Of a DNA stretch of 64,000 nt, positions 1 through 64,000 are shown piece after piece. The stretch's first letter is position 1. Each line of letters begins with the position of its first letter. Source of the stretch: Pecten maximus (Eukaryota); contig NC_047020.1 of the NCBI RefSeq assembly GCF_902652985.1, positions 10,912,001 through 10,976,000 on the forward strand. Reading direction: 5' to 3'. The notes beneath the pieces are model-generated. The model had not been told where the DNA came from and did not search any database. It saw nothing but the letters and a program-made list of their open reading frames with translations. The position numbers and the translations under genes are program-made.

Positions 1-912
1 TTTGGATATAGTTAGGTACCCTATTAGGTATGCATACATATAAGTACATGTATAATTTATCAATTAATATTACAGGAAACAAATTCATCAATGAGGTCAC
101 TGCTACAAGTTGAATACAGTAGTTTGTAAGTCCCATGCAGAACTAATGTCTTTGCAAAATTGTAAACATAGTCAATTAAATATTATGTTGAAACAGATAA
201 CCTATAAATAGTGAAAAAAATATCCATAGATGCAAGTTAATGAATTTTAAAATGTTCAAGAATATAATTTGCCAGTGCTGCAACAGTAATCTGTGGGGCA
301 ATTCATCATGTGTAAGTGGTTGGGTTTCAGTATTTTTTTTTCTCGCATCATGGTACGTCCCAAGATTTTCTGGATCAGGCTGTTTCTGGTTTTCTGCACT
401 GTAATTAGTATTGCCCAATACCAACATGGTGTCGGAAGCACTTTTGCTGAATGACTGTTTGATTTGAAAGAACCGTGTGCATGCTTCATTCAAATGAAAT
501 ATTTTGAAAACATTTTGAATTCTGTGTATAAGAAAAAAATTGGTGTTTAATCAATATATTTTTTGTGAATCGTATTGTGAGGGAAGCGTATCATTGCAGC
601 ACTACATTTTGCAGATATAAAATTGATTGTAACTGGATCCCGGAAAGAACAGTATGGTAAATGAAAGAACTATCTTGCAACAACATGCAGGGGACATGCT
701 TGGAGAACAGTGTAGAAATTTAAGGGTGGCATGCCTGTTTTGGTATTTAATTGTAGAAAGTTGGATCACAACAATAGTTTCATAATTCAGTCTAGAAGAA
801 ATGGCAATTCAATCTTATATAAGTTTTCTGATTTCTGATCATATATCCTAGACCAGGTATCACTGAATATAACAATTTTCACAGACAATATACAATATAT
901 TGTTATACCAAC

Positions 913-3900
913 CTGTTGGCCAGTTGTTGTATACCAATTCTGTTATATCTGCTGCAGATTCATTGGGTGTAAACAGGAACTCTTTAGATTTCCCACTTAC
1001 TAATATCAGCCGTAAGTTAATCTAAAAAAAACAAAAACAAGTGTTGTAGCTATATAAACATAGCTCAGAGTTGGTTGAAATTTGAAATTAGTTTTGTAAA
1101 TATAGTTCAAAGGTCATGGTCAGCAGGTTTGCAAAAATATAGTACAAATGTAAAGATCTTGTCACAAGGAACATAGTCATAGACTAGGCCAGTAAGTCCG
1201 CAAATTTGAGACACGTCCCGGAAGGTAGAGAATTGTAGCAATCCAGACGAATCTGCCTTGGATACAGGTATATACACGAGGTCTCACCAAAAATCCAGGT
1301 AATATATGCGTAAAAAAGGTAAGCCCAACATTAACATAGAGATTCATTCAATGGTCTGATTTATTGGAGAGTGTTGTTTACATGTCTCGGCTATAGTACT
1401 ATTTATTTTGGTATATTTTAACAGGCACCGGACACAAAATCGGTCCAGTGTTCGGAATTCAGAGGGATTGGTATTTGGAAGTTTTTTTAATAATGTAGTA
1501 AAGAAGTGCCAATTCCGTACAATATAAATTTGTTCTGTATTCAGAGGTGTTCAGTTTTAAGAAGGTTTGGTTTTCGTAAGTTGCACTGTATTAATTGCAA
1601 TATGTATATATGTACATACTGTACATGGCTTGTTGATCTGTTTATTTAATTTTCACCATACAAACAACAATGGTCTATCGGATCAGGACTGAAAAGATAA
1701 TTTTGATAAGTGAAGATCCCCCTTCCCCTTAGTTAACTACAATCTGGTTATTTATAGTCAATTGTAAACCTAGACAGTATCCTTTACAAGGTTTTAAAAA
1801 GACAGCCTTTACAAGGTAAAATTAAGTATCCTTTACAAGGTTTTAAAAAGACACATGTTCAGCCTTTACAAAATTGCAAGGTAATATTAAGATGAAGATA
1901 CAATTGTCATTTTAAAACTCACAATTTTCAAGGACCTTTATATAATTTTCAGGGAACCAATGCAATAGAAATATAAGGATTTTTTTTGTCTAATCACTAG
2001 AATAGTGGATTTTTGGTGTCTGGACTTGTAGAAACAATTTAGCACCTCACAACTTTTAGTCATTGGGTTGAGCTACGAGTGTACAAATTGTAGCTATAGA
2101 GCTGTAACGATTCACCGGTACATCGATTGAATTGAACCGTAAAGAAATGGCGATGACAGAATCGTCACTTTTCTAAGAATCGCGATGTTAAGAAATGGTG
2201 GTGTGAGACCTAAAGTAACGAGTTATTGCCCCTGGAGCCGCTCTTTAGTTCAATTACAATGGCGGCAATAGAAGCAGAAGCCGACAGGTTAGTAATAGAA
2301 AACGCGGCAGCCGCATTTAAGTCTACTGTGTGGAAGAGTTTCGGCTTTATAAAAGGAACCAGTAGAAAACGGGTGGCCTGCACGCTATGTCAGGCGTCCT
2401 TGTCATACAGTGGTAACACCACAAATATGACAACACATCTTCGTCGGCAGGACTCGGCACCATGGCATAACATCTCCAGGGGTGGTCCCAATACTGGCCA
2501 CTGTAGAAAATACCCACAGCAGCGCCGATTAATGTTGACAATGCAGCCTTCTAATACCAATGATATAAATTTAGAAAATAAATCAGTCAAAACTTGAAAT
2601 GAATCTATGTTGCGCCATTCGTTGACAATGAACTACAAATGGCGAATCTGTTTTTTGTGCGGTTTTTCTTGCAGTAATTATGAAATTGATGAATTTGAAT
2701 CGATGGTGATATAAATGATATTGTGGTTCAATTTGCACTTTCTATTGCTATGGATCCTAGTTTAGAGTGGTCTCTATAGTCATTTAATTTTATTGACATG
2801 TCTATTATTAGAGAAAAATCTAATTGAGTTATTTCATCTAATTGTTGTTCTAAATTCTAGTTGAAAGTGTTGTAGTTATTTAATTTTATTGATATATTTG
2901 TATCATTTGTTCCTCAGAAAAATGGATATTTTAACTTATTAGTGAAATAACTCGAAGTAGAGATCGAGAATTTTCTTACAGTGGTGAAATGGATATTCAA
3001 TATTCCATTTAAATTTCCTCTCTGATAGACTTTTTTGATTATTAAATTTGGATTGATTCCATACGTTAAGTATGCATAACATTATACACATTGTATATTA
3101 ACTGTATTTAATACATTCCTTTTACATCTGTCAGCTGTCAAATAAAGTCATTACCAAATTATTTTTTTGTCTTATTAATAATTCATCTTTTATTTTCTAT
3201 GTTTTATACATAGTATGCATCTGTTTGAGTTGTTAAATTACATTATAAAGTAAATAAAATCATTGAAACATCACCATCTTTATTGAATCATATAATGAAT
3301 TATATGATTCAATAAAGATGGTGATGTTTCAATGATTTTATTTACGTTAAAGTAAACAAATTCCATTCCCATGCTTAATATCCTATAGTATAGGAATCAC
3401 AATGTATCACGATACTTATGGTATCGCCGATCTGTATTGTGATACGTATCGTATCGTGAGTTTGGTGGTGATTCTCAGCTCTAACAAATTGTATATACAT
3501 TATACTGGTAGCTAAATTGTCCAGTTCTAAAAAATAAGGCAACATGCTCTAACCCTGCATATTCCTATACAAAAGTATATATATATTTGTAATCTGTACA
3601 ACATTTGCAATAGTAATGCAGTAGTGAAAGATAAGTTAACCTACTTTTTCTCTGCTTTTCTGACCTGTGTAAACCATGGTAAGTTGGGTAACCACATTAA
3701 ATCAAAGTGCCAACGCCACTCATAGGAGCTGTGCATGAGGGATCGATTTAAAGGAGAAAAGTAAGTAGTATATTAATATAAAATGGCAGGAAATAAGAAG
3801 ATATTTGTGTTTTTGTGTATTCCTGGATGTTTTACTGATGCTAATCATGCCATTTTCAGGAATTTAATTGACCTTGAAAAGGCTGTTGTTGCTCTTAATG

Positions 3901-6900
3901 TTCTATTGAAGGATGCAGAATTACTTTTTTTCTCGAAGCTGAATGAATTGGCATTGATACTACGACAAACGGTAGTTTAATTCTTAGATTGGTGGGTTTA
4001 AAATGTCTGTCACATTTCCTGATAAATCACATCACCATTCTCTGCAAGATTCACATAAATTACTTTCCCACAAATATTTTCTACGGTCGGTCATTAAATC
4101 TAATGCAATTTTTTGCGTATATTAATTCATCTTGATCATGATGAAATTAGATTTGATCTTGATAACTTTCATTAGAAGAATCTTGTGGAGTTGTCATGGA
4201 AATTTATTGTTTGTTACTGATGAACTGCCTATCTTATTTATTTCGGTGATTTGTTGAATTGTACATTCATGTTGCATAACAAGCATTTCACTGTTGACTG
4301 CTTTAAATAGGCAACCTCTTTATGGCTATCAAAATCTCTGGTGCAGACACCAGCTAAGTTTCACCTAATGTTCATTTTCGTCCACCACAACCAGCATGGC
4401 CATTTAGTATTTCTTGGAAATGATGCAAAAACCAATTAGAATCAGCCCAAAAATCAGGGCGGAACTTGGGCAGTGTCAAATAGGGTTCGGTTGCTAAAGG
4501 TTGGTTGGCATCAGAACCAAAAAATAGCCAGAGACCTTCAGCTAGCTGAAGTAGCTTGTCGTGTGTAACCGTTGAGTGTACATATGTAATGTTCACATTT
4601 GTTGTTACCATCGCAAGTGCATTTCTTAATGTGTTTTTTAAGACTAAATGGAAAATAAATTTGTTAATTGTTTTAAATATTTTTGTTCATTACAGTATTT
4701 CCTTAAGCTAGCCATTAGCTTAGAACAACTTCATCTAACCTGGGTTTATCTTATTGCAGCAGAATTTTGAAATGAACATGTACGGAAGTGTTAACTACTG
4801 AATATGAATCGAAGTGCATATCAAATTTCAGAACTGATTCATAATTGAAGGTTTCAATTTCAGTGCATAACGTGGGTTAAAAAATTCAAGTCAGTGACCC
4901 TTGACTTGTAAATCCTGGGAGTCAAATTCAAATCCTGAGTGTCAAAATCATAGAATGCCAAGAAGTCAGGAGGTTTTTCTCATCAAACAATTTAGTCAAC
5001 GCCTACTGAACAAGTGTTTGTAATGTTTGTCTCAATGTACACTGGTAACCCTAAAACCTTGAATTTACTCGCGCGAGTTTGAATTTTTCAGTGAAAGTGA
5101 GCGTTTTCAACGTGGCGTGAGTATTTTAAGTGTAATTGAGTATTCTCAGTGTGTCGTTTTTAAATTCAGTATGCCGTTTTTAAATTCAGAGTGCCGTAGA
5201 TCGTTACGCATCAGCGCACTCGACAAGTAGTATAGGATTACCTGTACCGATCGATCGATGAAACGTCCAACACCGCGCGCGACCTCGTGTATCGTACGGT
5301 AGAAATACGTGTTCTTGCAAACGGGAAATATTACTGGAAGCAACATTTATTGCTCTCGGATTTGGACGTTATTCTTTACCCCAGATCAATCGTTATCTAT
5401 TGTAATTACGCCTGTAATTAACCACAACCCACCTATTCCGTTTACTTGCTCCGAGATCGACTGATATTGTCGTGATATTTGATGTACTTGTTTTCGGTAA
5501 TACGGCGGTGGTGTTGTCAAAAAAATACCCATGTTATGATTTACCTCGTATAATGTGAAGTGTTCATATGAGAAAGTGTATTGAAGCAATAAACCGGTTA
5601 CGTTGACTACTGTACATCGTATTTTGTTATTTATTTATAATACTTGACCCGGGCGGGATCCATATGTAATCACTGTGTATTAACTGTGTCAATCTTCCTG
5701 TTTCAGATATATCCATGACTGAGAAGTATCGCCGTTGCTGTATTACGTGTTCAAGAAACCGTCAACACATGTGATGATTGATAAACATGTTAAATGATAC
5801 AATTAAATTGTTAAATCGCCAGTATATTGCATTTTGTTATTTATACTTACCCGGGACGTATCGGAGATGACGTACGTACAGTAGCAGGTAAAGTATTCAA
5901 CGTTTATATTAACTGTTTCAATCTTCTTTTTCAGGTATTCCATGACCCAGGTACAATGACGTTGTTCATCATATTTTCAAGTGGGTTCGAGGATAGAAAC
6001 CTACATCTCATTTATCAATAAAATAGTCATCAGTATTATAATCTATATGCAGTTATATTCATTAGCTTACCTGAAGCAGATCGACGATCCTATCCATTAC
6101 TTGGTAACGGGTGTCTTCAGGTAAGATATATCCTATCACAACACACTGCGTTTAACAGCTATTAAAGCAAAACCCTTCCATTTGTTGTATATGCTATCAA
6201 ACAATATATTTGCTATCAGTGATCCCATGTATGCACGTTGTTGTTTTTTTTTGTAAAAAAAAAAATGTACAAGGGGTCCGCGCGTTAAAAATGACGAATT
6301 CACAACTTTAAAACTAGTTTGATATATTAATTATTTCTTAGACCCTTTTATGTCCGATAAAAATATAGCCTGTCAAATTGTATTGCAGTATTTCAAAGTA
6401 AGAGCCTGTAAACAAATTGTGTATCATGACACGAGATCCGTATTAAATAATAAAAAAGGTCGATTAATATTTACTGAAATAAATGGTGATAATTCGTGTC
6501 GTTTGTAAATGCAGGGACCGTGATACCATACTCCTACATTTGTGTAACCACGGACAGAGCAATTAAAAATCTTAAGTTCCTGATATCTAACATAAAAAGG
6601 CCGCTGATTTTATTTTGTATCCGACCTTATTGGACTGATACCAGTGTGATTAGAACCAACTTCTTGGGATCTAGATAAACTCTACCCTACCGCATTGTCC
6701 CGACAGTAAACGACCAATACCTCTCAAAACGGCCCTTTTCAGGGCCGACTTCTGTTCATGAAACGCAAAAAAAAAAAAAAATGAAAATGCACAACTCAAA
6801 TCTATAGAACTAATATTTCAAAAAGCAAATCGTACGTATTACGTAGTTTCACTCGGGCAACAAACGGTCATTTTTGTACACGTGTTGTTGCAGCAGTACA

Positions 6901-9900
6901 AGATGGAGAATATAACATTTGGTATTAAATTTACTTTATTTTTTATGTTTCTGGTAGCAACAGGATATTTTATATTAGAATAGAAATAAGCAAACTGATG
7001 ATGTGGGACAAACAGCACGACACTTACTTTGCTAGTTACGTGACTCCGCCTATTGATAGATTTCGTCACCTGTCACCGTCTTCCAATGAACACAAGTAGG
7101 CGGAGACGCGGGTTAGTTGACAGGTAGACAGGCGCCAAAGTTATATAAACTAATCCAATTAGACTACACCGCAGGTGGGCGGAGTCACGGATAGATGATC
7201 TGTCATGTCAGATGATCACTTGTCTCAATGATTGTTACATTCAATATTAATGCATTAATTGATCACTTAGAAATTGTATGTATGTATTCATGGTTATGAT
7301 GAATAATGAGTGTTTGTAAGTATTTATTTTTCAGGTTTCAAATTTGAAATTCTGTAATTAACATATCCCACGGACGGTGAAGTGATCTCCAAGGCTGGAT
7401 TCAGTATCAAAATACATCGATACTCGTCCGATTGCAATAAAATGTTGCACGATGTTAGATATAAGTACAATTTGTATGTTGCAGAAAAAAAAATAAACAA
7501 AACATATTAATGAACGAATTCCTTGGCGTGTAAAAGTCACTGGACACCGATATATGTATTTAATTCTATACAATTTTTCATTAAAAGGACGTCAATTTCA
7601 TTTGAATAATTTTTGTAAGATGGGTACGACTTCGCCTATTTCTCTGGGTACGAGTCCGCCAATTTTAGGTACGATTCCGCCAATTTAGGGTACGAGCTTC
7701 TATGAAACATACAGATACATTTACTAGCACCGTGCCAGAAGTGTAATTTTCTTTTTTATACATTTTCCACCTTTTATTTAGTGTTAACTTTTATTCTTTC
7801 ATACAGACAAGACAAAATACAACAAATATCGCTTCAAGACTGAACAGGATATGGACTGTACCTTTACTGAGGAACGATAACGTTTCAGAAAATATATCAA
7901 GTACAATGAATATAACTCTTGTTGCATCAATAATTTATTCTATTGCGCGATAGTTTCAAAATATGGACGATGTATACCATTTCACTGCCTAAATCTTCTG
8001 CTGGATTTTATATATACAAAATGAATAAATGTACTTTGTATCTATTGTGATTGTTACCATGCCGCTAACGATTGCTCTTTCTCAATGTTAATAAAATGAA
8101 AATATAAATTTTCAAATCTATCATATAGCAATTAAAAAAAAAAGAAAAAGACTTTCCGTGAATACAGCATCCAGATGTGAAAAATTTAGAGGATATTGTT
8201 TACACTGACTCTATCTTTGTCTCTATGTTCAATAATTAAAAGCTATTGACGCTATTAGCTTTATTATTATCTAATGATTAAGAAATGATTAACGATGATT
8301 AGTGTATTGTTGCAAGATATACAACGAGGACGAGGATATTTTGCAATTAAATTAATAACTCTGCAGAGGATAATTTGCAATTAAACTAATAACTCTGCTT
8401 ATAACATTAATGTATTACAATGGCCTTACAGACATAAGGGCGTGATATTCTGCAAAGGTAAGTGTGTTTACTCGTGTAACATACAGGTTACGGTATAGTG
8501 TACAGGTGACCGCTCCAGCGTCTGACCGGGTCCACCCAGCCAAACTCGGTCAGTCGTCACTGATGTGTGTTTGTGTCCATGTTTCTGGTAACATATAGGT
8601 TATGGTACATGTATTTTACAGGTCTTCTAGAAGAACTCGCGCAGTGGGAAGTTCGGTTAGGGGATAAACTTCACTGTTTAAAATGATAATCTCAAAGAAA
8701 ACAGTAACCACATGTGTCCATGTAATTAACAATGGGTGACTGGACAGGTGTAAAAGAAGACTGGCACTTTCGGAGTGAAACGGAGAAAAGTAACTCTTAA
8801 TGATGATAATTGCTGTATATTTAAGGAAATCCAAAGGAAGAACGCTGTTATTTTTTTTATATAGTTTGCATTATTATCGTATTTTCTTTCTCTGTATACC
8901 TTTTTTGGTAAAGGTGTTGAGATGAGATGAATCGGGATAAGTACAAACTCACACATATGTTATCCTCATATAAAAGTGCTACCGAAACCAGGGACATATA
9001 ATTTTCTATTATAACAGGCCATATATAACATGTAACATCTTACTATTTTGTTTATTATAACGAGCCGTATACAACATGTAACATCTTACTAATTTTCTTT
9101 TATAACGGGCCAAATACAACGTGTATCCTCTTGCTAATTTTCTATGATTACGGGTCATTAACATTAAAAATTGAATAATTTTCTATTTCAACGGGTCGTT
9201 GTAGCACTTGTTCATGAAAAATTAGTAACTACAAGACAGGATTCATAGAGTAAATTTTCAACATCGTGGTTATGTGAATGAGCCAAATTTTTGGTTAATT
9301 ATTCTATAGGCAAACTTTTGAGATACGAATTTGTTTTGCTTGTAGGGAAAACGAAACTCACTGAATTCCAAAAATATATCTTCGGAACTTTTTTGAAGTG
9401 CATGGAAACCTCACGTGTGAACTCACAAGTAATTATCGGCATGTGCCGATTAGAACCTGAACGCCAGAAATCACAGACACCTGTGGTGCAGTGACAGGTG
9501 TTATAAGCTTGTGGACCGTAATTTCTCACCTGGTAATTGTTTAGCGGTATACTAACCAACCCAAACTTGAGGATTCGTAATTCTCCGAACATGCTGGTAT
9601 AATTTTTCTAATTCCTGTTTTAAGAGAAGACATGACTTGCGACACACGAATGGAAAGTAAAACACAAGGATCTCAATCACTTCACGATAATTACACAATT
9701 ACTAAAAGAAAAGAAAGATAAATAAATGAAAAAACGAAATAAAAGGAAAAATACACTTTAACCATTGCGAGTTTAATAATTTTAGTATTAATTATGATTA
9801 GTCACGATGAACTAAATTGTATGTTTTTTATCACACGAAAAAACGGAACTAAAATTATGGTTTTAACAAGTCTCTGTGATATGTACCTGTACGTATTGAC

Positions 9901-12900
9901 CAATACTATTATAATTGTTGCCAAGCACTTTTATATAATTTCACTTTCAACGATCGTATATAAATTATATCTTTCTCAAGCATTTAATCGTCGGTAATCC
10001 CTGGGACCATGACATGTAACATAAGGGATAAGATCTGTATGATTATAAGCAAGTTGTAGGCTCAAACACTGGTTTTCATACGGAAGAGATACTAGTCTGT
10101 TGTAGATCATGATGAATCTATATAAAATTTAACTTTCTGAATTAGGTGTCCTTCATGACTAAAAGCGGGTTTTGCATAGATTATAATGCATAAGTTTACA
10201 GTATGTGTGTATCGTCTCACAAACCAGAATATCCAGAACTGTTGTATTTTAAAATGACACATTATTTTATTTAAATAATGTTGATGCCGTGTTCCTTTTT
10301 ATAGTAATGAGTAAGACATAACCAATATACATTTATTTATGATTGACCGATTATCAGATCGTGTATAACATCTGTATTTCCCTGGTATAACACATCAGTC
10401 TGTGTTACCCAAACGGTCATTTCAGAGTCCATTTCACAACAAATTAATCTCTTAAAAGCTCAAATTGATATTGTTGGATTCCAAGTTCTTGTCAGCAATA
10501 TTCACCAAATTCATCAACCCTAAATCTCGTATCCAGATCATATGTGAAAAGAGAATAAAATGAAGTTGAATTTGAATCTTCAGACTGGTCTGTGTTACTA
10601 CTGTCCACGCTGTCTATACTGCAGGCCACCATTTCAGTTACTCCGTTAAACCTGTACATCAATCAATCAAACAAAAAACGATGGTCTATTATAATCTGAA
10701 ATTCTAATCTGAAAGCAGCGCACACGATGTTTTGTCAGTGAACATATTAAATAAAACAGTCAATTGGTCATATATCTATAAGCCTGATCGTCAGAAGAAT
10801 TGATCTCGTAGCATTACAGCAGTGCTGCTACTGAAACATGTGCACAACATGTGTGTAAGGCTACCTCACGAAAGGTGGGTCCACACACCAAAAGTTAACT
10901 GACCCCGTCAGGCACAAGCTTTTCACCGAAGACCTCATCCCCGGGGCATTAATTAGAATATAATTAGCGGCAGTATACCGAACTCGATGAATTTCGTAAA
11001 TACCTGTTTACCTGGGAAGTGTCCAGTTGACCTGCTGACCTAGCGGTGTCCTGGGGCGTTGATTAATTAGTCGTTGACATGCCTGACTTGCCTATGATTT
11101 GTTGCATTGGCCAGTTTACCTGGGTATCTCACCTGTGCACAATATTATCGGTTTCATGAATAAAACAGATCACATGACACGTTAGTCTCTCTGTACTGAC
11201 ACTATGCAGACGAATCTGTATTGGTTTACTTGAGTAATTAATAGCCGTGGATATCGATATTATAAAAACATGTCAAAGTTATTATCAAAACACATGTCAC
11301 CAAAGTTAAGTTCTTTATTACTTTAAGCCTTTCGGCTCATCCGAAGACATGTGAATATACCTAATATAACAAAAGCATTGATTACTTTCGCACCACACCC
11401 ACACCGACAAAAGACCTGTCCAAGTACCAGGCAGTCTTCATCCAGGCCGGAGAGAATGATGTAATGGACAGTACATCGGCTGAAATCAAAACAACCACCA
11501 TTCGAATCTATGACGTTTTGATTGCCCAGGGAGTTAACCAAGTATGTTTCCACGTCATGATCGGACCTTCAACAAACGGGTTATTACACACCTGACTCTA
11601 AAGATGGAATTTGCCTTCTCCAACAGCGGATACTGCAGTAACAATGGAAGGAAGATAGAAGTCAGTCGCGTTGATTCGTCTATAGCTACACTATAATGAC
11701 GGCCCTTTTCAGGACCACCAAAAACACTCGAAAAACATCCAGCACTCGAATTTATGCAATAAAAACAACTATTATATATTTATTGCAAATGTTTATATAT
11801 ATAAAAACAATATATCAATTACCGAGTCGGTATCTATAATTGGGATAATTACGTCCACACATTACAGTTTCTGTAATGGCCGCCTTCCATAACATGATGC
11901 GCAGGGATTCGAAATTCTATCAATACTCAAGGTTCATATTTGAAATTTCTTAAAACGTATGAGTTTTCTTCTGCTTGGGGATATAATGAAATATATGAGA
12001 TATGTTCAGTGGCAAATGTTGTTGTGAACGTGAATTTTGGCGACTTTGAAAATTGACATAAATTCCACACATAGTTTCTGTAATAGCCGCCTTCCATAAC
12101 ATGATGCGCGGGGTTCGAAATTCTATCAATACTCGAGGTTCATATTTGAAATTTGTTTAAACGTCTGAATTTTCTTCTGCTTGAGAGTATAATGAAAATC
12201 AAGTATGTAACTGTTGTATTTGTACTTATATTTGGGAACGTTATTTCAACACTGAAGCTCGTACTTTGGAACGACTTCCTAAAAACAGGTTGTTGTGTCA
12301 AATTCGAATAATTCAAAGTTGTGATAAACGTTGTCCCGAATCCCTTTTGCCAACACCAAATCTTGATATTCTATATAAAAAGTGTTGCGTTGACAATTAA
12401 ATACAAGTCCCCGTGGGGTTTACACAGGTCGACAAAGAGACACGACCGCCCATCTTACAAATTCCATGGTACGATTAAATACATTGGATACAAAATATCC
12501 GGGTTAGTAGTTGGACACTTATTTCTTTGTATATATATTGTTTGATAACATATACAACAAATGGAAGGGTTTTGCTTTAATAGCTGTTAAACGCAGTGTG
12601 TTGATAGGATATATCTTACCTGAAGACACCCGTTAATGGATAGGATCGTCGATCTGCTCCAGGTAAGCTAATGAATATAACTGCATATAGATATACTGCT
12701 GATGACTATTTTATTGATTAATGAGATGTACGTTTCTATTCTCGAACCCACTTGAAAATATGATGAAGAACAACGTCATTCTACCTGGGTCATGGAATAC
12801 CTGAAAGAGAAGATTGAAACAGTTAATATAAACGTTGAATACTTTACCTGCTACTGTACGTACGTCATCTCCGATACGTCCCGGGTAAGTATAAATAACA

Positions 12901-14875
12901 AAATGCAATATACTGGCGATATAACAATTTAATTGTATCATTAAACATGTTTATCAATCATCACATGTGGTGACGGTTTCTTGAACACGTAATACAGCAA
13001 CGGCGATACTTCTCAGTTATGGATATCTGAAACAGGAAGATTGACACAGTTAATACACAGTGATTACATATGGATCCCGCCCGGGTCAAGTATTATAAAT
13101 AAATAACAAAATACGATGTACAGTAGTCAACGTAACCGGTTTATTGCTTCAATACACTTTCTCATATGAACACTTCACATTATACGGGGTAAATCATAAC
13201 ATGGGTATTTTTTGGCAACACCACCGCCGTATTACCGAAAACAAGTACATCAAATATCACGACAATATCAGTCGATCTCGGAGCAAGTAAACGGAATAGG
13301 TGGGTTGTGATTAATTACAGGCGTAATTACAATATATAACGATTGATCAGGGGTAAAGAATAATGTCCAAATCCGAGAGCAATAAATGTTGCTTCCAGTA
13401 ATATTTCCCGTTTGCAAGAACACGTATTTCTACCGTACGATACACGAGGTCGCGCGCGGTGTTGGACGTTTCATCGATCGATCGGTACAGGTAATCCTAT
13501 ACTACTTGTCGAGTGCGCTGATGCGTAACGACCCACGGCACTCTGAATTTAAAAACGGCATACTGAATTTAAAAACGACACACTGAGAATACTCAATTAT
13601 ACTTAAAATACTCACGCCACGTTGAAAACGCTCACTTTCACTGAAAAATTCAAACTCGCGCGAGTAAATTCAAGGTTTTAGGGTTACCAGTGGTAGTTAT
13701 CTTTTCTTTTATCTAATTACAAGTTTTGAAATTTACCAAAAAGACTAGAGCATCAGCATTTTATAAATACTGCCATCCGATATGTCATATGTTTGTAATT
13801 TTTATGAAAATATTTCTTCTTTCATAATTTGAGGTAACATGAGCTGATGATCGGACACTGACCAGAAGTAGACAAACTATTTGTCAGAGCTTCGAATTCC
13901 ATCTTAGTATAGATGTCTTGTCCGAATCTGTTTATCTGTTGATATCTCGCGGGAAATCTCATTAGCATCAATTTATTTTGATTTCGATTCCTTATAAAGA
14001 AATAGACCTTTACGCTTGTATCAAAGATGGCGGTATGTTTGAACTGATATCTCTGTGTGTCTTGCTCGTTTTGGATTTTACTATTTATTGTCAAACATTT
14101 GACTTAATGTGCAGGTTTGTGGATTGAATATTGATATTAATAGATACCAGAATCTTCTATTTATATGTGTTTTTTTTATCCAAAAAAATTATAACCACAG
14201 CTAAATACTGCTCGATGTGAATCACATCGGCGCTTGCTACACTATCGGCAATGCCGATTATGGGAGGGACTTCATACCCTGTCGGAGAGCAATGTAGGCA
14301 GGGTATGAATATTCGTTCTATCTTAATATTAGCCAAGTCAATAATATGTTTTTTTTTTTTTTTTTTTTATAATGACAGAAAAAAAACAAATATTTCCTGC
14401 CCCTCTGTTCTCATCACACCCATTTTGATCAGTTACATGATATATAATATACATACATAATGTGTTAGTCTAATTTGAATGTATTTATTTGTTAACATTT
14501 AGATATATGGCAAACCCAGGAGTCCTACACAGAAAATTAAGTGACATCTCAAAAAAGTAGGTCAACTCATTCACATGTGTAAATAAACAACGTCAACCGA
14601 CATAAATAACCAATTTAGAACAAACATTATAAATTATATAATACAGCAGAAACAACATATTTAATTGCTTATATATTAAGAACTGTTCGACATTTACGTT
14701 TTTTTTCTAAAAATGAAACCGACTACCGACTCGTTGTTTCCATCTCGTGCTTATCATTGAAGATCACCATAATAACAATATCTGTACACTGCATAGTGTA
14801 TGTATTGCAATGTGTAAATCTAGTTATCGTATAATAAATATTTACCTTATCACCTGGTATTCCTCTCGATCCCAT
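913..14875 (-). CDS. UBL3: Ubiquitin-like protein 3, 5' part (coding exons 14875-14846 and 1021-913; remaining exons lie left of the window)
   Basis: Spliced translation MGSRGIPGDK|INLRLILVSGKSKEFLFTPNESAADITELVYNNWPT closely matches the UBL3/MUB N-terminus (INLRLILVSGKTKEFLF..N.SA..I...VY.NWP). Canonical gtaaat donor, polypyrimidine-tag acceptor, phase-0 join, 13.8-kb intron. Not in the ORF track because the exons are short. Confidence 0.93.
2260..2597 (+). pseudogene. Truncated BED-finger transposase N-terminus
   Basis: SxVWxxF...CxxC...NTTNMxxHL motif; the final His is replaced and the ORF ends early. Confidence 0.75.
3250..3345. repeat. Perfect palindrome, 47-bp arms, 2-nt loop
   Basis: gtaaataaaatcattg...tcatataat GA attatatga...ttttatttac. 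Confidence 0.9.
5040..6209 (+). repeat. Left TIR of the CACTG element
   Basis: Reverse complement of 12533-13692 with scattered substitutions and small indels. Confidence 0.92.
6731..6746 (+). promoter_or_regulatory. Histone-mRNA-type 3' stem-loop (perfect)
   Basis: AAAAC GGCCCT TTTC AGGGCC matches the metazoan SLBP-binding consensus GGYYYU UUUC ARRRCC with an A-rich 5' flank. Confidence 0.7.
10030..10652 (-). pseudogene. Decayed Kolobok accessory protein KolX / P2X7 C-terminal-like fragment
   Basis: Minus-strand translation across stops and frameshifts gives an acidic Ser-rich stretch, then LGIQQYQFE (cf. IxPYxFEP), NDRLGNTD*C (cf. RLGNTDWC) and PVFEPTTCL (cf. HPGFxxVCL). Confidence 0.55.
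11365..11696 (+). pseudogene. Decayed SGNH/GDSL hydrolase fragment
   Basis: The frame from 11365 reads ...KDLSKYQAVFIQAGENDVMDSTSAEIKTTTIRIYDVLIAQGVNQVCF (block III hydrophobic-GxND). At 11603-11633 gatggaatttgccttctccaacagcggatac reads DGI(x)(L/F)SNSGY with one frameshift (block V DGxHxxxxGY). Confidence 0.6.
11701..11720 (+). promoter_or_regulatory. Histone-mRNA-type 3' stem-loop (one mismatch) with ACCA tail
   Basis: GGCCCT TTTC AGGACC ACCA, immediately after TAA TGA closing the SGNH remnant. Confidence 0.6.
11854..12198. repeat. Diverged ~210-bp direct duplication
   Basis: tccacacat..agtttctgtaat(g/a)gccgccttccataacatgatgcgc..ttcgaaattctatcaatactc at 11854 and 12064. Confidence 0.8.
12533..13692 (-). 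repeat. Right TIR of the CACTG element
   Basis: Reverse complement of 5040-6209. Confidence 0.92.
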
Positions 14876-15405
14876 AGTTGTTGGGAATGTACAATCGTTT
14901 ATGTACGGTCCCGACTTGGGTCAGCTGATAAGTTGGGGATGAGAAAAATTATGTCACAACAGGCCTCATTTTGAATCAAAATCTTGATGATATGACAACA
15001 CTTTGTTTGTCAGGCTAAAATCCTCATTAAATTTGGACTACTCGACACATTTTAATGCACCGCTGAGTCTTCTGTATTCAACTACACGCAAGAAATCCTC
15101 TATTCAAATTAATGATAATATTCCTCAAAAGCTGCTATGGCGGCGATAAAGAAGAAGCACGAACAGGCTTGTGGGTAATATTTTTTATAAGACTTTACGA
15201 AGCATGCGCCATTTTCATAAGTGTTTCCGCTTCCTTTGTACACAGAGAAAATTCTACGTTTTTGCAGTTAATAGTTCAAATATTTTCACTCAGAACTCGA
15301 ATGATGATAAAAATTGTCTATATTCTTGCTCACCAGTAAGCATCTACTGGTGCCATATTCATGGCAAAAGACATCTCCTCACATGAATGTTTATAGAAGG
15401 TAAGT
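14876..15405. promoter_or_regulatory. Probable UBL3 5'UTR and shared divergent promoter with STXBP4
   Basis: CpG-richer stretch with cgccatttt (YY1-like) and tttccgcttcc (ETS-like) near 15205-15235. A plus-strand ag|GTAAGT donor at 15400 may end a non-coding STXBP4 first exon. Confidence 0.45.
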
Positions 15406-17631
15406 AGACTTTATAGAAGTTTCATTACAGCAAACAGGTATGCTGAAATTCGGCCTCAGTAATTAACTTAAATACTCCGGGGTATGTGTACACACAGACG
15501 ATGACCAGCCCGGGGTCTCCTAGACAGGAGGGATATTTCACGGCTTGACTTTTTACTCAAATACACTCAAATATACTCAAATACACTCAAATATACTCAA
15601 ATACACTCAAATACACTCAAATACACATAAAATATACTCAAATACACAAAAATATACTCAAATACACAAAAATATACTCAAATACAAATGTATTTCACAC
15701 ACATAACCTTATTTTGTGCGTAACATGGTCGTTAATATACGATCTTGGTGATTCTTACGAACTATGATAGGCCTGGGTCGGTTGGGATATTTAGGCTTTA
15801 CCGAAATTGACTTGGAATTATCGAAACGTTGGGAAATGGGACTTAAATCAGCATTTTTTTCAGAGAACAGAGCCAAATATTTGTTCTGAAATGCTCAACT
15901 GTATCATATGCAAAACATTAGGGGTTTATTTGACCGAGAAGTCGCGATTCGCGGCCCGATTGTCGTCAGAGTTGAATTACAGAAATGGCCGATAATAGAC
16001 CCGAAATTGATATTTTCATAAGAGAATGGACTCAATATGGTATTCTTTGGTGTCTATAGAGGGCATATGTCAAATATCTTAGATTAATTTTCACTAGAAG
16101 TATTTTGAAATAATTGTCAAAATATCCGATATCCCATTGCCGTCAGAGTTGATTTGTCGAAATGGTCGATAACGGACCTGTAATCAATATTTTTATGATA
16201 TAATAGACACAAAATAGTATTCTTTGGTATATATAGAGGTCACATGTAAAATATTTTTTATTTATTTTCTCAAGAAGTATTTAAAAATGATAATCAAAAT
16301 ACCCCATTCACGACCCAATTTTTGTTTACGCATTGGGCGCGAATAAAATAAAAAGGAGCAGGAAAACTGAAATCCGGATTATCTACTCACAAATGCAAAA
16401 ATACTCATACTAGATAGTTATAATTAATATTTATTACAAGAATTTCAAACTGTGTTTGATTCTCTGTATAAAATTGTTGTCAAATTTGTGGTATTTTGTA
16501 AAACAATTCATTTTATTGAATTTGTTCCCCTCACAAATCCATATTTCAATCTTTGAGTAATTAATTCATTGAAAATCGAAGTCAAGGCAATGAATTAGTA
16601 TTTTCCGTAATAATTTTTCGATAAACTGTTAAAAATTTTCCAGATGACTTTTTGTGCCATGCTGTCATAAAATTTCAGTTATAATTTTAAAATTAAATTA
16701 CATGTAGTATGTTAATATGATAGCCAAGTTGTCAATATCCACAAAGCGAGTGTAGTCTACTGTAATCTCAATCACTGAGTGGATAGCATTACATATGAAT
16801 ATTACTGTAAAATACCTGTAGTATGAAGAGATATGTGACCAACATTAGAATGAATGATATCAAATTTAGATTATATCTCAAGAGCAATAGGTGGATTATT
16901 AGAATTGACTTCCAAATGAAATCAACATGTCCGTGTATCTTTAGCAGGATTTCATCATTGTTTAAAATCAGACTTAAAAAAGCATCAGAAATAATCATAA
17001 ACCATCAGCTGTATAACAAGAGATTCCAGGGGATCTTGGTGTCCACCATTGAGATTGATCTCTTTTCTACTTTTCCCTTCTTTCCCCTATTACTTATTAT
17101 TCATTTGATTATATTGGAAACCTACATTTGAAGTCTAAGATAGATCTTAAGAAAAACTTTTGGAAATGTATCAATAACAGATTAAACTGTTGAAACTGAT
17201 GGTGGGCTGGCTGGCTTAAAGCCATTTTGTTTTCCTGATCAGACTAAAAGATAAATAGGAATTGTTGATGTACTTCCATCTGATGATGGCAAAAAATCTT
17301 TATTCCATATAGATTTTCATTTTTTGTATAAATAAATACTTAAAACATTTGACCTTTCTTTAAGTTTTAGGAAATACTACTTGTACCGAAGTGCGTTACT
17401 AGTGACAGTATGATGATTTATGGATATAATCTATTAACTAGTCCTTTAACATCAACTGATCTGATATTAGTTTTTTGGTTGCTTTTGGGTCCTTTGATCA
17501 CTGTGTTAAGTCCCTGAGCATCATTCACGTATCCTAGGAACAAACAACTATTATTGGTTTTTGCTATACAGCATCCATCTCTTGATTTATTTTGAAAGAT
17601 ATTAATATCATGTATCTTTTGTGCAATCCTA

Positions 17632-18240
17632 AATCATGTTGAAGTAGGAGACCGGGTTCTGATGAGGAACGTTGGTATATGTGGCAAGCAAAAGTTGGCA
17701 GATAAATGGGCTAAGGATCCCTACATTATCCTTAGTGTGCCAAATGTTGATATGCCTGTATACAAGATCCAGAAAGAGTCGGGAAAGGGACCTATAAAAA
17801 CTGTACATAGGAACCTGCTCCTCCCTTTCATGTGGTTACCCAGAACAGCGGGTGCCCAGGAACCAAGGGAGACAACCCGAAATCATCAGAATGCCGGAAT
17901 AGAGTTAGTTGAGAGTTCCTCCTCAACTACTGACTCTGATAGCTCAGATGAGGATGGGAGTCAAACACCCAGATATGTTATTCCTGCTAGGAGACCCAGA
18001 CGCACTGTTGCTGAGTCGCGACAGCCAGTGCAACCACATACTGTTGGTTCAGGGGATTCTCCGAAACAGGGTAATAAGGGTGTGTGTCGAAATTCCAACA
18101 CTGCAGGCAGTGAAGGTCAGACACAAGACTCGATACCAGCTGTAAGGCCCAGGCGAGTCTGTAAATCTCCTAACTTGTATGGGGAATGGCTCATGGGAAC
18201 CTTGGTACCGTCCAATTCTGGAGCTGAAGTCTACGTCTAG
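17632..18240 (+). pseudogene. Ty3/Gypsy pol C-terminal (post-integrase) fragment inside the MULE-like element
   Basis: VGDRVLMRNVG...KLADKWAKDPYIILS.PN.DMPVYKIQ.E.G.GP.KTVHRNLLLP is the typical GPY/F-region tail of Gypsy integrase, followed by an S/D-rich tail and RPRRVCKSP.LYG. Confidence 0.8.
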
Positions 18241-19673
18241 ATACTCAGAGCAGTGGGAGAATTGTCGTGGTGGACAAAGTTTACTTCAAATTGTGAAATT
18301 AATATTTAATCTCTACAGCTACTTGTGTGTATTACCTTATGGTTTACCATTAAATAAGTAGAAACTGTAGCATAATTGTAATTTACATTCAATTATAAAG
18401 TAAAAGATTAATATTCACATCAGGAAAGCTTTGTTCCACATGGCAGAGGAGAAAATCTCTAAGTAGTTATGGAATATATAATTATATTACCTTGGGACAC
18501 TGGCCAAGGTGATAATTTCATTTTATACAGATGTTATTTTTAGATTTTTATGTTGAATAAACTGTGCTTCATTTGAACATTGTTTGTGCATAATTGAAGA
18601 AATACCCACATATTATACTACTCGTGTGACATATACAAAAATAATAAAAATGTTTAGAGGTTTCATTCTATTTTTGGAATTTCATATTTTATATGAAAAT
18701 ATACATTTGAAGAATGTGTGTCCTATACTCAACTTAGGCTTGAGAAAATGCTGACCTGCTTTAGATTTCACAGGAAGGACTATAAAATATTCATTTTATC
18801 AGTTATAATCACAGTTTCTGTGCTAATGGAAATATAAATACAGTATACTATAAAACACACGTTAGCTTTTACCTTCACACAAACAGACAGAATTATTGTC
18901 AAAGATCTACATTGTCCTTCATCTTTTGATCCAAATGACCCTGACCTCTCACCCAGAGTGACCTAAATGTAGCTTTGTCTTGGTCAGGAGTTGGTCATGA
19001 TCAATAAGTATGAAAGTTAAGGAACTATTGTGGATGGACAGACAAACAAACAAACAGACAGTGATTACTATAGGGCACCTGTATGGACCTGATTAAGAAA
19101 AACCATGTCATTCCTACATTAAAGGAAAATATTAAGGAATTTTTCCTATTGGGCTCAACACTAAGGGCTCCATAGGTCACAGAACAAATTATTTGAAGCC
19201 ATAATTAATTTCCTTAAATTGGCGGCTTTACATGACTCAAAGACAGCTCAGACCAAAGTTGGACAAAAACCTATCACTAATTTGAAATAGAAGGAAATTT
19301 GCCCATTAGATTTGAAGAAAATTAAAATCTAAATATTTTACTGAGGATAATTGTGCTACAATATGCCATAAAAATAGATGAGACTGGACAAATGTTTTTG
19401 TTCATTCTAATAAAATCCTTGTCATTAATGCCATTAATGCCAGAGAAAATGATAAAACACATTTTGATTTAAACATATTTTATTGTTTCTTGATATATAC
19501 ATGGGAATTGGGCACAAGTTATCAAACTTATATTAAGCCAGCTTTCCCTATATAATTTTACATACATATTAATACATTTATTTTTACAAGATGACATATA
19601 TAATTTTAAAAAAAATCATTATGACTATAGATTATCAAATAAATAAACAATTCAAGTAAACTATTCCAATAAA

Positions 19674-19838
19674 CTATTCCGATGCCGATAGCAGAAGTTC
19701 ACACTATTCACTTTTCAAAACACTCTGATCTGCTGTTTCTAAAGTTCATCACATATCCTGTGCCATGGTTAGCTCTCTCCGTTCGCTTCCTATGCCTCCT
19801 GGAAATTTGATTCTCTTTTGCCATCGGCATCGGAATAG
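19674..19838. mobile_element. Small MITE-like inverted-repeat element
   Basis: ctattccgatgccgatagca ... tgccatcggcatcggaatag; no clear TSD. Confidence 0.5.
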
Positions 19839-20942
19839 ATATGATAAGCACACATAAATTTACACAGATATAGATATAGAGAGATAAGGGGAATTAAAAT
19901 CTATAGGATAAAATACATGAACAATAGTGCATCAAACACAGTCATTAGTACATGTATTGTTATATTTTGAGTATAAGTGACACTTGGACAAGGACGAACG
20001 GAAACTTTTCCTTTAATCCACGGTAATTCCGTATAATGCTGAAAGTGACTATAACCTGACAAAAAAATTTATTTCCTAAACTAAAAAAAATATTTGTGCA
20101 TGAGTAAATATTTTTTGCATACATGGCATTTTATAGTTTATGTATTGAAATCTAGAGTATTTTGATTGAGTAACAATATTACATGTAATTTGATATATTT
20201 AGTAGAAAGAGACAGGCAGACTAACATCCTTAAAAAAAATAGTAATAATCAAATGTATTTGTAGGAAAGAGTCAGGCCTTAAAAAACATTAAAGAAAACC
20301 AGACTGACGTTTTCAATAGGTATGATAGGTTGTATAGGAAAAGGAGTTACCTCCCTTGCAAAGTTGTTTGTTTGGTTTTGGTTTTTATCAGGCCTTATGT
20401 CGTAATATTTACAAATTAATGATCACATTACATACAAATTGATGTTATAGAAGTGAATTTTATTTGTATTTGAGTATTTATTTTGTGTATTTGAGTGTAT
20501 TTGAGTATATTTGAGTGTATTTGAGTATATTTGAGTGTATTTGAGTAAAAAGTCAAGCCCGATATTTCACGATGCAGATACAGAACTGCATCTGCCACAA
20601 TACCCGTCCCGAGTTATAGAAAATATATATGGTTGTGAGTCACTGATTACAAATCTGACAATCATTAGGTTTCTAACTTCTGTAAATTTAGCAACATCAA
20701 CAAAGGCAGTAGCAACACCTAGGCAACTGACCTAGATATGCCGATGAGGATACATTAAACATTTAGATAACGGTTAGCAATTTGTAAAGGATGATGATGT
20801 TTGATTTAGAAAAGGAAACCTCAAGGACACAAATATTAAATAGACACATTTTTCCAATAAGTAACATGATTTTGTAACGATCAATTTGTTTTTGTTTTGC
20901 AGACAGCAGTACAGATTATGTAATTAATTTCCAAGGACAGAT

Positions 20943-23900
20943 ATGTCGTCAACTGTTGTTGTAACACAGCTGGAAACAGAGCAGAACTATGAGTTAGAAA
21001 ATGGGTGAGGCCGAGTATAATGTTTATATAAGACTGATCATAATAACTTCTGGTAGTTTGAATTTTACATATTCAATTTACTGAATTGGAGATTCAAGAT
21101 TCATTATATTAATAGTATACATGATCATGATATTGTAGCGGAACTGGACTTGACGATCATCGGCGACCGGGTACAATGTAGCTCAATTGGTAGAGCATTT
21201 GGCTAGTTAGCCCGAGTTTTCTCTGGCCCGTCACCATGTCTGGTGTAGGGCCAGAGCGCACTACTATATGAAGACGTGGAATTATCCGACGCCGTTTGGT
21301 GTCGCTAAGAATTTGGTGCAAATACAATAAAATCGGGTGTGACATAACACCTACCTTACATATATGGATAAATGAGATATTTATGTACTCTAGAACGCCC
21401 ATTTAGCCCCAACTAGGTGTTTTATTCCGTCCGTATAGACCATCACTTTACGCTAGTCAAAATTCCGTACTGTTGACCTTAAATTATAAGGGGTAAAATA
21501 TATAAAAATAAATGTTGCATTTTTTTTTCCTTTTCGCTCCATCGTGCACTGATTAGGGTAATTAGGCTGCCCGCGACCTACATAGTTAGCAATATGGCGT
21601 CGAGTAAAGTATGAAATTTTGACTAGCGTAAAACGAGGTTCTATACGGACAGAAAAAAACACCTAGATGAGACTAAATGGGTGTTCTGGGGTAAATAAAT
21701 ATCTCATTTATCCATAAATCTAAGGTAGGTGTTATGTCACACCCGATTTTATTGTATTTGCACCAAATTCTTAGCGATACCAAACGGTGTCGGATAATTC
21801 CACGTTTTCATATAGTAGTGCGCTCTGGCCCTACACCAGACATGGTGACAGGGCCAGAGAAAACTCGGGCTATTGGCTAGTGTTCCTAGGTCCCGGGTTC
21901 GAATCCCCGTCTGGCTGCTACATTTTCTCCTTCTCCTGTAAAATATAATGTTACATACATTTTATTAGATTGATGAAAATCATCCTCGTAATTCATAAAC
22001 ATGTCAGTTTTTGTAATGTGTTTTATTCTAGTGAATTAAAGTGAATTAAGTTTGTTCTGAGTATCATCTATTCTCATTTACAGAAGTGATGAGGAAGATG
22101 AAGGAAGGGATGCAGAGTTGATTATTTACAAAGATTGCTCTAAGGGACTAGGTAAATAACATTTACTTGTAAAGATAAAAAATCTAAGAGCTTTACGATA
22201 ATGTATTGAAGTTTGTAATTGCTATCAAAAGCACTAGAAATTATCAGACAGTATGTTTCAGGGATCACACTAAATTAATTTTTCGAAACTCAATATCTAA
22301 ATATCCTGTAGTGTTATTGAGACATCACTGCTTTTTTTTATGACTGCTATTATTAGGAAGTAGAGTCAGGAATTCAGGTTGTGATGAGTGAAGAACTATT
22401 TGCAAGACCTTTTTTGAACAATATTTACATTGTAAGTCGAAGCATGTCCATATGTTGTACTCTTTTCCCACAGGAATTAAAATCTGTGGAGGATGTAGTG
22501 TTGATGGGCGAGAAAACAATGGCATATTTGTGAAAAGAACCTTACCTGGAGGTTTGGCAGATATAGAAGGTATTTACTAAGGATGTAATTGTTAAACAAA
22601 TTTTTGTATTCAACCCATTTGACCTCCATGGCAGGACTGACTATTTCCATTCAATTCATAATGGACCAAAAGGTTACCATGGTACTACAGAATGTGTCTG
22701 AATGTTGATATTCCTTAAAGTTTACTGTTGACTTAAGTCTGTTACTATGTGTAGAGAAGACCAGACAACATCCGGAGGTAGATCTTCAACAGATTTGATG
22801 GTTTAAATATATGCATGTTTGGCAAATTAGGTATGCCTTAAAGCTTTTTCAAAACAGTGGAACAATTTAAAAAAATAATTCATAATAAAGAGCAAACAGA
22901 ACAATTATTAGTTAATATAATTAGTAAAATAAATGTCCCTAAGGTATATATGTACATGTTTATATCCAACATGGTATATCATTACAGTCATCTAGCATAA
23001 TTCTGCCAAGATGTGTAGATGATGATGTTGCTTACATACTATGTCATTGTAACCTGTGTACTATCTATGACGTCAACGGTAAACAATATGTGTAGTTGCC
23101 AGAGAGAGGTACTATATAAGTCCTATATTTTGAATTGTTCTATACTAATTGTTTATAAAGTTTTATGGACCAGACTCGTGTATTCCATTTAGAATCCATC
23201 CTAGGGAGACTATCGTACATACAGAACTACCTATACCGGATGCTGGATCTTGTTTGTTTTGTTTAAAATCTGTTCCTGTAAGATTTATTGATATTATCTA
23301 GTCCACTGCAATTGAAATGTTCAGTATTTCATCAATATACGATATTCTACCATGATGTAGAAGCTGTTTCTGTTTCCTGGTAGAATGTGAGAAACAAATT
23401 TTAAGCACTGCTTTGTCCTTGGAGAACAGCCATTAAAATGTTCCTGCTGGTTTTAACAGGACATCTTCAACATGGAGATCAGATACTTGAAGTGAATGGA
23501 GAAAGTCTGGAAGGTGTCACAAATGAGAGGTGAGCTTTCATTTTACATGCAATCAAGGTTTCTTTCTAATACTGTATGGTGTGTACAACAGTTTTTCATT
23601 AAACCTTAGGTATACTTATTAAAGATGCAGACTTGTTTGCTTTTTAAAGTAGATAAGTGCATAAAATGCATATATACAATTCTAAACATTTTTAAACTTT
23701 CAAACCAACTTCACACATTGGAAGAGAGAAATAATTGAAAGCATAACTACTTAATAAATAATAAAAACAATAATCTATCTAAGAAATGATTCCAGAAAGG
23801 ATTTCATAATCCTATAACATATGTTATTATTGCTGACACACTAACATCAATCCCTTGTGTTGTGTACATTATAAATCTTGATCTTCAGGGCTGTATCAAT

Positions 23901-26900
23901 ATTACGGCAGGCCTCAGCTACAAATAGGGTAGAAATGATCATAACAAATGATGAGCAAGCCAGGTAAGTGAACCACAGATTCTGATATAGTCAGCACACA
24001 CTGTGGCACCAGAGAAAATGGAGGAATTTATTTATATTTGTATCCGTCATTTATGGGAACTTTCTTTTTCCGTTTAATATTTATGTAAGAGTTTATCTTT
24101 CTGTCGAACAATTTTTATGACAATCTGTAATTGTAAATCTGTTTATTTTGAACTACCAATGAAATAACAGTTGATGAACACCTTTGCCTAATTTTGCTAT
24201 GATATTATAGACATTTACCTCCATAAAAATCCATTTATACAAATGTAACTGTTGCAGACTTGAATTTAAAGAGATTATAGAGAAACAAAATGGCTACAGT
24301 TTCCCTAGTACACCTGTGCCGACAGATTCACACAGCAAGCACAGCTCAAGGGCTACAACTCCATCAGGATATGGTAATTTACTGAACACAATCTGTTACT
24401 TAAGTAGCCAGGGATACATTTGTGATGTTAAAAAACTTTACCAACAAGAAAATTATATTAATGCAAGTTGCTTTTTTGGTTTGTTCAATTGAACCATTAA
24501 GTCAGTGTCCTCTCTTGAAAACTGTTGTTGTAACCTAGAGTGAGTTTGGTCAGAATCCTAAATGTCTATGGTCTTATTATAGAGGGAGCAAATTCACTTT
24601 GGTTGCACTTGACTTGCATATAAAGTATAGAGAAAGAAGATGTTATGAATGTGCATGCCTAGTTGGCTATGGCTCTGTCAAAAGGTTTACTTTGGTGCAG
24701 CCACAGTCATGAGACATCACCTGCACATACCTCACCATATGGAAATTCACATATGCAATCTTATTAGATGGAAAAGCCAGGCCATAGTAAATGGTTGATG
24801 ATCCAACTTGCCCTTAAAAATCATGTTAAAGTAACATGTGAAATTCAGGACATTTGTACTTAAAATTGTTTCATAGTAAAACCTTTTGTCATGTTCTGGG
24901 ACATTTGTTTTATGATTAAAAAAAAACCCATAACAAATAAGACAAGGCAACATAATGTTCTTACAATTTACCACAGGGACAGACAGTTTTGGTATATCTC
25001 CAGAAGTGAATGGTGTGAGTGAGTCCAGCAACATCAGCCCCAGGAACTCATCTGGGTCCAAGATCAGCCCAAGGGGACCAGTTCAGGTAAGGGAGGTAAT
25101 TCAGCTAATATATATAAGTATGACTTGACCAGAATGGGAACCAGTTCTAATGTACTGCCAGAGGGGACTAGGATGCATCTCATCCCTCCATGTTTTTAAC
25201 CTTACTGTTATTCTAGTTTTTCTGTTGCTTATTATGAACACATTTTACTATGTTACAATGTTTTCAGATGGTAGAGTCTTCTGTTATAGAATTGTTATTT
25301 TGCTTTAAGCTTTGACTTCTATTTTGGTCAAGGACATAAACATGGCACATATCCACCTACCTTTATATAGGATACTGTGACATTTTGTTCCCTCTGACAT
25401 TATATGTACATTTTCTGTGCAACTGAAACATCAAACCTTGGTATATTGATACAGCCTGTTGTACATCATTGATGAATACTGGTAATCTACCATTCGTAAA
25501 AGAACTTATTGACAGTGTGTCAATAGCACATTAAAAAATCGTAGACTAAACCTTTCATTTAATTTATCACACATATTATAGTGAGGGTTTGTTTGGTTGT
25601 AAATAACATGATTCTCTCAAACGTAAGAACACCAGACTTTCTAATTCTAATTTTTTATCCGTATCTTAAGATATATATATGAAGTAGTGTTGTGTGCCGA
25701 AGTAGGACTGACTTTTCCTTGCCTAAATACATGTGATCATGTTTCTACCAGAGATTGAGTGACCGAGGCCATGACATGGTGCTGACAAATGGTGTGGCTC
25801 CAGCACAACCCAATGGTTTACCAAAAGCTGTTGCTAGAAAAATGGTTCCTAACATGGCCTCAACGCCACAGGTGAAAGGTCAGTAGAAATTTAGTTTTAA
25901 TTTTAGTTTTGTTGAAAGTGTATATAATCACTTAATCACTTTTGAAAAAAATATGAATTGTTGTATTGTTTATTGATACAAATAAATGATTATTTCTAGG
26001 GATGACTGGCAATGTTGAGTTATCTTCTCTGTTTGGTACGGAGGAGCCCTCTCCTGTACAAGGAACGAGTGCCTTCACCATGCCTGGATCACAGACTGAC
26101 GCAGGAAACTCTATCTTAATTCTCACGCTGGAAACCATCATGCGATGTCCATGTCTCAGTCTCGTAAACTATCCTTGGATCCCCACGTCAGATTAAAGAT
26201 AGAGAAACTAGAAGTGGTGAGACTTTCTATTAAAACTTTCTACCGGTTGTCCGGCTTTAAAAGTTTTGTAAGTCCCTAATGTAATGTTGTGAGGTATGGG
26301 GAACTCTCTTTATGCTACATATCGTCAGACAAAACCACAAACGTCTTTCCTGTTCCAAGTCTTTATATGAATCCTCAAAATGTATCTCACAAACGAAAAG
26401 AATTACAACAAAGGGGAATAACTCATATACATATGGAGTTAGATTATCTCCCTTAGACTGTACAATTATGTGATCTCGTAACACCCATACAACCTACATA
26501 AACAACACTAAAGTAATGATGCCAAATTTGAAGTGCTATCATACTGGAATATCAGCTTTTCACTTAGAAGGGCACTGGCATAAGCAGTAAGATAAGAGCG
26601 GATTTTGAACTATAGTTAGCCTAAGTGTTTCAATAGGTTCAACACTTATAGTAGGGTGGTCTGTTGGCACGGTGGTAACACTCACTTTTCACCTAGGTGA
26701 CTGGGGTTTGATTCACCAATTGGTCATGAAAAGATATTTGAGTCATCTGCCGCACCAAGTGATTAAGTTGATAATTTGTTTCACTTGTTTCACCATTTGT
26801 TGTAAAATAAATTATAAACTTTATTATTATAATCTTTATTTCTTCCAGAATGAAGATTATTTAACAGAACTCAAGTAAATTACATGAACATAGCTATTTT

Positions 26901-29900
26901 ACAAGTGAAAGGAATTTAATGATTATTCATAACAAAATGGTTCACCCCCCCTCCCCTCCCCCCTCCCTCCAAAAAAAAATCACTCTTACAAAATAAAGTT
27001 GAACACTATCATCAGTAGAAGTCATTATCAGAATATTATGTAAGTTATGACTTTCATCAGTGTAGAAAATTTGTGTTACAGGCACTGAGGTATCTAGGTT
27101 TGGATCCCACACAGGAACAACAGCAGCTGATGAGGGAACAACTAAACATTGATGTTTCAGGCACTGTCAACTATGGAGGTATGTTGATTATATAACATTC
27201 TTACCTGAGGCACTGTCAGCTATGGAGGTATGTTGATTATATAACATTGTTACCTGAGGCACTGTCAACTATGGAGGTATGTTGATTATATAACATTGTT
27301 ACCTGAGGCTCTGATCAACTATGGAGGTATGTTGATTATATAACATTGTTACCTGAGGCACTGTCAGCTATGGAGGTATGTTGATTATGTAACATTGTTA
27401 CCTGAGGCTCTGTCAGCTATGGAGGTATGTTGATTATATAACATTGTTACCTCAGGCACTGTCAGCTATGGAGGTATGTTGATTATATAACATTGTTACC
27501 TGAGGCACTGTCAACTATAGAGGTATGTTGATTATGTAACATTGTTACCTGAGGCTCTGATCAGCTATGGAGGTATGTTGATTATATAACATTGTTACCT
27601 GAGGCACTGTCAACTATGGAGGTATGTTGATTATATAACATTGTTACCTCAGGCACTGTCAGCTATGGAGGTATGTTGATTATGTAACATTGTTACCTCA
27701 GGCTCTGATCAGCTATAGAGGTATGTTGATAATGTAACATTGTTACCTGAGGCACTGTCAACTATAGAGGTATGTTGATTATATAACATTGTTACCTGAG
27801 GCTCTGATCAACTATGGAGGTATGTTGATTATATAACATTGTTACCTCAGGCACTGTCAGCTATGGAGGTATGTTGATTATATAACATTGTTACCTGAGG
27901 CACTGTCAGCTATGGAAGTATGTTGATTATATAACATTGTTACCTGAGGCACTGTCAGCTATGGAGGTATGTTGATTATATAACATTGTTACCTCAGGCA
28001 CTGTCAGCTATGGAGGTATGTTGATTATGTAACATTGTTACCTCAGGCACTGTCAGCTATGGAGGTATGTTGATTATATAACATTGTTACCTCAGGCACT
28101 GTCAGCTATGGAGGTATGTTGATTATGTAACATTGTTACCTCAGGCACTGTCAGCTATGGAGGTATGTTGATTATATAACATTGTTACCTGAGGCTCTGA
28201 TCAGCTATGGAGGTATGTTGATTATGTAACATTGTTACCTGAGGCACTGTCAGCTATGGAGGTATGTTGATTATATAACATTGTTACCTGAGGCACTGTC
28301 AGCTATGGAGGTATGTTGATTATATAACATTGTTACCTGAGGCTCTGATCAACTATGGAGGTATGTTGATTATATAACATTGTTACCTGAGGCACTGTCA
28401 GCTATGGAGGTATGTTGATTATATAACATTGTTACCTCAGGCTCTGATCAGCTATGGAGGTATGTTGATTATGTAACATTGTTACCTGAGGCTCTGATCA
28501 GCTATGGAGGTATGTTGATTATATAACATTGTTACCTGAGGCTCTGATCAACTATGGAGGTATGTTGATTATATAACATTGTTACCTCAGGCACTGTCAA
28601 CTATGGAGGTATGTTGATTATATAACATTGTTACCTGAGGCACTGTCCGCTATGGAGGTATGTTGATTATATAACATTGTTACCTCAGGCACTGTCCGCT
28701 ATGGAGGTATGTTGATTATATAACATTGTTACCTGAGGCTCTGATCAACTATGGAGGTATGTTGATTATATAACATTGTTACCTGAGGCACTGTCAGCTA
28801 TGGAGGTATGTTGATTATATAACATTGTTACCTGAGGCACTGTCAGCTATGGAGGTATGTTGATTATATAACATTGTTACCTGAGGCTCTGATCAACTAT
28901 GGAGGTATGTTGATTATATAACATTGTTACCTGAGGCACTGTCAGCTATGGAGGTATGTTGATTATATAACATTGTTACCTCAGGCACGGTCAGCTATGG
29001 AGGTATGTTGATTATATAACATTGTTACCTGAGGCACTGTCAGCTATGGAGGTATGTTGATTATATAACATTGTTACCTCAGGCTCTGATCAGCTATAGA
29101 GATATGTAAATAACACTAAAATATCTCCTTATCACATATAACAATGTTTCTGGGTGAGTCTAGTGTACTATGATATTCCTAATGTGACATATGAGTCCCA
29201 TGTCTCCATAATTTGTTTATCTGGTACCAAATATATGCCTCAAATTTGTCAAGGGTTTTAGTATATCATATATAAAAATAGAGTCTAGTGTATTATGATG
29301 TTCCTAATGTGGCATATGGGTCCCTGGTACCAAATATATGCCTAAAATTTGTCCAGGGTTTCAGTTTATAGAAAAATAGGCTACAGCTGCTACTGTAAAG
29401 AATATGTACTGATTATTCACAGATAAACATGTTCTAAAATAGACTGAGATGATTAACCAGATATATAATGGTAAAAATTGACTAAAACATTTGTTTTTTT
29501 GGGTTTTTTTTTTTTAAAGATTTTGTGGTGGTAGCCAGGAACTTGTTCCGTGCCGAGTTGGAAGAGAAGAATATTGGTGCTGGAGTGATGCTGTTTGCTG
29601 CCAGTGACATCACTAATATCTTAGAACCACCAGCATTTAACCCAGAGGTATCAGTTTACATTATAACCAGTGTATATACACTAAAACCTGTATACATTTT
29701 CATATTAGTACAAGTTACATATTTCTCTGTGCTGTTTTGATGAGTGTGGTGTATGTTACCTGTGATGTGTCACTTTCGCCAGAAAAACAGGTGGTATATT
29801 ATAAACCTGTACTCTCAGACACATAACAGTTAAAACAATAGACATGACTTCTGGCCCAGTGTCTATAGCCAGTTCAGCTATAACATATGATTAACTTGAA

Positions 29901-32900
29901 CATTTTTAAATAGATGGTGTTGTAACCGATCTGGGAGTCTGAATACTTTCATACACTTAGCATTCATTGTGCTGAATTACTTTCCAGTTGAGCATCATAA
30001 CAGATTTTGGTGAAAACAACAATGAGGATCTGATAAGTCTTCAACAGGAAAGAAATGAGCTCCGAGAAGAAGTAAAAAGATTGAAGGTAATAGGCTTATA
30101 TCAGAGGTAATGGATTCGGGATCAAGAGGAACAATTTGTCCATATCAGCAAAGATTTTGTTAAATTTGGTATTTGCTTTACAAGTGTTAGCAATGATTTC
30201 CAGCAGCTGTAGTTTTCTGATACATTTGTGTATACATAAATTTTAATTTCAAATGCAATCTTTTCATTTTCACACTCAATATTTTTTATTTCTTTTAACT
30301 AGTCAAGATGAATTTCCTGTAAAACATGGCCAACATTTAACCTTTTTTACAGGCACTGTTACAAGAAAAGGAATCCTCCTGCTTCAGGGCAGAAGAGGAT
30401 TTACAGAGCATCAGAAAGGTAAGACGTATGTCTCTGTACAGTGAAATAATCTACATCAGAAAGGTAAGATGTATGTCTCTGTACAGTGAAATAATCTAGT
30501 TATTATTACCTGGTAGTCACATTAAAAAATCTGTAATTATGCTACAGTTTGTAAGAGAAATACTCTGTATTGACTTTCCTTATTTATTACAGAGAGCACA
30601 AGGAGCCATAGAGGAGACCAAGTCCCTTAAGACCAAGGTCCAGCTAGCAGAACAGGCCCAGCGGGCAGCTCGAAGTATGGAACAGGACTATGAGGAGGTT
30701 GTACAGCTTCTGGAGAGCGAGATTGCCAAACTCAAGGCTAACATCAAAGGTCAACATGTAAGTCATCCAGGACATTGTGAAGGATGATTATATATTCTGT
30801 CCACTTTTGAGCACATCTGATACTTTAACTTATTTTTTTTTAAATTATCACTTTCAGGACCAGAGCCCTTCTATGCAGCAGAAGCTAGCAGTGTTAAACT
30901 GTCAGTTGAAAAAGTCTGAAGCTGGAAAGAAAGCTTACGAGGTCTCTACAGAAAAACTTCTTCAGTTTGCAGAGGTTTGTGTAAATGTTTTTGGCATACA
31001 TGGTCATGTGTCTACATCTCTGATAGTTAAGTGACATATTAAATCATTATGATGATTTATTAACACATTTAATCACTTACTGTTTGATTTATTAAATTTC
31101 AGGATTTGATACAGTACTGATGTCTTATAATGTTGAGTTGTGTAAAATTTATAACGTTTTCATTCGGCATAATGCACAAAACTAATACATATTTATATCA
31201 TCCTAATGGCTTGTAACCTTCACTTTGTGAAAGAGGTATATCATACTGTGTTTACACTTGTTAGTGAATGCATTTGTGAGTCTAACTATAGCACAAAGCT
31301 TGGGTTCACGATATCTCATGAACTGTGTACTGAATAGATTTAGTTCATATGCATATCCTATCCAGTCTATGTATGATTAGATTTTGGTGGTCATCAGTTA
31401 ATGGTAAAGGTCAACAGTATTTGAGCATTGTTGAAGGGTCAAGGTTAAAAGGTCAATGAGCATTTAATGCTCATTGACCTTTTAACCTTGACCCTTCAAT
31501 AATGCCATTATTGAAGGGTCAAGGTTAAAAGGTCAAAGGTCACTTTGCTATTGTAATGATTAGAGGTACTGGAGTAACTTTTAATAGTCACACATGCCTT
31601 GTACTGGTGATGTTGGATATATCGTAGTGAGCCCCACTCACTTTGCTTTTATTTATCCAACTGAAATGTTATTCCATCGTCATTTCAGCATGTCCACGAG
31701 ACTATAACAGCCCAGGGCAACTCTCTTGGAACTAAGTAAGTCACACTTGATCAGCAATTGACAAAATCTTGTTGCAGAAGATATTTTAACAACTTTATTT
31801 ATTGAACTTTGGTTATTAAATTTCTCATTACTGGGAAAAATAAATACTGGTAGAAAAGAACATTTAGTATATCAATTCAATCATATACAGGTACATCGTA
31901 CATGATTGTGGAGATATTATTCTGTTCCTTCCCGGTAAACAAACATGTTCTCAGTATCAGTTACCTGTATGAAATGTAACAACTTTTATGGTGTGTCATA
32001 ATTGCGGCAAGAAAAAGGTCAAAGCAGGTTTAGCTTAAATTATTCAATATTCTATATATACACCGTAGGTCACAAGGGGAAAATGCCAGAGGAAATAGGC
32101 CACCTGGCTATCTGGGGAAACACAAAAAGGCCACCCCCAAAACTTTGGCTGCTGAGGCTAAGGAGGTGGTCCAGGCAGTTCGGGCTATCATAGAGTCAGA
32201 GCGTAAGTACCAATTGATTAAAATGTATACTTATCATTTGTCTATATCGTGTATTCTACTTTCTCAAGGAACAACTTTTGATGATTTCTTGGTCTACAGT
32301 TTCTTATATTCACCAATCATAAACTTAAATGACCTTAGCTGTTGATAGGATATTAAACAATATAAAAGCAAATTACTGATCATATCTCATAGAAATTTGT
32401 TTTTAATGAAGAAAATTGCTCAATGATTTTTGGTGCATTTCTTTATTTGGGTAGATGTTTGTGTATATAACTTGTTGGTTATAACAGAATTTTTCAGACA
32501 AAACACTTGTTGTCTTTATTTGTGTTTTCTCGGATGGTTAAGTGAGGTATGTCTTGTAACATTTTGGGAAATAAAAGTGTGATAGACACTTAGACAGTAT
32601 TAAGTTAACATCTCACTGTGATGGGCATCAAATTTGTGGGCATTAGCCTGTAAAATGATCCTAACACTGATCAAACATTCAATTTAAAAGCAAGTAATGA
32701 TAGGCAGTCAGTAGTAAATGTTTCACTAATGGATCTATACGATGGACCACCATTTAATTCACCTTTAAATTGAACTTCCTGTCAAGCGATTGTACAACTA
32801 TCAGGTTATTGTATGTGTTAAATCTTCTGTAATTTCTGTATCACCGTATAACATTGTGTTACAGCTTTACCTTACGGTTGGGAAGAAGCATACACTGCAG

Positions 32901-33953
32901 ATGGCATGAAGTACTACATCAAGTAAGTCTTTAAAATAAACAAGGTCTACTAGTTTAGATCCCAATCAACTTCATATACAGGTGTCATTGTAAATTCATG
33001 AGTTTGTCCTCAACATTGTTCTTGTTTAGAGAAATTTTATTCAGAGTCAGAATTGCTCATATATCTAGAGCAAAATTTGTATTAACTGCTCATGCTAGTG
33101 AGAAAAATACCCTTAAAGTCATAAAGAAAGGTTATTATTGGTGTACTCGTCTGACTGTATGAACTGAGTGATAACTTAAAGTCATTATAAAGAAGGGTTG
33201 GTCATTCCTGTATACATTGACATATGTACTACTTAGATTGTATAGAATGAGTGATATCTTAGTATATATTGTCTGTTGTGTATATATCTGAGTGCCAGTA
33301 CATATGGTCTGTTGTGTATATATCTGGGTGCCAGTACATATTGTCTGTTGTGTATATATCTGGGTGCCAGTATATATTGTCTGTTGTGTATATATCTCGG
33401 TACCAGTAGATATTGTCTGTTGTGTATATATCTCGGTCCCAGTACATATTTTCTGTTGTGTATATATCTCGGTGCCAGTATATATTGTCTGTTGTGTATA
33501 TATCTCGGTGCCAGTACATATTGTCTGTTGTGTATATATCTCGGTCCCAGTATATATTGTCTGTTGTGTATATATCTGGGTGCCAGTATATATTGTCTGT
33601 TGTGTATATCTGGGTGCCAGTACATATTGTCTGTTGTGTATATATCTGGGTGCCAGTACATATTGTCTGTTGTGTATATATCTGGGTGCCAGTACATATT
33701 GTCTGTCGTGTATATATCTCGGTGCCAGTATATATTGTCTGTTGTGTATATATCTGGGTGCCAGTACATATTTTCTGTTGTGTATATATCTCGGTGTCTA
33801 TTTAGTTACCTTTATAGTTTCCACCTGTATATTTTCAGTCATATTACACAATTAACTACATGGTCACATCCGAAGTCTGGAGTACAGCAACTGGACCCAA
33901 TACAGGGAACTAAGGCCAGACAGAAGGCGTCAGAACCTCCTAAACAGTCGTAG
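20943..33953 (+). CDS. STXBP4: Syntaxin-binding protein 4 (Synip), 19 coding exons, one apparent 1-nt deletion in exon 9
   Basis: Exons 20943-21004, 22084-22151, 22474-22569, 23460-23529, 23889-23963, 24258-24373, 24977-25086, 25752-25878, 26000-26216, 27082-27178, 29520-29647, 29988-30086, 30353-30418, 30593-30757, 30858-30974, 31689-31735, 32069-32202, 32865-32922, 33839-33953. All GT-AG with compatible phases except exon 9. Motifs: PDZ (KGLGIKICGG...GIFVKRTLPGG...GDQILEVNGESL), LSLDPHVRLKIEKLEVALRYLG..GTVNYGDFVVVARNLF, coiled coil (SMEQDYEEVVQLLESEI), WW (LPYGWEEAYTADGMKYYINHITQLTTWSHP). Confidence 0.93.
21134..21942 (+). mobile_element. Solo tRNA-containing LTR of a TRIM, interrupted by a foldback MITE
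   Basis: Starts tgtagcggaact like the LTR at 53139; A box tagctcaattggtagag and B box ggttcgaatcc; ATAT on both flanks. Confidence 0.7.
21208..21872. mobile_element. Foldback MITE with TAG termini and 9-bp TSD (AcademH-like; MULE not excluded)
   Basis: TAGCCCGAGTTTTCTCTGGCCC...GGGCCAGAGAAAACTCGGGCTA, with inverted arms of ~250 bp. TTGGCTAGT duplicated at 21199-21207 and 21873-21881. Confidence 0.85.
27159..29103 (+). repeat. 49/50-bp minisatellite (~39 copies) made from the STXBP4 exon 10 / intron 10 junction
   Basis: Unit aggcactgtca(a/g)ctatggag|gtatgttgattatataacattgttacct(g/c); the first copy is the true exon end and donor. Confidence 0.95.
30409..30498 (+). repeat. 45-bp tandem duplication spanning the exon 13 donor
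   Basis: catcagaaag|gtaaga(c/t)gtatgtctctgtacagtgaaataatcta x2. Confidence 0.9.
31425..31536. repeat. Inverted triplication (A-A'-A) of a ~40-bp unit
   Basis: cattgttgaagggtcaaggttaaaaggtcaatgagcatt, then its reverse complement, then forward again. Confidence 0.85.
33260..33797. repeat. 36-bp minisatellite (~15 copies) in the last STXBP4 intron
   Basis: Unit ccagtacatattgtctgttgtgtatatatctgggtg; produces the 12-aa periodic spurious ORFs at 33233-33953. Confidence 0.95.
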
Positions 33954-36900
33954 TGTCATGGAAACTCTCAAAATTTTGTATCCAAAGACTGCGGAACCAC
34001 CCAGCTGTCATCAGCCATGGCATTCGGAACTACCCAGCTGTCATCAGCCATGACATTCAAGTCTCTGAATGACCTGGAATCTCCCAAAATTTGATTTGTG
34101 TCCTGGAGAAGGTGCTGGCCTTACATTTATCAATGTCCGGTAAAATCCTGTGTATACTGTACCTTTATTATTACCTACATTTATACATTACCAGGTATAA
34201 ACTTGATATTTATATCTTTCCTCTAAGTCAACTATAACCTTTTGACCTCTAAATGCCATTATCATTTACCTGCAATTATATGTTTGCATAAAATGTATAA
34301 GTCTATTGTAGTGACCAGAACCAAAGAGATCATTGTAATTCTACTAATTATTATATACAGGACATTTCTAAGGAACTGTTTAATGGTGCCTATACACAAG
34401 CTGGCAGAAAGGGATGTTAGCTGTCACATTGATCAGTCTACTGTATGACATTATTGTGTTTTACAAGGATTTAATTCAGACTTACATTTATCAGTATTAA
34501 TCATCAAATTAATTGTCTTCCCATTGGTTTTCCCTTTTTATGTATTTTCGTGGTAATCTGTATTTGAAGTTTACTTGTAAGGGGTAAGTCTTAGGAAAGC
34601 CAATTGTTCTGACTTCATATTTTATTATGAATTTCTGCATTGTCCTCATTCATAATCATCGAAGAAAGAATCTGAATTATGCCATTTTTTGTGAAAATAT
34701 ATTCTGATCTGACTGTAAGTTGATCTGACAAATCATAGTTTAAACCAATGCATTGGTGTTGATGGTTAATGTGAATGGGGTACTGACTATAAGGTTGTCA
34801 GAGGTTTTACTCTCGTTATCAGTGTAAAAGTTTACATTGTTACAACCTGTAACAGGTTCAACATAAAGGTATTGGTTGTGTTGAACACCTGATTCTCAAT
34901 GGTGAGTTCGGATTTAGGAGATATAGATATATACATATACCTACCTGTATGGTTATGTGTGCTGTGAGGTTGTCATATATGTGTGCAAGTTCTGTGATAA
35001 AAAGGCTAGTGATTTCACTTTATTTATATAAACAAGTCCAATATATTGAAGCATATATTTTGTATTAATCAAAATCTTAATATGGTCACTTTTTAATTTT
35101 CAGTGAATATATATGGTTTTAGCTGTATTATTTTAGAACAAGTCATTTTGCATGGTCAGCTAATAGTGATGGATTTGATATAATTTTATTGGATTTTGAC
35201 ACAGAATTCACAATTATCAATTTGTAACAAGCCTCTTGCAGGTGTGGTAGCTTTGCCTAAATGTTGTTTCCCTCATAAATCAATGTTTGTCAAATTGACT
35301 GTTTTGTACAATTTACTCCCAAAATGTGCTTTTTGTTAATAACGTCTTGTTTTGAAAAGCTTGATGACAGTGTTGTTTTTTTATATAAATTTAGTAACAG
35401 TGTTTCTTACAGAAAATTTAATGTAGTTTCGTATAAACAGCTGGTGCTCCATTGTCAAGTTGGGGATTTTACAGGACAACTTGGTCTTTCTCTCACTCTT
35501 ATTTGTCCCTGTATTCAAGCCCACTTGTAATCCACCCTCACTAGCTTTCAATAAAAGGGATTTGGGTGTGAATTTTAAAAGGATCATCACATTTATTTTA
35601 TTTCTCCTTTTTTATGCCTATTGTAAATAGGTGATACAGTTCTGCATTGCATCATTATAATTTGATTTTTTCCCTCATAAATCAAACAATGTTTAGAAAG
35701 TAGCAGCCAGAAGTGTTAGCAAATATATAATCTAAAAACTTATAGATGTAGATAAATGTATTTGTGCACAGGACACTTTCCATCCATCAGTCACAGAATC
35801 AGATGGACACCAGTGGAGTCTTTTCACTCCAGACAGTCCAGAAATGTATGAATTATCAAATTTAGGATTCAACTCCAAACTATGTTTTTCTAACATTGGA
35901 TCAGAAAATTGATGAATTTTCACTCCATACCTCATCTTTGATTTTCTATTAATTTAATTGTTAATGAAAGTATTTCAGTTACCGGTAATATATTTCCATT
36001 TGTGAAACAAAAACAAATTGAAAAAATAAAAAAACCTCTATGACAATGTTTTCATTAAGTTGATGTCAGTAACTTATTATGTGCAGTTTATTTTTTATTG
36101 GAATAATAATATACATATACTGGATATCGTAACTTTAGATTTCACTGTCATGATAATACATTTTTATTGATGTAGATCTGATTTGAGTACTGCAATGTAG
36201 TAATTATTTTTTTTATGATACAAATATTTATTCCCCCAGCAGGAAAAATATATGTGTATACAACTATGGCAAAGTAATAATTGTATACACACATCCTTAA
36301 TTGGTAGGAGTTGCCAGGGTTGGGAAGCCCTGGGTTCATCTCCCCTGTCCTTGTACAGGAGGGCTCTCACACAGCATTTATAGATAACTGCAACAAAAAC
36401 AGGAACAAAATGCTAGCACAACTCTATTTAATAGAGACATAATTATTTTTATTGCGATTAACTTGTTTGGGATCAATGACAACCATTATGTTTTTTTTAA
36501 TTCAAATATTCTCATGTTTTATTTGGATAATAAATACTAAATATATTAAATAATGCTGATGTAGCTATCTTTCCATTTGGAAAGTGAAGGTAAACAGATC
36601 AATCCTGTAGGTAACTTATGGATAAAATGTTTACCATCCCTAGTTCATTCTGTCCTTAGTGTCATATTGATCAGTTAGATACTGATGATGCGGGTAGAGA
36701 GCGATTATTTTGTGTTCATAACTGTACTATAAACTTTTACACTCTTTTTATACAAATTGAGTTTCTTTCTCAAGTATTATTCCTGAAATCCTTTGTTCTA
36801 TTGAATAGAAAATCCACAACTTTTACAGCCTTGTATGTTAACTACGTCAGTAACTTACATCTGTTCAAATCCTTGAGTGTTATACAATCTTGATGATTAT

Positions 36901-38141
36901 CAAGGCCAGTATTATTGCCTACTGTGTGTTGGCCATGTGTAAAAGTTCTGACTAGTAGTTCAGTCCCTGGTTGTCGTCCTGTCTCTCTAAGTGTCAAAAC
37001 ACATATATAGATATTGTTCTGATCATGTCTCCTTTAGTGTCAGTATGAACACATCATTAGTTTACCATGGATTAGATATGGCAAAGTCTACATTTTTGTT
37101 TTCCATGGATCAGAGGTAGTTTAATATTTTTCATTCATTTAGTAAACAGCATAAGTGTTATGTGGTGAAATCAGTACATTTGATATGTAGTGATCTTAAA
37201 TGGCCATAGTTGTCGAATGCAATTAGTTGTTCAGTCATAAAGACACCAATATTTAAATGTCTCTTTATACATACATTACTGGTCTATATATGTAGTACAT
37301 AATTAATTAGTACACTATATAACTTCGAGGGATTTATATAATTTACTTCATTACATGTCTAATCACTTGTTAAAAGGGAAACAATACCTACTAAGTAATA
37401 CAATATATACAATCTATTATCATTAATAAGTGTTCTGATCATTGGTGGATGTTTTCTCTTTTGGATTATTTTATGTATATATATCTATGTCATCATGACT
37501 GTATCTGTGTTAGATTAAGTCATATTCCATTAAAGTGTAGAAGTTATTCTATAATCATTATCTGATAAAATATTTGTTGTGTTGCTGTCAGAGCCATATT
37601 TTGCCATTGTAACATAGGTATTCAGATTCAACATTGCCTGCAATTGTGTGGCAATATATTGATATAGAATACTTGATGTCAATCCAATATGATATTATTA
37701 CACACTGAATACAGCTATTCAGGATACATTTGTGTTTGATTTACGACTGTTTTCTCTGAAATATGTCAGTAGAATGTTGTGGTGATATTCACCACAATTC
37801 ATTTAACATTGTGGCAGTTTATACATCTATCAAAGTGCTAGTAACGTTCATAGTTAATTGAAAATGGCCTCACATCCAATTTGATTTTTCATGTTCAAAT
37901 GAAGAATCTGCTAATGAACCATATTGTTGGTATCAATTTCTTTTAGCTATTGTCATGTCTTGAGTGTCGAATTAGGTTGCACTCTTCCATTTGGATGTTT
38001 TAGATTGGTACACCTGCAATCCTTTGCACACCTGAAATCAACGTAGGTATAAGCTTGTCTTGATGGGGCAAATCAAGGTGCGGCATGATTTATCCATCAG
38101 TTAATATTTTCATGTCCAATGCATAATACTTCAATCACATT

Positions 38142-38632
38142 AGTTATTAGGATGTGTCGGAACCTAAACAGTTATTAGGATGTGTCGGAACCTAAACAGT
38201 TATTAGGATGTGTCGGAACCTAAACAGTTATTAGGATGTCGGAACCTAAACAGTTATTAGGATGTGTCGGAACCTAAACAGTTATTAGGATGTGTCGGAA
38301 CCTAAACAGTTATTAGGATGTGTCGAAACCTAAACAGTTATTAGGATGTGTTAGAACCTAAACAGTTATTAGGATGTCGGAACCTAAACAGTTATTAGGA
38401 TGTGTCGGAACCTAAACAGTTATTAGGATGTCGGAACCTAAACAGTTATTAGGATGTGTCGGAACCTAAACAGTTATTAGGATGTGTTAGAACCTAAACA
38501 GTTATTAGGATGTCGGAACCTAAACAGTTATTAGGATGTGTTAGAACCTGATCAGTTATTAGGATGTGTTAGAACCTAAACAGTTATTAGGATGTGTCAG
38601 AACCTAAATAGTTATAAGGATGTATTGGAACC
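38142..38632. repeat. 28-bp minisatellite (~17 copies)
   Basis: Unit agttattaggatgtgtcggaacctaaac. Confidence 0.95.
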
Positions 38633-40539
38633 TTTGCTTTACGATAAGATTCATGAAATGAACTGAAAGCACATTTAAAATTTTCAGAGCATAAGTAACA
38701 ATATTTTGTAGACAATATCAATCAGCGATGTTCTATTGATTATCTTCAAGGAAATCACTTTAAGGTTACAAATTGAGATCAAAAATTGAAGTCGGACTTT
38801 AAATTTGTCTTCAACTTTTTTTACATGTCACCCTGGCAAAATATGAGCTCCTTCCTACAGACTAGGGAGCATGTCTGTCTAGTTCATTCATTATAGTGTC
38901 AGCCAACCCGAAGTTCCAGGGTTGATACCTTACAGTGACATTGATAAAATGTTTCTGTTATATTAGTGTTTGGGTGGTACCTACATCATTGGTAAAACGT
39001 CAGACTTCCCAGTTTAAATCTCTAACGAAACTCTTGGTAGGTATTGACAGGTATAATTGGTACACTATATATACTAAGCAGTAGTAAAAAGTAGTCTAAT
39101 AATAGGAACTAACCACAGTGATTTATCAACATCATATCAATCGTAGAACTCCAAATTTTAAACTCTCAAAGTTAAGCTCAAAGGTGAACTTTTAAATTGA
39201 TGGTTTATGCATATTTACAGGGGTGTTGTATTAAACCTCATGGCTTACACATGTATCATATTCCATTAATGAAGAGAAGACCAATTATCAACATAGATAT
39301 TGTATGAGTTATAGAATATATAACTGTATATGAATGTAGCAGGATTGTTTTCTTTTTCATAATCAATACTCAGATGTATATTGTAATATTGGATAGGTAC
39401 ATCTATTCATAACTTATGTAGTCTTGTGCAAAATAATGTCTTCCTTATAGCTTATATGATTTTTGATGGACTGGGTAAACCAGAAAAAAAGAGCCTCTGT
39501 TTCCAAGTGTATTAGATGGATCGATAGTGTATTAGATGGATCGCGATTGGATCACAGGTTTCCATATGGTGGTTTTGTAGGTTTCATTTAGCTTTAGGAA
39601 TCGCATTAATATCCATTATGTAGGGATCAAAGTCTGCACAAGGCAAAACAGTTTAAAATTTCAACATTTATATATTTTGTAATTTTACATACAAGTACAT
39701 CAAGTGATAATGTTCTGATTTTCTGCATTTCATTACCTTGGTGTTAACTATTCCACAAATGCATTGCTGGTAATTGTACCTATAATATATATCTGTTACA
39801 TATACCCGCAGCTAGAAGTTAAATGTATTACTGCTATTAAATGTAGCTTGAATTGATTTTGGTCCAAACTTTCTACTTTCTAGAGCTTAAATAAAAAACT
39901 TTTTTTTGTTTAATTTCAAATATTGCATTAATCAGAAATATTTAAAGCTTAGGATATCCATATTTATTTGATAGCTATGTCTCTAATGAATAATTTAGCA
40001 AACTGAGGAAAAATATAACATTTTCTTTGTTACTAGACTAAGTAAACTAAGTTTACTGATAAGATAACTATTAAACTGTTTTTTATGAAATTATATTTGT
40101 TTATCATAATTTATGGAATGAAGTTTTTGATGATTTATTACAGTGCATAACACAAAATTGTTTCAAACAGTACATTTTATGTGGGAGTAAATCTATGACC
40201 CAGATTTTTTTTCAGATGCTATATTTTTTATACAAGTCTGGTTGTGCAAAAATAAGAACAAGACTCTTGTCCTAGAAACATTTTGTTTTTCGAAACCTTC
40301 GAAAGTTTTCCTGTTAAATATTTACTTTTCTAATACTAACTTGAACTATATCTTCCCGTCCGTAGCTACGCAGGTTGTAATCAGTAAAAGCAGATGAAGA
40401 GCAATAAAGTACTTTTGTATGTATATTCATTGTTTTGTTATTTTTTACAGACTGCTAGCATAGCAACTGCTAACTCAATCAGCCTACACTGAAGTCTTGA
40501 GTATAGCTTCATCCACAGAAGGGTGAATAATTTAATGAC

Positions 40540-41121
40540 AACAAGAGGCCCATGAGCCTTAAAAACTTTGTAACAACAAGTTGTAACAACCAACAACGAA
40601 TTTTGAAATATTACTGACCCTTTTTGACCTTGTCCATCAGCCCCTGGGGGTCAGTCAGGGCCATCACAAACTGTTATCTCAACATGCTAACTGGAACCAA
40701 GTTAGAATGAATTCCAATAAAAATCAAACAAATGATAGTCAAAAATGTGATTTCCCTATAAACTATGGTAAAGTTTATCCCCTCCCCAGGAGCAAACGTG
40801 AGACCTCAGGGTCATGAAATTCACAATTTTGGTAAAGCACCTTGAGACCCTTCTATGAAGAGTACATGTGTATTTGATTCTACTTTATTTTGGTCTTGAG
40901 AAGATGATTATTGAAATTTCAGTCAATTTGACCCCTTTTAGCCTTGCCCCCCTAGGTTCCCTTGGGGGTGAGGACCATATAATTCAGTTTTGGTTGACCT
41001 TTGGCCATGGAAAGTTTCTGCAAAATATGAAATTTGTCAAATTGTTTATGGTCACACATCGAGAGAGAAAAAAGGCAATCAGAATAGGTCATTTGAGACT
41101 TTGTTTCAGGTGACCTAAAAA
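40540..41121. mobile_element. Non-autonomous interspersed repeat (Helentron/HINE-like, acaagaggccc...caggtgacctaaaa family)
   Basis: Shares long homology with 43838-44265 (gaatgaattcca...atagtcaaaaatgtgattt...gggtcatgaaattcacaattttggt). Family assignment is inference. Confidence 0.55.
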
Positions 41122-41997
41122 TTCACAGCAGTGGATGTATCGCCTTTGTTGTATCGCCTTTGTGCTCTACATTAGAAAAACTAGACAGAAAAAAAAGAGA
41201 CAAATGAATTTTGCTATTTTCTAAGAAGAGATAAAATAAGAAGTCATTTTGTATCAAGGGCCATTACTATGTAAAAAAATTGGAGTAGGGAAAAGCCCCC
41301 CGGGCTATTTTACCTCATGATTTTGTTTATCTCTTGATGCCCAACAACGGTCATTGGTGGGGATTTCAATGGTTTCAAAAATATAACCAAACCAGAGATC
41401 CCAGAGAGATCTTGGCATCCACCATTAAATGATCCATATTAGTCAAATGAAAGACTGATATTTTCTCTTCTTTTCCCATCTTTCAAAATATTTTCTATTT
41501 ATGATAACTTTATATCACATGCTATAGTAGGAGTAACCTGCAATTATCAAAATTCAAGATGGTCACCTGTTGGCCATGGTGACCCCAGGGCCTATTTTTA
41601 CACCATGATTGCCATACAATGCTATATACGGTCATAGGGTGGGGATCTAAATGGTTCCAAAGATATATAACAAAGAAACGAAGTCCCGAGGGGTGGGAAA
41701 AGATCCCAGGGCCTAGTTTTACAACAGGATTGTCTTTATCTATAGGTGCCCAGCAATGATATATATGGTTATGGGGTGGGAATCTCTTAAACGGTTTCAA
41801 ATACATGTCGTTTATAGCAATATATCCAAATTTTTCCCTTTTGTCCCCGCTTCTCAGCCCCACAATTTGTAGCTTTTTGAATCCCCATCACCAAAGATGC
41901 TACCACTCATATATCAGCATTCATCACTTAGTTCCAGTCTGTTGAGAGAAGTCGTTTATAGCAAAAAATTTCCCTTTTGGCCCCCCCCAAATGTAAT

Positions 41998-42331
41998 ATA
42001 AGGTTCAGAAATGTCAGAAATCTTTCTTATCGTCAAGATTTCATACTGGTGATGTAAGGTTCAGAAATGTCAGAAATCTTTCTTAGCATCAAGATTTCAT
42101 ACTGGTGATGTAAGGTTCAGAAATGTCAGAAATCTTTCTTATCGTCAAGATTTCATACTGGTGATGTATGGTTCAGAAATGTCAGAAATCTTTCTTATTG
42201 TCAAGATTTCATACTGGTGATGTATGGTTCAGAAATGTCAGAAATCTTTCTTATTGTCAAGATTTCATACTGGTGATGTAAGGTTCAGAAATGTCAGGAA
42301 TCTTTCTTATTGTCAAGATTTTACACTGGTA
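41998..42331. repeat. 56-bp tandem repeat (6 copies)
   Basis: Unit aaggttcagaaatgtcagaaatctttcttatcgtcaagatttcatactggtgatgt. Confidence 0.95.
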
Positions 42332-42802
42332 ATTTTATTTTCAGTTGTACTTGTCTTATAATTCCTAAGGACAGTCGGGTGGCACAGTACTAACACACTT
42401 GCCTGTGGGCAGTCAGGTGGCGTATGGATCACTTGCCTGACCATGTGTTTTTCTCTGGGTACTCCATATTCTTCCCACAGTATCCTCTTGCACTTCCATC
42501 CGGGCCAACAAGAGTGATTAATATGAATTTGTATTACTTATTTTGCAATTGTTGTAAAATAAAAACAAGTTAACAATTTTTTTTATATAATTTTTTTATT
42601 TATATTGAATTGAGGATGTAAATTTAAATCTCATTTCCTTTTTATCTCCTCGACAAAAAATAAGTATGGGTGTATTTCATCCTGATCATAGTATGTACAT
42701 GTATAAACTGGTACATTATTTCTGTCATAAGAGATCCATTTCATTTCCTGAACTTTGTAAAACTTAGTGACAAAAGTAATAGGATGTTTACAGACACTTG
42801 TG

Positions 42803-45177
42803 TCAACTAAAAGTGATCTTTAGAGGCATATTTGGCCAGTATTTTGGCTGTAGTATGTCCATGTTGCGGTCGTAGGACATTTGCATGGCTGTCTCCATAC
42901 CGTGTACCATTGCTGCTCCCTTTCCATACAACACAAGCATCTCCTGTGTCCGTCTTACACCAGGTCGCTCATGTGGTGCAGCAGTTGTTGGGGCTCGCTT
43001 TGTAGCTTTGGCTGTAAAACACAAAATGTTCAGATGAAAAATATTCTAACAGATCATATAAGGTATGTATGATTCAGCAAATGTGTCTTTTAAAATGTTG
43101 TAGACTTTCATATATATCCAGGTCCCAAGAAAACTTACAAACATTACTTAATGCAACAGTATTAGTACATTTGTTTTGTTTTGTAATTATGCTTTTAAAC
43201 ATTAACCTCTGTATCCCACGTTTTATACTAGACTCTATCCACAGACACATACCCAATGACTACAACAATGGATCGCTTTACAATTGACCCAATGATATTT
43301 AAATATCAACCTCAGGTTTTCCTATTTGTCTTGCCTTCCTATTGATAATTGTATACATGTATTTCATTCCAGTAGAGGATCTAAATTGATTCTGTCCTGG
43401 TAAGAATCTTATTAGTTTAGTTTATTAGTAACTAATACTTCTGTGTAAACATCTGTGTAAAATGTATAATAATATTACCAACCTCCTTCCAAATCAAGTC
43501 TGTTTTCTTCTTGTTCTTTATGGGTTTTCTGTGCATCTGGGTGCAAAATCAATCATGATTATTGTAAATGAATAATGCATTAATTATTATAAATTTTCAA
43601 AATCAATTGTATTAGCAAGAACAAGCAACTAAATCTTCATTATAAATCAATTGTACTACATAAAAGTGTCACAGTTTGTTACTACAATAGTCATTACCTT
43701 CAAATGGATATTATATTAATGTATTTTAATTTAAAGAAGCTGGAATGCTAACAGAGTATACACTGCTTGTAATTGTATAAGAATGCATAAAATGGCACCC
43801 AGTGTTTAGAAATGTATTTAGTTAACATCAACAAATGACAAGAGGCCCATGGGCCTTAACGGTCACCTGAGATTTGAAATATTTCAATAAATTTAATTGA
43901 CCCTTTTTAGCACGACCCATCAGTCTAAGGGGTCAGTCAGGGCCAAAATGTGCATACCATTAAGCTGTCATCACATGCTGATAATATTAACAAAGTTGGA
44001 ATGAATTCCATTAGAAATCAAACAAATGATAGTCAAAAATGTGATTTCCATATATGAACCTATAGTAAAGTTTACTCCCTCCCCAGGGGCAAAAGTGACA
44101 CCCAAGGGTCATGAAATTCACAATTTTGGTCAAGCACCTTAAGACCCTTCTATCTCTGAAGAGTGTTTGATTCCACCATATCTGAGAGGAGAGAAGACGA
44201 TTTTTGAAATTTCAGTCAATTTGACCATTTTTGGTCCCGCCCATCAGCCCCTGGGGGTCAATCAAAAAAACCTCATCCTGTAGCATCCTAAAAATGGTCA
44301 GTCATATACGCATTCATAACAATTTCACTTTCAATGATAGTGTACCATACCTCTTTCCTTCTTGTGTTGTTCAGATTTTGCAAAAAATTCCACCATGTCA
44401 TCCGTAATTTCCATTTCAAACACTTCACTTTCACTGTCTGATGCCTGTTTTTTTTCCTGACTTGTCGAACCTTTGTCCTCCGTTGAGACTTGTCCACTAT
44501 TGGTATTTCTTACACAGCCATGGTGTTGAAGACTCCTATTGCCCCGCCCTCTCCCACTTCCTCTTCGTCTATTCTTACCTCTATGCCTTGCTCCTATGTG
44601 GTATGGATTTTCTCGGGGAGTGAAGCCAGAATTTGGCCATTTGTAGGAGGGTGCAGCCCCTGCCCAAGGCATGCTACTCACAGGGAGGTGCCCTCCAAGA
44701 TGATAACCCCTTGTGCTGTGAGGTTGGGTTAAGTTTTTTGTGACACTGTTATGTCTGTTGAACCAAGCCATACAGTGATAGTAATGTTTCCAATAGGTAC
44801 GAAAACATGGCTGCAAATACCAATCAGGTTTATCAAATTCTGGAAGGCATTGCTGAAGTCTTTGTGTTTGTCAAAGTATCATCTTTAATATTTTCTTTAT
44901 CTAAACTTGATATACTCAAGTCCAAATCTTGGGAATCACTCTTTGATAAATCCAATGAAAGCGAATCTTGGTCCATATCATCTTTAATTTTGCTACATCC
45001 ATTTACTTGACAAATTGTATTTAAATCCTCAAGCTGTGATTGGCTATCGCTCTGCGATGTCACACTGGTAACTGTTGCTGTGCATGGATCAGAGTCTGTA
45101 CTTGTGATGTCAAATGTTGATGAATCTGTACCAGAATCGCAGCCATTCAGCTGGCCATTCACTTCCTTAGCTGCCAT
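42803..45177 (-). CDS. GEMIN8: Gem-associated protein 8 (SMN complex), 3 coding exons, one apparent 1-nt insertion near 44850
   Basis: Exons 45177-44351, 43536-43483, 43011-42803. Motifs WYLQPCFRTYWKHYYHCMAWF, FEMEITDDMVEFFAKSEQHKKER and ERPGVRRTQEMLVLYGKGAAMVHGMETAMQMSYDRNMDILQPKYWPNMPLK match Gemin8. gccATGg start; acceptor upstream at ~45244. Confidence 0.9.
43838..44265. mobile_element. Second copy of the acaagaggccc repeat family, in a GEMIN8 intron
   Basis: Direct homology to 40540-41121. Confidence 0.55.
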
Positions 45178-45753
45178 GGCTATTGCTGGTTTACTTTCTC
45201 TGATTCACATGTACAGTTTATAAAACTGTCAACAACAATCCTCCTGGAAATTTATAAAAATCAAATTGATCAATTATAAAGATGTCCATTATAGGCAAAA
45301 GGCATGAATTGCTCTTAGTCTTAATAATCTAAACTTGAAAATGTTTCTGACAATACTTACACTCTGAATTTCACTCTGTGAGATACTTGAAAGTGCATCA
45401 GGTTAAAAAAAATCCCAGATGTCCTAAGATCATCCCTAGCACATTAACGCTTTTATAACCACAATATAGATAGATTTCAATGGCAGTTTTTTTTAAAATG
45501 CATAATATACATAAGTTAATATCTGAAGCATATCCTTTTTTCTAATTTTTGTTTTATTCATTTTAAATTATACTACAAGGCATACAAGTATACATGAATT
45601 GACTTTCACTTGAGGTTACATGGTAAATGCTCTAACCAACTAACTATCGCAGCCCCCATGATGAGTTAAGTATTCCAGTTTGGGACATGTTAGTGCTTTG
45701 AATGCTTGTTTTTTTTATTTGTTGTGAGTTGACCCAGGACTTGCATTTGTTAA

Positions 45754-46848
45754 AGATGCTACCCCTCCGATAGAGTGTAATAAATTGTTATTATTTTGAC
45801 AATAAATGAAATTCAGTCCATGTATATATGCCTATTTAATACCTACAAATAAAATCAATAATTTTATACCGTCAAAAATTGTCGTAATGAAGCCAAGAAG
45901 CTACAAACTTTTGAACATCATAATCTACTTTGCATACACTTTACCTTGATCTCAGTGCATTCTGGGAGAGATTTACATACAGAAGAAAACACACATGGTG
46001 GACTTATTTTTATTCAGCTGGGACAACAATATATTGCCTGTTGCCTATCATAACTACAAATTTTAATTGCGAGCTTTTAATGCAAGCAGAAAATAAAAAC
46101 TAAACAAACATTTCAATATTATCCGTTGCGAAAAATCACGATCCTGTGTATGTTGTCGCCCACGAACCGAAACGCTTTCTTAGTGTTATCCCCTTCGGAC
46201 CCATTTTGCTGGATTGATACAAGTGTGATTTATCAACAGGTTTAAGCTGATGAACTATAAATAGTGAATCTGCAATCACTACATATCACAAAAGAAATCT
46301 TAACCATTGATTCAATCGCATCATATGCTTACAGTTTTCAGTAAAGATGACAACAGACCGAACGTTACACTACGTACGTGTGTACGTTACACACTTGCCT
46401 CTCCAATAAAAACTCAACTGTGTCATTTCCGCATGAGTTCCGATTTCGTTGTCGTTTATAATTCCACCTGTCTGTTCTCCCGATTGAAATCTTCCCTTTC
46501 TTCGTTCTCTTTCATAATCTAATTTATTCTTCCTTCTTTCTGGAGATGTTAGGCTAGCACATGTTACCTTCCTCGCTTCGCCATGTGGTTCCTACTCGTT
46601 TGTGTTTCTGTTTTCGGCGCATGCGCAATCAGTATTTCATTCAATATGGAGGCGGAGCGAAATGGAATTTCTTCGGGACGCAAATAATTATTTTAATTTT
46701 TTTAATTTTAAAGATAAACAAGAAGATGAAACTTTCCGAGGGTGGATATATTGTTAAGTGTGTAACTTTTATTGCTGAAGAAAAATACATACGAGTCTAT
46801 TCGTGTTTTTAATTGATAAAAAAACGGTCTGTCGAAGGTGTAGCACCT
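45754..46848. mobile_element. Kolobok-like non-autonomous element (TTAA TSD)
   Basis: TTAA|agatgctacccctccgatag ... ctgtcgaaggtgtagcacct|TTAA; imperfect ~20-bp TIR with purine-purine start. Confidence 0.65.
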
Positions 46849-46904
46849 TTAATGCATTGTATGTTTTTCTTAGAAGAAATGGTCATCTGAATCTATTGCA
46901 CTAG

Positions 46905-47160
46905 TGTAGCGGAAATGGACCGGGTTGATCATTCGCAACCAGGGTGCTCAATTAGTAGAGTGTTCAACTAGTGTTCAGCGGTATCTGGTTCGAACCCTTG
47001 GTCTAGCCGTGCATTTATTCCACTCCTATAACAGATTTGCTGCCGTTGACCACTCCAAGTGAAAGGAAAGCTATTGGAGATTGAGAGGTTTTCTTGGAGA
47101 TAAAGAACCTGGGTTGTGGTTGTCTTCAGAGGCGAAGACTTTGTGAAGGAAGGGATAGCG
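46905..47160 (+). mobile_element. Truncated tRNA-LTR TRIM (LTR 46905-47033, PBS, internal region, PPT)
   Basis: tgtagcggaa...tataaca LTR with A/B boxes, then tgctgccgttgacc (His-like PBS), gtcttc..gcgaagactt hairpin and a purine tract. Confidence 0.65.
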
Positions 47161-48137
47161 TAAAAGTAGAGAGTATAAGGTCACCTTCCTATCTCAGACT
47201 AGTGGGGATTTCACTTTAGACTATTGGTAAGATGTTTGCCTAGAGAGTGAAAGTTCGCTAGTTTGAAGCCTGGCATGGGCAGGGTATTTTTCATTATTCC
47301 TTCTTATTAATTATTAAACTATTACTTTTGAAACCTCAAGAAATGCAATTGTAGCACAGTGTTTGTTTGCTATATTATATATATATATATGCAATCCATT
47401 GTGTTTATCCGCGCTCCGCATTGTTGGTGCTTAGAATCTTATTACATTATGTATGTTCCTATGATCCGCACTCCGTTCCGCCGTACACGCGATGTCACGT
47501 GATTGCTACTTTCGTTTTATCTATGTAAGTTATTGTGTGACGTAATGTTTGTGTATCTGTCAATCATGTTGTCTCGTGACTGGACTGACTGACCACGGAC
47601 ACCTCCTGTGTCATGACTTGGACGCATTTCTTTTCCCGCCGTCTTCCCTTCTTTCTTTCCCTCGACTCTCTGCCGCACTTCTCAGCCAGACGTGGAGCTG
47701 TCCACATATACATACGGTCTCTGGCCATGGTTACGAAACCACTATAGCTATTTTGTTTACACTTTGTGCCAGGTCCCCAGCACCATATGCAGGGTGAGTA
47801 CACTGAGTACAGCTGGTGATATTTTGTTAATTATTGCTATTATATTCTATAGGATTTTTATATATTTTATATTAAATAATACCGTATCGGTTATTATTGT
47901 ATTTTCTAATAATTCTGGGCCGAAGCTAGATATAGGTTCAGTACATTTCATAGCCAGTTTATATACATATTTCTAACTATCCTTATTAGCTAGACCAGTT
48001 AATATATTTCTGAACCGTGTAATAATTCAGCCAGTGTGCGCGGGTATGTAAGTCCGTGTGAAAGCCATGCTAGTGTTTTGTATGTGTTTATTGTCTATAG
48101 GTCAGGTGCGTTTGTGTACGAAGTTCGTTTATATATA

Positions 48138-51100
48138 CAGGGATCACCCTGGGTTGTAATTGCTATGGGAGAAATATCCCATAGTATTATTGAGAGGGAG
48201 ATTTTTTTGTGGAGTGTGAGATTCCGTGGGCGCGCAGCGCCCACGGCTGACGAGCGAAGCGAGGATGGGGGGTGGGTTCGGGAGGGGGGTACCCCCCCTC
48301 CTGATAGGAAGGGGGGTCTGGGGGTCCTCCCCCAGAAAATTTTAAAACCTAGGTGCAAAATGGTGGCTTCTGAGGCCTTTTTGTCGTTCATCAAGGATTT
48401 ATTTTTCCTTCAAAAAAACCTTTTTTTTAGTTGACATTTTCAATTTTGTTATTGATGCTTTGATTTTTTAGAGTCTATAAATGATATTAAATCTTAATAT
48501 TTTATGATTCATTACATGAGTTGAAAAAGTCATATAAAGCACGGGTGGGCTATCCTGCTGGGTACCTCCAGGACGATATTGCAGTAGGACAGCACTTAAA
48601 TATTATTTAAAAGAAAATTAACAAGAATTTTATTTTCATTATCAGATCTATTTATTTTCTAAAAATAACCCTAGCTTTAGTTGTGCGCCACTCCTTTAGA
48701 GCTGATTTGAAGTTGAACTCGGAAAGTGCAGCCCCACCAATCATGACTCTCATCAGCTGGTCACAGTGCTCCCCTGACAGCCTGTTTCTGAGGGGAGTTG
48801 TAACAGAATTTTGGGCTGAGAATGCCCGCTCACAGTCACTGGTGTGGACAGGGTGCGCCAATGCAAAAGAGGCCAGCATCAACAGGTTTGGAAAGTCTTC
48901 ACCATGGTATTCCTTTATCAGCCCCCACAAGTCAGAGATGGAGTGCCTGGGGTAGCCTTGTGTCTTTACAACTTGCTTCAGCTGCAGAGATAATAATTAA
49001 TATGTAATAATTTGTCATATTACATAAACTACAACTAATCATCAATGAGGTTTATTTTGTGGAGATTGAGGTAAACAATGTACGGACAGCATTACTTACA
49101 GCTCAAACAATCTACATGTATTTATAATTATTGTTAATTTTACCAGCACTTACTTTCATCCATTCATCCTGTGCCTTCTCTGCATCAATGATGGCAGGCG
49201 AAGTAGTCACCTGATCAACACGGTCAACCTTGTAAGTGTGTGTTTTTTCTTTCCCAAAGTGGTCGAGAAGGACAGCAAGAGACTCGTTTCCCCATGAAGC
49301 AAGGTCTTCATCTGTAAGGAGTGTAACTGGCCTCAAACCAAGCACACAAAAGCTGGTCATAATCTGCTTATCAGGAAATCTGTGCAAAATAAAGAAATTT
49401 AAACAGATTATAATTTTACACATTTCTTTAAATTACACCATTGATGTATCAATTTTAAAGTCAAAAGAAAAACAAGAAATAAGAGTAACAGACAGTTAAT
49501 TATAAAATCACCATCTAAATCATAAATCTGGATAAGACGCCAAAGACAGTAACAAAAGGAAAGCATCCATCTGATCAGGATCCTACAACAAAATCACCTG
49601 CTGGACAAAGTGAACATGCCTTTAACCATCATTGATCACAGACACCGTGACACATCACCAAACCAAATCTGGACAACAACTGTAAAAATTCTTTAGTAGG
49701 TTTGTTTAGTTAATCGTTGACTTCTGACAAAAAAAAATCCTGAAATGTCAGAGCAGGCTCTTGAGTATCGGATTTATCCATTAACTGTGACATGTAAACA
49801 CCATATGCAAGTCTCACCTTTTAGTGATGTTGTCCACCAATGCATGGATGAAGCGTTGTCGTGTTGACATATAGGAATACTTGGACTGCACAACCTTGTG
49901 GTGACTCTTAAATACCCCATCTACCAGGTCTACCTCTGCCTGCTTGGTGAATGTAGGCTTGTCCTTGTCTACAGTCCCATCCCTCAGCCTGATCAAGTCA
50001 GCCAAACATGCATCCACAGATGACTATATAAATTATTGAAGTGAATAAATTAAAGTAAATGAATATATCATAAATTTCAAAATGTGCAATATATGTTTCA
50101 AAGAATATATACTGCAGGTTGGTTCGGGATTTAGATTTCTGGATATTACATTGTTTTTTGAAATTAGTCATGCCTCATATCGTCTATGTCTGCATTATTT
50201 TTAAAAAGTATTTAAATTATTTTTGTGGCAGTCATTGTGCATTGACGGTTAACAAGGTATTAATTCAAAATTCATTATAAAATATTAATTTAGTCAGTGA
50301 TAACTTATTTACTCTTTTAGCAGCAGATCTACAACTTACCTGAACAAGACCAATGTCTACATCTTTCTTTTGGAAGAAAAGGTTCAGTCTCATGATCGGC
50401 TGAAGAATGTCCATCATGGCATATGTCTGTAGGATGAAAAAGTCCTGTCCGATCTTCTTTTTGATGCCAATGGCCTTGGGATCTGTCTGGGTACTGAAGA
50501 AGGATATCAGGGAGTCAAATGTGCGGTACACTGCATCCAAGGCCTGGTAGAAGCTAAGCCATCGCACCTGATGGACCTCTCTGTATTTAAGGACAGGATC
50601 GTCAAGTAACTTCTGGACTGTGGCCACATCATCATTTCGTTTTGGCGACTTTTTAAAGTAGTAGAAGATGGACTCCAGGATGCCCTGATAATACTTCATG
50701 GCTGAAAAATATGAATTATTAAAACTAGAAAATGTTTGTGAAGCTTGTATCTAAAAATTAAACAGTTAATGTTGTGTACACTATTAGCAGTACTATTAGC
50801 TCTAAGCTGTCTGGTGCCATTTGATTTATAACATCTTTTTTAATTACCCGGAATATCCTCAGCAGCTTGTTCGGAACACAAAGCGATCCTGTGGGCTGAG
50901 CAGTGTGTGTTGATAATATGGGGGTTTTCCTTCAAAAACTGTCCAGTCAGGCCTTCCTTTCTGCCAGTCGTAACAGTGGCGCCATCTGTGCCCAGGCCTG
51001 GAATGATTAAGTTAACACAATATTTCATTTTTGGTCTTAAGTAAAATCCCTGATGTCAGTAAATAGAAGGTTGGAATAGCTGTAGGGTACAGTATCAATT

Positions 51101-52728
51101 CATTTTTACTTTTTAGCATTCTGTATCTATTACAAAATTGATATTAAAGGTGCTATTTACTTTTGTGTATCCCCCATATAGCCTTAAAGTACAAAATTGT
51201 TAATTGTGTAACTATAACAAACCTGTGACATCTTTGATGGCAATATTTCTGCCCTGGAGGTGCTTCTTTATTTCTTCAAAAATACCCCGCCCTGTCGCAG
51301 ACTCTATCCTCATGTCCGTCAAGAAAAGTGTTGATGGCTTCATTGTCAGAGGCTGAACTATTCTGGCTGTAACGCACAATTTGTGATGGACAGCAATGTC
51401 TGTACTTTCATCAGTCATTATGGTCAGAACTGGGGATGCTTTCATCTGTTTTGTAACATCTTTGTCGATTGTAGAACTGATGGATTCAAGCAGGTCACAT
51501 GCAGTATTATAGCTACAGTAGGTACTATTACATACATTTAAGGAATCCAAGTTTGGGGTGTTAAGTTCCTTAAGTAAGTTCATCAAACTTGTATATTTCG
51601 AAAGGGGGACACTCTCCTTTGCCATCCAATAAACAACTTTAAGACAGTTAACTATACCTTTCTCTTCCTTGGTATCGACAGAGGAAACAGCGGCATCCAA
51701 CTGTTGACGACCAAGGGGGGCAAAAATAGCTCTTTTATGGTCTGCAGATTCCAGATGTCTCTGGATGGTTGTGGTTTTGAAATTATTTGTGCCTACAGCC
51801 ATTGCATTTGAAAATGAACAATCCCTACATAATGAACACCACATCACATTTTCCTTCTCATCATGTTTGAGCCAGGAATGGAGGCTTTTCCACTTATCTT
51901 GGAATTTTAATTCTTTAGGAGTAATTTTCTCAGTAACATTTCGGACTTGAGTAAGGCTAGGTTGACTTTCACTTTGGTCCATAGATTCTACTACATTTGC
52001 CTCATTATTGCGATCGTGACTTGATACAGTTGAAGGTCTTTTAAAATATTTACCTATAGAGTAAGTATTTGTTTGGGAATCTCCAGATGTTCTTTTCTTG
52101 GACATGTTGAAGCAGAAAGAACTCAAAAAAAGCGTCTGCTTTATTTTCAAAACGGCTTCACTAGTTGCAAAAACGAAACTGGACATAATGCAGTAACAGA
52201 GAAAAAAACAACAACAACATTTAGGTTTGTTTGAAAGTATATGTTTATAAGTAAACTACATTGGTATTTTGCCTTTAATATGTTCACTATCATCTTTGCG
52301 TTAAAAAAACTTGATTTATTCGTACTAAAATGTCGGAATATCGTTCCTAGTCCGTTTACTATACGTTTTGTCATCGCGATCGGAATACCTCGGATGTGGT
52401 TATCCGGTTGCTTGCTTCACACAAATTCGAAGAGTTCCGAATGGTCATATATAGATCACTATAGCGCTTCAATTCGATGGGGTTTAACAAGCAAGCGTCC
52501 GAGTGACTACGTCAGCGAGCCCAATGGAGTGGTTAGCGATCGTGTAAGATGTCCGACGTGATTGCGGATGTTATTGTCAGTGTTAATGTTTTAATCGCTT
52601 ATATAAAGAAAGCATGCGATCCACAGACAAAGAGCATGCGATTTTTAATCCCATTTGGAGAAATGAAGCGCGATATTTCTGGAAAATAGGGGTAAATATC
52701 GCGATATCGCGGCCCAGAGTGATCCCTG
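48138..52728 (-). mobile_element. Full-length hAT DNA transposon
   Basis: TIRs CAGGGATCACCCTGGG / CCCAGAGTGATCCCTG (15/16). Flanks TATATATA / TATATATT (8-bp TSD, 7/8). Encodes a complete transposase. Confidence 0.9.
48652..52105 (-). CDS. hAT transposase, ZNF862-like, 6 exons, 718 aa, no stops or frameshifts seen at the junctions checked
   Basis: Exons 52105-51223, 50997-50848, 50701-50340, 50023-49818, 49379-49154, 48981-48652 (2157 nt, in phase). TTF-type Zn finger (WL...MWCSLC...HLESADH), D in MTDESTD, D in TDGA, HCSAH, RW, E in TSDCERAFS, C-terminal dimerisation domain. Confidence 0.88.
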
Positions 52729-52839
52729 TATATATTTGTATTTTTAACATTGCAGGGACCATATTTGTGAGGAATAAAAGGAATTAGAACCGACGAACGT
52801 TTTGGTCATTCTTGCAAAAGAACCCTAATACCACACAAT

Positions 52840-52881
<42 letters not shown>

Positions 52882-52886
52882 AATTG

Positions 52887-53269
52887 TGCTGTGTAAATTG
52901 GACTGGGTTGATCATTGGCAACAAGATAGCTCAGTTGGTAGCTATATAGAGTGTCCGTCTAGAGTTTGGAAGGTCCCGGGTTCGAACCCCATTCTGGCTG
53001 CTTCATTTGCTCGTTCTCCTATTACATAATTGGCGAGCTTGCCAACCCTTATTTAAAGTATGGGGAGTATGCTTAGCAAGGGCCGATATTTGAACTTGTG
53101 GTCTTTGGTAGCGAAGACTTGAAAAAAGGAGGGAGAAATGTAGCGGAACTCGACTGGGTTGATCATCTGCGACCAGGTAGCTCAGTTGGTAGAGTGTCTG
53201 TCTAGAGTTCGGAGGGTCCCGGGTTCGAACCCCGGTCTGGCTGCTACATTTTCTCTTTCCCCTGTTACA
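52887..53269 (+). mobile_element. Complete TRIM (383 bp) with tRNA-derived LTRs (Helenus-type)
   Basis: 5' LTR 52887-53026, PBS tggcgagcttgcca from 53031, PPT gaaaaaaggagggagaaa 53121-53138, 3' LTR 53139-53269 (TGTA...TACA). ATTG on both flanks. Each LTR carries TAGCTCAGTTGGTAG (A box) and GGTTCGAACCC (B box). Confidence 0.85.
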
Positions 53270-53402
53270 ATTGTATGTATCTACATTCATAGGTGCTTTG
53301 GGTAAGAAATTATATATGTGCATTTTATATGTGTATTGGATAGTCTCTATAATAATTTATTTAAAATGTCTAACACCATCTGCCCAAGCACTTGTGTCTA
53401 CA

Positions 53403-53519
53403 CATAGGTGCTTAGCACGTTTATAAGTCCAAGACCGATTATAGACTAATATGTAGAGATTCTCTTTATATTAGTCTATATAAGCGGTCTTGGACTTATA
53501 AACGTGCTAAGCACCTATG
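53403..53519. repeat. Near-perfect palindrome (~55-bp arms)
   Basis: cataggtgcttagcacgtttataagtccaagaccg ... cggtcttggacttataaacgtgctaagcacctatg. Confidence 0.9.
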
Positions 53520-53930
53520 CTTAGGGGAGGCTAGAGAGGGTACTGTAGGAGAGATTAGTGAGGGCAGGAATGATTTGAAAGATACATTGGTATCTATGAT
53601 ATTTGAGGCTTACGTGTGTCACAGTGTAGCATCAGAAGAAATCGTCTTCTTTCTGTAGAACTTGCGAATTGATCAACGTTGTGTGACGTTATGGACGTGA
53701 TTTTATTACTGACAAACATTCCAGGGAGCAAGATTAGTTTATACCAATGGAGAAACCGATCGATGTGTATATCCGGTAAAAAGAGAGTACAATGCCTGTT
53801 ATTCCAGTCTAATATTCTTACTGCAATTCCAATTGTTACATTTTTTGATTTGTTATTTTTCTGACCGTACAAATAGAAACTATTAAAATCTGAATTCCTT
53901 GCCGATATACTGGTCGAGTGAAATGTAGTA

Positions 53931-54036
53931 GTCACGTGACCGGCACTAAGGTAAACAACCGGTCTGAGGAACTGGTGAAAGTGGAATGAATGTTAACCGT
54001 GGAATGTGATTTTCGACACCTTGAAACAAGGTAAGT
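53931..54036 (+). promoter_or_regulatory. Probable promoter and non-coding first exon of a downstream plus-strand gene
   Basis: Palindromic GTCACGTGAC E-box at 53931-53940, GTAAACA, consensus donor AAG|GTAAGT at 54031. Confidence 0.5.
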
Positions 54037-55192
54037 AAAACTGCATCAATGCAGTTTTAATATAAATTGTGTACTTAGAAGATATAAAGTTACTGAAACG
54101 CTGATCATGTCCACAATATGTTTATTTTCAATCCATGTGGTATATATATACGTCTGTGAGTCAAGGGAGAGAGGGATTATGTATGTAACAGTGTTAAACG
54201 TCCTGTTGAGAAGACATACCCTACTATACAAGTAGCATATACATAGATTATATATAAATAAATATCCCTAATAACAATCATCGATGTTGCACATGTCTAA
54301 GTTTAATGTAAAATCCGTTTTTGTTTACTCTGAGATGATATTAATATAAAGATGGTTGAGCTACCTGTTCATAAATAAGTTATTTATACCCAGGGCATTC
54401 AAAGAAAGTAGACAAAGTTGCAAGTTACATATTTTATATTTATGTTTAACATATATATTGTGTCAAACTTTGAGGGTGGTCATTGTTTATATGTACATAT
54501 GTGCCTATTACCTGAAGTTTTGTGTCATAGTTTTGTTATTTTGCATCTTTGTTTATTATGTAGTACATTTCTATCAATCTATACAATTATAATTGTATGT
54601 ATTTTAATAGCGCATCTGTCTGTTGACAGTTGTTAATTAGATTCGGGACGTGCCGGGCCGTTAATCTGTGAAGTATTTAATTCTTCACACACGTGGCACT
54701 AATCGTCTGCATGGCTCTCCTTCAGTTTTATTGCCCCCTGTTAGAGAGGTATCTATCGCCTTTCAATCCCATTGTCTACTGCAGATGGGTACACCAATCT
54801 GGGAACTCCTGCCATGACCATATCTATACATGTATTACACAAGGTCAATATTTACTTGTCGCTAATTGTTTTTCTTAGTGTTATCATTACTTATGTGTAT
54901 TATTATTGTCACATTTAGGTAAAAGGAGCCAACTGCTCCTTCACAGGAGCGGGGTGCTCCTTCTATTCCTTCTGCTCCTGTAGGTTTCTGTATAAAATGG
55001 GTGAGAACGAGAGCGGAGGGGGAGTTCAAGTTTAGATGCCTAGGTGTTGCTTTGCTGGATTTTTTACTAGTATTCCTTATGCGCTAGCTGTGTTGCAAAT
55101 TACTCTGTAAACTGTAATGATGTCCTTTGAATGTAGATGTTGCTGAATACAGATAGCCTGGAACTGTACTACGATGCTGAATTGTGTTTTCT

Positions 55193-55592
55193 CTATGGTT
55201 GCCTTGGTTAATGTTCATTGTTCTTTGTATGGTAGCCTTGGTAAATTTTCGTTGTTCTTTGTATGGTAGCCTTGGTCAATGTTCATTGTTTTTGTATGAT
55301 AGCCTTGGTCAATGTTCATTGTTCTTTGTATGGTAGCCTTGGTCAATGTTCATTGTTTTTGTATGGTAGCCTTAGTCAATGTTCATTGTCTTTGTATGAT
55401 AGCCTTGGTCAATGTTTATTGTTCTTTGTATGGTAGCCTTGGTCAATGTTCATTGTATTTGTATGGTAGCCTTAGTCAATAGTCATTGTTCTTTGTATGG
55501 TAGCCTTAGTCAATAGTCATTGTTCTTTGTATGGTAGCCTTGGTCAATGTTCATTGTTTTTGTATGGTAGCCTTGGTCAATGTTCATTGTTC
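55193..55592. repeat. 33/34-bp minisatellite (~12 copies)
   Basis: Unit tatggtagccttggtcaatgttcattgttctttg. Confidence 0.93.
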
Positions 55593-55939
55593 ATTCTATG
55601 TTTGGTTGTCCTTAAATTTTTTTGATGTATTAATCATAGGTGACCCAAATGTAGCTTCATAAATTAATTATCTGATCAGGATAATATCTCATATGGCAGA
55701 ATTACATAAACAGATTTGCGTCACACTTGGTGTTAATAGACTTTTGTATATCACAACCAGTATTGGAATGTGACATTTCGCTGTCTAAAACACTCGGTCA
55801 CCTTCATCAGACAAATGACAATTCCAGCATGTGTACATTGAGAAGGTAAGTGTAAGAGATTATAATCAAATCAACAGGTCTTTTTTCTTTTGCACTATAA
55901 TGTTATGTACATGGAGGTGGTAAACAGTAGAAAAATAGA

Positions 55940-57462
55940 TTCAGCTACTCTGGGCAGATGTCAGTTTAACTACTCTGGGTAGATGTCAGTTTAGCTACTC
56001 TGGTCAGATGTCAGTTCAGCTACTCTGAGTAGATGTCAGTTTAACTACTCTGGTCAGATGTCAGTTCAGCTACTCTGAGTAGATGTCAGTTTAGCTACTC
56101 TGGGCAGATGTCAGTTCAGCTACTCTGGGTAGATGTCAGTTCAGCTACTCTGGGTAGATGTCAGTTCAGCTACTCTGGGTAGATGTCAGTTCAGCTACTC
56201 TGGGTAGATGTCAGTTCAGCTACTCTGGGTAGATGTCAGTTCAGCTACTCTGGGTAGATGTCAGTTCAGCTACTCTGGGTAGATGTCAGTTCAGCTACTC
56301 TGGGTAGATGTCAGTTCAGCTACTCTGGGTAGATGTCATTTCAGCTACTCTGGGTAGATGTCAGTTCAGCTACTCTGGGTAGATGTCATTTCAGCTACTC
56401 TGGGTAGATGTCAGTTTAGCTTCTCTGGGCAGATGTCAGTTCAGCTACTCTGGTCAGATGTCAGTTTAACTACTCTTGGTAGATGTCAGTTTAGCTACTC
56501 TGGTCAGATGTCAGTTTAACTACTCTGGTCAGATGTCAGTTTAACTACTCTGGTCAGATGTCAGTTTAACTACTCTGGTCAGATGTCAGTTTAACTACTC
56601 TGGTCAGATGTCAGTTTAACTACTCTGGGTAGATGTCAGTTCAGCTACTCTGGGTAGATGTCAGTTCAGCTACTCTGGGTAGATGTCAGTTCAGCTACTC
56701 TGGGTAGATGTCATTTCAGCTACTCTGGGTAGATGTCAGTTCAGCTACTCTGGGTAGATGTCATTTCAGCTACTCTGGGTAGATGTCAGTTTAGCTTCTC
56801 TGGGCAGATGTCAGTTCAGCTACTCTGGTCAGATGTCAGTTTAACTACTCTTGGTAGATGTCAGTTTAGCTACTCTAGGTAGATGTCAGTTCAGCTACTC
56901 TGGTCAGATGTCAGTTTAGCTACTCTGGTCAGATGTCAGTTTAACTACTCTGGTCAGATGTCAGTTCAGCTACTCTGGTCAGATGTCAGTTTAACTACTC
57001 TGGGTAGATGTCAGTTTAGCTACTCTGGTCAGATGTCAGTTTAGCTACTCTAGGTAGATGTCAGTTCAGCTACTCTGGGTAGATGTCATTTCAGCTACTC
57101 TGGGTAGATGTCATTTCAGCTACTCTGGGTAGATGTCAGTTCAGCTACTCTGGTCAGATGTCAGTTCAGCTACTCTGGTCAGATGTCAGTTTAACTACTC
57201 TGGGTAGATGTCAGTTCAGCTACTCTGGGTAGATGTCAGTTTAACTACTCTGGGTAGATGTCAGTTCAGCTACTCTGGTCAGATGTCAGTTCAGCTACTC
57301 TGGTCAGATGTCAGTTTAACTACTCTGGGTAGATGTCAGTTCAGCTACTCTGGTCAGATGTCAGTTTAGCTTCTCTGGGCAGATGTCAGTTCAGCTTCTC
57401 TGGGTAGATGTCAGTTTAGCTACTCTGGTCAGATGTCAGTTCAGCTACTCTGGGTAGATGTC
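55940..57462. repeat. 25-bp minisatellite (~60 copies)
   Basis: Unit ttcagctactctgggtagatgtcag. Confidence 0.95.
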
Positions 57463-57884
57463 CGACAGTTTGGTTATGCTTCATTTATAACCTGGTCCAA
57501 ATGGCTTCCTTTACCTGTCGCTTGAAAATGTTGTTCTCTCTGTCAATCACTGGAATTATTTCATTGTGTGGCATGATCTAGGATTGAGGATTTATTGATC
57601 TGGGACTCTGATTGTTTCCATTTTGATTTCTTGGCTTCTTGGGTTACCGGGTGGCTGGTATTCTCGAAAATGGACTCAAAATCTTCTCCATTCACTCTGA
57701 TATGTGACATCTTACAGTTCTTGCATTTTATACACATTTTGTGGCTTCCTCTTTGGGTATTTTTTATCCTTGGGATATACAAGGATGATTCTGATTTCTG
57801 AAGAAAATTTGTTTCTTAGGTTTGTAGCTGTTTTCCTGAGTAAATAACATATGAAATGGGTACTTTATATGTATAAGAATAAAG

Positions 57885-58108
57885 TTTGGTTTGGTTTGTT
57901 TTGTTTAACATCCTATTAACAGCCAGGGTCATTTAAGGGACATACCAGGTTTTGGGGGTGGAGGAAAGCCGGAGTACCCGGAGAAAAACCACCGGCCTAC
58001 GGTCAGTACCTGGCAACTGCCCCACGTAGGTTTCGAACTCGCAACCCTGAGGTGGAGGGCTAGTGATAAAGTGTCGGGACACCTTAACCAATCGGCCACC
58101 GCGGCCCC
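57885..58108 (-). mobile_element. tRNA-derived SINE
   Basis: Minus strand begins GGGGCCGCGGTGGCCGATTGGTTAAG (A box), has GAGTTCGAAACC (B box) and ends in (AAACC)n. aagaataaag occurs near both ends. Confidence 0.85.
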
Positions 58109-58754
58109 AAAAATAAAGAATAAAGAGTAGGGTCTTGAGATTTAGAAATCAAAAATATACACTCCTACTAAAAATAGAATGATGTAGGATTCCAGGTGTA
58201 TAAAGGCATGAATTCCCCAGGAGGGGATTCCCCAGTGCCCTGTTAATGTCAGGGTTACTGTCTTTTGAGTACTGATGTGCTTTTTTTGCCATCAAAACTA
58301 TACAATAACATCATTTATCAGGTAGCGAAAACTTCAAATTTAATTTGATATAAATTTCATATCATTTGAACTTCAAAGTTTTGAGTGAATGAAGGGATGG
58401 AATCACTATTAATAACATATAGTAAAATATTCAGTTGTTTGAGTCCTATAAACAAAGTGTTGTGTGGTATCAACATCTTGACATACTCACAGTGGTCAAA
58501 TTGACTTCTCTGCCAAAACATCACGCTTAAATCCAATACTTGTTAATTTTGAGTCTGTTCATAGTTACCAACCTGGAAAACATGTTGTGTAATGTCACCT
58601 TCAGTGTTGTAAATATTTAGAATATGAAGCAGGTGAGATTTATAAGTGTTAATTTCCACTTATCAGTTTATATTAGCGGGCTAGCTATTCCAGTTTAAAT
58701 GATGTGGATTTCTGTGATAACATAAGCTGGCTTTTATAAGTCTCTATTATGTAT

Positions 58755-59981
58755 ATTCAATTGTGTCATGTTATATTATTCCATTGTGTCATGTTGTAGT
58801 ATTCCATTATGTCATGTTGTAGTATTCCATTATGTCATGTTGTAGTATTCCATTGTGTCATGTTGTAGTATTCCATTGTGTCATGTTGTAGTATTCCATT
58901 TTGTCATGTGGTAGTATTCCATTTTGTCATGTGGTAGTATTCCATTTTGTCATGTGGTAGTATTCCATTGTGTCATGTTGTAGTATTCCATTGTGTCATG
59001 TTATAGTATTCCATTGTGTCATGTTGTATTCCATTGTGTCATGTTGTAGTATTCCATTGTGTCATTTGATAGTATTCCATTGTGTCATGTGATAGTATTC
59101 CATTGTGTCATGTTGTAGTATTCCATTTTGTCATGTGGTAGTATTCCATTGTGTCATGTTATAGTATTCCATTGTGTCATTTGATAGTATTCCATTGTGT
59201 CATGTGGTAGTATTCCATTGTGTCATGTTATAGTATTCCATTGTGTCATTTGATAGTATTCCATTGTGTCATGTGATAGTATTCCATTGTGTCATGTTGT
59301 AGTATTCCATTGTGTCATGTTGTAGTATTCCATTGTGTCATGTTGTAGTATTCCATTGTGTCATGTTGTAGTATTCCATTGTGTCATGTGATAGTATTCC
59401 ACTGTGTCATGTTGTATTCCATTGTGTCATGTGATAGTATTCCATTGTGTCATGTTGTAGTATTCCATTGTGTCATGTGATAGTATTCCATTGTGTCATG
59501 TTGTAGTATTCCATTGTGTCATGTTGTAGTATTCCATTGTGTCATGTTGTAGTATTCCATTGTGTCATGTTGTAGTATTCCATTGTGTCATGTTGTAGTA
59601 TTCCATTGTGTCATGTGATAGTATTCCATTGTGTCATGTGATAGTATTCCATTGTGTCATGTTGTAGTATTCCATTGTGTCATGTTGTAGTATTCCATTG
59701 TGTCATGTTGTATTCCATTGTGTCATGTTGTAGTATTCCATTGTGTCATGTGATAGTATTCCATTGTGTCATGTTGTAGTATTCCATTGTGTCATGTTGT
59801 AGTATTCCATTGTGTCATGTTGTATTCCATTATGTCATGTTATAGTATTCCATTGTGTCATGTTGTAGTATTCCATTGTGTCATGTGATAGTATTCCATT
59901 GTGTCATGTTGTAGTATTCCATTGTGTCATGTGACAGTATTCCACTGTGTCATGTTGTATTCCATTGTGTCATGTTGTAGT
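58755..59981. repeat. 23-bp minisatellite (~53 copies)
   Basis: Unit tattccattgtgtcatgttgtag. Confidence 0.95.
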
Positions 59982-59992
59982 ATAATATAGCA

Positions 59993-61973
59993 TAGTGTTA
60001 ATTTCTGGGGTTTACTTAGTGGAGGGTCAGGGTCAACAGTCAATGTAGGATAGTGTTTATGTCTGGGTTAACTTTGAGTTGAGGTCAGGGTCAACAGTCA
60101 ATGTGGGATAGTGTTTATGTCTGGGGTTAACTTTGAGTTGAGGGTCAGGGTCAACAGTCATTGTGGGATAGTGTTTATGTCTGGGGTTAACTTTGAGTTG
60201 AGGGTCAGGGTCAACAGTCGTTGTAGGATAGTGTTTATGTCTGGGGTTAACTTTGAGTTGAGGTCAGGGTCAACAGTCATTGTAGGATAGTGTTTATGTC
60301 TGAGTTTAACTTTGAGTGGAGGGTCAGGGTCAACAGTCAATGTAGGATAGTGTTTGTCTGGGTTTACTTAGTGGAGGGTCAGGGTCAACAGTCATTTTAG
60401 GATAGTGTTTATGTCTGGGTTAACTTTGAGTTAAGGTCAAGGTCAACAGTCAATTTAGGATAGTGTTTATGTCTTGAGTTTAACTTTGAGTGGAGGGTCA
60501 GGGTCAACAGTCAATGTAGGATAGTGTTTATGTCTGGGTTTAACTTTGAGTTGAGGTCAGGGTCAACAGTCAATGTAGGATAGTATTTATGTCAGGAGTT
60601 TAACTTTGAGTGGAGGGTCAGGGTCAACAGTCATTGTAGGATAGTGTTTATGTCTGGGGTTAACTTTGAGTGGAGGGTCAGGGTCAACAGTCATTGTAGG
60701 ATAGTGTTTATGTCTGGGTTAACTTTGAGTTGAGGTCAGGGTCAACAGTCAATGTAGGATAGTGTTTATGTCTGGGGTTAACTTTGAGTTGAGGTCAGGG
60801 TCAACAGTCATTGTAGGATAGTGTTTATGTCTGAGTTTAACTTTGAGTGGAGGGTCAAGGTCAACAGTCAATGTAGGATAGTGTTTATGTCTGGGGTTAA
60901 CTTTGAGTGGAGGGTCAGGGTCAACAGTCAATTTAGGATAGTGTTTATGTCTGGGGTTAACTTTGAGTTGAGGTCAGGGTCAACAGTCAATGTAGGATAG
61001 TGTTTATGTCTGGGGTTAACTTTGAGTTGAGGTCAAGGTCAACAGTCAATGTAGGATAGTGTTTATGTCTGGAGTTAACTTTGAGTTGAGGTCAGGCTCA
61101 ACAGTCAATTTAGGATAGTGTTTATGTCTTGGGTTAACTTTGAGTGGAGGGTCAGGGTCAACAGTCAATGTAGGATAGTGTTTATGTCTTGGGTTAACTT
61201 TGAGTTGAGGTCAGGGTCAACAGTCAATGTAGGATAGTGTTTATGTCTGGGGTTTAACTTTGAGTGGAGGGTCAGGGTCAACAGTCAATGTAGGATAGTG
61301 TTTATGTCTGGGTTAACTTTGAGTGGAGGTCAGGGTCAACAGTCAATGTAGGATAGTGTTTATGTCTGGGGTTAACTTTGAGTTGAGGGTCAGGGTCAAC
61401 AGTCATTGTAGGATAGTGTTTATGTCTGGGTTAACTTTGAGTTGAGGTCAGGGTCAACAGTCAATGTAGGATAGTGTTTATGTCTGGGGTTAACTTTGAG
61501 TGGAGGTCAGGGTCAACAGTCATTGTAGGATAGTGGTTATGTCTGGGTTAACTTTGAGTGGAGGGTCAGGGTCAACAGTCATTGTAGGATAGTGTTTATG
61601 TCTGGGGTTAACTTTGAGTTGAGGTCAGGGTCAACAGTCATTGTAGGATAGTGTTTATGTCTGGGGTTAACTTTGAGTTGAGGGTCAGGGTCAACAGTCG
61701 TTGTAGGATAGTGTTTATGTCTGGGGTTAACTTTGAGTTGAGGGTCAGGGTCAACAGTCGTTGTAGGATAGTGTTTATGTCTGGGGTTAACTTTGAGTTG
61801 AGGGTCAGGGTCAACAGTCGTTGTAGGATAGTGTTTATGTCTGGGGTTAACTTTGAGTTGAGGGTCAGGGTCAACAGTCATTGTAGGATAGTGTTTATGT
61901 CTGAGTTTATAGCTTTGAGTTGAGGGTCAGGGTCAACAGTCAATGTAGGATAGTGTTTATGTCTGGGGTTAAC
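59993..61973. repeat. 58-60-bp minisatellite (~33 copies)
   Basis: Unit agggtcagggtcaacagtcattgtaggatagtgtttatgtctggggttaactttgagttg; source of the periodic ORFs at 60158-61923. Confidence 0.95.
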
Positions 61974-62989
61974 TAGAGATGACTTCAGATTTGTCGAAAT
62001 TTATATGCATGTATTGTCAATGAAATTTAGTTTGTAGGTGTAGTATGGCACTGCAAAAACAAAGGCTGTGTTTATTTTTGGAAAAAACAAAATGGCTGCC
62101 ATATCCTGGCCTTTGATTGGTCGAAATTTAAATATTGTCTGATTTTGATGAAATTTGGTATATATGTTCACCATGGAACACTCTTCACTTTTGCAACCTC
62201 AGTTTCACATTTTAAAAAAAGGCCACCATTTACTTGCTTCTGATTTGTCAAAATTTACATATTGTTCAATTTCAATGAAGACTGATTTATAGGAGTATTA
62301 TGGGACTGCGAATTCAATCAACTGAATGGGTTTTGTTGTCATAGTAATCACACAGAGGCCTCTGAATGGTTGAAATTTAAATATTGTCCAATTTTAATGA
62401 AAGGGGTATAAGGGGACTGTGAATTCAACTGTATGGGTGTGGCTGCCATAGCAACCACATGGAAGCTTTGATTGGTCGAAATTTAGACATTGTTTGATTT
62501 CTGTGAAAATTGGATTATAGAGCTTAAAAGGTTTAAGGGACTGCAAATTCAACTGCATTAGTTCCGTTACCATTGAGACCACATTTGCATCTTCGGGAAT
62601 ATGGGAGATATTTGGGGGACTTCTGAAATGGTTTCCCATCACAATAAGTCTTTGTCATATAAATGCAATGGGATTTCAACTAAACTTACAAACAATAATA
62701 CTTATACATTGTAGATGTGCATAATCTTTAACAGGTAGAATTTACCTCCCCGTTTAGGAAAGCTAAATTGACCTGGACCCTGTGTTTCAAGACTGCAATT
62801 GATTTTATTATATTACAAATAACCTCATGGGTGGCAGGGGCATATGATTTAGCCCCCGGATGACAGATCTAATTTTTATTTAATTGTTTTCAAGAATTTA
62901 TTTTTCTAATGATATCATGTGAAAAAATTGATACTCCTGTAGATGGTTTCCTGTCAAACCTAACGTTAACCTGCAATGCAGGCATATTC

Positions 62990-63285
62990 ATTGGCGTCTA
63001 GTTTATAGAACTACATGTAACAGACCAGGCCAGCGTCTGACTAATAATTGCAATCAAGGAACCTAAACTGTATCCAAACATCTCCATGTGTCTATAGATT
63101 CTCCTATGTATGCTTGTTACGTCTGCGACTTCGGAGCGTTCCTTCAGCATCGTGCGTCGGCTAAAGACACACCTGAGATCAACCATGGACGGACATCCTC
63201 TCTGGCATAATTTGTTATAACATACGTATCGTGACTACTCCGTAGATTTAGACACAGCAGTGACCAAGTTTCTTGAAGCATAACA
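62990..63285 (+). pseudogene. Decayed hAT transposase C-terminal dimerisation-domain fragment (THAP12/PRKRIR-like)
   Basis: PKLYPNISMCL*ILLCMLVTSATSERSFSIVRRLKTHLRSTM with an internal stop and a downstream frameshift. Confidence 0.8.
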
Positions 63286-64000
63286 ACAACAATTGACTTT
63301 TGTATCATAAGAAGTCAGGATTGCCATGATAGTTATTGAAGACACTATTAATCCATTGTCTGTTAGGATGCATGCTTTAGTTACCATATACTTGTATATG
63401 ACATTTGTATGATTTCTAACCTGAATATGTACCGGAATGTTTATAATTATATTATGTATACAACATCATTAAATCACTCTTATTTCAGTGGTTATTTTCA
63501 GCTGGAAGTAATAAATAGAAATTACCATGACTTGGGCTAGATTACAGGTTACCATAGTAACAAAGATTATGTTATACTACAACATCAACATGTTTGATGT
63601 GATCATAACCACTGCCAAGACATCCAGGCCAACAACTTATTAGTTCATGACAGCATGGTTCAGGAAACTATATATATAAATGCTGCTGGGCGTAAGAATA
63701 ACATTAAATCAGTTCAGTCACTTTCATCAATTAAGATATTTAGCATTTATAGTGTAAAACGTCAGCTCACCTGGTCCAATAGGCTAGAAAATTTATTCCA
63801 TGGCTCATCGTTTGTCAGCATTTCCAAAATATCAAGTACTACTAGTTATAAACAACTCAATTGATTTCGACCAAATTTTGTCAGGAGCATCTTGGAGGAA
63901 GGGGAACAAATTTTGCATAAATTATGGGTCATTAATTACCATTACCCTACATCATTAATTACAATTACCCAATATTATTAATTACAAAATCCAACATCAT

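What the first reader, a model, noticed from the sequence alone, without database searches (positions are those of the whole stretch)
6700..11730. Two histone-mRNA 3' stem-loops on non-histone cargo inside a DNA transposon
Seen: GGCCCTTTTCAGGGCC at 6731-6746 (A-rich 5' flank, ~22 nt after a TAA closing a decayed frame ...WDLDKLYPTALSRQ*) and GGCCCTTTTCAGGACC-ACCA at 11701-11720 (right after the stop of an SGNH remnant). Both are on the same strand, 5 kb apart, inside one CACTG element, with no histone coding sequence recognisable nearby. Established: this 16-nt hairpin is the SLBP-bound end of replication-dependent histone mRNAs and is normally confined to them. Inference: the ancestral element, or a virus-like donor of its cargo, ended its own genes with histone-type stem-loops to exploit SLBP/U7 processing and S-phase or early-embryo expression without poly(A). 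I see no convincing purine-rich U7-binding downstream element, which weakens the functional claim. This is my best candidate for an undescribed system in the window.
Basis: partly seen in the sequence, partly recalled or inferred. Interest (0 to 1): 0.78.

Follow-up and report, generated by a model that had tools for sequence, protein, structure and literature searches.

The report
Dead histone-type hairpins inside a transposon
The two histone-mRNA-style hairpins are real, but here they are inert leftovers carried by a cut-and-paste transposon; one of them comes from a scallop family of small esterase genes that do seem to end like histone genes.

Summary
Observation confirmed. GGCCCTTTTCAGGGCC lies at 6731-6746 and GGCCCTTTTCAGGACC+ACCA at 11701-11720, both on the + strand. 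Both sit inside one 8,653-bp non-autonomous CACTG element (5040-13692) with 1.17-kb inverted ends and a 3-bp target duplication. The genome holds about 25-33 copies at 96-100% identity.

The element has no genes of its own. HSL2 is the native 3' end of a captured SGNH-esterase pseudogene that has lost its 5' part, carries a frameshift and has an internal deletion. Its stem has a C·A mismatch in every copy, and no U7-binding downstream element follows. HSL1 is an orphan tail with no coding homology. It lacks the ACCCA flank and the downstream element, and it is broken in three relatives.

The donor family is the interesting part. At least 129 SGNH reading frames, mostly open, occur in this genome, and at least 25 are followed by a stem-loop. 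The members examined closely end in a stem-loop, a CAAAAAG element and a CTCGAAAAtACGC motif, as the host's histone genes do. The same holds in 3 of 3 Mizuhopecten yessoensis paralogues, but not in the Pinctada, Mytilus or Owenia homologues I checked.

The best-studied subfamily sits next to a Tpt1-like gene with the same tail, inside a Mutator-like transposon. This scan reported that system earlier on other DNA (s1-787418). RNA 3' ends could not be tested.

The parts
5040..13692 (.). Non-autonomous CACTG (CACTA/EnSpm-like) DNA transposon, 8,653 bp, with no intact gene
   Evidence: Inverted repeats. Six full copies of 8,648-8,658 bp, each with its own 3-bp target duplication. At least 25 copies at 93-100% identity. 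66 terminal-repeat candidates in the genome.
5037..5039 (.). Target-site duplication GTA, left copy (the right copy is at 13693-13695)
   Evidence: The other copies show TAA, TAT, AAA, AAT and TCA.
5040..6209 (+). Left terminal inverted repeat, about 1.17 kb, starting CACTGGTAACCC
   Evidence: pairs I1-I6 and I8, 93-99% complementary.
12533..13692 (-). Right terminal inverted repeat
6259..6880 (+). Cargo block around HSL1. It has an independent 89.5% relative outside the element family (C11, L055), without the terminal repeat
   Evidence: No coding homology to the SGNH, Tpt1-like, HTH, coiled-coil or histone proteins.
6731..6746 (+). HSL1: perfect histone-type stem-loop with an AAAAC 5' flank. 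The 3' flank is GACTT, not ACCCA, and there is no downstream element
   Evidence: (22.3 bits). Its tail from 6701 to 6830 is 62% identical to the tail of the L043-type SGNH gene, E=3e-6. It is altered in L004, L011 and L051.
6767..6781 (+). A-run (A15 here, variable in other copies) starting 20 nt after HSL1
   Evidence: It could be the poly(A) of a retro-copied read-through transcript. This was not tested.
11407..11696 (+). SGNH esterase pseudogene fragment. The GxND block is kept in the frame at 11365-11592 and the tail in the frame at 11538-11693. About 97 N-terminal residues and about 33 internal residues are missing
   Evidence: Family HMM E=1e-11. tblastn to the intact L049 protein E=1.9e-14, residues 98-207 of 218. 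83-87% DNA identity to L048, with a 100-nt deletion. Pfam itself gives no hit.
11701..11720 (+). HSL2 plus ACCA. The third stem pair is a C·A mismatch, identical in all 12 copies examined
   Evidence: (17.9 bits).
11721..11866 (+). 3' flank captured together with the SGNH gene. It contains two CTCGAA-type motifs (11727-11736, 11745-11757) but no CAAAAAG element
   Evidence: Homology to L048 continues 150 nt past the hairpin. Motif comparison.

Best explanation
The two hairpins are inert relics that spread passively with a young, non-autonomous CACTA-type DNA transposon that carries fragments of other genes. HSL2 is the original 3' end of an SGNH esterase gene fragment that the element picked up together with about 150 nt of 3' flank. 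The fragment is a pseudogene, its hairpin has a broken pair, and no U7-binding element follows. HSL1 is the tail of another stem-loop-bearing gene or transcript whose body is no longer recognisable. The source genes belong to a large scallop family of small, intronless SGNH esterase genes. Their intact members end in the full three-part signal of the host's histone genes: a stem-loop with ACCCA, then CAAAAAG, then CTCGAAAAtACGC. The inference is that their pre-mRNAs are cleaved by SLBP and U7 snRNP and are not polyadenylated. The best-studied subfamily sits with a Tpt1-like gene carrying the same tail inside a Mutator-like transposon. Shown: the anatomy, the homology, the copy history and the conservation of the signal. 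Inferred: that the signal is used, and what it achieves.
For: Element structure and mobility. Homology of the pseudogene and its flank. Decay of the two hairpins. Donor family: at least 129 SGNH matches, mostly open frames, at 21-100% identity. At least 25 of them lie 10-60 nt (in a few cases up to about 300 nt) upstream of a stem-loop, by cross-reading. Intact examples are L043, L049 and L050; L052 also carries the signal after a frame that appears broken near its end. The exact 16-mer occurs 190 times in the genome against 3 for the reversed control. The signal is present in 3 of 3 Mizuhopecten yessoensis paralogues and in one further contig from a public run. Of 120 stem cells, 119 are paired, and compensatory C-G to U-A changes occur at two positions; the one unpaired cell is the window's HSL2. 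The SGNH and Tpt1-like genes lie beside a 1015-aa PHD/MULE-like frame at six loci, and divergent relatives show the same neighbourhood.
Against: No RNA 3' end was seen. Only assembled contigs were available, and the one contig from a declared RNA library (X3) runs through the hairpin to +80 nt, which could be DNA, precursor or read-through. No U7 gene was found, so complementarity to CAAAAAG is untested (a heuristic search). The origin of HSL1 rests on a weak 62% match over 130 nt. The gene most like the donor (L048) itself lacks a clear CAAAAAG element and may be another fragment. The MULE domain hit is below Pfam's cut-off (21-23 bits against 27.6).
Confidence: 0.8

Rival explanations
1. One reading: the CACTG element, or its direct ancestor, ends its own functional genes with histone-type stem-loops, and these two hairpins still act as SLBP/U7 processing sites.
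For: Both hairpins are on one strand inside one mobile element and are unchanged in most copies.
Against: The copies are 96-100% identical overall, so their conservation says nothing. There is no intact frame. The SGNH piece lacks its catalytic N-terminal block and is frameshifted. HSL2 has a stem mismatch, and neither hairpin has a CAAAAAG element. HSL1 is altered in L004, L011 and L051.
Confidence: 0.04
2. The hairpins are tails of captured histone pseudogenes.
For: The 16-mer of HSL1 is identical to that of the H2A, H2B and H3 genes of the cluster, and the AAAAC flank is shared.
Against: There is no similarity to H2A, H2B or H3 coding sequence anywhere in the element. Matches to the histone loci cover only the 20-32-nt hairpin core for HSL1, and the hairpin plus about 45-50 nt of shared 3' motif for HSL2. 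HSL2's flanks align over about 470 nt to an SGNH gene, and HSL1's tail aligns over 130 nt to an SGNH gene tail.
Confidence: 0.08
3. The stem-loop module behind the SGNH, Tpt1-like and other genes is a passenger, not a working processing site. It would be a fragment of histone 3' flank that was repeatedly copied or gene-converted next to these genes, for example by the Mutator-like elements, while the mRNAs end at ordinary poly(A) sites.
For: The module includes a third motif (CTCGAAAAtACGC) of unknown role, and it also occurs in tandem arrays without genes, which suggests recombination-prone DNA. The RNA-library contig crosses the hairpin. Homologues in Pinctada, Mytilus and Owenia do without it.
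Against: The module is kept within 10-60 nt of the stop codon in paralogues that share only 21-34% protein identity, and in two scallop genera. The stem shows compensatory changes. The CAAAAAG element keeps its spacing.
Confidence: 0.3

Closest known systems
3' end of replication-dependent histone mRNAs (stem-loop bound by SLBP, downstream element bound by U7 snRNP; Rfam RF00032)
   Same: HSL1 has the same 16-nt hairpin as the host's histone genes. The intact donor genes share the whole three-part architecture of the host's H2A, H2B and H3 genes.
   Different: The upstream genes are not histones. The two copies in the window score below Rfam's threshold and lack the downstream element, and HSL2 has a broken pair.
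Gene-fragment-carrying ('Pack'-type) non-autonomous DNA transposons such as Pack-MULEs and Pack-CACTA (named from my own knowledge)
   Same: Terminal inverted repeats and a target duplication enclose non-coding cargo that includes a fragment of a gene with an independent homologue elsewhere in the genome.
   Different: The inverted ends are unusually long (1.17 kb). Only one cargo fragment could be traced to a gene. No autonomous partner was identified.
Earlier finding of this scan, s1-787418: an SGNH esterase gene on Mutator-like transposons in scallops, followed by histone 3'-end signals
   Same: It concerns the same gene family, the same signal and the same genome. I reproduced the link to a MULE-like frame independently.
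   Different: The window holds only dead fragments of that system inside an unrelated CACTA-type element. New here: a Tpt1-like gene and two further small gene families with the same tail, the Mizuhopecten cases, and the lack of the signal in three non-pectinid homologues.
SGNH/esterase reading frames of mobile elements (ORF1 of CR1/L2-type LINEs, extra ORF of Ngaro elements; named from my own knowledge, not tested here)
   Same: Both are small SGNH-fold proteins encoded by mobile DNA in animals. The profile search finds 1,633 cluster representatives, mostly 170-240 aa.
   Different: Here the gene stands alone with its own TATA-like box and a histone-type 3' end, beside a DNA-transposon frame. 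It is not part of a retroelement transcript.

Membership tests
Histone 3' UTR stem-loop (Rfam RF00032) | Score at or above the family's gathering score (34 bits) | tested here: not met
   HSL1 scores 22.3 bits and HSL2 17.9 bits. Neither is listed at gathering threshold. Histone genes and intact SGNH genes of the same genome score 33-40 bits.
Histone 3' UTR stem-loop (Rfam RF00032) | 6-bp stem with a GG base, a 4-nt U-rich loop and an A-rich 5' flank | tested here: met
   HSL1 meets it fully. HSL2 meets it except for one C·A mismatch at pair 3.
Histone 3' UTR stem-loop (Rfam RF00032) | ACCCA-type 3' flank and a purine-rich downstream element 10-20 nt further on | tested here: not met
   HSL1 has GACTT and no CAAAAAG. 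HSL2 has ACCAAAAAC but no CAAAAAG.
Histone 3' UTR stem-loop (Rfam RF00032) | Follows a replication-dependent histone coding sequence | tested here: not met
   tblastn with the host's H2A, H2B and H3 proteins finds nothing in the element. H4 and H1 were not tested.
CACTA/EnSpm (CMC) DNA transposons | CACTA/CACTG termini in inverted orientation | tested here: met
   CACTGGTAACC... at 5040 and ...GGTTACCAGTG at 13692.
CACTA/EnSpm (CMC) DNA transposons | 3-bp target-site duplication | tested here: met
   Six of six complete copies have one, each with a different triplet.
CACTA/EnSpm (CMC) DNA transposons | A superfamily transposase in the element or in an autonomous partner with the same ends | tested here: inconclusive
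   The element has no long frame. All 40 scored matches to its ends belong to copies of about 8.3-8.7 kb, plus one 16.6-kb copy on C11 that was not examined.
SGNH/GDSL hydrolase (Pfam PF13472) | The four conserved blocks: Ser (here GHSF), Gly, GxND and DxxH | tested here: not met
   The window fragment keeps only GxND (AGEND) and part of the last block (THL). Pfam gives no hit, and only the family-specific profile matches, over positions 46-95 of 175. Among the members examined, L043 passes the Pfam cut-off (39.4 bits against 32.9) and shows all blocks; L049 scores only 14.9 bits and L052 24.9 bits, though L049 and L050 show the blocks in the alignment.
Mutator-like (MULE) transposon, for the donor element at C14:11.974-11.986 Mb | MULE transposase domain and terminal inverted repeats | tested here: inconclusive
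   The 1015-aa frame has a PHD finger above cut-off, but a MULE hit of only 21 bits against 27.6. A 340-nt left-end segment recurs in inverted orientation in a tandem array at the right side. Target duplications were not examined.

The most novel reading that the evidence does not exclude
Pectinid scallops have several non-histone gene families whose mRNAs are made by the histone pathway (SLBP/U7 cleavage, no poly(A) tail). The families are the SGNH esterase and Tpt1-like genes that ride on Mutator-like transposons, a Tc5-type HTH family and a coiled-coil family. They would be the first non-histone users of that pathway, perhaps tying expression of transposon accessory genes to S phase or to the egg. 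The window's hairpins are fossils of that system, spread further by a second, unrelated transposon.
Probability: 0.5. Interest if true: 0.85.

Novelty: new variant of a known kind. Interest (0 to 1): 0.55.

Why it matters
From my own knowledge, the accepted view is that in animals the stem-loop 3' end is confined to replication-dependent histone mRNAs. My searches of the held library found no paper reporting otherwise. The two hairpins in this window have no function of their own. Tracing them, however, shows that this scallop genome attaches the full histone signal to at least four unrelated small-gene families, some of them carried by transposons. If those signals are used, they offer a natural test of what the histone 3' end alone confers on an mRNA, such as S-phase coupling or maternal storage. 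They would also show how mobile DNA can borrow it. For annotation, stem-loop hits in pectinid genomes cannot be taken as markers of histone genes: about 25-33 of the 190 exact sites are simply copies of this element.

Tried and rejected
- **Pfam on the frames in the element:** no meaningful hit. The SGNH remnant showed up only with a profile built from family members.
- **blastx of the element against the first SGNH subfamily:** nothing significant. The donor belongs to another subfamily, found through a search of the window's own genome.
- **Homology between the two upstream flanks:** none beyond the hairpin. They are not duplicates of each other.
- **Coding origin of HSL1:** no match to the SGNH, Tpt1-like, HTH, coiled-coil, transposase-like or histone proteins.
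- **RNA evidence:** all runs on offer were assembled contigs. Pieces cover the SGNH gene of L046, and one contig from an RNA library crosses the hairpin. Contigs cannot show ends, so this is inconclusive. The reads were laid on the intact donor gene, not on the window.
- **U7 snRNA:** no match in the heuristic whole-genome search, so pairing with CAAAAAG was not checked.
- **Identity of the coiled-coil family:** Pfam and the protein atlas gave nothing beyond 'molluscan hypothetical protein'.
- **Literature:** five full-text searches found no report of stem-loops on non-histone gene families. Much of the literature is outside that library.
- **Fetching many dispersed sites at once:** The count of SGNH genes with a stem-loop is a lower bound.
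Full report
**1. The observation**

A degenerate stem-loop pattern finds exactly these two sites in 64 kb, against 0.02 expected from shuffles.

Rfam's Histone3 model recognises both, but below its gathering score of 34 bits: 22.3 bits for 6726-6770 and 17.9 bits for 11696-11742. At gathering threshold the window yields only a tRNA.

- HSL1 has a perfect stem, a UUUC loop and an AAAAC 5' flank, but GACUU where histone genes have ACCCA.
- HSL2 has ACCA, but its third stem pair is a C·A mismatch.

**2. The element**

Inverted arms at 5040-6209 and 12533-13692 (93-99% complementary) begin with CACTGG and are flanked by a GTA duplication. Six complete copies of 8,648-8,658 bp elsewhere in the genome each have a different 3-bp duplication.

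The genome holds at least 25 copies at 93-100% identity and 66 matches to the terminal repeat. This is a young, mobile, non-autonomous CACTA-type element. No reading frame in it exceeds about 100 codons, and none has a convincing Pfam match.

**3. HSL2**

A search of the window's own genome with the 76-codon frame at 11365-11592 found, besides the element's copies, open frames of 148-247 codons at other loci. Three were read.

- L049 (218 aa) and L050 (185 aa) are intact small proteins with the SGNH blocks GHSF, G, GxND and DGxHL.
- L048 is 83-87% identical in DNA to window 11407-11866. The homology runs through the stop codon, the hairpin and 150 nt beyond it.
- A profile of the family matches the window frame at E=1e-11, and tblastn with L049 gives E=1.9e-14 over residues 98-207 of 218.

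Compared with L048, the window copy lacks the N-terminal part, has a frameshift near 11540-11590 and has lost 100 nt, which removes most of the last catalytic block. It also has one hairpin where L048 has two in tandem.

The G-to-A change that breaks the stem is present in all 12 copies examined. It therefore arose before the element multiplied and was not selected against.

**4. HSL1**

No protein homology was found upstream of it. The stretch 6701-6830 resembles the tail of the L043-type SGNH gene weakly (62% over 130 nt, E=3e-6). The host's histone loci match only the 20-32-nt hairpin core.

A relative of 6259-6880 lies on C11 without the terminal repeat (89.5% identity, L055) and keeps the hairpin. 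In an 81% relative (L051) the 5' arm has lost two bases. Copy L004 has a substitution at the stem-loop junction, and L011 has a 17-nt duplication.

An A-run of variable length starts 20 nt after the hairpin. This would fit a retro-copied, polyadenylated read-through transcript, but that was not tested.

**5. The donor system**

Rfam's model finds the histone clusters of this genome, and it also finds dispersed sites above threshold. The exact 16-mer, with any loop base except G at the fourth loop position, occurs 190 times against 3 for the reversed control.

One dispersed site (L043) has an intact 174-aa SGNH frame ending 19 nt before a stem-loop. It passes Pfam PF13472 at 39.4 bits against a cut-off of 32.9.

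That protein has at least 129 matches in the genome at 21-100% identity, most with open frames. Cross-reading the coordinates shows at least 25 of them with a stem-loop just downstream. These include paralogues that share under 35% identity.

The 3' regions of these genes and of the H2A, H2B and H3 genes share one architecture:

- AAAAC, then the stem-loop, then ACCCA or ACCAA;
- 5-8 nt further on, (Y)CAAAAAG;
- 10-20 nt further on, CTCGAAAA(t)ACGC.

Of 120 stem cells in 20 sequences, 119 are paired, and compensatory C-G to U-A changes occur at two positions. The single unpaired cell is the window's HSL2.

**6. Other genes with the same tail**

- A Tpt1/KptA-family frame (PF01885, E=2.4e-21) in L046 and L054.
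- A frame with a Tc5-type HTH domain, just under Pfam's cut-off, in L056.
- A family of 133-163-aa proteins with no Pfam domain, which I call coiled-coil from the look of the sequence only (untested), in L053, L058 and L061.

**7. Carrier**

At six loci the SGNH gene lies within a few kb of a frame of up to 1015 aa, and at four of these the Tpt1-like gene lies between them. That frame has a PHD finger and a weak MULE domain. Divergent versions (33-43% identity) show the same neighbourhood.

In the joined locus C14:11973300-11986300, a 340-nt left-end segment recurs in inverted orientation in a tandem array at the right. It encloses the long frame (minus strand) and the Tpt1-like and SGNH genes (plus strand). 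No stem-loop follows the long frame.

This agrees with the earlier follow-up s1-787418, which I had not seen when I found the family.

**8. Distribution**

The closest database proteins are from Mizuhopecten yessoensis at 52-62% identity. Three of three of its paralogues that I fetched carry the stem-loop, a CAAAAAG-like element and the CTCGAA motif, as does one contig from a public run.

Homologues from Pinctada imbricata, Mytilus edulis and Owenia fusiformis and one metagenomic contig do not. That is one locus each, so this is only a hint that the signal was acquired within scallops.

The profile search shows that the small SGNH family itself is large, with 1,633 cluster representatives. The genome size (918 Mb in 3,983 pieces) and these relatives point to a pectinid, probably Pecten maximus. 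The species name rests on my memory of that assembly's statistics.

**9. RNA**

Only assembled contigs were on offer. Contigs from four runs cover parts of the SGNH gene in L046. The one from a declared RNA library spans the stop codon and the hairpin and continues 80 nt beyond. Contigs cannot show RNA ends, and DNA carry-over is possible, so use of the signal remains inferred.

**10. Verdict**

The hairpins in the window are dead cargo, not a device of this element.

I found no published description of that system. It is the real point of interest, and this scan has already reported it on other DNA.

Noticed in passing
L046:221-834 (C14:11981020-11981633); also L054: An intact Tpt1/KptA-family (RNA 2'-phosphotransferase) frame ends 13 nt before a full histone-type signal (stem-loop, AAAAAGT, CTCGAAAAATACGC). 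It is followed by 4.4 copies of a 58-nt repeat that begins with the CTCGAA motif.
   Followed up: partly
L056:500-1065 (C18:17000009-17000574): A 164-codon frame with a Tc5/pogo-type HTH domain (22.1 bits against a cut-off of 22.2) ends 10 nt before a stem-loop with a CAAAAAG element and the CTCGAA-type motif. The Rfam score is 39.4 bits.
   Followed up: partly
L053, L058, L061 (C8:19.436 Mb, C16:6.105 Mb, C4:2.374 Mb); Rfam hits cluster at C16:6.09-6.11 Mb: A family of 133-163-aa proteins with no Pfam domain, possibly coiled-coil with an acidic tail, is also followed by histone-type signals. Two members have the compensated stem GGCTCT/AGAGCC.
   Followed up: partly
L028:1506-1760 and C14:7208815-7208983: Tandem arrays of four to five stem-loops, each followed by a CTCGAATTACGC-like motif at a period of about 45 nt, with no reading frame between them. 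The role of this third motif is unknown. It is shared by histone and non-histone genes in both scallop genera.
   Followed up: no
L069 joined to L046 (C14:11973300-11986300): A large (over 11 kb) Mutator-like element. It has a 1015-aa frame (PHD finger, weak OTU and MULE hits) on the minus strand and the Tpt1-like and SGNH genes on the plus strand. A 39-nt satellite lies between them, and the right end is built of tandem copies of the left-end sequence.
   Followed up: partly
C11:31331023-31347687 (not fetched): One copy of the window's CACTG element spans 16.6 kb instead of 8.65 kb, with about 8 kb extra between the positions equivalent to window 6731 and 7127. It could be a nested insertion or a longer relative.
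   Followed up: no
window 53171-53243: A tRNA gene (Rfam 43.3 bits) is the only Rfam match above threshold in the window. It lies within another note of the scan (s1-789280).
   Followed up: no
L064 (Owenia fusiformis), just downstream of the SGNH homologue: As read by eye, the sequence after the annelid SGNH homologue translates into something resembling the N-terminal core-binding domain of a tyrosine recombinase. That hints that the family rides on other kinds of mobile elements outside scallops. This was not tested.
   Followed up: no
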